Shown here in pieces: positions 1 through 64,000 of a stretch of 64,000 bases of DNA. The stretch comes from Bigelowiella natans CCMP2755 (taxonomy: Eukaryota; Protista; Cercozoa). The notes beneath the pieces were generated by a model. That model ran no database searches, was not told the origin of the DNA, and saw nothing but the letters and a program-made list of their open reading frames with translations. The position numbers and the translations under genes are program-made. Every line of letters begins with the position of its first letter. The first letter of the stretch is position 1. The stretch spans positions 1 through 64,000 of the forward strand of contig ADNK01002140.1 in assembly GCA_000320545.1 (NCBI GenBank), given 5' to 3'.

Positions 1-40
1 CGCGCCCCCTCGCTCACTCACTCCCCCCCCCTTTGAGTTT

Positions 41-75
<35 letters not shown>

Positions 76-256
76 TGAGAGGGGGCGTGTGTGTGTGTGT
101 GTCTCACACACACACACACACAGTGTGAGAGCTCTCTCTCTCTCTCTCTATATATCTCTCTCTCTCTATATCTATATATCTATCTCTCTCTCTCTCTCTT
201 CTTTCTTCTTTTCTTTCTCTCTCTCTCTCTCTCCCTGTGTTTCACCCAAAAAAAAA

Positions 257-330
<74 letters not shown>
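1..330. repeat. Compound microsatellite block (CA/GA/GT/CT/TA)n, probably intronic
   Basis: Directly visible dinucleotide runs. The ORF-track hits here (YIYI, SLSL) are translations of these runs. Confidence 0.95.
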
Positions 331-332
<2 letters not shown>

Positions 333-535
333 CCCTTCTGTTGTCTGTCATTTCTAGACGTAGCATTAGAAGATAGAATACGACAAAAATGGAAGAAGAA
401 GAAGAAGAAGAAGAAGAAGATACACCGAAATCATCATCGATACATTGGTATTTTTCCTGGCACTGAAAAAGCGGTCAATCACTGTTCAATAATGTGTGAT
501 TCACATACGGTTGCACCACCATCACCACAAACGCA

Positions 536-959
536 ATGTCTCTAGACCTTTCTGTATGTGGGAAAATCACGGATGAGGCCATCAATGAAATCGCGAAGGG
601 CTGCCACGGTACTCTTGCAACCTACTTCCTTTATGAATGTTGTTGTGACTAGTCGGTCCGAGGGATTACCAGCCATTTTTCATTGCGGGCATAATAAATT
701 ATCCTGCTTGCTATGATGAAAATGAGTGCAAATAACATCATTCTTCTCTCAGCAACTACCTGCTGTTGTAGTGTGTGAATAAATAAATAAATAAAATAGA
801 TCATTAATACTGCATTTTTGGGGTTTATTGACTGACGCTGGGCTTGTTACTGTTCTCCTCTATTACTCAGAGCTGAAAGAGTTGAACCTTGGCATTTGCG
901 AGAAGATCACTGACACATCTGTTAGTGCTGTGGCTGAGCATTGTGGGAAGCTTGAGGTA

Positions 960-991
<32 letters not shown>

Positions 992-1227
992 TTAGTACTA
1001 GCATAGAGATTAATCATCTTTGCGTCAATGTAACAAAGTCTGGAAGTACTGTCGCTCATTATGATACTTTTTGTCCTCCTGTCGTTTATTCACTAGGTGC
1101 TCAACATCTCCTGCTGCGACAAGGTCACGGATGAGGCCATCCAGAAACTCGTCAAATGCACAGGTAGTGGTAGTGGTAGTAGAAGTAGTAGTGGTAGGTA
1201 GTCGTGGTGAAAGTCATCATCTCTTTG

Positions 1228-1275
<48 letters not shown>

Positions 1276-1479
1276 CTCGTTTCCCTGCCTCACTGCTTGT
1301 CTTCATTTCAAGAAATAAATCATCATAGTTTTACGGACCCAACAAAATGATTCATCGATGATGAGATCTACGAGAGCCTTGCGACACGATGATAACCCTT
1401 CTTATCCGTGTCGCAACCACTATGAAAAGCACGAAGTCACGATTTCATAAAAACATATTTCCCTCCCCCCCCCTCTCTT

Positions 1480-1565
<86 letters not shown>

Positions 1566-2148
1566 TATGGTGAAAAACACAGAGCTTCGATCTCTAAATC
1601 TCTACTCGTGCAAACAAGTCACAGACACCAGTGAGTAGTGGTAGCAGTAGTGGTGGTAGCGTAGTAATAGTAGTAGTAGAAGTCAACAGAATCATTATTC
1701 TGAGTTATACGAATTAAATGATTATGTAGTGAGGGTGACGGTGTACATGCGTGTTGTGTATGCATCTGCATGCCTGGTTTTTTACATGCATATATTAGCA
1801 CCCAGCGTTGAGAAATACATCGTGTCTCTCGCTCAAACTTCCGCACAGCCGCACAGATGCTATCTTCTGCCATGGTGTTTGAACGTGCCCACATCTGAAC
1901 GATAACTGTGTTTACATAAAGGCATCAAGGAGCTCTCCAGCAAATGCCGAAAGTTACGTCATTTGGACCTCTTTTGGTACTTACTTCTCTGCGAAGATTG
2001 TTAGTTCAAGCGTTTTATCTTATTCTCGGTCGTGTATCCCTCTCGGCTGGAAGTGATATTATTCGTGATGTTCAGGTGCGAGGGTATCAAAGAGGAGGCA
2101 ATAGAAGTCCTGATGAAGAATATTCCCGAGTGTCGCATCGATCGTTAA
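536..2148 (+). CDS. Leucine-rich repeat protein, cysteine-containing subtype (FBXL/AMN1-like), 3' part; 5' exons may lie upstream
   Basis: GT-AG exons at ~536-608, 871-956, 1097-1163, 1583-1630, 1922-1975 and 2076-2148 splice in frame to LDLSVCGKITDEAINEIAKGCH-ELKELNLGICEKITDTSVSAVAEHCGKLE-VLNISCCDKVTDEAIQKLVKCT-ELRSLNLYSCKQVTDT-SIKELSSKCRKLRHLDLFW-CEGIKEEAIEVLMKNIPECRIDR*, matching the LxxLxLxxCxxITD pattern. Confidence 0.85.
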
Positions 2149-2199
2149 GTAGAATCGGACATTATATTATTCCTAGGGTCCTCGTCTTCGTTCCAGTCG

Positions 2200-2238
<39 letters not shown>

Positions 2239-2358
2239 TGCACATAGCATGTACACATGCACATGCATGTGTGCATGTGGCATGCTAGCATGCATGCGCC
2301 GCATCTTCTAGCTAGCTAGTCTTAGCAGGAACTCTACTCTGTGACCATGGTGAAATGC

Positions 2359-2446
2359 AAGACAGATGTAATTGATCAATTAAATTTGTTCAATGGTCAT
2401 CCTCATGTAGCTATGCAATGCTAGAATGCTGGCATGCAGCGGCTAC
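2359..2446 (-). mobile_element. 5'-truncated copy of dispersed LINE 3'-end element (copy 1)
   Basis: Reverse complement gtagccgctgca...ttgcatagctacatgaggatgaccattgaacaaatttaattgatcaattacatctgtct matches 16179-16258. Confidence 0.75.
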
Positions 2447-2799
2447 GCACGTGCAGCGATGACGCACTTTCGACGCATCAATGCTAGAATGTGCATGCTG
2501 GCATGCGCATGTTCAGTACAAAGCTAGAAAGTCTGGCAGACGACAATGGCGGCACAGCGTGTTGTGTGAACATGCCGCTACATGCATGCTAGCATGGCAT
2601 GGAGCAACGTAACATGATTATCAACATTCAAATGTGCCATCCGGAACAGAAAGAAAGAAACACGATGATCCACCAAATTTCGAATGTCTAGCTAGAGATC
2701 TGGAATCTCTGGAGATGACTGGAGATTTCAGGGATTTCGATCGAAAACCGGTGATCGGATCACAATCCAAAAAGAAGAACGAAGAAGAAGCCCTTCCGC

Positions 2800-3978
2800 A
2801 TGGACAGCTTTGATGATGGTGACAAGTTGATGGTGGTGAATGAACACAATGAGATCAACAAAGAAACACTAATGAAAGAACTTAAGGAAGTTTGTGAGCG
2901 TCCAGAGAGTGACAATGGCAGAAGCTTCTCCCAAGACAGCGAAACTTCGGTTTTCAAGGAGCCGAAAGAAGGGTACACATGGTGCGGCACGCGATGGCTA
3001 CCTCTCTGGAAGACTTACGGAAAGCCCAAACGAATCAAATTGAAAAGGATGAGTCCTATCACAACCAAAAAGAACAAGATGAAACGAATCAGTCGTATGA
3101 GAAAGAGAAGTATAACTAGAAAGCAGGGAAGATCAATCCGGAAAATATATGAACGTCGCAATCGAAGACTGCATTTGAAACAATGCAAGATTGGCTACAG
3201 GTTGATACTTAGAAATCTATGACAATGCCTTGAATTAGTTTGTCCTTCTTCAGAAAATCCCAAAATGAGAAACAAGATGTTCCAAAGTGCCATGGCGACG
3301 ATGGCGAAACCATTGCATCTCATTCAGAAGATTCGGTAAGAATTCATCCTTGGCAAACTCTGCTGAACTCAATAGACCAGGAGAATATAGAGTTTTAAAT
3401 TATAAGACGAAAGGTTGTCGGTACAACTGCCGAGTCTCCCGCTCTAACTTCCGATAACATTTCTTTGGTTCTTATTTAGGACAGTTCTGATTCTTCTGAA
3501 CTTTATCCTCCCTCGCCCGTCTCATCTATTGAAAGTTTTCCAAGTTCGCCGCCAAAGCCATTCAGACATTATCCTCTGAGCCGACTTGTAGGCAACTAAA
3601 ATTTAGATACAAATTTAAAAAAGAACTTCTTTGCCTTCATCAAAAGCAATTGGTATTTCATTGAGTTATAATGGTACAGGCGACTACTGCCCTTATCCGC
3701 GAATCAGATACCCCCATAATTCAGTGTGATGCCGAGAGTATTGAAGATTTTTCTTCCGAGCCTTCTTCGCCTGATGAAATCGTTCACGAAAAGGACAAGG
3801 TACAAAATCATTTTATTCCTCTCTTATCATTGAAAATTCAAAAGAATCAACCGTGATTTTACAGTCAGGGACTTATCGAGATATGCTTCAAGAACAAGAT
3901 GACTACCTGAGAAAACAATCACAGAACATTAAATCCCTTTGTACGCTGTTACAAACAACGAACTCCAATACTCACTGA
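2800..3978 (+). CDS. Hypothetical low-complexity acidic/Ser-rich protein, possibly a pseudogene
   Basis: Coding-like stretches (MDSFDDGDKL..., SSELYPPSPVSSIESFPSSPPK, AESIEDFSSEPSSPDEIVHEKDK, SGTYRDMLQEQDDYLRKQSQNIKSLCTLLQ) are separated by GT-AG introns. I could not splice 2970-3300 into a clean frame. Confidence 0.35.
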
Positions 3979-4544
3979 AGCGAAGCTATTCGATGCGATA
4001 TCTTACGTGACGAAAGCAAGGGTATACGAATATGCTTTCTTTCCAGAATATCGTTACGTAAGTTAGGGAGGGGGAATATGGCTGTAACAATGTCGGGATA
4101 GAAATCGGCGTTCTATCTATGACCTCATGCAATCTGCTAAGCGATATGATTCGTGCTATACTCGAAGCTAGTGCATTGTAAGGTTCAAGAGAGTGTAGGT
4201 CGAAGTACTTTAGGCGTTGCTAGCTCTGCGTCGCATCTACCATATCGTGCACTCGCATACTTATATTACATTACTATGCCGCTACATGACGGTATACATA
4301 TATGCAGATGTATGTATGGCTGAAGCTTAATGACGCCATGTCCAGATATCTAGCTATCCAAGATCTATAAATACCAAGCATAGAACGACCTATGCAAGCA
4401 TGTGGCAGGAATGCTAGAGTGCTCTGCAAGAGCTAACAATTCATGTCGTACAATGCATGCTATAGCATGCGCGGCAACATTATTGCAAACTTACAATATG
4501 CAGCAGCACATCCTGACACTGCTTCACTTTATAGATGCTCAATG

Positions 4545-7500
4545 TCATATTGGGATAACTTTCACTGAATCCAGCAATGAATCAATTAGCGCACTGTACC
4601 GTGTGTCATCTAAAATTCCATGCGGCGTACAGAAAGGCTTGATTTTGGGAATGTCACACTTTATGGACTTCGTGATCGACTCTGTGCAGAGGACACATAC
4701 ATTAAGTCTGCAGTGCCTTCGATACAGAAATGATGATACATGTACGCACCTTTAATGTAGTCTTCTATGTACGGCATCTTGTCGAAATTGCGGTGGCAGA
4801 TAACCTTTACAAATATTATACAAATTAAAATATTTATTTATGAATCCTGTGGGTCTGAAATCTTCGCTTCTAAAACTGAAATACCTGGAAACACCATGGC
4901 AATTCCTTGTGCCAGCCTGGATAATCAAGGAGAAATCATGGAAGTTGGCACAAAATAAGACCAAGAAGTGCAAGATATCGCGGAGGCGATGAGATGATGT
5001 TATTGGTTATGAAAATAAAGAAATTGGCTCCACTTTTGCCTCCCTCTCTTCTATGATCTAACGCCACGTTCTTCGGCACCTTGCCGCTGGATGTAGGTGA
5101 TAGAAGCATTTTCAGCCGGGGTACTTGCAAACCTTTGAAGTGGCGGTAAAAGTAATGATATAAGAAGTAATAGTAGTGGTAGAAGTAGTCGTAGTAGTAG
5201 TAGCAGCAGCAGCAGCAGCAGTAGTAGTTGCAGGTAGCATGAGTCGAATTGTCGGTTAAATATGGGAACGCAATCTATGCTATTGCACTATCAGCGGAAG
5301 CAGCTTAGACACAAGTTATACACGACAGCGTGGTGTGGAATCGACCAGCTAAGGCGTTCTTGCTCGTGAGGCCAACCAAACTGGTAGTGAAGAGGCGTGC
5401 CCTTGCGCTTATCTTGAGGCGACGGCGTGAGAGCTGACAACCACATGCGCTGGAAAAACGCCCTAGAGACACGATTCTTCACGAACATGATGATGCCAGA
5501 GTTGACGTCCATACTGTACGGTCCTCCGAAGTCTTTTAGATCATGAAGGCAAATAACGTTAGAATGAATGATGAAGATGGCTATAATGCTGCGGACAATA
5601 GTTGTAAGGTCTCTACTGCCCTTCAAGTCATGCACCAAGATTCTTTGAATGTCATCATAGTAATTTCCCACACATTATCGTTGCGGCGAATCTACAATGT
5701 AGCACTAGATCAGTACCGGTGTGACATACGGCGGTCCAGTGAGAGCGATCACGGACGACAGCGATAGGTCTAGTTCCGTTGAAAAACTCTGGTAGCATCC
5801 AACCGTAGGCCTAGAAGGTAGTACATGACGTTCGTGTGTGCGTACATGGAGAACCACCAAGCGCCGTAGCAGCACAATACTCCACGAGCATATGTGTGTA
5901 TGTGCGTATTTAATATATCTCTAGCGGACTGAGTGTGTAGGCGTACATAAATTTGCATATGCTCGAATGCTTGAGGTAACTATAGATGTTAGTGTGTTAG
6001 TGTTGACGGATACCGGTTCCCGGAATTCACAACATAATTTCTACATCACAAGGAGTACTTGCTTTGGAAGTATAGCTGTACTCATACGCACCTGCTGAAA
6101 GGTCTTCAGAGTGCGCGTATCGAAATGCGCGTCCGAATCCAAGTACGTGGCGATATCACCGTGCTCCATCACGTTGTCCAGCATGTGCAAAATCCCTTTA
6201 AGGTCCATCCAACTTGGATGGAGGGGAATGGGAGGGGCAGTAGCTACCTCTTGCTTTTTTGAAGATGATGATGAGGAGGAAGAGGAGGATGACGACGGCG
6301 ACGGTGGTGGCACATTGGGAGGTCCCGTGCAGCAATGTTTATTGACCTTTGTTGTTTAACAAAGACATCAAACCATACCAGACTCATCTTGTACATGCGT
6401 CGTGCGTGCATGTGCATATGGTGTGCGTATGGCGGTGAGCTTTTCCTCTCTCATCTCCCCCCCCCCCCCCCCCCCTTTATCTCCTAGTACAACCTGGCTA
6501 CCGGGAAACACCGGACATGATTTAAGGCTACAGGAAATATTGGATCGTAGATATATGTACTCATGCTTCTCTTTACTCATAGATGGCTGATGATAGCAGA
6601 ATAAACCAGACAAACAAAGGTGGATTTTTGGACAGTCCTGATTTGATTAATTCGTCTTTTTTTGTGTGTGAGAATCAGGAGAAGTATTACGATTATTGTG
6701 GTCCAAAATTGGTTTGCAGCAGCTACAAATGGTCGATATCCTTCCCCCCTGAGCAAGAGAAATGAGAGAGTGAGGAAGGAGGAACAGGAGAAGCCACAAT
6801 ATCAACGGAATAGTAGTGGATTGTAGCAAGTACACTTTCGTAGGTATAACTACTCCCATTAGAGATAGAGATAAACGATATATTCTCTATGTTTGGACGC
6901 TCATCACGAATGTCTTCACTCTTAAGTACCTCGGATCTCTGTTGTCGACTGTGAAAATGTAAAAGCGCCTGTTGCTGGGGTTTTTGATGAAGCGATCCGG
7001 CAAAACATCCGGTTCAGGAGCTACCTTGGGGGAATGGGGAGGGGGATAGCTAGGGTAGGGGGGGGGGCGTTTGCGCCGACGACGGCCGTTTCGGTCACTC
7101 TTCTTCTTGCTATCTCCTTGTTTCTTTGTTGTCGTAGATGTTCTTGTCTCTTTCTCTATCCTCTTCCTCGTTTTCGGAGCTGGTGAAGGCTGCTGTTCAG
7201 TCTGTGCCAAAGGGGGCATCGTGATTACCGTCACGTTTACTGTTGGTTTCTTCTTCTTCCTTCCTTGTAGAGTCGCACGTTGACTTGAGCTGCCACCGTT
7301 GTTCGATATCTCCTGATCAAAGAGCAAATATAGAACCACAGGAGGATGCCGAGAGACGTAAAATATTCTCCTTTTTCAACAATACCTCTGTCATCGTCAT
7401 CGACCGCTCTTCGCCATTCATGTAGCTCACGTTCATCAGGAGCAGCCCAATCGCAAACCTGAAGAGAGAGCACACTATGAATCGAAACCCATCATCACAC

Positions 7501-7581
7501 ATCCACAGGCTTCCCCTTCACGCACCCAGCCATGAGCCAAAGGAAGAAAGAGCGCTCTGGGAGAATCTGAGCCGCTCTCAT
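4545..7581 (-). CDS. Type II membrane glycosyltransferase, GT34 (GMA12/MNN10)-like GT-A fold
   Basis: N-terminal anchor MRAAQILPRALFFLWLMAG-FAIGLLLMNV, then a Pro/Lys-rich stem, HPSWMDLKGILHML...YLDSDA (DxD), DVNSGIIMFVKNRVSRAFFQRMW and WPHEQERL. Last exon ends ...LLDSVKVIPI* at 4545. Confidence 0.75.
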
Positions 7582-7827
7582 TCTCTCAGCACGTGCCGGC
7601 TGAGAGGCACCTGGCAGCGCTGCGACACTTGATCAATTACTGAGATAAGCAGAAAGATCCACGCGATCCTCGCGATGACAATACGCGACAACGATTTTAT
7701 TTATTTCTGTGCATAAAACCCCTCCATTTCACTTAGCATTGCGGGCCGAAATTGGGAATACTCAGCTTACTGGTCTGAATCTCCAGGGGTGCCTTTCTGA
7801 AGGCTCATCGCCCTAGATCTACTCACA

Positions 7828-10056
7828 ATGAAAGTTCTGCTAATTCGCCACGCCCAATCGACGAATAATGAAACCAATGAAACCATCAAGGAGGAGATGA
7901 AGGCCAAGTTCGGGACCGAAACGTCGTCTGCACCTCAATTTACCACCCACGACGATATTCGATGTCTGCTGAATGCTGCGTTCGCGTCCGTTCGCATTTT
8001 CGTTCGTTCTCGGATATTTTACACCCTCATCGGATAACTCTATTGGAACCATTAGGAAGCAGTGGAGGTTGGAAGCAAGACGCGAGTATTACAACCGTCG
8101 CTCGGCGGATCCTGCAATTACGTGAGTACTGCACATTGGCTTTGGTCACCTTAGTATCCGGTGTGTTCTGATAAATGTTTCTGCGCTCCTTGTTCCGTAT
8201 CAATTTTAGAGTGAAAGGTGCGCGTGAAGCAGAGGCATTAGGGGAAATTGTCTCGAAGATGCTGAAACGAGAGAAGAAGAAGGTAAAGCACTAGTTCATC
8301 TATGCATGGCATCCACACATGCTCTTGGTATACGGACTACAGTGAATGTGGATATCTTCATATCATCGTTCACCTTCGAATTTAACAGGCGTTAATATAT
8401 ACAAGCCCTCTGCAACGAACCATACTAACAGCATCGCCCCTAGCGAGGAAAATGGACACCAAAATCTTCGTAAAAAGGGACATCTATGAGGTGCAGTCCA
8501 AAGCAGCGAACGAGAAATTAAGCTTTTGGAAGTTTATACTCATTGATTGTATGTTGTTCGTACATACCGGATAACAAGGTGTACGGGTTCTATGAGACGA
8601 AATTAACTGCGAATGGCGAGCAAAAGCATAGTACATGTCCCTCTCCTACTCGAAAGGAGATACACTCAAAGGTTGAAATGATCTTGGATGTGCTCATTAT
8701 TCCACCAGGCTTCCTCAATCCTCTGACAATTATACCGTCATCATCGTCTTCCTACTTCTTTCATACTATTCTTTAGTATTCAATCGTGGGCGACTCTGAC
8801 ATTCAGGAATCCGGACCATGGTATCAGGTATTAGCTGTATGAGGGATCGAGCCACACGCTTTATGATGAAATGATTTTAGTGATAATTGTGCATTAAATC
8901 ATGTTGCTTGTTGGTTGTGTGTGCGTGAGACTGTGCATGCGTGCGTGCGTGTGTGTGTGTGTGTGTATGTGAACGTGTGTATGGGCAGCGGGTGTGAGCA
9001 TAAAGACATATAATAAACATTAGAGGGGGCATCGTGAAACCGAAGAAGAGGCCGAGGAAAGGGCAGCCAAGACAGTACGATGGATTACTTCGAAGTAACA
9101 GCACCTATTGTAGATTGATATTGTCACTACATACCGGGTATTAAACGTTGTAACATTGATTGGTCTGAAAGTAATATATGAATAAATAGGGAGATGAGAG
9201 AAAGGGTAGGCGAAGACAAAGTCCTTATAATTGTGACCCATGGCCATTTTATCGATAAGCTCATCAAGGTTTTCCTCCCTACAATAAAAAGATGGCAGCA
9301 TGCTATCTGAGATAGATCTCTATTTGTACAATGCGAACAGCACAAAATAGATGTGCAAAACCTCATTATTTGCCACATCGCCATCACTATCATCACATTC
9401 ATCCTCATCGCAGAGCTTTATGGCGGTCGATTCTTCTATAACTTCGACTCCTAGAAAGAAGACACTGGACCCGAGAAACACATCGATAATGCATATAGAG
9501 GTGTGGTGGTGACATTACATAAACAGCCCCATCCAATAATCATACCAGTTGAGGTTGTGGTCACACTCGGTTCCAATGGATACAAAATAATGACTGAACG
9601 AAATTCCAAGACATCACCTACGATTATTTCTGTAATTCTTTCAGTTCCGTTTAATCGTAGGGTACATCGATTTTGTTTAAAGTCTTGCCACTTTCTTACC
9701 CACGCATGCACATTCACGCAACTCCATTATTCATGCGTTGCTAATACATATTGAATTTTCTTCTGATCGTTACTACCTCCATCACTTTCAAGGTCGGAAA
9801 CGATGGCGACTGTGTTCTTCGCTTAGGAGACGCTCCCCACCTTGCAGTATCGGCATATAACAACGGCGACAACTCTGCTACAAATTCGTTTTCCGTCTCT
9901 GCCATTACTCTTATAGTTGGTAAGTGTACAGACTTATAAAAAATCGGTGCAGTTATTTTTTTGATATGTGTACATACATACGAAATAGGGATGGGAACAT
10001 CGTTTCTGCTGGGTGCTTTCTTTGCAGGGTGGAATAAGAAAGAGAAAACATCATAG
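7828..10056 (+). CDS. Histidine phosphatase / phosphoglycerate mutase family protein
   Basis: MKVLLIRHAQSTNN (RHG-type motif), IYTSPLQRT, IIVTHGHFID, RNTSIMHIE and LRLGDAPHL across about 11 GT-AG exons. Confidence 0.88.
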
Positions 10057-10348
10057 CGACTCGCTTCATGACACTTCCTAGACTTCAATCTAACAACTTA
10101 AAGGAAACGTATCGACACAGAGACAATGCTGTACACCTTTCTGTTGACCAAAAATAACAAGACACACAAGTAATGCCGCCCTGGCTAGCTGGGCATGTTC
10201 TATGTCACCGCATCTTGCTGGCATGGTACGTTGTTAATAACAATTATATATATTATATACATATCATATTAATTGTCTATCATAAAGTGCACGTCATGTG
10301 CATTCATCATGCACATCACATCACCGCTACAATTGCACAGTCTATAAG

Positions 10349-10405
10349 AGCTACGCAAGGATGACTTTTGAGCAAATTTAATTCAATTGATTACATCCGT
10401 CTTAT
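10349..10405 (+). mobile_element. Dispersed LINE 3'-end element (copy 2)
   Basis: agctacgcaaggatgacttttgagcaaatttaattcaattgattacatccgtct resembles 16205-16258. Confidence 0.7.
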
Positions 10406-11461
10406 GTACACGTGTGTCATGCAAGCATGATCAAAACACGTGTTTGTGTTTGATGCGGTACAAGGGCGCAAACACTCCACTCTAGCACTGCTGATGCACA
10501 CATTGTGCACATGTTGCATGGCATGCAGCTTTTTTCAGGGCTTATTTGCAAATGTCCAGGTGCACACATGTGTGGCGTGAGGTTCATTGCCACACCATCA
10601 TGAAATCGTGAATGACATGCGACGATGTGTGCCAGTGTGTTCAGTGCTGGCACCTGCATGCTCGGTACTGGATTCGCACTGCGCTTTGTGGCAGCAGCAT
10701 TTTGGCAACACAATTGGTTCTTGATCACCTTGGCAAATATAACTGGATGAGCAAGCCACACCACTGAATCCTTGGATGAGTTGTCGACTAGACTGGAAAG
10801 AGTGGATGAGAGCGTAACGCTGCTCAGTGGCAGTGAGCACAGACGTGCTTTTCGACGTAGATCTAGATCTAGCGCAGGGCAACAGAATTTTTCTTTGTAC
10901 ACTCGATTTTAGATTGTCGCATGACGAAATTCATGTGTAGCAGCTTGGAAGAAAATTGGAAGAATAAACAAGATTACGCCCGTCGCATCTCTAAAGTGCA
11001 GGCTGTTAATATCCGAATAATATTCAAAATTCTCCCTTAAAAAAAAAAAATCAAGATCCTCTCATTTTTGTAGACAAAGGAAACACTGACCAATTATATT
11101 GTGCGACTTGTTCTTTGACAAGACGTACACTTTAAATATCCATTCTAATGTGAAATAGGTGATGAATTCCTGAGTATTCATCTGACAACACATTCTTTCA
11201 ACCGCTAGCTTCATGTCTTTTTACCAGGTTTCTGTGCCAATCAGGTAATTTCTTGTAAGAACGCTTTTGATTTACAATATTCGACAACAAGAATATGATG
11301 TCGCACTAAAGTATCTGCCTCTGAGTTTCAATTAATATTTTGCACTGCCTGGCGTATGAGCTTAAAATTGGATTCTGTACATTGACTTCAATCGTCCACC
11401 CCCCCCTTCCCCTTGGACGTACTCGTGGGAATCGAGAAATTGATTTTCATATAAGCACATT

Positions 11462-12672
11462 ATGGATACATCTACACAAGTCACCGACCTGCATGTGCGG
11501 GACTGGATTCTAGATGTGCTGGGGATCGAGGATGAAAAGATGCGAAGTGCACCTTTAATGGAAATTCTGAAAGAGGGCGCTCTCTTGATCGATCTTGTCA
11601 ACATCTTCATCCGATCCGAGGATAACTATAAGAAACCCAAACGATCAGTGTCAGAGCTTTCGATTGTTCGAAGCTACGAGAACACAAACAAGTTCTTGAA
11701 CATCTGCCAGATCTATTTCCAGCTTCCAATGGTGGTGTTGTTTAGTTACAATGACTTCAAGAATAATAACATTGCTGCGGTTACTAAGTCCCTACTTAGC
11801 CTTCACAGTACAGTGATTAAAAGGGATGGGCTGGTTCATCCCCACATAAAGTGCCTTACCGACACAGGGCTAAGCAGCATGAGAAGTCCCCCTAAACTCG
11901 TCATAGCTACAACACATGTTCCGAAGCTGACTGATCCAGTTGTCCAACGTTTGAATTTGGAGAATGACGATGCAGAGATCGATCTTCAGGAAGATGAAGG
12001 TGATTATTCATCTTGCATTTGCAATGTTATCTTAGGTGATGAGGTGGCTCTTTCGAATGTTGACATAATTACAATCATTGTTATAATCTCTAGGGAACGA
12101 GCTTGACGAAATGAGAATGAAGTGTAAAGATTTGGAATCCAAATGCAAGCAACTCTCTAAACTAACCGAAGACCATAAAAAGCTCGAGGATAAGTATTCA
12201 CAACTCAAACAAGATGTCGAGAACAGCAAGACAGCGGAAGAAGAGCGGGAAGAATACAAACTGAAACTGATTGCTCTCGAACAAAAGTCTAAATTGATCA
12301 CCTCCGAGATGCAGCACTGGCAGGATGACTGCACCGAGTGGCAATCAAAGTACTCCACCATACATGGAAAGCTCACAGAGGCGGAGCAACGGCATAAGGA
12401 TCAGTTAGAGAGTATAAAGTCAAGACAAAGGGATACCGCTGACTTCGTTCTTGCCCCTTTGAGGGGGTTGAAACAGGAGTATGGTGGGTTCAGACAACAG
12501 ATCCAAGAGGAGTTATCTAAAATGAAGCAACATGCAATGAGCACTTCGGCTCAAATTCTCCACCGCATTAAAGACTCTGAAACTGAACATAACGAGAGGT
12601 TATACAACCCAAGCACAACAACTATAAGTTACAGTTCCTCGTCTACATTTCCCCACGATCTCGTTCTTTCAT

Positions 12673-12720
<48 letters not shown>

Positions 12721-15088
12721 CCCTGTTTTGAATATATTTAACCAATATCAATCCCGTCACCATAGGTATACTGAAGTTGAGAGGAAGTACCTCGACCTCC
12801 AACTTCACTGTGCGAAATTGCAGGCAGAGCAAAAGAAGCTCCTCAACCAGGTAATTGAAGCCAAGGGCAACATCCGAGTGTTTTGTCGAGTCCGTCCCCT
12901 GAAGAAGAAGGAGAGTTCTGACGGATCCAGCATGAAGCTGCTAAACGATCAGGAACTGGTGATTAAGAACAATCTTTTTAAGTTCGACTCTGTATTTGGA
13001 GCAAAATCTACGCAGGAGGACATCTTCACAGAGACCAAGCCGTTTGTTCAGGCGTGTGTAGAGGGCTACAACGTTTGCATGTTCGCCTATGGCCAGACAG
13101 GTGCAGGGAAGACGTACACGATGGAAGGTACCCCTGAGAATCGCGGTATGAACTATCGTTGCACTGAAAAGCTCTTCGACATGATGGAAGAGCGCAAGAA
13201 CGTGTTCTCCTTCAAAGTGAGTGTCAGTATTGTCGAAATCTACATCGACAAGGTGCTAGACCTTCTTCTCTCGCCCGAGAAGTACAACACGCAGCAGAAG
13301 CTCAAGATCAAGCAGAATGCCGAATATGGAATGTACATCCCAGGGCTTACAGAGGTGGATGTGACGAGCTCCGAGGAGATCATGGAGCTCTTGCAGAAGC
13401 GCGCAGCCGTAAATCGACGCACAAACGCAACGAAGATGAACCAAGCAAGCTCTCGTTCCCACTGTGTGATGATGGTGGCGGTGGTAGCAACTAGGCTGAG
13501 CGATAACGTAAGAACAAGGGGCAAGATGATCATGGTAGATCTCGCCGGTTCTGAGCGAGTGAATCGCTCAGAAGTGACTGGAGAGCAGTTTAAGGAGGCC
13601 ACCGCCATCAATAAGTCGCTCAGTGCACTGGGAAATGTAATTTCATCTCTGCAACATAAGAACTCCCATATCCCGTATCGAGACTCGAAGCTCACGTATC
13701 TCCTCCAAGACACTCTAGGTGGACAGTCCAAATGCTTGATGTTCTGCCAAATTTCACCCGCAATGGCTGATGCCGGGGAGTCTCTCTGCACCCTAAAATT
13801 CGCCTCACGTGTGGCGTCTGTGGAACTCGGAGAGGCCAAGAAGAATGTGAAGGCTGCTGCTGTTAACAGCAAGGAGTTAGACAGGCTGAGACAAGCGAAT
13901 CGACAGATATCAATGGAGCTGGACACGTTCAAGCGGCAAAAGCAAAAAGCCAATAACTCGGTGCAGAAACTCGAGCAGGAGAAGCAGAGCTTGGAAATGA
14001 AAATAGATCGGCAGCAGTCTTCACTTAAGGCTAAAGACCGTGAGATGCAAGGGCTCAGGGAGAGCATGGCAAAGGCGGAGCAAAGGTATAGAATGCAGAC
14101 ACGAAGATCCCAAGATGCTAGAAAGAAGGAAGATGACAAGCACCAGCACCTCAAACAGATACGGGAGATAGAAATGAAGGCGGGTCGCGAGAAGAAAGAG
14201 CTGGCACGAAGTCTCGACGAGCACAAGCGTCAAATCATGGACCTCGAGAAGCAACTGGACGTAAAGAGCAAGAAGTGCGAATCACTCAAGTCACAAGTTC
14301 GCACCCTTCGTAAATCTAGCACCTCGCTGGGTTCATTATCTTATAAACGACGAGAGAGCACCTCGGAAATGCGTGCTCCCTCTTCGTCTTCGATCTCCCA
14401 CAAGTGTGGCGGAAGTGGAGGAGGACTAGGAGGAGGAGGAGGAGTCGCCACAATAGAGGAGAGCAACAGTCCTCCCCAAACACCTGCTCGCCCTGTCCTC
14501 CATCAAGTTCGGTCCATCAATGGAGGGGCGCAATCTTCAGCAGTACACAGCATCACGAAGCAGCGGCGTGAGTGGACGGGCTCTCTATTCGGAAAGGGCA
14601 CTCCTGCCGCATCTAGAATGAGAGCGAGGATGATCAAGAGATCCTCCTCTCCCTCACAAAAGATCAAAAATAGCAGTAAAAAACTACATGGTGCCAGCAG
14701 CAGCTCGACCTCTGAAATGACGATAGACGATGGCGTGTCAAAGGAGAACATCAGCGTCAGCAAAGAGAACGTGGGAGGCAATAATAATAATAATAAAAAT
14801 AATACAGGGGGAACTGCTGGGGATGTAGCCTCCTCTAAACCTTCTACCACCACCAATACCAATACTGCAAAGCCAACGAAGAAGCGCGTCCGTTTTAACG
14901 CATCAGTAGAATCGCGAACTATTTCTAGCAAGTCCTCATCAGCGTCAAGCAGGATGTCTGCCATTAGTCGCAGGATAAAGTCCAAGCGGGGTGCTACTAC
15001 CTCCTACCTGAGTCAAGGAGCCAAGAGAATGACTGTAAGAAAGTCCACTAAGAGGGGTGCGAATAAGGTTGGGTGGAACAAGTTCTAA
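11462..15088 (+). CDS. Kinesin-14 with N-terminal calponin-homology domain (KCH-like)
   Basis: CH-like N-terminus (DWILDVLG...LKEGALLIDLVN...ENTNKFL), coiled coil, kinesin-14 neck KGNIRVFCRVRP, P-loop GQTGAGKT, SSRSH, DLAGSE and HIPYRDSKLT, then a second coiled coil and basic tail. Introns at ~12000-12094 and ~12599-12765. Confidence 0.93.
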
Positions 15089-15702
15089 ACTGCAATCAGC
15101 AACAGTTGGAACTGTTCAGCTGCCTTCATCGCAACTAATACTAATGAACGCCTGACTTCTAAGGCTTCCCCGATATCTACCTTCTTTTCACTTCTTCCTC
15201 CATTCTTACCCTGTCTCCCAAGAGTTACATTTTTTGAGCTGATGACTGTTTTAAGTTTCCTCCTAATCGTTGCTAAAAGGCAGTACGGTGCAAGTTGGTA
15301 AACTCTTGCGCATGAAATCACGAATTGTTGCACACGCTGGTGTTTTTTAATGTAATTTAATTTTACGTCACTGTTCGATCGTAAATCAAGCTTGCTTGTT
15401 CTAGTGATATGTGCGTACAGCATGCATTTTAGCGACTGCCTGTCCTAGTGTCGCCTAACTAGCTAATCACATGTTACGAGCATGCTAGCATGCATGCAAC
15501 TGGCCATGAAGTCATTGTGCCCATCATGAAACTTGCATGCGCGTACAGCTTGCACTAGCTAGCTAGTGCACAACATGGCACGCTAGCTAGCTAGCACACA
15601 CTAGACACACGCGGTCTGCTAGCTAGCTGGTGTGGCGAGACCTAGCTAGCTAGCTAGCTAGAGACCTACGATCATGATAGACATGCAATACATTGTATAT
15701 AT

Positions 15703-15736
<34 letters not shown>

Positions 15737-15739
<3 letters not shown>

Positions 15740-16290
15740 ATTGCTAGATTGGATTCCTCCCAACATCACAGATCACTGGCATCAAACTGAAACTTCCAAG
15801 CATTGCTACATCATGGATGCGCGCCATCTGTGCTAGTGTGGAGTGGGCAATCTTGGAAAATTCATGTTGTCACGTGGACAATGTAATGAGACTGATGCCA
15901 CATGCATCGCATGTGGCGTCCTGAAGGACATGCTAGCATGGATCATCTCCTGCAATGTCCAACACATGCAGCATGGTCAACAACAAATCAGATTGAGCAA
16001 TCAAATGAGCGCAATCATGAATCGCAACGACGAGACGAACTGCTAGACTGGCTGACAAAGGCTGAAAAAGATTCAAGAACTGTTGCGCGCAATGCGTGTC
16101 ATCATCGGTCGAAAGAGGATGCTTTCACATGCATGAAACAACTTTGTGGCAGAAACCAACAGGCACAACATCAGCGCTGTAGCCGCTGCATTGCTAGATT
16201 GCACAGCTACATCAGGATGACCATTGAAAAAATTTAATTTGTTCATTACATCCGTCTCATATACATTACATTGCACATTATATACATTAT
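15737..16290 (+). mobile_element. Decayed, 5'-truncated non-LTR retrotransposon (LINE ORF2 C-terminal CCHC knuckle, 3' UTR hairpin and short tail)
   Basis: After deleting three 8-bp CTAG+duplication inserts the frame reads HIGFLPTSQITGIKLKLPSIATSWMRAICGVGNLGKFMLSRGQCNETDATCIACGVLKDMDHLLQCPTHAAW (C-x2-C-x7-H-x3-C). It is followed by ...WLTK, the conserved hairpin at 16205-16260 and a tacat-rich tail. Confidence 0.7.
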
Positions 16291-17491
16291 ATATATGTTG
16301 TATTGCTGTCTGTGACATGTCTAGCTGTGTCTACTATCATGATCCTACGATCTAGCGATGCACCTAAATGACATACTAGCACAGCTAGCTAGAAGATAGA
16401 TTTGTGCAAACGAAGCTAGAAAGCTAGAAAGCAAGAACATTCTAGCATTGTTGTCTAGCTAGCTAGTATGCTAGCATGCCAGCTAGCCAGACACTAGGAC
16501 ATATAGACAGCTAGATTGGCACTACTAGCGACTACGCTAGCTAGCTCTAGAGCTAGCTAGTGCATCGATCGACACAATGCATGCAATCTGGTCGCGCGCA
16601 TGCCATCTGCTAGCTAGCTAGCTCCGACACAGCTAGCTAGCCAGACAGCTGCATTGCGCACACCTAGCTAGCTAGCTAGACACGCTAGCACGTCTGGACG
16701 TGGCCACACATTCACACCATCGCACGCACCGCTCTAGCACTTCTAGACTTGCCCGCTAGGACTAGCTAGCCTGCTAGCCTGGCTAGCTAGCTAGCTAGTG
16801 CTAGAAGACTGCGCAACACATCTGGACATGCTAGCATGATGGGGGCTTGCTAGCTAGCTAGAGCTGTTCTAGCTGTTGCCTGAAATGCCTAGTTAAAAAT
16901 GCACGCGCACACAGCGCTTTTTCTAGTTGAGAGAGCGCGCACGTCGCTTGATCTCTAGACCTAGTGTTGCAAAGAATGCGCAAACATTGGTCATGGCACT
17001 AATTGAGACTGGATGCGATTACACTAGAACACTCTAGCACTGTGCTGTGTGTCAATTTAGCTAGAGATACATCACCACGCGCGCGCGTCTAGGCGTGCGA
17101 ACACAAGCACACCACATACTATAATAGCAAACATCTCCACATTTGAGACATGCATGCGCGTGCAGCCTCCCGACTAGCCAAGGACAAACATAATTAATGA
17201 TGATCACGATGATGATGAATCATATTTCGATATCAAAGTATTAAAGTCCATGCTACCGATGAACTAATAGATATTGCTCATCCTTGATGAAGATGCTGAA
17301 ATATCTAAATCGACGATACATTGTTGGCTGGAGCGATAGATTCGCATAAAACAGCTTAGCAAAGAGCACCAAATAATGGTGGGCAACTTTTGAAATTGCG
17401 CTCCTATAACTGAATGGTTGGAACACACTTGCCACTGAGTAAGATGAGGCCATTATGAGATAGAGGAGAGGAGAGGCAACGTCTCATTTTG

Positions 17492-18108
17492 TTAATGAGC
17501 AGCCTCACTTTTTCTTTGCGATTTTGGGTTTAAAGAGGGAGCAGATGAGCCTGGCATCATTTGGCTTGGGCTGGGCATACTCCCCCCCATTGGAAATCCA
17601 CCTTGAGGAGCGGCACCACCCATTGAATAGCCAGGAAAGCCACCACTAAGAGGGCCCATTTGGAAGCCAGAGCCACCACCACCGCTAGGAGGGGGGGGAG
17701 GTCCCATTTGGAAACCACCAGGAATGCCGGGAATGCCCATCGTTTGAAACCCAGGAGGAGGAGGGGAAGGAGGAGCGGGAGGGCCAGAAGAACTGCTTGA
17801 AGGAGAACCCATTTGGAAGCCGGAAGGAGCTGCCCCCCCTGATGGAATTGGAGATGGAAATCCATTCGTTGGTAGCCCCATTTGACCTATGACATTAGTG
17901 ATGTTCGGCAGGTCTGATCCTACTCCTCCCCCTCCAGTGAAACCTGGTAGCAGCCCTGTGGTTGTTCCGCCAAACCCAGCAGCAGGGATCAGTCCGCCAA
18001 GTCCAAACGGTGGTGGTGGTGATGATGATGGTGATGATGGTGATGACGCCGACAGTGGATAAGAGAACGGGAAGCTCAGACCTCCTGAAGGGGGGGAGGG
18101 GTATTAGC

Positions 18109-18148
<40 letters not shown>

Positions 18149-18165
18149 GCGAGCGAGCGTGTGTT

Positions 18166-18220
<55 letters not shown>

Positions 18221-21200
18221 TATACCGGGTTTAAAAAGAAACATCACACATAAATACACACGTGTCACCAACATGTTTATGAAATTGCCTTCAAACATCA
18301 TCTTCAAATGATGTATGGAGCAGCGGCAGCAGGAAGGCAGTCATGCTCATTACACCACGCAAGTCATCGTTCTCAACATAGTAACGATTATATAATGATA
18401 ATAATAATAATAATAATACAATGATAAGCATCATCGTCACAATCATACCTTGAGGTGCAGCTCCTTGTTGAGGGGGGGCATTTGCACCAGCAGCAGATGG
18501 AGAGTCGTCCTTAGAATGAGAACCAGAACTGTTTTCATGGCCCTCTTTCCCCTATTCATGGCAAAAGAAGTGGTGGTAGTTGTAGTAGTAGTAGTAGTAG
18601 TAGTTGTAGCAACCACGTCAGAGTTCAGACGATGTACTTTGTTTCACGTTTTTCCACAACAGTAAAGACATGGCGGTGACCTCCTAGTCACACTCCCCTA
18701 TCTATAACACATATCCTTCTAGTAGAATCATCTTCTTCCTCATCCCTAACGTCATGGTAGCAGGGGAGAAGAGCTAGTCACTCGCTCGAGAATTTACTAG
18801 CAAAGGTACAAACCTTAGCTTTTGCTGCCGATTCCTTCACCCGCTCTTGTTCTTTGGCCTTCTTTGACACCTTCCCATCTAATCCAATGTAGCTCAGGAA
18901 AGTCGAAAACAGCGATGTAGATGATGATGATGATGATGATGATTTCCGTGAAGCTGCAGCAGGTTGTCCACCAGGTTGCTGTCCTCCTCCAGGGATAAAT
19001 TGAGAGAAGTTAAACATCTGAGATTGGCCTCCTCCTGCTTCATTGGAGGGAGGGAGGGAGGGAGGGAGGGAGGGAGGGAAGGGGAGAGAGAGAGAACGAG
19101 AGGAAGGAAGTAAAAGAGAGAAAGAGAGTGAGTTTGGTGTTAGCTGCTGCAATCCGCACACAACAAACAAAGATGCATTACTAGATCTATATTATTATCT
19201 ATAGATAAATGAGATGGGAAATAATTGATAACGCCGGGCAGCGGACTGGTAAGCACGCATTTGCTAATGAGCTATTACGTATCAGAATATAGGCAGCAAT
19301 GCAACAGCATTGTGCTTAACTGGTTGATAAATAACGGATGTAGTAGCATTTGTGCTATATTGATGTTGTGTTCAATAGTGTTATTATCAAAGTAAATACA
19401 TACAATTATGGCCACCACTAATCTACTTTCAAGGCAATACAAAGAATAACAGTATCTGGGTTAAGTTCATCGCTCATCGTCTGTCAGTTGGCATCATCTG
19501 GTCATTTTTCAGCCCCCCTCGCTCCTTCTTCCTCCCTCTTCATACCTGGAAATCCTGCCCCTCCCCCAGAAGCTGAAGGAGCACCGTTTGTCGTCGGTGT
19601 AGGGGGGATGAACTGAGAGAAGTTAAACATGCCTCCAGGAATGTACTGGCTAAAATTAAACATCCCCCCTCCAGATTGAGGGGATGACGGAGGAGGCATT
19701 GATGTGGCAGGTGATGATGAGCCAGGAGCAGCACCATCTCCACCCATATACTGAGCATAAGCAGCAGGAATACCACTTCCAATGCTAGGTGATGATGACG
19801 ACGATGATGAGCCAGTAGCAGCACCAGCAGCACCCATGTACTGAGCATAAGCAGCAGGAATACCACTTCCAATGCTAGGTGATGATGATGACGATGATGA
19901 GCCAGGAGCAGCACCAGCAGCACCCATATACTGAGCATAAGCAGCAGGAATACCACTTCCAATGCTAGGTGATGATGATGACGATGATGAGCCAGGAGCA
20001 GCACCAGCAGCACCCATGTACTGAGCATAGGCAGCAGGAATACCACTTCCAATGCTAGGTGATGATGATGACGATGATGAGCCAGGAGCAGCACCAGCAG
20101 CACCCATGTACTGAGCATAGGCAGCAGGAATACCGTAGCCACTTCCAGAAGGAGAAGCAGCAGAAGGGTATCCTCCACTAGGGATTAAGCCAGTAGATGC
20201 TGATTGAGAAGGGGGAGAGGAGGAGGAGGAGCGTGTGTCGTGCTGCCCTTTACGTGCTTTCTCAATAGCGAAGGCCATTGCAATAGGTTGGGGTTTAGAA
20301 GAACTAGGAATATATTTGCTGTAGTCAAAGGTGCTGCTGTTGCTGCTACCGCTGTCAGCAGAAGGCTGGCCGCTACTTGCTGGGATGAATTTGGAGAAGT
20401 TGAAACCTCCACTTCCGCCTTGTCCTTGCATATACCTAAAGAAGAAGGGCATAAGAGAGAAGAAATGGTGGTGGATCATCATGGTCAAACAGCTCCATGT
20501 GTTGATGTAATCATCAGAGCTTCTCCTTTCTTCCACCAAAGGTTTTAATGTAGGAATGTTGTTTATGTGTGGGTGTATAATGCAGGTACATCGCGTGCAC
20601 GTACTTGGAGAAATTGAAGCTGGTGCTGTCACCTCCTCCAGCACCACCAGCACTTGGGGGAGGGGCTCCTGTTTGAGGACCAAAGTCAGCCCCAGGTGGG
20701 CCGTAGCCGCTACGCGACGTGTATACCGCGCATTTCAGACCCTTCGTTGGACCATCCACACACCCTTGGCATAGAGCACAAGTTCTCAAATTTGTCAGAG
20801 AAGTATCGTTCTTCGGGCCTTTCAGACAATCCATAGCCGTGATGCCGGCCGTCTCGTTGATACCGTAGGAGAGGCAAGAAAGAGGGCCTTGGTTTGTGCT
20901 GCCGGGACCCTGTCTCATCGATGCACCCATAGCTGAGGTCTCAGAAAAGCATTTCATTTGGATGCATACATCTGGACGGCTGACGAGAGCTGATGATTTT
21001 TCTTTCTTAGCCGCCGTCGTCCCTTTGTTGTCGGTGGTAGTAGTAGCGGGTGATTTCTTCGACGACGGATGAGAGGCTTTCTTCTCTCTAGCCGCAGCGA
21101 AGAATTCCATCGCACCCTTTGAGGGGCAATTGTAGGCCGCTGGATTGGCGCCAGAGATGCAGCCGTTGCACACAGCACACTTGCATACACTGCTGCCAGT

Positions 21201-21912
21201 GATGTTTTGCTTCTTTGCGAAGTGGACACATGCTGCGATCTCTTGGTTGAGCCAGGCAGTCGGTTTGGACGAACAGTAATGGTCATAGCATTTTACAGAC
21301 TTCTCTACCTCATTAATAAAGTCAACTGCACTCTGTTTAGAGGAGGCAATGCCAGCCTGTGCACCTGCCGAGACCCCTTCAACGGCCCTTCTAGCTTCCT
21401 CCCAAGGGTCGGATGCATTCGCAGGCTGATTGATGATGATGATGATGATGATATAAATCAGCGAAGAGAAGCGGGATAACTTGCGAGTCGTGGGAAGATA
21501 GACAGTGGTGACATTGTGAAACTCTCTAAGAGACAGTAGAATCACCTTTGTCGCTTCGAACGATGGTTGGAGACCGTCGGAGCTACGATCTGCCAGAGCT
21601 CCAAGCAGCACGACGCTCACCTAATAGTTGCATTTTGAATGGGGAAACAAAACAACATCATCGACTACGCTTCGTCAAGTTAGGAATCTACCAACATGAG
21701 TATCAAATCTCCGTAGTTGATGATGGTGACAAGCAACGAGGAACAGGAATGTGACGGTAGTGTACCATTGAGGTGGCAACGAGCACCATAAGACTCCTTC
21801 TTGGGGACCCAGCAATATGAAGAGCTTTTCTCACAAGATAAGACGGAGATTCCATGATGGAATCGAATTCCGTGGAGCTGAAGAGGCCACGAGGGGGGTC
21901 GCGGATGTCCAT
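17492..21912 (-). CDS. Putative secreted or membrane-anchored Cys-rich plus Gly/Ser/Pro low-complexity repeat protein (~950 aa)
   Basis: Hydrophobic segment SLMVLVATSM-VSVVLLGALA across intron 1, two CxxCxxC-containing modules, recurrent FNFS(K/Q)(Y/F)IP motifs, five YAQYMG repeats and a C-terminal GFQMG-type repeat region. About 8 in-frame GT-AG exons. Confidence 0.75.
19711..20134 (-). repeat. Coding tandem repeat, 90-bp unit x ~4.7 (PAAYAQYMGAAGAAPGSSSSSSSPSIGSGI)
   Basis: cacccat(a/g)tactgagcata recurs at 19741, 19831, 19921, 20011 and 20101. Confidence 0.95.
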
Positions 21913-23009
21913 CACAGCTTGCTTGGATCCTCCTTTCTGGACTCACTGCTCTCGAAAATGCTCACTTCGGAAGGAATCTGGTAGTCGTTTGGTAGAGAAT
22001 GAAGCGCATTTTGTCTTTGAGTATTCAAGTACGATTCAATTTCGAATCCCAAATCACACTCTACAGACCAAGTTTGGAGATGTTTAGATAGCGAGTCTCC
22101 TATGTTTTTATTCATAAATTGCTTTCCATGCTCACTGGAGTATGAGAATGACTGTATTTTCCAATTTATTTATGGTATCATGTGACTATGCTAAGTCTCA
22201 TAAAATAGTAGTTAGATTCAGATTTCTACGATGACAAAGAATATATATATATTTTAGGATTGTACGACAGCGAATATGCAAAGTTGTTTACAAAATTTAA
22301 AGAAAATATGGATGGTTTTTGAATATAACAGTGAAATCTAAGTCTTATTCTCTTTTTTGGTGAAATCGGGATAATACGACCTGGTATACTCATCAATGGC
22401 CGTGTATAGGGCAATGTACTCAGGCCAATTGTAGTTCATATTACCATGGGATATCATACCAATGACACCGAAATATTTATACAATAAATCATTCCATTTG
22501 TCGTTGTGCCAAATGACGCAATCTGTACAGTAATTGATGCAATTTTTTAAAGCTGAGGAATGAATTCCCGGAAAAAATAAATATCCAGAGCATACCCTAA
22601 TTTGGTTTGGATGCTCTTTTTGTCGTGTGTGCTATCGGGGATTTTCAGCATTTCGACGGAGAAATATCTCGGCTGATTTTGCTGCTAGTAGTACCGAAGT
22701 GGCCGTACAATTGCACTCAGAGGGCGTTTTTGTAGCTCCGACACATTGAGATAGTAGTCGCGAATGAGAATACGAATTGGATGTATTCGGATAATTATCT
22801 TACAGGCCCTGTACTGTAGTTCGACTACCTGCCTGTGCGTTGTGAATGGGTCCGAGCACCTAACGACAACAAGCCGGTTAACTACTCTTCTGCTGTAGGT
22901 ACTTGCCAATTCATCGATACCAATTCCATTTCTAACTTCGTTCTTTTCTCTCACCCTCTGTTGCCTCCACTGTTCTGGCAACGCACCTAGAACCGTCCCG
23001 AGAATCAGC

Positions 23010-24752
23010 ATGGAAGCAAAGCTCGCCAAACAGGACCCGGCAGAGAAAGCCAAAAGAGCAAAGGTTCTACAAACGCATTCACTTGTTGAATAATTCGATA
23101 TATGCACACAAATATGCATTTGTGCACGCACGTGCAGACCAAACACACACACACACACAATCATAAAACTGAAGGACAAAATGATATCGGAGCTCGTTAG
23201 AATGAAGAGTTGCCTTTCAAATCCGATTATCTGTGTCACATTTACTTATTTGCTTATTTACCACTAGGCTGCCGACGGGAGAATATATTTTAGTTACGCC
23301 CAAATTCACGAGGCGGTGTCCTCATGCGTACCAAAAGTCAAGGTGGCGACTACTTTTGCGTTCTTCCACTCACTTCACTATACTTCGAGCTTCTAACCAC
23401 GTTCGAAAAATTTTCAGGCTTTCAACCCGGACGTAATCATAGCGATTGGCGGCGGGGGCTTTATCCCTGCACGAATGCTGAGAACTGAAGTTCGCGTTCC
23501 AATCTTGGCGGTGTCGTTAAAATTGTACGACCACGAGACAGATCAAATGCAAAGCAAAGTTGTTAAGGTCGTCGATATTGATACTGCAGCATCTTTCAAA
23601 CCGATTCGTTCTTGTTATCTCCTCTCTCAATTTTCTAAAAAGTAAATCCACTCAGACACAATGGTTCGATGAGACCTCAGAGGAGGGAAAAAAGGTTCGT
23701 GGGAAGCGAGTCTTAATCGTGGACGAAGTAGACGATACCCGTAAGGTCATATTTAATTTCCTGGAAGGAGGAGGTCGCAATGTCTGTTCGGAGGACTTTC
23801 CTATGGACCATTGGGCATGTGTACATGCATTACAAAATATGCTGGCAAGCGTTCTTAAAGTTTGTGTTTGCAGACGTTAAAATTCTGCGTCGATGAAGTC
23901 AAGAAGACAAACGCACCCAGTGCCATTGCCGTTTTGGTACGTGCTAATCAACCACCTTATATAATCATAGCATAAATAATAGGAGTATTGTGCGAGCGCA
24001 TATATCTGAATGGATGCTATCGCATGGAATTTTTATTCGACTCAAGGTTGTTCATAACAAGCTGAAGAAGAAACTAGCAGAGCTACCCAAAGATGTGGTA
24101 CGAGAGAGAAGTTTAGACCAGTACAATTTTTTTTCCACGTTCATGCAAAAACCTTAAAACTCGAATCCCATTTTTACACTGGACGCACGTGTATTAGCTG
24201 GAAAATACAAAAGAAGCACAGATGCATGCATACGAGAACATATTGCTGTTCCTTAGGTTTACATTGCTGCCGAAAATGTGCCCGACAACTGGAATTGGTA
24301 TAAGCACAGATAACATAGATCGGTGATAATAATATGGGAAGGATAAATGGGAAAAGGCTCTCCTCTGTTGCGATATGAAAGATTTTTTAGTGGGTGCATT
24401 AATTAAGAGACGGCGCATTGTTTGAGGCTACTAGCATGGACTCATCAAATGCAAAAAAGACAGAAATAACCCCATTTTGTTGCACTACCGAGCCATTTCC
24501 TTTACAGAATGTTGCCCTCTTCAGAAAACTAACATTCTATCTATTCTCAGTTATCCATGGGATGCTGCTAAGTATGACGGAAGAAGCATATATGAGCATG
24601 AGGATTTGGCCCGACAATGTCTTGTAAGTGGTAACAAAGGAGAGAAAGATATTGTTGAAATGGAGAAGAAGCTCCAGAAAATGAAAATTCAGTACGATAA
24701 CCTGAGCGCAGAGCTGGAGCGATGCAAAAAAAACGCCGGAGGATCTGCTTAG
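23010..24752 (+). CDS. Hypoxanthine/xanthine phosphoribosyltransferase (yeast HPT1/XPT1-like type I PRTase)
   Basis: FNPDVIIAIGGGGFIPARMLRT, PRPP-binding loop VLIVDEVDDTRKTL, VVHNKLKKK and NWNCYPWD across 8 exons. Confidence 0.9.
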
Positions 24753-25721
24753 CCTTCAAAGGAGCCGTAAAATGTACAGCAACTTGTCGATGAACCATTA
24801 TGTGACTAGCAGTTTGTGCTCACTGAACTGCGTTCATTTGCATGAATGGGGGCAACTTCAATTATTAATCATGGCAATGTATTGTTGCGATTTCTCCAAT
24901 AATTATGATCAATATTAATCATTTGTCCCAACAGTATCCAGCATGCAGCTATATTTAGACATGCTATGACACGTGAACAGTGCGTTGTGCACGTCCGGAG
25001 CAACTAAAAACAAATTTGCATGCGACACGTTGCAGTTTTCTATAGTTTGCGCGAACTTATCTGAGTCGCAATCTGCATCTCCACTGCGTTCGATGACATG
25101 TCCTTTCATGGCGCATTTGATTCCTTGGTGGGACGAGGGTACCTATACCACATGTGACATGTGACAGTGCTAGCAGTGCTAGAGTGCCTCAGAGCGTTGT
25201 GCGCTTGTCTAGTTGTCCCTACGCCAGCCTAGATTGAGCATCCCGTGAAGTAGTTGTGCACCACTAGACCATGAAAGTTTAGAGCCCAAGGCAAACGCAT
25301 AGAATAATAGACATGTAATACCATATATGATATATATGATATTACTGTGTCTAGACATGTGATATATAATATATATGATATTACTGTGTCTTTAATTAGA
25401 TTGTGTACTGATGGCTATTATACTATAGTACATGTATCATACTAGCGTAGCTCGTGTTGACTACATCTTGACATAGCAATGAGTGCGGCTCTATGCTCTA
25501 TGCAGTCGCCTCCTTTTCTGCGGCGTAGCGCCAAAAAATCAAAGCTGATTTTGGCATTGAATAATATGACTATTTATCGCACGAAAAAGTAGCCATGTGA
25601 ATGCATTCTTACGGTTGACATATCTAGTTGTGCGTGCGCTTGATAAATTGACCACAACATTGTTCATCGGCACCTGGCTTTATTAGGTGATTGCACGCTC
25701 AGCAGGTGATTCTATATGTCA

Positions 25722-26264
25722 TCACTGATTTCCACCACCACTTATCAGCAGTGCTTCTGCCTTTTGGAAATCACCATTGCAAGCCACCAGCATTTGTAGA
25801 GCAGCTTGCCTTGAGCATCCGTTCCGTCTTACTAGAGCCTCAATATCAATATCATGTTGGTTGGCGAAGTCTTGCATCCATTTTTCATTGCTATTATGAT
25901 CACCATCAGAAGTCGTAGTCTTATTCTCATCGCTTGCACTGTGAGGATACGGAAGAAGATCTGGAAGCTTTCCCTCAGAGCCACTTGTAATTGCAACAGC
26001 CACAACGCCATCAATGTCGTCATCAGCATCATCACAATCATCATCAATAGAAAATACGGACGGTCCTCCATCCCTCTCCCCGATCTCATCTTCTTCCACT
26101 AATATCGACGATTGAGTTGTTTGAAACTTCTGGTCTTTGTCACGAGATGGACTGCTACTTTGTGGTTTGTGTCTTTGTTGATGCTGAAGTCTTCGCTCCA
26201 ACCTACAACCATCATCATTGTCATCATTATCTTGTGTTGTTTGATGAGATCCTTCTCTCCTTTA

Positions 26265-26312
<48 letters not shown>

Positions 26313-26350
26313 ACTACGTACAATGTCGTAGGACAACGCACACACGCACG

Positions 26351-26392
<42 letters not shown>

Positions 26393-27106
26393 AACATGAA
26401 GCCTGGAGCAAGTACATAGAATTATATAAAACATCTATAGAGTTAAGTTATAGCAGCACCTTTCTGCAAGCACATTCCTCTGTCGCTGCAATTTGTCGGA
26501 GTTGTTGTTAGCACTAGTGCCGGTATTCGAAGAAGCAGTTTGCCGACCACCCATCGAGACCGTCATCTCCACATCGCTACTACCGCCTCTCCCTGCAGCA
26601 GCAGAAGGAGCTCTGCTTGCCTCTCCTTCTTCCCTGGTTCCAAGTCTATACCCAGCTCCAGTGAATGTGTGCGAAGAGGAGGGGGGAGAAGAGGAGAACA
26701 TTCCACCCCCACCGCTACCACCATTCCCTCCCTGTTGCGGCTGACCCCCTCCCATCATTCTCGAGAGAAATCCTCCTCCCCCTCCTTGCTGTCCAGCGTC
26801 CTGTCGGTCCCCCCCCACAGTGTATGGATTGAAAACCTGAGACAGCATCACATGCACACCCGTAAACAAACATATCATAGGCGCTGCTATAACTCCAGTT
26901 TCTCGATAGTTCAATGCGAGATTTATAAGCGACGAGAGATCATTACAACAACCTGAGCTGCTCCAGCTGCATCGAGGGCAACAAATCCCTCCTTCCTTGC
27001 CAGAAATGCAAAGCGCCCTTGTTCATAGCCTCGTAGCTTGTCCCTAGAAGCTTGAAGACGCTCCGGAAAGTACGCGTACATATATCCTTGATAGCACGTG
27101 GATGAC

Positions 27107-27137
<31 letters not shown>

Positions 27138-27193
27138 TTTAGGGTAAAACTATATTCGGAAAGGATCGCGATGAGCGACTACAGTTTTACACA

Positions 27194-27247
<54 letters not shown>

Positions 27248-28431
27248 CTTCGAGTGATGTACATTCCAAGACAGAAACCTGCACAGAGACAACTTATCAT
27301 TCCGAAGTCGATGCCCATAAGCTGGAAGATTAAAGCCAGGATCAAAGGATACCTGTTGCATGATGATGGTAATAATAAAAACGACGGTGAGATTGTCATC
27401 GGCACAACTAAGCACTATTTTTAGCCCATTTGCCATCACCACACACTGCTGCTATTTCAACGAATACGAAGAAGGTGCTGGGACCAGGAATTGCACTATT
27501 ATTATTACATTATGCGCAACTCATGTTTTTAATATGTTTGAGTGACGAACAGAGATGGGACTTCAACCATTTGGTGGGAACTTGAATTGGAAGGCAGCAG
27601 AGTTGTGTCGTCGGTTGCTGGGAGAGCATACACCTCACAGCCATTAATCTGCAGCATGAAAATACTCCAACTCATTCTCTTACAATAGATTTCTCTTAAT
27701 GCAATCGCAACTAAAACGCAAATCTTCGTCGTCATCGCCTTCTTTTTGTTGACTGTCTGTCCCTGTATTGTCGGCCCCTCCTCTCGCTGCTACCTTCATC
27801 TCTTCCATTCCACCATTATTGACTGCAAACTACCTTACTATCATGGCTATACTAACTCTTTGTCACATTTCATCATGGCTTCGCTACACACCCGAAAATA
27901 GGTCCCCAAGTCCCTGCCATTGCGATACGGGACATTGTTTTGCCGAAACCCCCCCCAGCGAGAGACAGCAAGCCGCAGATGACGAGAAATACTACTCCAC
28001 CTAGAACGTATACAACTCCTAGACTGTGAAGAAAGTACATGCTTCCTTGCTCAGTTTCGAGCCGACGACAGTCCTGGGAGATCCTACGAGTGTCGGAAAT
28101 ATTAGGGAGCGATCAGACTCAAAGAAGACAAGAAAGGGGATGGATTAACTAGAGATGAGGAACATTAGGAAGGGATTAGATAGACATACCACAAGAAGGA
28201 AATAAGTCCTGTTAGGATTGCTGAGAAGGGGTCTGAAGCTCGACTAACGAAGATGTTCGTAAACAGCCTCCAAATTTGGAAGGAAAAGACCGTGAAATAG
28301 AGATTGTTGGCAAGAAAGTATCTTGCAAATAGTCCGAGTACTATTCCGATTCCGACGACTGATTATAGAAAAAGAAGCCCACACGCGCCAATCATGTTCC
28401 CAGCTTTGCCCATGATACCTCGCAGCCAGAT

Positions 28432-28489
<58 letters not shown>

Positions 28490-28490
28490 A

Positions 28491-28528
<38 letters not shown>

Positions 28529-28542
28529 GCGCGCACATATAT

Positions 28543-28633
<91 letters not shown>

Positions 28634-28647
28634 TTTGTCATATAATA

Positions 28648-28697
<50 letters not shown>

Positions 28698-28932
28698 GAT
28701 ACCATAGACTAAATACTTCGAAATCAGCGGGATTGATGCCCAGCATTGAGCACATCGGTCCGTCATGGATCCGCCACCACCATCTGCCCCTACGAATTTA
28801 ATGATCAGCTCGAGGCGAATCACTCTAATTTTTAGCGAAATGTTGAAATCCATGCATAGCTCTTCTTCTTCTTCTTCTTCTTCTTCTTCTTCTTCCCCTA
28901 CCCTGTCCGCCATTGGCTCCTCCTCGTATCAT
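25722..28932 (-). CDS. Rhomboid-like pseudoprotease with SHP box and C-terminal UBA domain (ERAD adaptor; RBL15/UBAC2/Dsc2-like architecture)
   Basis: WASIPLISK, FQIWRLFTNIF (WR motif), QVPTKW-YPLILALIFQLM, SHP box FTGAGYRLG, and UBA DIEALVRRNGCSRQAALQMLVACNGDFQKAEALL. Confidence 0.78.
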
Positions 28933-29220
28933 CGGTTCTGCTCCACTTCCTTCCTCTCCTCTTCTCGCTCCTCCTTTCCTTGTCTTCCACTCGTTATTGC
29001 CGTGCATTCTTTAGTTGCGTCATGGACAATATGGAAAAAAAAATGTACGCTCAAAGAGGTAGTCATTCTCCACAACAGCAACGCAACAATGATGCGATAC
29101 AGCAATGATATAGAGAAAACTGTTAGTAGTTTAGGGGTCGAATCCTCCTTGCCTGCTGAGGAACACATGCAACAACATTAATATTAATGAATTATTAGTG
29201 CACATCTTTCAAGTGTCAAA

Positions 29221-31737
29221 ATGAGTTCAGCGACGTTCGTCGGTTACAGCTCCGCTGTAAGTGCATTTTTTGTCCTGAGACAATGCTAATTTGTTGTCTT
29301 TTCAGAGGAAAATCTGGGTCTTATTCTCTGTTAACATTTGTTCCCTCAGAGCCCCCTGCCCGTCCGGCCATGAACCCGCGGTCTTCCCCGCCACGCCATC
29401 TGGTGCGGGAAACGGTGTTTCGGCAGAGTTTGAGCAGAACTAGATTGCTCTTCCTGCGAGATTTATCTATACTGCTGGCGTATGCAGTCGTAGCGACTAT
29501 TTTGATGGACTTCTGCTACCCTCCCAAACTCACGAACCAACCTCGGCCGCTTGGAACCGGATTAGTTGATGGTAACTTGCTTTCCTGCTTTCTAGCTCTC
29601 TTCTATAGATAATCTATGAGTAAATCTTGACCGTTTTCAATTTGTAGGTCTATTATTTACCATCGAATCAAGCTTATTTTATGCCAGTGTAAAGGTGGCT
29701 GCTGCAGGGGATAATAGGGGACGTAATGGCGTTCGAACGCGATTGATAAATGCCATTCTTCTGAGTTCTCTTCTTATTCTCAAATTCATTTCACTCTGGA
29801 ATATACCTCGAAGGCTTCCCATAATCGCTATCTATTTATTCTCCTTCGCGTTCGCAGCCGTCTTCTTTGTGTACTTACTCATCTTCCCACTTTTTGCTCT
29901 ACTTTTGAAATCGAGGGAAAGGATATTGGAAAACTGTGATGCTCTACTGTGCATTTATTGCGTACTTACTTTGAGTGCAGGTTTTCAAGTCTTCATTTAC
30001 CCTTTCAACCGTTCTCTATGGGGAATTATATCCATTATTGCCAGTATAAGTTTTCTTTTTATCCAAATCATCTGCTCTCTCTGCAATAAATTCTTCAATT
30101 TCAACAAAGCTGGGTACATCCTGTGGTCGTCCTTTGCTTCAGCGTTTCTGAGTCGAGGTTGTTCGACTGTAGTCGATGCATTTTGGGGCCAAGTAGAATC
30201 GACAGATTTTGCAGTGTTGAAGACTTTGGTGTTTATAAAGATTTTACTGTCCCTCTTTAGTTGGTTGCTGACACGAATGCTAGAGGGAATTTCTCAATTA
30301 AGGGACTGCGAGCGCTACTATCCACTTCTCTTTTCTCTCCATTTTGCTGAAAGTTTCCTTGTGGCCCTAATATTTACCCAGGGATCACTATCGATTGAAT
30401 TCATAATCTCCCTCGTTGTCCTATTATTGATCAATTTTTGGCGGGATAGTGGGATGGGGCACAAATTGTACGCAGTGTGCTTTCTCAGAACACTAGACCC
30501 TGCCGGGTTGGCTGACTATATGACGCGGTCATTCCGGAAGCACGAGATGGACCATGTGGCTGAGCTATTGGCGCCTCCGATACTCGTAGTTATGATGCTG
30601 ACGGATTCGGTCATTGGTGCGGATGGTTATCAATGGTACAAACCTAGAAGAGATCGGCTTTCCGATGTGATAGCAATTCTTGCATTGACCACGGCAGCAA
30701 AGGCTAGCCAAGCGTATTTTTCCTACAATTTATTTTTGGGGAAGATCAAAGATATCCAGCTGCTCGTTATAGATGCAAACCTGAACGAATACGAGCTTAA
30801 GGAACAGGACGAAGAAGCGACAGCGAAAGGGCTCTCTCAATCTCGGAAAAGGGGAGAGGAGAAAGTAGCGAAAGGAAGTGTGAAATCCTTCAATTCCACC
30901 GACACCTTGACGAAGAATCGGTGAGTAATTAATTAATTTTCCTTTGTAGAACAGGCTTTAATTTATGTGCTCGGCTGCTCTAATCTTAGGCACCAAAATC
31001 GATTTAGACTGAGATACGAAAATAATGGTCTATCGTCGCGGGATCTCGGTTTAGTATCTCAACAAGGAACTTCACGATCGCAGCAACACACCCCAAAAGC
31101 GCTCGCCGAAACACCACGAATGTTACGAGAAACACCACGAAATGATATCGAACGTGGTGAAGGTATTTCTCGAATAAAGAATACAAATGAAGAGGTAACA
31201 TCAAGTTCGGTTGGTGTGAAATCATCAAATGAAATTTGGCGAGGTGGGGGTAGTTTAGCCAAGAGTAAAAGACAGACTGAAATAGAGGAGATGAGAAAAC
31301 GTCAGACGCCATTGACATCCCCAATAAATAAGTTTGTAGCGGCATCTAGTAAAGGAGGGTTTTGTATCGATAGTAGCTCTGATTCACCACTACAAAAGCA
31401 GAAATTAACAAAAGATCGTACCGAATCCAAAACTTCAAGTTGTCCAAATATCCACGAAAATATAAATTGTAAAGAATCTCAACCGAAAATCATACCTAGA
31501 ACAATAAGAAGTGATTCAATAATGGACGTTAAAAAGTCTCAGAAACCGAATAGGAGAGAAGCCAGCCCTAGCACTTTGATGGAATTTTTATCGCTATCAC
31601 GAATAATGAAGGGAATTCTCGGCAGGAAAACAGTTATTTTTTGGATGAAAACTAGAATTTTATTCATGATTTCGATTGCAGTGACATTGACCTCAGTTAG
31701 ACATTTCACTTATCTTCAGCATCAGAATATCAATTAG
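29221..31737 (+). CDS. Uncharacterised multipass membrane protein (~10 or more TM) with long Ser/Lys-rich loop before the last TM
   Basis: 409-aa hydrophobic ORF joined by intron 30921-30990 to a 256-aa ORF ending in hydrophobic ILFMISIAVTLTSV. Short 5' exons at 29221-29256 and ~29350-29571. Confidence 0.7.
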
Positions 31738-32728
31738 ATCGCTTAGCTTTTACCGATGTGAATACGTACGCGTACTATTGGGGTTATAGAAGCAATCGTC
31801 TTTCTGATTTCGCCGAGATCGTTCGAGACTTTGAAGCGCCGCACATAGGATCTAACAGTCAGGCTGATATATGTTTCTGCCTGCGTCGTAAGTTATCACA
31901 ATACCTGTAAATACTATACATCGCATTGTATCATATATGGATCAGCACGTACCTACGCACGTGTGTATCGTCGATGCAATATGCGATGTCTAGCTAGATG
32001 ACCACATAGACGGCCAGGCGATGCGCATCTACTAGCTTGCAAATCCACTAGACATGCAACATGGTGTGCATATGCGCATGTTTAGATGACAAGTTCATGA
32101 TGTCTCGATCGTATCACATATACAACAATAGACATATAATAGTATGTATAATATATAAAATATATATTGTTACATGCTAGCATGTGTTGCTAGATTATTG
32201 GACGACAGATCGTGACAGTGACTCGACATGCAGACCAACTCTGAACAGAAACATTGTTTTATGCATTTATTAGGGACATCTCTGCTGCCTAGATGTGAGT
32301 TGGATGCATTGTTCTGTAATTACGTTTAGCTGTGAAAATGTCACTATCTATCTATGTACGTCACATTGATTTTTAACATGCAATAATCCAGTGTGCTGTG
32401 CAATACTAGAATGCACGGCGGTTTCCAGCTAGCCATCCGCATCTAGCCATCGCGCAGATCGCTGTCAATCGTATCTTATCGCATGTTGTTCGTGTTCCTA
32501 CATGCTAACGCCAAGCTGTGGCAGCGTACTGTCACACATGCTACACCTCATCGACCATGCTAGCATGTGTGCTGCTACACAGCTAGTGTGCGCTGCATGC
32601 ATGATGTGCAGCACACACTGTCCATAGCCGTGCTAGCGTGACGCTGCTGGCATTATAGCTAGATGGGTTTCAGTTGCTGCATGCTATGCTTTTTCGACTG
32701 GCAATGAAACAAGCTAGCAAGATGATAC

Positions 32729-32810
32729 GACGGATATGTAATTGATCAATTAAATTTGTTCAATGGACAATCCTCACACACACAGCCATGTGCAATGCAG
32801 TGGCTACAGC
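32729..32810 (-). mobile_element. Dispersed LINE 3'-end element (copy 4)
   Basis: gacggatatgtaattgatcaattaaatttgttcaatggacaatcctca...gcaatgcagtggctacagc; core nearly identical to copy 1. Confidence 0.75.
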
Positions 32811-33386
32811 AGCTCTAGAGCTAGCTAGCATGGAGCCAGACGAGTGACAGAGTACTAGTGGTTATTTGCTAGTTTGCGCACGTTTTGCATTGATGACGGC
32901 CGCCGCACACATATATCAACACATCAAGCTAGCAAGTGTGCTTCATGAGTGCACCACGCTGAATGTTGCTGTTTGTCTAAGTGCAAACGAATCATCACGC
33001 GCACAGTGCGCATTGCATCACATCACTGGCATGCATGCGCTAGCTAGCTAGCTAGGACCGTGCCAATGTTCAGACCTGCAGACACCTGTCGCTTGTGCTA
33101 GTGTGTAGAAGGTACAGGTTCGATGCCACAGTAGCGAAGTAGTAGCAGCGCGCGTATGTATGTATGTATGTTGTAACCATAGCATGGAAGGTCTGCGATG
33201 CAGTATTGCTCTCAGCATGCACATTCAATGCATTTACGTCTAATAATATAACGAGCCCTCGTTATGATAATACTTGCACGTGATACGAACAAAAACGCAA
33301 CTGTTTCTAGGTTACACGTCCCAACTGTATAACACCTGCAAGTGAACTAAGAGTATGATAATACTTGCTGAGCTCCAAGACAGTGC

Positions 33387-34481
33387 TTAAGCAAGAGTGA
33401 ACGAGTCGCGGAGACCAAGAGCCTCTTTATCCGTTCCTTTGAACCAACGCTTGTCCCCGACCTGGATGAAAACGATGTAGAGCTGTCCGTTCTTTACTGC
33501 AGCAGAGACAAGCTTGTGGCGTCCACCCTCATCTCCATCAGCGGTACGGGAAAGAAGCTCATAGTTGTAGTATTTGGTTCCCTTCTTATCGGTCCTCTCA
33601 TCAATATCAAGGAGAGACAAAGCAGACACTGAACCAGGCTTGAATCCTCCCTCGGACTTGGTTTCTCCAGTCCAAGCCTGCTTTCCGAAGAGGAAGTCAC
33701 AGGACTTAAGGAACTCCTCAGGCGATCCGAGTTGGTCCACGGAGGTCTATAGAAAATGATAACTGTAAGTCGATATTCTTTTTTTTTAAAAATAAAAGTA
33801 TCACACCTTTCCATCAACTTTCTTTTTGATAATTGCGGCGAAGTTAACAGCATCGAAGTTATCCTGGTAACGCTCAACGATGTTATCGAAGTCGCGCTCA
33901 GTGGAGTAGAGCCACTTGGAAGGGAGGAGGAAGGAGTATTCATCCCTCTTGGTAGGAATGAATCCCTTGCTGTTGGTGACCTTACCAAAGACGTTAGCAG
34001 GATCTCCGTATTCAGCAGAGGCCTTGTTCAGCTGTCCGAAGAGGCCAGCAGCAGCAAAAGTTCCGATTCCAGCCATCGCTCCACGGCGGGCTGACACATA
34101 TGCTAATCAGAACTTCATCAATAAAATTTGAACAGATTTTAACTTACATTCAGCTCCAACGCGGACGTTGCGGCATCCTGCAGTGCGAGGAGCAACCATA
34201 GGTGGTGCCACAGCTCGGGTACGAGCAATTCCAGTGGAAAGATCTGTGAATTCAATCAGGATGAATAAAAAATCTCACACAAAAAATGAACCGCTGCAAC
34301 CCCCCCCCCTCTACAGCACGTCATCATGAGGCCCAGAAGACAAAATTTTCTTACCACCTCCCTGGAATCCAAGGAAGCATAGTCCAGCGAATAGGCCCGC
34401 GTTAAGTGCGAGGGAAGCAGTTAGCTTCCAGTCCTTCTTGGAGGAGGAGGAGAGAGAAGGTTGGCCTAGGGATGCGTACAT
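33387..34481 (-). CDS. psbP: Photosystem II oxygen-evolving enhancer protein 2 (PsbP/OEE2), nucleus-encoded with tripartite targeting leader
   Basis: Mature N-terminus (A)EYGDPANVFG, SRTADGDEGGRH and QVGDKRWFKG. Leader consists of signal ASLALNAGLFAGLCFLG, an Arg-rich transit peptide and a Tat RR...ASA segment. Confidence 0.95.
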
Positions 34482-35126
34482 TGCTCTTGCGTGCGTATGA
34501 ATGCTGGCTTAAGAGCCCCCCACAAGAACTTGGAAAGCAAAAGAAGCGGAAGCTTTCAAAAAAATAAAAATAGCCTACATTCGATATATTATGACAGGTC
34601 CAAATCCATGTCGCAATTCGAATTAGCCTCTTATCGAGTGATTGGTGCAGATTTTTCTACAGCTACGTAAAAACCTGGAAATCCCCTGCATTTTTCCTGT
34701 TCTGAGAAAAAATGCACTTTTCGGGATTTCCCATGTTGACGAAAAAAATATGTATCTAAAAATAAAATATCGGGGAATTGCCCGCCAAAACAGCAAGTTC
34801 TTCGCGCCACTTTCCTTTCCCGCGCCGAAATGGATGATGTGATGACAGGTTGACGATGTCCTAAAATGCAGTCTAAATTTTGCACAATATGTGAGATATT
34901 CTTGAATTCCCCTTGTTTTTCCTGCAGAAATCACCCAAACAATTGAATACTTGTTTCCCGCCCTTGTATTGGATATTTTGCATTAAATCCCACCACAGGG
35001 AACCTGTACATTCTTCATTTTACCCATTTTGAAGTCATCTGAATATGTCGTATTATAGAAATATGTCGTATCTTAGATTTATCTACTAAATTACAGGTGC
35101 AAGCAAAAATCTTAGTTAAAATCCAA

Positions 35127-35320
35127 ATGTCTTCTTCGCCTGTCCGAAGCAGCTCCCCTGGAGGTAGACCACCGCCCTAGCCTTGGCGAAACCGCATATG
35201 CATAGCGAAAAGGGATCCAATTCTATCTATTTTTTGTTTGAACTGTGAAACATGTATCATCAAAATCTTGGGATGAGATTGGCACACGGGAGGGTGGAAC
35301 AGGCTTCGACCGCGTAGTGT

Positions 35321-35358
<38 letters not shown>

Positions 35359-38284
35359 TGTTGCATTCGTCGGATATTGAATGTTGTGTACTCATCGTCA
35401 GCTGTTGCCGACTCCTCCAGTCCTGTTGTATACAATACACCGGGTTCAACACCATCCCGTACACCACGCACACCGCGATCTGTGAGCTCACATGTTCCTC
35501 GTTCCGTGAGCTCTCATATCCCGCGCACTCCAACGTCTGCAACTCCAAGGAGGAGCGAACTCGGTTCTGCGAGTCGTCACCACGTAGTTCCTGTATCCTC
35601 AGGAGGAGATGTACGCAAACTTACTTCCAAGCCTGCGTTGCATTCTCACCTAAATTTTAAACAATCATTTTTAGGAGAAAGTATCCTCCTCCTCCGATCA
35701 TGCAGACCCAGTATCCCGTTCTGTTATCTGGGGGACTACTGTCAGCGTTCAGGATTCGATGAACAAGTTCATGAAATTTTTTGAAGAGCATCTTGATGAA
35801 CGAACAGGGGAGCCCTTGTATCCCCAGCTCCTACGGGAGACCCTTGAAGAAGGTAATTCAATTACTCCTCTGAAATCATATTCAATGCTGAGTTTGCCCC
35901 ATTTTGATCAGATGTGCACCACATCAACTTGAACTGCAAGAACCTCTATGACTACGACATGGACCTATACCGTCAACTTGTATTCTACCCAGCGGAAATC
36001 ATTCCTATTTTTGACATGTGCATCGATCGGATCACCCAGAACCAGTTCCGCGAATTTGCCGAAAATGGAGAACGCGTACAGGTTTGCCTTTGATGAATCT
36101 TTCTCCTGGATTGTTTGCTGGTAATCTAATCATAAACATACATTTTTCTTCATGAAGGTGAGGACATTCAATTTGATCGATGTTAAGAGTATGCGCGAGC
36201 TTGATCCGAAAGACATCGACACTATGGTCGCGATCAAGGGCATGGTGATTCGCTGCAGCGGAATCATTCCGGATATGATGTCTGCATACTTTCAATGCGT
36301 CAATTGTGGCCATTCCGAGGAGGTGCGCAACATTCAATATGCACTACACATTCAAATATGTCTGAGCGATGTTTATACAAACACCACACTTTCCCCTCGA
36401 TTCCGAGTCTTCAACCTCTGTTTTCACGGCAACTAACTATTCAGGTGCATATTGACCGTGGCCGGATTGATGAGCCAACAACTTGCGCAAATTGCAAAGC
36501 TAAACACTCTATGCAAATCATCCACAACCGTTGTCAGTTCTCGGACAAGCAGGTGTTAAAGATTCAAGAGACCCCTGATTCTATTCCACAAGGGGAAACA
36601 CCACACACGGTTACGGTATATGCCTTTGGAGATCTAGTCGACGTTGCGAAGCCGGGAGATCGAGTTGAAATTACCGGCATTTTCAAAGCGGTATTCTTTC
36701 ATTTTCAGCATCTTGTTGTCGCACCACACACACACACACACATGCAAAACTCACCATTGACACTACAAAAGCTGCAATTTCACTTCGTTCTGTTAATTAT
36801 ATTTTTTGTTGTCCACAATTTAGAAAGCCAAGAGAGTGTCTTCCCGTCAGCGTGCTCAGCACTCGCTATTCGATACATACATCGACGTGTTACACATCAA
36901 GAAGACAGTCAAGACGAGATTTGGCGCGGAGGACTCTCGCGCTGAGAAGGAATCTGAATACTACACTTCCTTTGAGGAGTCTGACAACGTAGTATCAATT
37001 TCTGCGGAGCGAAAGAAAGAACTCAAGAAACTCGCAGAGGATCCCGACATTTATCAGAAACTTGCGGGATCAATTGCCCCAAGTATCTTTGAGATGGATA
37101 ACGTGAAAAAGGGCATCTTATGCCAGCTCTTTAGTGGTGCAAATAAGCAGTTCGCCAAGGGGCAGCGCGACGGTTTTCGTGGCGAAATTAACGTGCTTCT
37201 GTGCGGAGATCCTGGAGTATCGAAATCGCAGCTCTTGCAGTACGTTCATAAGCTTGCTCCTCGTGGAATTTACACCTCAGGGAAAGGATCTTCCGCTGTC
37301 GGATTGACGGCATACGTGACAAAGGATCCAATGACTGGGGAGATGGTTCTTGAGAGCGGAGCTCTCGTCCTTAGCGACCGTGGCGTCTGCTGCATTGATG
37401 AATTCGACAAGATGAATGAATCCACACGATCTATCCTCCACGAAGTCATGGAACAACAAACAGTTTCTATTGCAAAGGCAGGCATTGTGTGTACTCTAAA
37501 CGCTCGCACGTCCATCCTCGCGTCAGCAAACCCAGTCGGGTCACGATATGACACGTCTAAGTCCGTCGTGGCAAATATCAACTTGTTGCCTACCATTCTC
37601 TCCCGTTTCGATCTCATTTACCTCATTCTCGACAACCCGAGTGAAGCACATGATCGCAGGCTCGCAAAGCATCTTATCTCAATGTATGCCAAAGAGGGTA
37701 AGGAAAAGGCTAAGGGAACTATCCCAATTGATGTTCTTACAGATTACATTACATACGCTCGTATGAACATTCACCCAAAGATTTCTGAAGAAGCTTCAGA
37801 AGCCCTTGTTACCACTTACGTGAACATGCGAAAGGTCGGCCGAAAAAATGGACAGAGCAATGTTGTGACAGCTACAACAAGGCAACTTGAGTCACTCATC
37901 CGTCTTGCGGAGGCTCTCGCCAAAATGCGACTTTCGGATGTCGTTACCAAAGAGAATGTTGAAGAAGCTGCTCGTTTGATCAATGTTGCAACGCAAACGG
38001 CAGCAACGGATCCCAATACCGGACTTATTGACATGGACCTCATTACAACCGGAACTAGTGCAGGGGATCGCAAGCGTCTGACCGAAATTACAGAAGCAAT
38101 CAAGGAGCTCTTGGATCAGCAGAAGAAGAGAAATTTGTCGTTCGATGATATTTTGAAATCTTTAAACGAGAATAGTGCCGCGGGAGTGAAGAGAAATGAT
38201 CTTCTGAAGATTCTTCCTGCGCTCAAAGATGACGGAATTCTAGTTAACTACGACAAAAGGAAAGAAACAGTCAGGCTAGCGTAA
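35127..38284 (+). CDS. MCM4: DNA replication licensing factor MCM4
   Basis: SP/TP-rich N-terminus, VIWGTTV, C4 zinc finger (CVNC...CANC), FSDKQVLKIQETPD, Walker A GDPGVSKSQ, IDEFDKM and SRFD. Confidence 0.95.
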
Positions 38285-39211
38285 GCGATATCGCAGATTT
38301 GTTGAATGTTATATGTGGTTTAACATGCTATCTTGCAATAAGCAACAAGTTCCTTATGTGCTGTTATCATGCAATGAAGGTGCACACGTACATGCGAATC
38401 TGTGTAGTAGCGTTCGCATGCTGTAGCTCGATCTCCGATTATTTTCCCCAAACGCTCTCAGTTGGTGAAAAAGACGCTCGCCGCCAGGCATGCATGCACA
38501 CTATAATATGTCATAGCTTAATGTGTAGAAGCATAAATTCAATGATAATATATGCTTGTACGTGCGTGCCAGATTTCGCAAGAATTGTCATTGTGTAACT
38601 GCGCCTGCATAGCGAGCGCTAGCGTAGAGCGATCGACCGCAATTATGATATCGTGAACTCATCATGTCGCTTACATAATGTTGCCGACTACAACTCTAGA
38701 ACTACCACAACAGACAGCTGTGGGACTCAAAGCGACATCATTGTATAGTCATCGTTGTCTCCGCCGCGCATTACTAAATCATTTCGCAATGCGTCATAGT
38801 CGATGAGTCCGATGGCTTTAATCACAATGCATGCTGCAACGTAACAATGTGTGCATGCTGCTACTTACGGCCAGACAATGCCCATCGCCAAAGCAAGCTA
38901 CGGCTGTATAGTGTCATTATTCACTGTCTTTTATTTATGCTGTATCTAGGTGCATATGTTGGTGGAAGTATATCGTGGACGGTCATTTCCAATGCATGAT
39001 CGCCAAAAGCAAGGTGTACGAATAGTGCTAAAGTGTAACTGTTTTATTTAAAGGCAAATAATAACCTTATGATTTTAGTTGCTTATCCTAGTGGTAGAGA
39101 GTCGATAAATAATACAGTCGCAAGGAGCGTGTTACCCAATAAATTAGTTCATTCCAAAATGTGCTCTCCGTCTTCTCTATTTTAATCTATACGACGGAAT
39201 GATAACCAAAG

Positions 39212-40311
39212 TCATCTCACATGCAGCGTCTTTAGCGAATGTAGCTCTTCTTCGATACTCTGCTGAGAATACTGGTTTGCCTCTGTGGTGTCTATCCGCT
39301 TGATATCTTTGAAGAAATTCTGTGTCCAGGTGGTTGCGAATATTCCACATTTCTTCAAATTTCCTGTTGTATCATATGTGAGCGATGTTCTCCATGGATG
39401 AGCTAAGTGGAAATCTACCGGAAACATTCAAGCAAACGATTTGCACTGGTTTCCCTCGAATCTGTGTTATAGTAGTTACTGCCGCCCACACCTAAAGCAA
39501 TGTCCAATAGGTGATGAGAACGTAGAGTTTAGGAGGATTCGTATGCCATATGGTACGTGTTTTTCGAAGGCTACCTCTCGATAGTATTCCCGGGACGTTT
39601 TCATGATGAAGCTGAAAGTTAATGGGCTGTAATGTCTTATTTTCATCGACCTGAAGACCTGATAAGCATTGGTTGTATATTTCTAACTCATATGTCCTCC
39701 TCTTTTCCAATGATCAAGAACAAAGTATTTATTCACCTTTCCAAGGACCAGATCTCCAAAGTTTATCGCAACACTCTGCATGATTCACATTCAAATACCA
39801 ACCGTGGACAACAAAAGATTCATTCAAATTTGAAACGTTGTGTTCGAATAGATAATGGTGGGGTGTAGAAGGAGGAGTAATACAGAATCGGGGGGGTCTG
39901 ACCTGCCGAATAGAATCAAGAATGACGCTGGCAGTGAGAACCTTCTCCCTGTTTGATTTCTCATTGTCCGAGAAGTTTATCACAAACTGCATGAAGCGGT
40001 TCTTCAACCTCATTATTATGGGTGAGGTGGGCAGGTAACCAGTGTCGCCACAACTTGAAGAGGCATCGAGGAGCGTTGATAGCTGAAATTAACATTGGGC
40101 ACTTTATGTTCTACGTCATACGATTCATAGTTGTCGTAGATATATAATGGCATGTGTTTCGCATGTAATGGGTCGCCGAAGTGAAGGAAGGTCGGATACG
40201 AGAAGTATCTTCTACCAACCAACACAACGCATTCAGAAAGCGAAAGAAACAAGAAGGGAGGAGCTCCATATCGAAGTAGTAAACCCCCCCCCCCAACCCC
40301 TCTTTCTGCAT
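39212..40311 (-). CDS. Hypothetical protein (multi-exon, gene model uncertain)
   Basis: Several coding-like ORFs on the - strand with GT-AG boundaries, lying head-to-head with the GST. No recognisable motif. Confidence 0.35.
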
Positions 40312-40470
40312 CTAGATCTGCACTTTCATAACTAAAAATTAATCATGGAGATTTCACGGATAGTTCGCTCCTATGCTTTTTGGGGGAGGTGGTGTAACAG
40401 GGACGGGAAGAAAGAAACTCATTCCGAAATGGTAAAAACAACGTGCAAACAAACCTTAGATCTTCAGACA

Positions 40471-41971
40471 ATGAGCACGGATAAAATTAATTGGCCGGCG
40501 GAGTGGAAAGACTGCACGGGAGAGAAAACAATCGCAATACGCTCGGAACAGAAGCTCCCTGTGAAACTTTACACTTCGTGGTTCGTAATCGCAGCATTTT
40601 AACATCTAGTAAAAAATCGGCTTACTTTTCTCCATCAGGTTTTGTCCCTTCGCCCAACGAGCATGGTTCAACCTCAATTTTCTTCAAAGCATGCAAAACC
40701 AAGCGACTGAAAAGTAGCACTTCGTTCATTGTTTTCTTAGGATTGCCATGGAGGAGAAGAAAGTAGATTATCAATGGGTCGAGATCAACCCATATGAGGT
40801 ACTTGCTGGTGTAGGCATTGTAGCTATGCTATTGTCTTGTTTTCATGTATATGTAAAGCACTGGGGCTACAGTAGATGGAGTGACTGCCGTGTTGCACCT
40901 ACGTGTATTGATTACCACTTAATTTGACGGACATAGCAGACATCACACAATAATGTGTTATCATATTTTCATCATCATCGTCCAGATCGACCCACGCGAA
41001 CCAGGAGGCTACACCAAAAAGGCGCTTCCATTGAGTGAAAAGGAGAAGAGGCATCCTGGATTCCTTGCAGTATCGCCTGCAGGCCTGGTACCAGGATTGG
41101 ACAATAATGGGGAGAAAGTGCACGACTCTCTCAATGTTGTACAGTACATCGATGAGGTATCGTAATCCCGTTATGAACATGACAACTATTTATTTAGTTC
41201 CTTGATGGTTATACTTAATAATTGTCTGCATAGGCTTTTAAAGGCCCACCACTTCTACCCAGCTCACCTCTTGAACGAGCGCGTCAGCGATGCTGGAGCA
41301 ATTTCGTCACCGAGAAGATCCAGAAAAACTATTACACGATGCTCATTGCTCAAGATGAAGAAATTCAAGTTGTTGATGTTTTTCTCATTATCACGTTTGC
41401 ACATTGCTGACCCGAGCTTTACTACAGGAATCTTTTAGGAAGAAATTTTTCGAGACATGCCGTGAGTTTGCATCAGAAATGGCCGACCCATCAAAAGGAC
41501 CATACTTTCTTGGCGACGAGTTCACTATGGTTGACATTGCGTTCGCGCCTTTTTGGCAACGTTTCCTTTGGGTTGGGGGAGCATATCGAAACCTAAAATT
41601 TCCGAAGGATGATGCCGCTTTCAAGCGACTGGACATCTGGTGGAATGCCGTCAGCAATAGGCCTTCCGTCAAAGCGACTCTTGTCTGCAAGCCGAGACTT
41701 CTATCTAGCTACAAACAATACGCTCGCAATGGTGGTGCATTTATCCTTGCCCCCCCCACAATACTTTTAATGTATTATTTTGAATCTTTCAGAAGCGACC
41801 TCAAGTTACGGTAAAATGATCCAGGCTCACATTAAGAAGCAGGTAAAAAAAGGAAGTGCTCATAAACGATCCGCCGGTTTTGGAATAGGCATTGTAGCAG
41901 CAACTTGTGCAGCTTCATCGCTAGCAACGTTTATTGCAACGAAGACGTTTTTAAACAAAGGGAAAAAATAA
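40471..41971 (+). CDS. Glutathione S-transferase, omega-like (Cys-type), with C-terminal hydrophobic tail
   Basis: LYTSW-FCPFAQRAW-IAMEEK, SPAGLVP, DSLNVVQYIDE and YFLGDEFTMVDIAFAPFWQR. Ends GFGIGIVAATCAASSLATFIATKTFLNKGKK*. Confidence 0.9.
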
Positions 41972-42047
41972 TTTTAGATGCAACAGTCTTCAATCATCAT
42001 CATGATGCGTCATCACCTATCCAAATGCTAGCATGGAGCATATCATT

Positions 42048-42155
42048 GCAGAAACGGACAAATGTAACATAAGCGATAGCGCTGTAGCCACCGCTCTGCA
42101 TAGCTACATCACGATGACCATTGAAAAAATGTAATCAATTTATTACATCTGTTAT
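42048..42155 (+). mobile_element. Dispersed LINE 3'-end element (copy 5)
   Basis: gcagaaac...aacataagcgatagcgctgtagcc...tagctacatcacgatgaccattgaaaaaatgtaatcaatttattacatctgtt aligns with 16149-16258. Confidence 0.78.
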
Positions 42156-42504
42156 ATGGGGAAGGTACCCAGCTAGACATGTTGAAACGTACAAATTTCG
42201 TGGCTGCATGTGATCCTGTCCAGCAACATGATTTTTGGCATGCTACAGCATGGGGGTCATTTGAAAATTCAAAAATCAGACACTTTGCTCACCAATTACA
42301 TTTTGCGTTGAAATTGCGAATATTCATGTGAATATATTTTTTTTAATTTCTAAGCTCAAGTTATACACGGTATGGCATGTCTAGAGCGTTCGCTTGTGTT
42401 GCTCATCGCCATGCGCATGCTAGCTAGCATGTGCACACATGGTTGTTGTGACCGCGAGCAGCTAGTCTAGCTAGAAGCAAGGACAACTCGATCTAGACGT
42501 ATGT

Positions 42505-42547
42505 GTGAGCGGATGTAATGATGAATTAAAAAATTTTGCATGTAGCG
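42505..42547 (-). mobile_element. Degenerate LINE 3'-end element (copy 6)
   Basis: gagcggatgtaatgatgaattaaaaaatttt resembles the reverse complement of the element's 3' half. Confidence 0.45.
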
Positions 42548-42806
42548 TAGCGAAGCATGGCAACCTCATACCACATGGATCTTAGTGTGCGCTGCCATGC
42601 AGCTAGGCATGCAAATGCTTACACGTGTGCCACACATGAAGAAGCCAAACTCTTAAATATTACAATTGTGTTCTAAAATTTGTTTCAGCAACACACTATG
42701 CTCACGATCTTTTACAGCACTGTAGAATAATTTTATGCAGTGCGCATTACGAACCCATGTTAGCATGTGAATATAAAACTCCTCGGCTTTATGCTGCATG
42801 TTGCTT

Positions 42807-44287
42807 TTACTTCCTTCTTTTCTTTGTCGAATTTTTTCCTTTGCCTTTCGCATGCTTCTTGAGAGTCTCCACACTGCAAATTAAATACCACCATGAAGGT
42901 CTTTGTCTTTCATAGAGCACATTCTTATAAAAATGATTCATTTGGCGTGTAGTACACAGCAGAAACAACAACGGCAGCAAATGAACAGCGTTTGCAGCAC
43001 AAGATATTGTTCTGTGGGTTGTTGAGCCATCATGATGTATGCATCTTCATAATCATTATCGAAACCATAATAAAGCAGTGTTTTGTTAGTTAGTTTGTTA
43101 TCATTACGATATCGGATCGATGATGGTGCCCATCTTTGTGATGACTTCTGGCTTCGTCATCTCATGATATGATTTCTGAGTATTCCAGTCACGGCCTGAA
43201 GGAACGAGGTAGAAGAACGTCTGTGAGAAGGCTGCAGCAATACTTAAAATTCCAATGGGAATAATCAATTATAATTTGAAAACAATATTTATTATTTAGT
43301 ATTCGAGCATTCATTCTTCTTTTTCTTCTTTCCTCCTCTCATTTTCTTTTTCTCTCTCCCCCCCCATTTTCTTCTCACCCAAAGGATGTCGCAGCGACTG
43401 CTCATACCTGATATATAGGAGAAGAAGAAGAAGAAGAAGAAGAAGAAGAAATGCATGGATAAAGAGATAAGGAGGCAACCACTTGGCTACTGCTACTTCG
43501 ACATGACACCTATAGAGCATGATCTAGTTGCATCTCTGCTGCTACTTTCATCACTTGTCGTCATCGTTGTCGTTGTCGTTGCAGCAAGGCGTGTATTTCA
43601 GAATATTAGGTGATGAATCGTGTATAGTGAGTGATTGTCATCTTTACTGCTGCTTCGACGTGAATGGATACGGCACGTTCGCAATGGTATACTTCTTCGC
43701 CTAATTGGACATATTTGTGGAAAGATGGGTGGTAGCAGCAGCAGCAACAATAGTAGTGGTGGTGGTGCAGTAACAGTAGCAGTAGTAGCAGTAGTAGGGA
43801 TATGAAGCTAATAGCGTACAATTGTTCTCTTCTAGAGCGGCAGATCAGACATTACACGGCAGAACATCGCCATTAGCATCATTAGCAGTTGCAAGGAGCT
43901 TTGTCTACAAAGATGAGCACCACGTACCTTTTTGTTGCGCTTGTTGTTCACAATCACGTGCTGTGGTCCTTTGGCTTTCTGAGGAGGTTTCTGCGACATT
44001 TATGGGAGACTCATCTCACCACATTCTCTTTTTTTCCAATATTCACTCAATGCCGTCGCCGTATCATCGTCATCATCATCGTCATCTTCATCCTCATTCC
44101 TACTTCTTGCACATGTAGTAAGTAATAACCCCTTAGATGCCTCCAACTTGCGTTTCCTCCTCGGCTTTCGCGCTCCCTCTCCTGATCATAAGCACCCCAT
44201 CAGTAAAGATAAGAATAAGGAGTTTTTTGGGGGGGGGGGGGGATCTGGAAACGATACTGGTGATAATGATATGAATGATGATAATGG

Positions 44288-44324
<37 letters not shown>

Positions 44325-46127
44325 CATGATTCGATAGAAGATGGAGGATGAGATGACGATGATGATGAAATGATGACCATGATGATGTCAGATCTACCCC
44401 CCCACGTTCCCCACCCGGGCATCCCAGTCTCCTTTTCTTTCCCTAGGTCCCTACAGTTGATCCTTAAAATGAATGAATGGGTGAAAGTCGCCAACAATAG
44501 CGTGGTCCGCGTTACACCCTCACACCCACCCACACACACACACAGAGAGAGAGAGAGGGGTGGGGGGGGGGGGAGACAGAACCTAATAACATCACTTTCT
44601 ACAAGGATCACACACTCACACACACATACGCACCGGATTTTCAGCCAGTCTTTTCTCCTCTGCAAATTCTTCCTCTCCCCCTCCACCGTTTGCAAAGGCA
44701 TCATGAATGAGCTCGGCCTAGAATTGCAGACGTTCCAATTTCGAAATGGTGATGATAGGTGAGTGCGATTACGATTATGACGATGAGGATGGTGGACTAA
44801 ATAATAACGAAGCTAGTGATTTTGATCGGCAATGTGCCGCACACACAAACACACACACGAACACTAACATACGCAAACACACGCACATATGTCGTTATCT
44901 AGCATAATCGGTGTGAAAATTGCCTGATCGAGGAGAAGTCTCGATGAAGAGCCCTTCGTATTGTCTACAGTGATGGCCTTTTCTATGTTGATTTCATCAT
45001 CATCATCATCGCCTTCTCCATCGCTGTCGGCTTCGCCGCCCGATATGTTCCTTTTCTTCTTTCTTTTGTTAGATTGCTGCTGTTGTCTGAGCAGGAAGTG
45101 TTGCATATGTAAGCAGCGGAAACTACTATGACACAACGCATAACCATGAACATGGCATGATTCATCATCATCATCATCATCATCATCCATCATCCATCAT
45201 CCATCATCACCATCATCATCGTGATCGTCATATCGCCATCTTCAGTAGCAGCACAGTGATCATGTTGTAGTAGCTATTTATGGCTACTGCATGCTGGACA
45301 GCGGTAGTAGAACCTGGTACTTGTCCTCACCCAAGGATTTGAAGATGCGTCGCCTTCTTCGTTATCATCACCGTGATCGTTTCCTTTTCCCTTACTGCTA
45401 GCAGGGCTCGCAAAAGCGGAAAAATCTAAGGAGAAGGAGCAGCAGCAGCAGCACAAGGGCAGCTTAGGGATTGATCATCATGTTTGCCTAACAGCATGCT
45501 CGATCAGGCAAGGGAGGAGGAGGAGGAGGAAATGCAGATACTCCAACAAGTTGCAGTGTTGCTATCTCGTCGCTGCTGAAGATGACTGTTCGCATCATAA
45601 AAGAGCTTGATGTGTGGTGGGGTCGTCTCGTTCAATAGTTTTATTGGATTTGCGTATTCAGTTCTATCAAGCGGGGGGGGGGAGGGGGGAGTACATTACC
45701 TTCGTCGTTGTCTTCATGATCATCATCATCATCACCATCATCGTCATCGCTATCGGCGTTGTCGCTGATTGAGATTGTATTATCTCCGCTATTACTAGGA
45801 GAGCCTGATGCCGAATTTGCCTTCTTCCGTGCAGCTGCCCCCCCTCTTCTTTCATTGTCCATGCTATCATCGATTTTCTTTCCAGGTACAAGCACCGTGT
45901 TCTTTTTCTTCGCCTCGCTCCCCAACTCTTCTCCTCCCCCTTTCTTCGCCTTTTCCCCCTCCCTTCTCCTCCTCCTCCTCCTCCTCCTCGTTGTCGCTAC
46001 TATCATCTTCATCGCCTAACCGCCAATATACAAATCAAATCCACGTGCCAATCAATTCACTGCAGACCTTTCATTTCATATTTCAAGCTTAAAACAAGCA
46101 CACATACACACACACACACACACACAC

Positions 46128-46161
<34 letters not shown>

Positions 46162-46216
46162 ATGAATAAACATTGGAAGCATGCCCCCCCTTTTCTTCTT
46201 CCTCCTTCTCCTCCTC

Positions 46217-46268
<52 letters not shown>

Positions 46269-47629
46269 TACCACCATTATTACATCACACTACTATTACT
46301 ACGACTACTACAACAGCTTTACCCATCATCATCATCATGTCTTGAAGATGCTCTTTGCTAAGAGACTGTAACCCTTTGGAAGGGTCATCCTCCTCCTCCT
46401 CGTCCTCCCCCTTTTTGCCTTTGAAAAATTGTAGCACATTAGACACATACAGAAGAGACGATAGTTGTAATAGTAGGAGAACAAGACTAAAAGCACTAAA
46501 TAACTCGAGAATAGTCGTAAGCAGCAGCATGCTGGAGTCAACGGTAAATGGATTATCACCAAATGTGTATATTTCACTGACCTCCTTGCATCTCGCCCTC
46601 CCCTCCTTCTTCAATCTCGGCCTTAAATTCATCCAGCAGTGCTGCTGCCTTCATTATATAATAATTTGGAAGTTTCGATAAAGATCGGTATGAGAAACCA
46701 GCTCCTACCGCACATATGTGCGTGTGTGCGCGCGCGTGTATATGTGTGTGTGTGTGTGTGTGTGTTAATTCCTTCTTCTTCTTCTTCTTCTTCCACCACT
46801 ACTACTACTACTACTACTACAAGCTGACATGACCCGCTGTGCTCGTTTTTCCATTGCCCTTTGCATAAACTTCATCGACAACAACCTTTGTAAAAGAGGA
46901 GGAGGAGAGGAGAAGGAGGAGAGGGATTAGAAAACAAGCTGCGAAGGTACTAGGCGTTGGAAGAAATAGAAGAAGAAGAAGAAGGAGAAGAAGAAGAAGA
47001 GGCAACACTCCTTTACTACAATTTCCTTAATACTGTCAATATTATTGCTGCTTGCTACTACTGAAGAAACTCTTCTTCCTCCTCCTCCTCCTCCTGTTAA
47101 TAATAATCATAATGCTGCTGCTAGTTCTCCTCTTTACAACTCCTCTCTGCTCTTCTCTCTTCTTCTTCTTCTTCTTCTCTACTCATCATCATCATGATCT
47201 ATGTGAATGTTGGTGTCCATCCAACCCTTTTAGGCTTGTTCACGCTAATGCCCTGTTGTGTGACGGTGGAAATACAAAGATTAGGGTGGTTTGTTGCATT
47301 ATTTAACTGAATAGAAGAGGATGAGGAGGAGGAGAAATTGATCAAATTCATTGACATCTCCGACTATTAGCGGTAGGTGAGGGATGAGTGTGTTTTCGTT
47401 ATTTGTTTGGGTGCGTGTAGGTAGATGAGTGTTTAGTGTGTTCTCTTTACTTGTTTGAGTGAGTGTTGCATCTCCTTGATCTTAGCAAGCTTATACTCGG
47501 CGGAATTCCTCTTTGCGCCTCCTCCTCCTTTTCAGGATTAAAAGTGCAACAACAACAACAACAACAACAACAGCATCAGCGTTGTGAATTGGAGGAGGAG
47601 GCTGGATGGAATAGTATTATCATTTCTTC

Positions 47630-47671
<42 letters not shown>

Positions 47672-48099
47672 AGAAAGAGAGAGAGGGAGGAAGGAGTAGT
47701 AAAGGCAGCAAATCTCTTCTCATCAAAGCTAAATAAGAAGAAGCAATAGCAGCTGGTGACACGTAGCAGTACCTTGTTCATCGCCACTATCATCGTCGTC
47801 TTCGGCCATAAGAGCAGCAAGCTCCTCCTCCTCACCTGCAAATGATGATCAAGATAGGCGTTTGCTTCGAAATCGACCCGTCATATAAATGATGGTGATG
47901 ATGGTGATGATGATGATGATGATAATGATGATGATGATGACGATGGTGGTGATGACCACGATTAAGGACAAAGCGCGTTTCTGCACAATATATATGCAGC
48001 TGACTCAATGTATTTTGGAGACGAAAGGAGGAGGTGTACCGTCGTCATCATCATCCTCATCATCGCCATCCATCGTATCCATTTTTTTGCCTTTTTTTA

Positions 48100-48133
<34 letters not shown>

Positions 48134-48921
48134 GGTACCAATCAATCACATGTTACCCAGAACAGGCCATCGTTTTCTCTCCTTCTTCTTCTTCTTCTTC
48201 TTCTTCTTCTACTACTACTACTACTACTGCTGCTGCTGCTAACGCTACTGCTACTAGTCACATATCTAGATACATAGTTGCTCAACTTATTAAGCTTCAC
48301 GGATAGAGATAGCAAGTTTGCGATGTGGTCATGTGCATAGTAGTATTAGTAGTAGTATTATATGGCTGTTCTTCTTATTGAAGAAGATATGTGTACTGAT
48401 CTGAATAGCATTACGAAGATCATTTCCGATGTTCAGCTGCTGTCCAATCACTTTCTGCATCCCTCTCATTGCCGGATTACCCTGCGATGGAATACATTGG
48501 TTAATTTCTTTCGTGAGGAGAAGATTGACGTGGGGGGGGTGGGGGAGGGGAGGAGGGAAGTTATTTATGAGCTTTTGCTGCTGTATACCTTGGCCAGTCG
48601 CAACTGCCTTTTTACCCATTTCGACGTGTTTTTGTGTCGCAGGCTCATCCTTTCCTGCACTCTTTTAGCCTGACAGTTGTTTGGGGGGGGGGGGGGGGGA
48701 GGGAGAAAGGAAGAGGAAGAGGATGGCGCTCAGAGACCGATTGAAGTTTCTCTTCGTTGTGTATCGTCGTCGTCGTCGTGATATTGCCACCTAGCCGTTT
48801 AATAATACGTGCCAACTACTGCAAAACTTATACAAACATGCATTCTCCACACCTCTATTTTCTTCTTCTCTGCCTCTGCAAGCTCAGGGTCTAGTTCCTC
48901 GAGCTCTAGTAACGTCAGCCT

Positions 48922-48956
<35 letters not shown>

Positions 48957-49558
48957 AACAATGATGACAACAATAGTGATGATGATAATGATGATGCTGA
49001 TGAGGATGATGATAATTCTATGGGAGCTTCATCATCGTCTTTGTCGTCATCATAATCGTATTTGCATCACTTCTGTTTCTCCTTCCTCCTCTTCGCCAGC
49101 TTCCGAAACGTCCTAGATTTGATTTTCTTAAGTCTCTTGAGCTTGATCTCGTGACGGAACATCAGCGATCTGGAATATAAGAAGGGGGGGGGGGGGGGAG
49201 GAGGAGAAAGGAGGGAAGAACCACAAACGGAAATGAATGGCATGTTTTATGTTATTTATTCATCTAAATGTAGGAATAGTAGTGGTAGAAGTAGAAGAAG
49301 CAGTGGTAGAGATAACTATTCGTACCGGGTCTTTCGTAGCTGATTTGTGCGTTCATTTCGGGCCTGTTCGTTGTGGAGGGTGGTGGTAATTATTCGCTAG
49401 CATGATGATGATGATGATGAAGAAGATGATGATGATGATGAAGAAGATGATGATGGTGATGATGACGATGATGTTCTTTAGTGTTGTCTACTCCGTCTCC
49501 TCTTGTTAGATTGCTATGAAAAGGTAGTAGCGAACACCTTAAAGCTACTAATACTACT

Positions 49559-49592
<34 letters not shown>

Positions 49593-49787
49593 ATCAACCA
49601 TATCTACAACCTCTTGGCTCAACTCTTCATCGAGGAGTGCAGACTGTTCTCTTTCCTGCACATGATGATAGCAGTAAATCCACATTGTTAGCAAGTATTA
49701 TATATGCGATTACAGATGTATGTCAAAAGTTGTTTGTGTGAGGAGAATACAACGCGCTCCACGATACTGTAACAGGTTGCTTGCGTG

Positions 49788-49832
<45 letters not shown>

Positions 49833-51066
49833 ATCACCTACCTCAACTTTCTTCTCATCGTTCATCCCATAATGCTCTAGAAGCTTCGAGAAATCTTTTT
49901 CGAGATCGCTATTAAGCAGCAGCAGCAGCAGCAGCAGCAGCAGACATGTTCATGTTAAGCAGCTAAGAAAGAGAAAAGTAGGGAGGAGGGAGGAGGGAGG
50001 AGGGAGGGGCACTTTTGGAGAGTGCTAACAAAGACAGGCTACTATTCCATTCACGTTATATTGTCGTCATCATCACCATCATCATCATCATCATCACATT
50101 TCATCCTCATGCTGCAGCTGCTGCTACTACTTGGTGGGGGTAAAAGTGGAGGCCAAGGATGAAGTTGATAGCTTCATTCGCGGCGCTTGGACTTAACGAC
50201 GGCAAACAAACACGATGAGAGTGATTTTATGAGTTGAAAGCGCTGCAGTGATAGTGGCATTGATCATGGCGATGGTATGCTGATGAGAAAGCAAAAGGAC
50301 ACTACTACTACTACTTCTTTGCTGAAATAAACAAAATGGAATGACAACCTCCCCCAAACATCTCTCTATCATGATTTCCAACAAAGCTGCAGCAGTAGTA
50401 AAAGCAGCAACAAAGCTATTGCACATTCGTAGTTTAAAGTAGTATATTTATTTGCTCGTCCTCGGCGAAAAATCACAGTATCTGAAAGCTATTGCAGTGG
50501 TAGCAGTAGTAGTAGTAGTAGTAGTAGTTGTTGTTGTTGTAGTACCTAGAGGAAATTTAAGCTGCGGAGCCTCTCGCATGCTCTTTATCACACCTGTTCC
50601 GTTTGAATACATATACATATTGTATTATCATCATTACGAAGAAGAAGAAGAAGAAGAAGAAGAAGAAGAAGAAGACATCACCATCTCCACAGAAAGAGAA
50701 TGCCCGGTCGCTTCTCTGCTACATGTTCTCTTTCCCCTCTCCCCCCTTCTCTCTCTAAAATTGCGAGTGAAATATATGAATAACTTACGGTGTGGAAAGA
50801 GCGAAGGATATGATGATATGGTGATCACGGCAAATGCATTATCAGCTCTGACCGCCCCCCCCCCCCCCTAAGACTGTAACTACTAGCACTAACCAGTCCA
50901 TCTGGACACATGCTTCTTTGTGGCATTGAAAGCGATCTGGATGACGACGAAACAACAGTGATTAAGTGGGCTTGCTCATGCAATTGCACGACAAGTCAAA
51001 TAGTACATAATGATATCCCATTACCAGAGATCCTCTGTATTGATTCATTCATTCTTATAAATAAAT

Positions 51067-51105
<39 letters not shown>

Positions 51106-53108
51106 AGTCCAGTACTCGTCCTATTCTTGCCCCTTCTCACCTCTCTTTCCAGTTGCTTTCGTTTGCTTTCTGAGAGGGGCGCGGAGAGCTGTTGGGCTGC
51201 TGCATCACTTTTCAATCTGTGGAACAAGTACGAGTCGTTTGTATTCAGAAAAACAAAGAATAAGAAGCAGCCTGAGATGGATGCCATCGAAGGTGATGAA
51301 AGCCAAGAGGTGCTATCGCTTCAGTGTTACAATTGCTGTTGTTGTTGTTGTTGTTGTAGCACCTCTTGATATCATCCAAGGTTTTTTTATCAACTGCAGG
51401 AGTCTTCTTATTCTTCTTCGAGGATGATGTTGATGAGGATGATGTAGCGGCGGCTGGAGAGATATAAAGAGTCGCTTAGAGGGGTGATCGAAGGAAAGAT
51501 CATGTCGCACTTTCAGAACCGCATCCAACTCCGTTCAATGTGGTGGTAATTAATGAAAATGTCATGATACAAAAACAGTGAAAATTCGTTAGTATGATGA
51601 ACCTGTTTCGTCCCCAGCATCAAGTAAGTCTTCGAGAGTAACAGCTCCATGTGAATCCCCTGACGCTGCGACTCCTGAGTAAGGTTACAGGGAAAACAAG
51701 CACTTCGATTAAAAACTTCGACTACAGTAGAGCAAAGGAAATCATGTCACAACATAAGCAGCAGATAGCAACAACATTGTTGCCAGTTTGTTGTTCGGTT
51801 ATATCTCCTCCTCTCCCTCTCCCTTTTCCATTCCCATAAACATAAAAATAATCTTAGTTAAAAAAAAGTTTTGTACTCTTCTAGCTGCAACCTAGGTCAC
51901 TCTCGGGCAGAAATTGCGTTCTTGCCATCAATAACGATTCTTTCAACGCATCAGCCGCACTTCCCCCTTCTTCGGCTCTTCGAGCCTTTTTATTCATTCT
52001 GGACATTGCCTCGAGCAGCCTATCATGCTTTTTAGCTGGTAAACAGTGTGTTACGTGAAATGAGCTTGGGGTTTTAGGGTCAAAAACATACCATGTCTTC
52101 CTAGCTATCAAAGAGTTTCTATGAGTGTTAGGCCCCACTTAGAATTGATACCGTTGTTACCGTCGACGTCACTGTCCTCATCACCATCCTGTGTCTTTTC
52201 TTTATTCTTTAATTTTTTAGCTTTCTTCTGCTGGTTGGCTTTTTCTTCTTCCTCGGTGTTCTTCTTTATTATATCCACCTGGCAGTCATCAAGCGATTCT
52301 TGTATTATTATCACTTGTACAGAGAAGAGTGGCAAGATGATAAGACTAGGTACCATTTCGGAGAGGTCGACTTCAACATCTGAATCATCCGCTAACTCCT
52401 CATCATTATCATCATAATCCTACGAATTAGACGAATTATGCGTTGTATTGGCTGGGAGTTTGCTCGACAATTTACCTCCATCGTCGTAACCTCGTGGATT
52501 TTGTTCTTCCCAACGTCGCCATACATGGCGTAATCCTCTGCATTAAATGCCATATCCTCGTCGATTTCTTCATCTTTGAAGTTCTTTCGTAGGTAACATT
52601 TAGGTGAGTTAATCGGAAAACACAGAGAACATACGAGCATAAACACACAAACGACGGAACTGTTCTAACGACCTTGGGCAATTTATAAGTGTCAAGTGAA
52701 GTTGGTAGTTTCGGCTCGAAATCCTCTAGAGACACCTTTTTCTAGGAGCAATTGCATAGATACACACATGCTTCAGTTGATTGATGATTTTGAAATCTTA
52801 TAGTAGTAGTAAGCGTTAGAGCACTCGGCAACACCAAGGCGATGTGTTCGTTCATATTATTTGATGTACAACAAAAATAATGCTCGAATTCTCAGGAATA
52901 ACAACATTCAGGATATGAAATATGGCATTGTTGTTAAAAGCGATTCCATGCACCCCATTCATTCCGAAGTTCGGCTTTTCGTTCGAAATGTGTTACGCGC
53001 ATCCTCTATTGTCTGTACCTCATTTTTCCCCCTTCTCGACCGCTTTTCTGTCTTGCTTCGTAGCCCTGATGCTGAATCCCTTTTGGATCCAGCCTTACGC
53101 TTTGGCAT
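42807..53108 (-). CDS. UTP14: U3 snoRNA-associated protein 14 (SSU processome), more than 20 exons with microsatellite-rich introns
   Basis: Exons encode LSAPLSESKRKQLERE-IAFNATKKHVSRW, REAPQLKFPL, SLMFRHEIKLKRLKKIKSRTFRK, ERMSLRHKNTSKW, MPGWGTWGG, VPYPFTSKQQ-YEQSLRHPLG and WNTQKSYHEMTKPEVITKMGTIIDPI, all Utp14 hallmarks. Confidence 0.9.
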
Positions 53109-53661
53109 ACTTCGTCTCCTAGATCTTTGCGTCCTCTTTCTCCTCACTCAACAATTTCCTTCTCCTCCCCTATGATTTCTCTGCTTTCCTGTGGCTGCTC
53201 GGTGATTAGCTTAATAACTCCGATATTAGTACGAGCATATTTGCACCTGCGACATGCAGAAGAGTCTGTGTAAGCACTTTTTCGACCTAATATTTACATA
53301 TATGTCGTGATGTCTTGGAATCCCAACTTATTAACCACATGCGACAAGCATTGCTGCCCAAGTTTACTACTTATATGTGACGTCGACCCCCCTTACATAG
53401 ATCTACCACCGAACAGCACAGTAGCATCATCCTAATCATTCTTCCTTAGAATCAAGGTATTATATTGGATAGCATTTTCTCGGAAACCAACATTGGAACT
53501 GAAATGATCGACGTATACCATGTGGCATTACGTTGATAGTTGTTTGAAGGAAGAGCGTGACCATTTACTGAAGAATTTTGTCTGCAGATATTCAATTTTG
53601 ATTCGATCGTAATGCATTTGTATTGTTGTGGGTGCAGCAGAGTGTTAGCGACGAGGCCATA

Positions 53662-55488
53662 ATGGACACCGCCAGTGCTAGTGGCTATTCTGCCGCAGTT
53701 TGGTGCGTCTTGTTCTGGGTCCTTTACCACTGCAGTATAATGGCTATCAGCAAGTCAGGCTCCTAGAAATAGAAGAGGAAAATGAAGAGACTAAAATACA
53801 TTTCATGAATATGATATTATATTTGAAGGTATTGGTTTGTGAAGAGATTTCCCGAATTCGACCGCCTCACGAAGGATAACGAATTTGTAGGGTACATACC
53901 AGCCCAATCCTGCAGCAAGAAATGATAGAATGATAATCTTCGTATTATATCCAACTGTAGATTTCTCTTCGCCTGCTTATCGTATCAAACTGTGTGCCTC
54001 CCGATCTTGCTCGTATACACTGCGCTCAGTAGTCCCCTCTCCGATCTAGAATGGTCAGTATTTGATCAACAACTTTTGGGGCCGATGGTGTGTGTGGTTA
54101 TTTCCTCTTTCAAAACGATCCTCATAACGCGATAGGTGGGCTGGGTACTCGCGCCCATCGACGGTAGATGCCAGGACTCTGGTGCTTAGTGCTCAAATAG
54201 GGTATTTCATTACCATGAATAAAATCAGTATTCCACCGCTTGAAGCATGCCTCTCTGCTTTGAATCATCCAGATACGTTGCCAAGGATTTTTTTTTTAAG
54301 GACGCTATTGCCGATGGCGACATAGCAATGTGGGCTCATCATTTTTTATCCATGACCCTCCTTGTTGGTGAGAAATTTAGCTAACGATTTAACCCAAATA
54401 CGAATCGAAATGAAATCATCATCGATGTTTCATTAGGCGCATTGTTCAATATATATCTGACCTCGGGATCGGTCGTTGTTGGTGTTGGTTTTCTGGAGTT
54501 CGGGTACTACTGCTATGAGAACGAAATTCTGCAGTGATCCAAAGTGCCCATGCTGTTTTGACGACGACGGGATACTGAAAAATTCGTTGTTTCTCCTCCT
54601 CCTCCTCCTCCTCCTCCTTTGTTTTTCTTCCTCCACCTTACAGTTCGTGCATACTGAACTTCCATTGCATATGTGGAGCATTTAACAGAAGCGATCTCCT
54701 ATCTTGGGTAAGCAGTTATACATCCAGTTGCAACGCTATTCTTGTTTGCAGCAGTACTGAATGGCAGGTGTTTTCGGTATTATTAGGTAGACCCACTGTT
54801 CTTATTCTCGATGATATTCAGCAATGTCTCTACTGCTATTCTTCTGGGTGTCATTTGGGGGGTAGTTAATAGCTCTAATCGATGTAGTACGTATGAATGG
54901 TCTATGTGCTGCTGAATTTCCAGGAGAGACTGAAGCACTTACCGCTTAAAATCATTCCGCATTTCTTCTCCAATACTAAAATTTTCAATTTTTGATCGAT
55001 ATTGTTTTATAGATTCCGGATGCCCGGGCAGGCTTTCGGTTTGACTGCATTATGGCCTTATTGTCAATATGCTGAATATATGATTTGATGACGGTTTCTC
55101 CAATGAATGTGCAGGCTTGTCGAGTTCGTTGCGACCTTCTTAATATTACAACTTGCCATCGTTCGTACGACTAATGCGTTGAAGCTAGAAGAATTGCTAG
55201 TCAGAAAGGTGAAACCCGCTCATTTGATGAAGATATATTGGGTGAGGATCGTGTTGGATATTGTTGGTACAGATTTTCCGAAACTTCTGTCCAAAACCAA
55301 GTGCCAGGCAGAAGAAGGTTCTGGCAGGAAAAGCTGCTGAAGAAAGCAATGCAGGGTCAACATACATATCAAAATCTTTGCAACCTCTTCTCAGCTTCTT
55401 TACAAACTCAGCTTGCAACGATATCTCTGTGTCTCTGGATGTATGGCTGCCATTTTCATGGGATCATACGTTTGCAGTGGGTCGGTAG
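53662..55488 (+). CDS. TLC (TRAM/LAG1/CLN8)-domain membrane protein; 3' end approximate
   Basis: Spliced frame MDTASASGYSAAVWCVLFWVLYH...SAQIG-YVAKDFFFKDAIADGDIAMWAHHFLS...GFLEFG-S matches the GY..D, HH and E motifs of TLC domains. Confidence 0.68.
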
Positions 55489-56229
55489 CACATGCAATGA
55501 TGAGCAGGAGCGAGTTGTGATATCTTATCATTTAGGGATTTACAAAATCTAAAAATAAATCAACGTCAGTTGGGAATGCATACGCATTTGCTATGCCATG
55601 CTATTGATCATTCGAATCGGAGGAGTGTGCCGTGTTGCTGTCCACTGCTTTTGCACATGATTCACACACTAAGCCACCCCTGCTAACTCTACTAGCTAGC
55701 TAATCTATGCTACTACATTGAACAGCGGGCGGGTAAATGTAATATGCTGCAGCGTTCATGTGTCTAGTCATGCACGTACATGACGCGAACTACATGCAAT
55801 TGCACCTACAGCAGAACATGCACTATATAGGCACTGAGTCAGCACAGTGGTCTTGTGCCTATAGCTAGTTGTCTAAACAACATGACTTTTCAAAATTTAG
55901 GAAGAGCACGCATGCTAGCATGCGGAAGTGTTGTACGTAGATGCACAGTTGCACATGGCTAGATCTGAGGTGCGGCGCAAAAGACTAGAAGCATTCGAAT
56001 ATTGATGCTTTATTGCTCGTCACAGTCGTGTGTCGAACGTTGCATGATACCATCGCCGTGCTAGCGTGCTCTATAGCTCAATAAACTATTGTATAAATAG
56101 CATGATGTGCACACACACGCTAGCACGGTACATGCTAGCATGTCTATCTAGATGTGTGTGAAGCACTGTGCACATGCAGACTAAGCATGTGCAATTAGGC
56201 TCTGCAATAGTGCAATCCTTGCAATTGCT

Positions 56230-56348
56230 ATGAGACGGATGTGATGAATAACAAATTGAATAGCTTTTCAATGGTCATCCTAATGTAGCCATGCTAGCAT
56301 GTAAAGCTGCGGCTACTTTTATTTTAAATTGCATTTGTTTGTTTCTGC
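56230..56348 (-). mobile_element. Dispersed LINE 3'-end element (copy 7)
   Basis: Reverse complement gcagaaacaaacaaatgc...gtagccgc...ggctacattaggatgaccattgaaaag...catcacatccgtctcat. Confidence 0.75.
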
Positions 56349-56377
56349 TGTGATGTCGCATGCAATCTCACATGACT

Positions 56378-56483
56378 AACAAACAAAACTTAAGCGCTAT
56401 AGTCATTCGCAGCTTAAGCACAGCTACGTCAGGATGGCTATTGATAGAATGTGATTTATTCATTCACTACAAATCCGTCTCAT
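56378..56483 (+). mobile_element. Dispersed LINE 3'-end element (copy 8)
   Basis: taagcgctatagtc...cacagctacgtcaggatggctattga...aaatccgtctcat. Confidence 0.7.
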
Positions 56484-56542
56484 GTAGCGTAAAAGCTATG
56501 CGCCTTAACATGTTGATATTTGAGCATGCATCAAAGTCCAAG

Positions 56543-58373
56543 TTAATACCCTGCAGGTTCATCAAACGGAGTTGATACTTTTTCAACTTTCTTCCAAATT
56601 GCTACACCTATGTGATGCATGAATAGATTCATAAACAAACCAAATACGAAAAAGGCTGACACACATGGAATCACGATATTCATTCTGATTGCGATTTATA
56701 TCTCTGTACCTGTCGCCCTAGCTACGGCAACTCTATCATCGACTAACCAAATAGAGAGGTAATCATATTAAAAGTCATTATCCACGAAATGGGGAGCGAT
56801 GTTGAAATATGTGCGTTTCTAAGCAGATAGAACAAATACCATACCTGCAAGGAAATTGAAGAATGGTCCTAAATAAGTACCAGTTTAAACTTAAAATTTT
56901 CAACAAAGAAATGCTAAAAACTGATTAAGTACCTCCAATTTGGTTTCCTGGCAGCTCTGCTCTATCGCTTAAACCGAAGGACGATCGCCAACCTTCCGGG
57001 ATAGGAGGTGACCATCCAAAAAACTACATACGAGGCAAGAATGAATGGTATTTTCTCACAGTAGTATTTGATAGGAAGGCAGATATATGAGATAGACATT
57101 TAATCGAGAGTGTAGACATGCTTGGGTTATTCTGTCCCACCTTCACGTCGTAGAATTTCCATTTCAACGAGGAGCGGTTCGGCAGCCATCTACTCAAACA
57201 AGAAGCAGAGCATGTCATGTAAGCAGGAATGATGTGCATAATACGGTACAGGCGAACATTGGTTATCGTAGTCGTTGTTGTCCATTATCAAAGTTCTTAC
57301 TTACTTATATGCTCCAGAAAATTGTACAATTGGCCTACATTGAAAAGAAAAGAAGTATAATGTAGAACAATTAGCTTGAGGAGTACCGCGGCGGAATGCG
57401 AAGAATGGATAGTACGTTTCATCCCAGTAAACTGCATTCGTTATGTGACATGGCTCCGTCTGTTTTACCAACCGCATGTACAATATAGATCGATGTAAAA
57501 AGGTTTTCGGGTTCAAATACTTCACTATTTGGAATCTCATCAATGTAACCATGTAACCACCCTCCTCCCTCCTCTTTTTCAATTACCATCATTCTACCTT
57601 CGGATCAAAGGTCTGGACAGCCTGACGGTTGTGTGATCGAATTAATAACATTTTGATATATCATCATTAAGAAATGAATACATTTGTGGCAAGTTGAAAC
57701 GACCTTAAATGGTATGTAAGAGAATTGCCTTCCTGCCTTTTTTTGTGTCTTTATATCTCTATTAAAGACCATCACTTCACACACAACCACATTGCTACAA
57801 GGAAGATGCCTCGGTTATATTCTCTATTTTGATATTCTGATCATTATCTACGTTATCTTTCAATACCCCGTCGTAAAAACCAATTGCCATGACCCATCCA
57901 GTTTATGGTTTTCAATCCTTCGCCTACTTCCAGGTATTCTATGGAAAGTTATTATCAATTTATTATGAACTTACGCATGAAGTAGAATCGATCTTACGTT
58001 CGCTCAATCGTGTAGATTGCATCCAAAACTTCGTCGGGAGGAACGTCTCTCTGGGGGATTTATTTGGCGTAATTATGTTCCATCGCTGGCTCATACCTCA
58101 CATCATGCATACCGTTTCAGCGGCTTGATGCAAAACAGACATTTGTTTCGAAAGATCTGGAGGAGATTCTCCAGTCAATGTAGCAGGTGTACGAAAGGAT
58201 GATGCTTTTCGGAGAAAGATTGAGCCACTACGAAGAGCAGTTGCCTGTCGACGAGATAATCGCGACGAGAGGGATGCTGGCATTGACCCCTCACATGAAG
58301 ACAGCACGAGGAGGACTACGCAGAAGGACAAGAAGGGTCGGTAACTGCTCGTGTTGCGCTGACACAGAATCAT
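56543..58373 (-). CDS. Plastid-targeted PAP/fibrillin-like protein
   Basis: Bipartite leader (FLSFCVVLLVLSSCEG plus Ser/Arg-rich transit peptide), LDGSWQLVFTTG, FSYIPFK-AVQTFDP, ITNAVYW, and GPFFNFLA...DDRVAVARATG-GVAIWKKV. Confidence 0.65.
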
Positions 58374-58819
58374 CACGGAGAGAAGGATTGTGATGATCAG
58401 TGGTGACGTCGTCTCTCCGCACCCCTTCCCCTCTCTCTCTTCCCTGCTCACTTCTTTCTGTTTTAAGTCGTTCTTGTCCGTACTTTCCTCTTGTCATAAG
58501 AAATCGCCTTCTTTTTCCTTCTGCGACATAATTGTCTTCTTGCTGCCGCCAGAAGCCCTTGCCGGACGCCGCTTCCACTGCCGGTCCCACCCCTCCTCGG
58601 TCTTTGTAACATTACATCTGATCTGGCGGAGGGGAATACGCATTCCATAAATTTCGGTACCTCTCTACAGATTCGTCATAATTGTTGTATGTGAGATAGT
58701 GTGCGGTATTGTGATTTCTATTATATGGCATGCCAATTACAACCTATCACACCTTGTCACAGTAAATAGTTAGAGATCAAAAGGCAGGAATCCTTTCTTT
58801 CAGGTTTCGATCAAGAGCG

Positions 58820-59800
58820 ATGCTTTTTGATGATGGCGATGATAAATTTGGACTTCTTCAGAGACTCTTGCAAAGTGTGTTGTAACTAAAATATTGTTTT
58901 AAAAGGCGAGTCAAATTCAAATCCAACTGATAGTCTCGCCACTTCCCCAATCTCCATATTGTAAATTCAGGGCTTATGGGAGTTGAAGAGATGCAACAAG
59001 CCTTCAACGAATTTCATCCAGAAAAAATTCCAGGATACCATGACTATTTTACGTTTGTGAAAAGAAAGATGGATCTTCAAACAGTGAAGGTGGCAAAATT
59101 TCGTTGATTTAGTTTCTTTGTGCTAATCAAAGTTTGATCTATCAGAGAAATCTCAAGAAGAAGAAATACAGTTCCATCGAGAGTGTCATCGATGATATTA
59201 CCCTCGTTTTCAGCAATGCTATCCGGTGAGATAGGCAAGCAATTATGCCCAAATGATTCTCATTTTCAAAATCACTCCAACCGTCACTATGATGCAGTAC
59301 TGCGGCTGCATGCTGTAGATAGAAAGTGTACTTTAAATTAATCTTTTGTAATGAAATGAATAACTTGATGGTATGATTGTCGCAGATACAAGAAGACGCC
59401 TTCTGTATACCAGGGACTTGCGAAAACTTTTTTAAGCATTTACGTTCCATACCTTAGACTTCGGTGAGCCATCTACACTGTAGGAAATTATGGCCTCCTC
59501 TCACTATGTTGTGATAAAGGTTGCAAGCGTCTTCACTGAGTGCAAGATGGCAGCAAATGGCGCAGCATATTCTTGCTCATTTAAGTAAGTTTGAATAAAG
59601 AAGATAACACATGGGGTTTAACAACACAGGCCCATGAATTAAAATGTATTTTTAAATTTAGTCACGAATGACCCCGAGAGCACAAAATGGTTTCTAAGTC
59701 CAGTGGACCTAAAACAATTTACGGATTATACAGAGGTCCTACTTACTTACCAGCTGCTGTTGGTGGTTGTAGGAGAAGAATAAACACAATGTCCAAGGAA

Positions 59801-59841
<41 letters not shown>

Positions 59842-62800
59842 CCACGGATGTGGTGCAGCTACTGCATATATCATGGAAACTGTACCCGATCGATATTTGA
59901 TATTTTATGCCCGGCATTATACAGAAAATAAATGGGAGGCCAACAGATTACTCCAAAATTAAGAAGAAACTTGAGAAAGGGAAGTACTCCGACTTGCAAG
60001 GATTTAGGAAAGAAATGCTCCGGGTATTTTGACTCATAGTGTTACCTTTTTTTTAAATGCATACTTTAGGCGAATGCATCAATCATCATCACCATTGTTT
60101 CAGGTGACACAAAATTGCAGAGAATTCAATCGTGCTGCTTTCTGGGATAAGCTTTGTGCAAATGTTGACAAGAATTTCGAGATTCTTTACAACAAGGCTA
60201 AAACCTTGCTCGCTAGAGAAGGAAAGGGAGGAGGATCATCACGTTTAACAACGACAGCTGTTCAAAATGGAAGGAAATCACCAGCCGTTACTGATAATGG
60301 AGATGATACCCTATCGTCACACAAAGTAAGGAGTCATTTGTTTAAGGTGTTTGTTGTTCTTAGTTCATCATGATGATGATTATGATGATGTGGAGGCGAG
60401 GAGATGTATGTATTAGCTACCCAGAAGATGACGTTGAAACTGACAAAGCTAGGCGTTGATGAACGATGAACGCTTCTCTAAAAATCATTTTTTAAACGCA
60501 GAAAATTCCTGGTGACCAGCCAACCGATGCAATTATCATGAAGCTTAAATTTGTTCTTCATGAACTTCTAAAAGCGGCAAAGGATGATTCTAAAGACTAC
60601 GAAATCCTGAAGGTGGCCAAATAAAAATTAGTGATTGTTTTGAGGTTGTGGAGAGGATCATCTTACAGAAGCAATGTAGTAGCCTCCAAAGAACAATTCT
60701 CGGTCGCTAATCTTAGGACAAAAGGATAATGATGATGATAATGATGATGTGTTATTGTTCTAATTATTGTTGACAGAACGTGGAGAAGCGTCTTGAAAGC
60801 AATGCACTTCCAATGGTATCTGACTTCATCCGAGATGTGCACCAAGCCTACTCTCATCGAGAGGGGGGGGGGGTGAGGCTAGAAAAGATCTTTGACGAGC
60901 AGCTAAAGAAGTTTCAACTTATCAAAATTAAGCAGAGCATGTTCGACGAATCTTTTTCCTCGTCTTCTTCGAAAAAGAGATCTCTAGCCTCTGCTTATGA
61001 TCCCAACACTACATCTTCCCGTTCGTCGTCATCATCATCATTAACTGCGATGAAGCAGAGCAGCGCCAGCACGAGCAATCCTGTTCTACCAAGTCTAACA
61101 CTTGTACGGCCAAGGGCTACTGTATCATCATCATCATCTTCCTCCTCACGACCTGCTGCTCAATCTTCGTCATCAAAGATTAAGCGTAAGCAACCAATCG
61201 GAAAGTAAGTAAATAGTACATGTATTGTACAGTGCATTGTAGTTGAAGTGAAACGCGGCTTCTAGTTCTCCTATTATCTAAAATTATCATCATAATCGTC
61301 GTCGTCGTCGATGTTGCTATTGTTGTTATTGTCTTGTCTCGATACCCCCCCTCCACACACCCCACACAGATTAACTAAACACCATTTGCATGATACCGTT
61401 TTTGTAAGTGTTGTATCCTTGATGATAGCTAATATCACAACCACGTACATGTTCCTCAAACTACTCAAAAGTGCTCACGAATGCTACCACTGCCATCAGG
61501 TTTGAAGACGCCCCACTTGATTCGAAGAGAGCTCTGACATTCCTGAATGAGCTTGAGGTAGTACGAAGAAGAACAATAACAACAAATCATCTCATGATAA
61601 CGTTCTTTAAGCGACAACAACTATTTATTATTATTCGTTGACTTTCTTCAGTTTACTCTCCCTTTCTTAAGCATGATTCCATTAAAAAAACGTCTCACAT
61701 TTGTGGCTATTATTAGGCTAATCCTGAATTCAAATATTTTAAAGCAAAAGTAGATGAGGTAACAAAGCGTTAGATATTATCATCATTACCATCATCATCA
61801 TTGCCATTATCATCTTATATTTGTGATCACCATATCTTCAGGTGAGAGACAACGCGCCCAGGTATTACAGGTTGATTCTTAAACCTATGTGGTTTGATGA
61901 AGTTCGTGCTCGAATTGAAGACGGAAGGTCAGAGTTACGAACTGTTTTTTTTTTAATGATAAGATAATCATAGGAAAGAGGACAGGCATGAAAAAGAAGA
62001 AGAAGATTGTGACATTGCTCTGAAGCAGATGCACCCCCATCCATCATTTGAATAAACATCTAGGTATCCGAATCATAAGATCTTCTTGCAAGACCTGCGC
62101 CAGATTGGTGAAAATGCGAAAACGTACAATGATCGTAACAATCCAGTGCATCAGTACGGAGGGAGACTCATCTCAAAAGTCGCCAAATGGAAAAGAGAAG
62201 TTGGAAGCCAGTGGCGGAAAGAAAAGGAAAGAGAACGAGGTGATACACAAATGAATGGATGAATAGTAACATTTACGATGAAGATGACGACGATGATGAT
62301 GGTGATGATTTTGCTCTGCTCCTATTGCTTCATAGGAATAGTCCGGCAGCCCCCAAAGCGAGGCAAGGTCTCCAAGAAAACAACACCCAAATCTTCAAAA
62401 AAGAAGCAATATTTTCGCGCTGATCCTGCAACCCTGATAAGAAGGGTTGATGCGGCAGAATTGGTACAAAGATTGACGGAAGAGAAAGAAGCTATTTGGT
62501 TTTTGAAAAAGGTTGATGAGGTCACACATGGCGCACCAGGATACTACCAAAAAATTACGCAGCCGATGTACCTTGAAAAAGTACTCAGCATAATAAAAGG
62601 AAAGGAACAGCCTCCAGCACAGATACCGACAATATCGGAAGAAGAACGAAGACAAATAGACTCTGCAATGTCGTCGTCCTCGTTGTCTGTTAAAGAAGAG
62701 ATCGTTGCAAATGGAAATGAAAACAAAGGGGATGGTAGTAATGAGGATTGGAAGAAGATGTACATATCAGCGCTGCTGTTTCAGGAAACGGTCAACTTAA

Positions 62801-64000
62801 TCTGGACAAATTGCATCAAATTCAATGGAAAGTCTTCGTCTATAGCTGCTTTTGCATTTTCTATGAAAAAGAAGTTCATAGCTGGCCTAACGGATATCAT
62901 CATCTCTCCAAGAGGAGGAGGAGGAGGAGGAGGAAACTTGTCATCGTTGTCGAAGAAAAAACGTTTGTTACCATCCTCCACTTCATTAGGGGATTCTACA
63001 AAGCACAACTCTGTAAAGACAGAACCCGCTAGCAGCAAGATAACATCGATCTCCACCACCATACACGAGCACGGAAAAAATCATTTAAAATCAGCAACAG
63101 TATTATCAAAGGGGGGAGGGGAAGAGGAGGAGGACGACGACGAATCTGATAGTGATGACGACGAAAACGAGCCAATCGATCTCCTCGGAACAACCAGTAG
63201 CAATGGCAAGAGGGAGAAGAAGAAGAAGAAGAAACAGAAGAAGAAAAGGAAGAATTCGAAAGACGAACATCCAAAAGCTGCTGATGGTGCTCTTGGTAAC
63301 GGCAGCGGTGTCCCAGGGCGCAATCATGGAGCAACAGAAAGCTCATCAGCAGCAGGAATAACAACAGTATCATCCTCTTCTAATAATACAGCTATCTCTC
63401 CTCCTCAAGGAGGAGATGATCATAAGCACCAGAATCAGCATGGCAATCTTCCACCACTCGAGAGTAGTCCTTCATCTCCTCTCACCCCCCGTTGGGTTGA
63501 AGAGGCCAAATGGGTTCTCACTATGTTGAGCAATTACGAAACCTTTGGATGTAAGATTGCCGGTGACTTCAGCTTCAAGATAGACCCCATCCAGCACAAC
63601 CTGCCAAACTATCTTGATTACATCAAAAAGCCAATGGACCTAGCCACTATCTCCACGAACCTCAACACCGGCAAATATGACTCACTGGAAGCCTTCCACG
63701 CTGATGGGAAGCTGGTATTCAAGAACGCGATCAAATATAACAAGAAGACGGATAAACGCAACTCCGTAATTAGCGTGGCAGCGCATCTTCTTAAGAACGA
63801 ACTCAAGTTGCTCATCAATATCGTCAAGAAGAAATTGGAGAGAGAGGAGAGAGGGGAACTCGGTGATGATACACCGGTGCCTCTGTGGGTTGAGAAGGCT
63901 CTTCAAGTGGTTAGAAAATGTCCAATTCTCAGCTTTGCGAAACCGATGAACCCCTTTCAATACAGAATGAATGACTACTTCGTGGTCGTAAAAAAGCCTA
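58820..64000 (+). CDS. Multi-bromodomain protein (at least 6 bromodomains), truncated by window end
   Basis: Repeated DY...PMDL...Y...N..(Y/F)N modules: DYFTFVKRKMDL..NAIRYK; WFLSPVD..NCREFN; RYYRLILKPMWF..NAKTYN; GYYQKITQPMYL..NCIKFN; NYLDYIKKPMDL..NAIKYN; DYFVVVKKP (cut off). The exon from ~62336 to the end is open but absent from the ORF track because it has no stop. Confidence 0.9.

Follow-up and report, generated by a model that had tools for sequence, protein, structure and literature searches.

CTAG insertion scars in a LINE remnant of Bigelowiella natans follow region and time rather than repeats

The first 64,000 nucleotides of contig ADNK01002140.1 of Bigelowiella natans CCMP2755 (assembly GCA_000320545.1; hereafter the window) contain a retrotransposon remnant that is interrupted several times by the tetranucleotide CTAG, set each time between two copies of the same four bases. 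What wrote these units into the DNA, and were they aimed at the retrotransposon because it is a repeat? An earlier note, made from the letters of the window alone, had listed five such N4-CTAG-N4 units in 15737–16260. All five were confirmed, the first N4 of each starting at 15740, 15829, 15929, 16039 and 16190. The note took the units for insertions that had shifted the reading frame of a LINE, and suggested that they might be an indel-based analogue of RIP. Here, we reconstruct the remnant and its reading frame, define the content of a single event by comparison with other copies of the same LINE, and weigh the processes that could have produced the units, which we call scars.

The LINE remnant and its broken reading frame

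The 524-bp stretch that includes the remnant has at least 50 relatives across the assembly (91.4 Mb, 3,736 contigs), in which a preliminary search gave more than 1,400 candidate fragments of the family. Full copies of the element are ~4.97 kb long and encode ORF1 (up to 480 aa) and ORF2 (1164 aa); three of them are 99.7–99.9% identical. An intact ORF2 of 1164 aa (L032:3492–6983) matched the Pfam families Exo_endo_phos_2 (9.6e-18) and RVT_1 (7.2e-18), and a comparison of ORF2 with solved structures gave no match at the sequence level. The family resembles known non-LTR LINEs in its apurinic-type endonuclease and reverse transcriptase, in its frequent truncation at variable points of the 5′ end, and in its target-site duplications of variable length (8–13 bp in L004, L007, L008, L011 and L021). 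It has two ORFs, and it differs from those LINEs in lacking a poly-A tail, its copies sharing instead the 3′ end ...CCGTCTCA. In the alignment of 30 copies, homology ceases at this 3′ end, and the sequence beyond it differs at each locus.

Positions 15748–16259 of the window are the final ~0.5 kb of a 5′-truncated copy of this non-LTR LINE, containing the C-terminus of ORF2, as the earlier note had recognized. On the plus strand, the coding part of this stump (15748–16237) corresponds to aa 1016–1164 and the stop codon, and is followed by the 22-bp 3′ untranslated end (16238–16259), which carries the 3′ terminus common to the family. The hexamer ACATTG at 16268–16273 (plus strand) is probably the 3′ copy of the target-site duplication of the LINE; it was paired by eye with a 5′ copy at 15738–15743.

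Six scars and one 1-bp insertion have broken the ORF2 fragment up into pieces that lie in three different frames. Scar 1 (ATTG-CTAG-ATTG, 15740–15751) is located on the junction of the flank, or of the target duplication, with the 5′-truncated LINE. Scar 2 (TGTG-CTAG-TGTG, 15829–15840), scar 3 (CATG-CTAG-CATG, 15929–15940), scar 4 (ACTG-CTAG-ACTG, 16039–16050) and scar 5 (ATTG-CTAG-ATTG, 16190–16201) have each added 8 bp. A sixth, variant scar (CATG-CAG-CATG, 15965–15975) contains CTAG minus its T and has added 7 bp, with a frame switch at this point, and the private A at 16140 (plus strand), seen both in the alignment of copies and by tblastn, is an ordinary small indel. When the intact ORF2 was compared with the window by tblastn, the matching pieces spanned aa 1016–1164, and all frame switches fell at insertions. 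After removal of all seven insertions in silico, the frame was open for 149 codons up to the stop of the family, and its alignment to ORF2 contained no gap and matched at 126 of 150 positions (84% identity). In the unedited sequence, the best single frame aligned over at most 124 positions, only about half of which were identical.

These results refine the repair that had been proposed from the five perfect units. Deletion of 8 bp at the first three of them does yield one stop-free frame, since the 7 + 8 and the 1 + 8 inserted bases each restore the phase, but the resulting peptide is in the frame of the LINE only up to ...CPTH; the residues AAW that had been read after it lie past the sixth scar, at 15965–15975. 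The “further 1-bp shift” that the note had invoked is real, its cause being the overlooked 7-bp scar, and the 1-bp insertion at 16140 had been missed as well. Regarding the CCHC knuckle that had been assigned to the repaired peptide, a Cys/His motif is indeed visible: the spacing C-x6-C-x2-C-x7-H-x3-C is seen in both the intact ORF2 and the window sequence, where scar 3 interrupts it. In Pfam, no zinc-finger model matched it and only a weak, sub-threshold NZF hit was obtained; the segments between scars gave no Pfam match and are too short for one. With all scars counted, the distances between neighbors are 89, 100, 36, 74 and 151 bp. The series is irregular, with no periodicity of the kind that would point to chromatin phasing.

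Order of events and anatomy of a scar

The window copy (L001) was aligned to 29 other genomic copies belonging to several subfamilies. The 8-mers at 15829–15836, 15929–15936 and 16039–16046 occurred in none of the 29, and the one at 16190–16197 was missing from 28, the exception being L005 on contig C729; the prediction that other copies would be without these 8-mers was thus borne out. The 7-bp insertion at 15965–15971 was private to the window copy in the same alignment. Elsewhere, the empty sites consist of a single 4-mer without CTAG, both for the four sites in the window copy and for the scarred sites of L004 and L015. Judged by this comparison of copies, the four 8-bp units at 15829, 15929, 16039 and 16190 were inserted after the LINE had integrated, and the direction of change is proven for them. 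The same claim had been made for the unit at the junction. It does not extend to scar 1, which is not polarisable from the other copies because only the last three bases of its 4-mer belong to the LINE. The order of events is fixed in that the scars landed later than the LINE. Since the LINE is multi-copy, the ancestral state of each scar is known and the content of one event is defined: it consists of CTAG plus a 4-base target duplication (8 bp), and occasionally amounts to 7 or 9 bp in total.

A single CTAG falls between identical 4-mers by chance in one case out of 256. When all 256 four-base centres between 4-base repeats were counted in 162 kb of the genome, only CTAG was enriched, 41-fold, and after exclusion of multi-copy LINE DNA its centres numbered 87, with 2.1 expected. 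In ~88% of scars the duplication measured 4 bp (87 vs 2.2 expected), a further ~11% had one of 5 bp (11 vs 0.5), and 3-bp duplications numbered 6 vs 8.6 expected. Between 4-bp duplications, the insert was CTAG in 85 cases, and among the other insert lengths, from 5 to 60 bp, none was enriched except for nested (CTAG)3. The target shows a symmetric preference, with C or A as base 1 and G or T as base 4 in 88% (88 sites, strand-symmetrised), and CATG is the most frequent target 4-mer. Variants were also in excess: N4-CAG-N4 units were mildly enriched (14 vs 6.9 expected), and decayed scars were found both as pairs with one mismatch (61 vs 26 expected) and as CTGG or CCAG centres (17 vs 2.5). The scars are of mixed age. 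We found no earlier description of such scars in the literature searched, the coverage of which was incomplete.

One site has been hit more than once. The ATTG site at 16190 is scarred in both the window copy and L005, which belong to different subfamilies, and in the tree the nearest relatives of each are without the scar. The two scars are independent hits, a coincidence with a chance of ~5/470 under uniform choice of sites.

This anatomy bears on two processes that could be imagined to act in such spacers. Convergent gene ends accumulate torsional stress, and trapped topoisomerase II generates de novo duplications of 2–4 bp, as in yeast top2 mutants and the human indel signature ID17, with no bases added. 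Breaks of the topoisomerase II type, in which a 4-base stagger is filled and rejoined, would explain why most duplications are exactly 4 bp long, a product that the scars share with them. However, such events leave plain tandem duplications of 2–4 bp, whereas CTAG is always added here and the duplication is 5 bp long in 11% of the scars, which makes this origin improbable. The second process is abortive, extremely 5′-truncated retrotransposition of this or another LINE, in which only four bases would be copied in target-primed reverse transcription; LINE stumps and scars are indeed found in common spacers. The LINE, however, ends in ...GTCTCA and not in CTAG, and it makes duplications of 8–13 bp. 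Nor do the inserts form the continuum of lengths that truncation would produce, since 85 are found at 4 bp and only background at 6–60 bp. This explanation is contradicted for the present family, and we consider it highly improbable.

Two young LINEs, L021 and L008, landed in CTAG arrays that already existed, and L021 duplicated the array within its target-site duplication. Such observations are relevant to the possibility that the 8-mers are an artefact of assembly or sequencing, in favor of which it may be said that exact-protein look-ups with two ORFs of the locus found no independent assembly. The scars lie within contiguous sequence, copy the four local bases and are restricted to particular spacers. 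An artefact is unlikely because the scars occur in decayed and nested forms and, in the case of L021, were later duplicated inside the target-site duplication of a LINE insertion; we give this possibility the least credence of all.

Scars track region and time in both single-copy and repeated DNA

A kinesin gene (motor domain, 12671–15088, plus strand; Pfam Kinesin, E = 6e-107) ends in a stop codon ~650 bp upstream of the stump, which is located within a 1.65-kb scar field at 15441–17096. The field, which begins ~350 bp downstream of the kinesin stop, holds 24 N4-CTAG-N4 units outside arrays, together with (CTAG)n arrays, and stops ~400 bp short of a Pro/Gly-rich ORF on the opposite strand (17492–17881, minus strand). 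This ORF, taken from the ORF list and without a Pfam match, is probably the last exon of a converging gene, in which case the field would occupy the spacer of two convergent genes. The flanks of the stump (15089–15740 and 16261–17490) are single-copy across the genome, and no other repeats were found in the field around it. The entire window contains 59 N4-CTAG-N4 units, of which 42 are located outside CTAG arrays, with ~1 expected, and throughout the window the scars are limited to fields beyond gene ends.

The copies of the LINE allow the effect of the site to be separated from that of the sequence. The window copy has five perfect scars and one variant, and seven private substitutions. Its scar density equals that of its single-copy flanks, about 10 per kb. 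Its nearest relatives, L006 and L007 (96% DNA identity; tree), have six and five private substitutions, respectively, and the three copies are therefore of roughly equal age. Both relatives are free of scars, and the density in their flanks is 0–0.7 per kb. These sisters of equal age at different sites constitute a natural experiment, separating “where” from “what”. The other LINE copies, 37 kb in all, contain three scars, located in L004, L005 and L015; the flank densities of these copies (1.3–2.2 per kb) are among the next highest. Older copies outside the fields, L003 and L014, have none, and none was found inside the three near-identical full-length copies (~15 kb).

The contribution of time is seen in L008, a young stump (terminal branch 0.002) whose surrounding field has 12.5 scars per kb. 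Its 668 bp contain no scar, and ~8 would be expected at the density of the field had the stump been present throughout. In the window stump, the scars are of about the same order as the base substitutions (5–6 vs 7), which provides an estimate of the rate: within a scar field, scars accumulate at about the order of base substitutions. These data show that scars build up over time in certain regions, whether the DNA there is single-copy or repeated, and that they do not follow repeats.

This result bears directly on the proposal of a RIP-like process, in which the 8-bp insertions would be a genome defence that is aimed at repeats and frameshifts transposons. Several observations could be read in its favor. 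The frame is altered at every scar, as the earlier note had maintained, and the stump has been broken six times; dead copies of Harbinger carry scars too; and a distinct process in B. natans, by which foreign DNA is hypermutated at TpA, has been reported in a preprint (10.64898/2026.01.13.699255). The process behind the scars is like fungal RIP and the TpA-directed hypermutation in that it mutates and inactivates mobile DNA, and in acting on silent or foreign DNA. The latter two, however, consist of base substitutions in repeated or foreign DNA, whereas the scars are insertions, affect unique DNA equally and leave repeats outside the fields untouched. No TpA pattern was seen among the seven private substitutions of the stump, and the spacer is not TpA-purged, as its TA observed/expected ratio is 1.02. 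The analogy fails on the comparison of copies. Because the sisters are scar-free despite their equal age, the young stump in a dense field is scar-free, and the unique flanks are scarred at the same density, we conclude that a RIP-like role of the scars is not supported. The scarcity of scars in the other copies (three in 37 kb) and their absence from the ~15 kb of near-identical full copies point in the same direction, leaving a repeat-aimed defence very improbable.

Possible origins of the CTAG scars

A stagger of constant length that is occasionally one base longer, the symmetric choice of target and the hot spot at 16190 suggest a maker of the transposase or integrase type, and each scar would be the trace of a staggered cut by such an enzyme. 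The data show the following course of events. A LINE, 5′-truncated on insertion, entered the untranscribed spacer between the kinesin gene and the putative converging gene, and the resulting 0.47-kb stump later gained six stereotyped insertions, one of them without the T, and one 1-bp insertion. The stereotyped insertions most likely stem from an element with CTAG at both ends, whose excision would leave two 4-base CTAG overhangs on the flanks; being self-complementary, these overhangs would ligate cleanly, which would account for the uniformity of the scars. The reading we favor, with about even confidence, is that the region- and time-bound scars are excision footprints of such a cut-and-paste element, and that the damage to the reading frame of the LINE is incidental rather than a defence directed at it.

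The scars have features of a footprint, in that a constant residue lies between target duplications of fixed length and an empty ancestral site is found. They are reminiscent of the footprints of Tc1/mariner elements and Minos, which consist of the target duplication, a few bases from the transposon ends and the target duplication once more. There, too, both short duplications have a fixed length and enclose an unvarying stretch of a few bases, targets are chosen symmetrically, and variants with one base less or more occur rarely. Unlike those of Tc1/mariner and Minos, which duplicate TA, the duplication here is 4 (sometimes 5) bp long and can have almost any sequence, and the residue is the palindrome CTAG. 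To our knowledge, ~10 scars per kb in small fields is denser than any known footprint record. This density also speaks against footprints, as it demands very many rounds of insertion and excision within the same 1–2 kb.

A source element was sought in the window and 47 loci (234 kb) as spans of 40–8000 bp with CTAG...CTAG or CT...AG ends, inverted repeats of 16–20 bp and a 4-bp duplication. This search returned no such element, only noise from CTAG arrays, and no 8-mers adjoining CTAG were recurrent save for one coding tandem repeat. At the level of the enzyme, a genome search for the piggyBac transposase gave no match, a weak result in that the positive control was silent too, and a genome search for the Tc1-type transposase DDE_3 found none. 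Two other families were considered and rejected as the source. For hAT, three open frames are present, but hAT duplications are 8 bp long. Harbinger gave 15 matches, and all 12 loci examined are TpA-depleted, with TA observed/expected ratios of 0.01–0.24 in 11 and 0.75 in one; the copies look dead on account of this depletion. Among the 21 de novo indels of a mutation-accumulation study (Table S2), none involved CTAG, a count that is not decisive on present activity because, by a rough estimate, <1 to ~4 would be expected.

Since no element was found, insertion of CTAG by a host-encoded activity is a serious rival to excision footprints. In this alternative there is no selfish element: a host or domesticated enzyme resembling a transposase or integrase, or a route of break repair, would cut the silent chromatin of spacers with a 4-bp stagger and add CTAG as filler. 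The lack of a source element in 234 kb, the extreme uniformity of the scar, the strict confinement of scars to fields beyond gene ends and their very high local density are all consistent with such an activity. On the other hand, no repair route is known that adds an invariant palindrome of four bases, and the analysis identified no candidate enzyme. A transposase would equally suit both the symmetric choice of target and the mixture of duplications of 4 and 5 bp. We regard a host enzyme as a possible, if tentative, explanation. A stronger version, in which an activity controlled by the host, programmed or directed by chromatin, repeatedly writes CTAG into the silent DNA between converging genes, with the LINE stump serving as a dated recorder, appears to us doubtful. 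If it were true, insertional mutagenesis without a selfish element would build CTAG-rich spacers. Whichever process is responsible, the source of the scars would account for a major class of intergenic sequence in Bigelowiella natans.

Scar variants and CTAG arrays

The scars typically consist of CTAG flanked by two copies of a 4-bp target duplication, with a minor class, ~11% of the total, carrying a 5-bp duplication instead, as in ACTTC-CTAG-ACTTC. Eleven scars of this class were observed against 0.5 expected; they lie in the window at 10073-10086, 15596-15609, 16864-16877, and 25165-25178, and further at the LINE-bearing loci L005, L008, and L015.

Within a CTAG array, the sequence AGCT-CTAG-AGCT was found at window positions 16540-16556. 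At non-array targets, (CTAG)3 was fourfold more frequent than (CTAG)2 (8 vs 2). The nested unit and the (CTAG)3 excess are both consistent with array growth through re-insertion into older scars. With 24 occurrences in all, however, (CTAG)2 is itself frequent, so slippage has a share in the arrays too.

Coinciding scars and other palindromic insertions in LINE copies

An ATTG-CTAG-ATTG scar occupies the identical LINE position in the window copy (16190-16201) and in L005 (1915-1926; contig C729). These two copies belong to different subfamilies, and the nearest relatives of each lack the scar; the shared unit either marks a hot spot for insertion or arose by gene conversion over a short tract. 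Small palindromic insertions other than CTAG were also seen among the LINE copies: TGCA in L004 (~1590), exactly at the site of the window’s TGTG scar (15829), and AGCT in L015.

Transposase loci and a repeat-bearing ORF

Twelve Harbinger-type transposase loci (L037-L048) were analyzed, on contigs C777, C1193, C2929, C1777, C1458, and others. TpA has been stripped from 11 of them, with TA observed/expected ratios of 0.01-0.24, the twelfth (L046) having a ratio of 0.75. This loss matches a 2026 preprint on TpA hypermutation (10.64898/2026.01.13.699255). CTAG scars are present in 7 of the 12 loci. Three hAT-type dimerization domains, L034 (C2149:11338-11538), L035 (C2351:208686-208913), and L036 (C2036:88857-89018), sit within open frames of 304-662 aa, and L036 adjoins a field densely packed with scars (six units in ~550 bp).

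On the minus strand of the window lies a 393-aa ORF (19502-20683) in which a 90-bp coding unit with a high Ser, Gly, and Ala content is repeated four to five times in tandem. The ORF has no Pfam match and is probably part of the kinesin gene’s convergent neighbor.

Landing sites and apparent recent activity of the LINE family

Analysis of the 3′ flanks of the 30 aligned copies (L001-L030) indicated that LINE landing sites tend to be TA/CA/TG-rich and microsatellite-like, for example TATACAT, CATGTAC, and TGTGCATG. At several loci (contigs C3043, C2743, and C3123), the 3′ end of the LINE is repeated in a short tandem array. Three full-length copies of ~4.97 kb each (L031:2537-7501, L032:2046-7011, and L033:65-5028) share 99.7-99.9% identity, retain open ORF1 and ORF2, and contain zero scars. 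The LINE family looks recently active.
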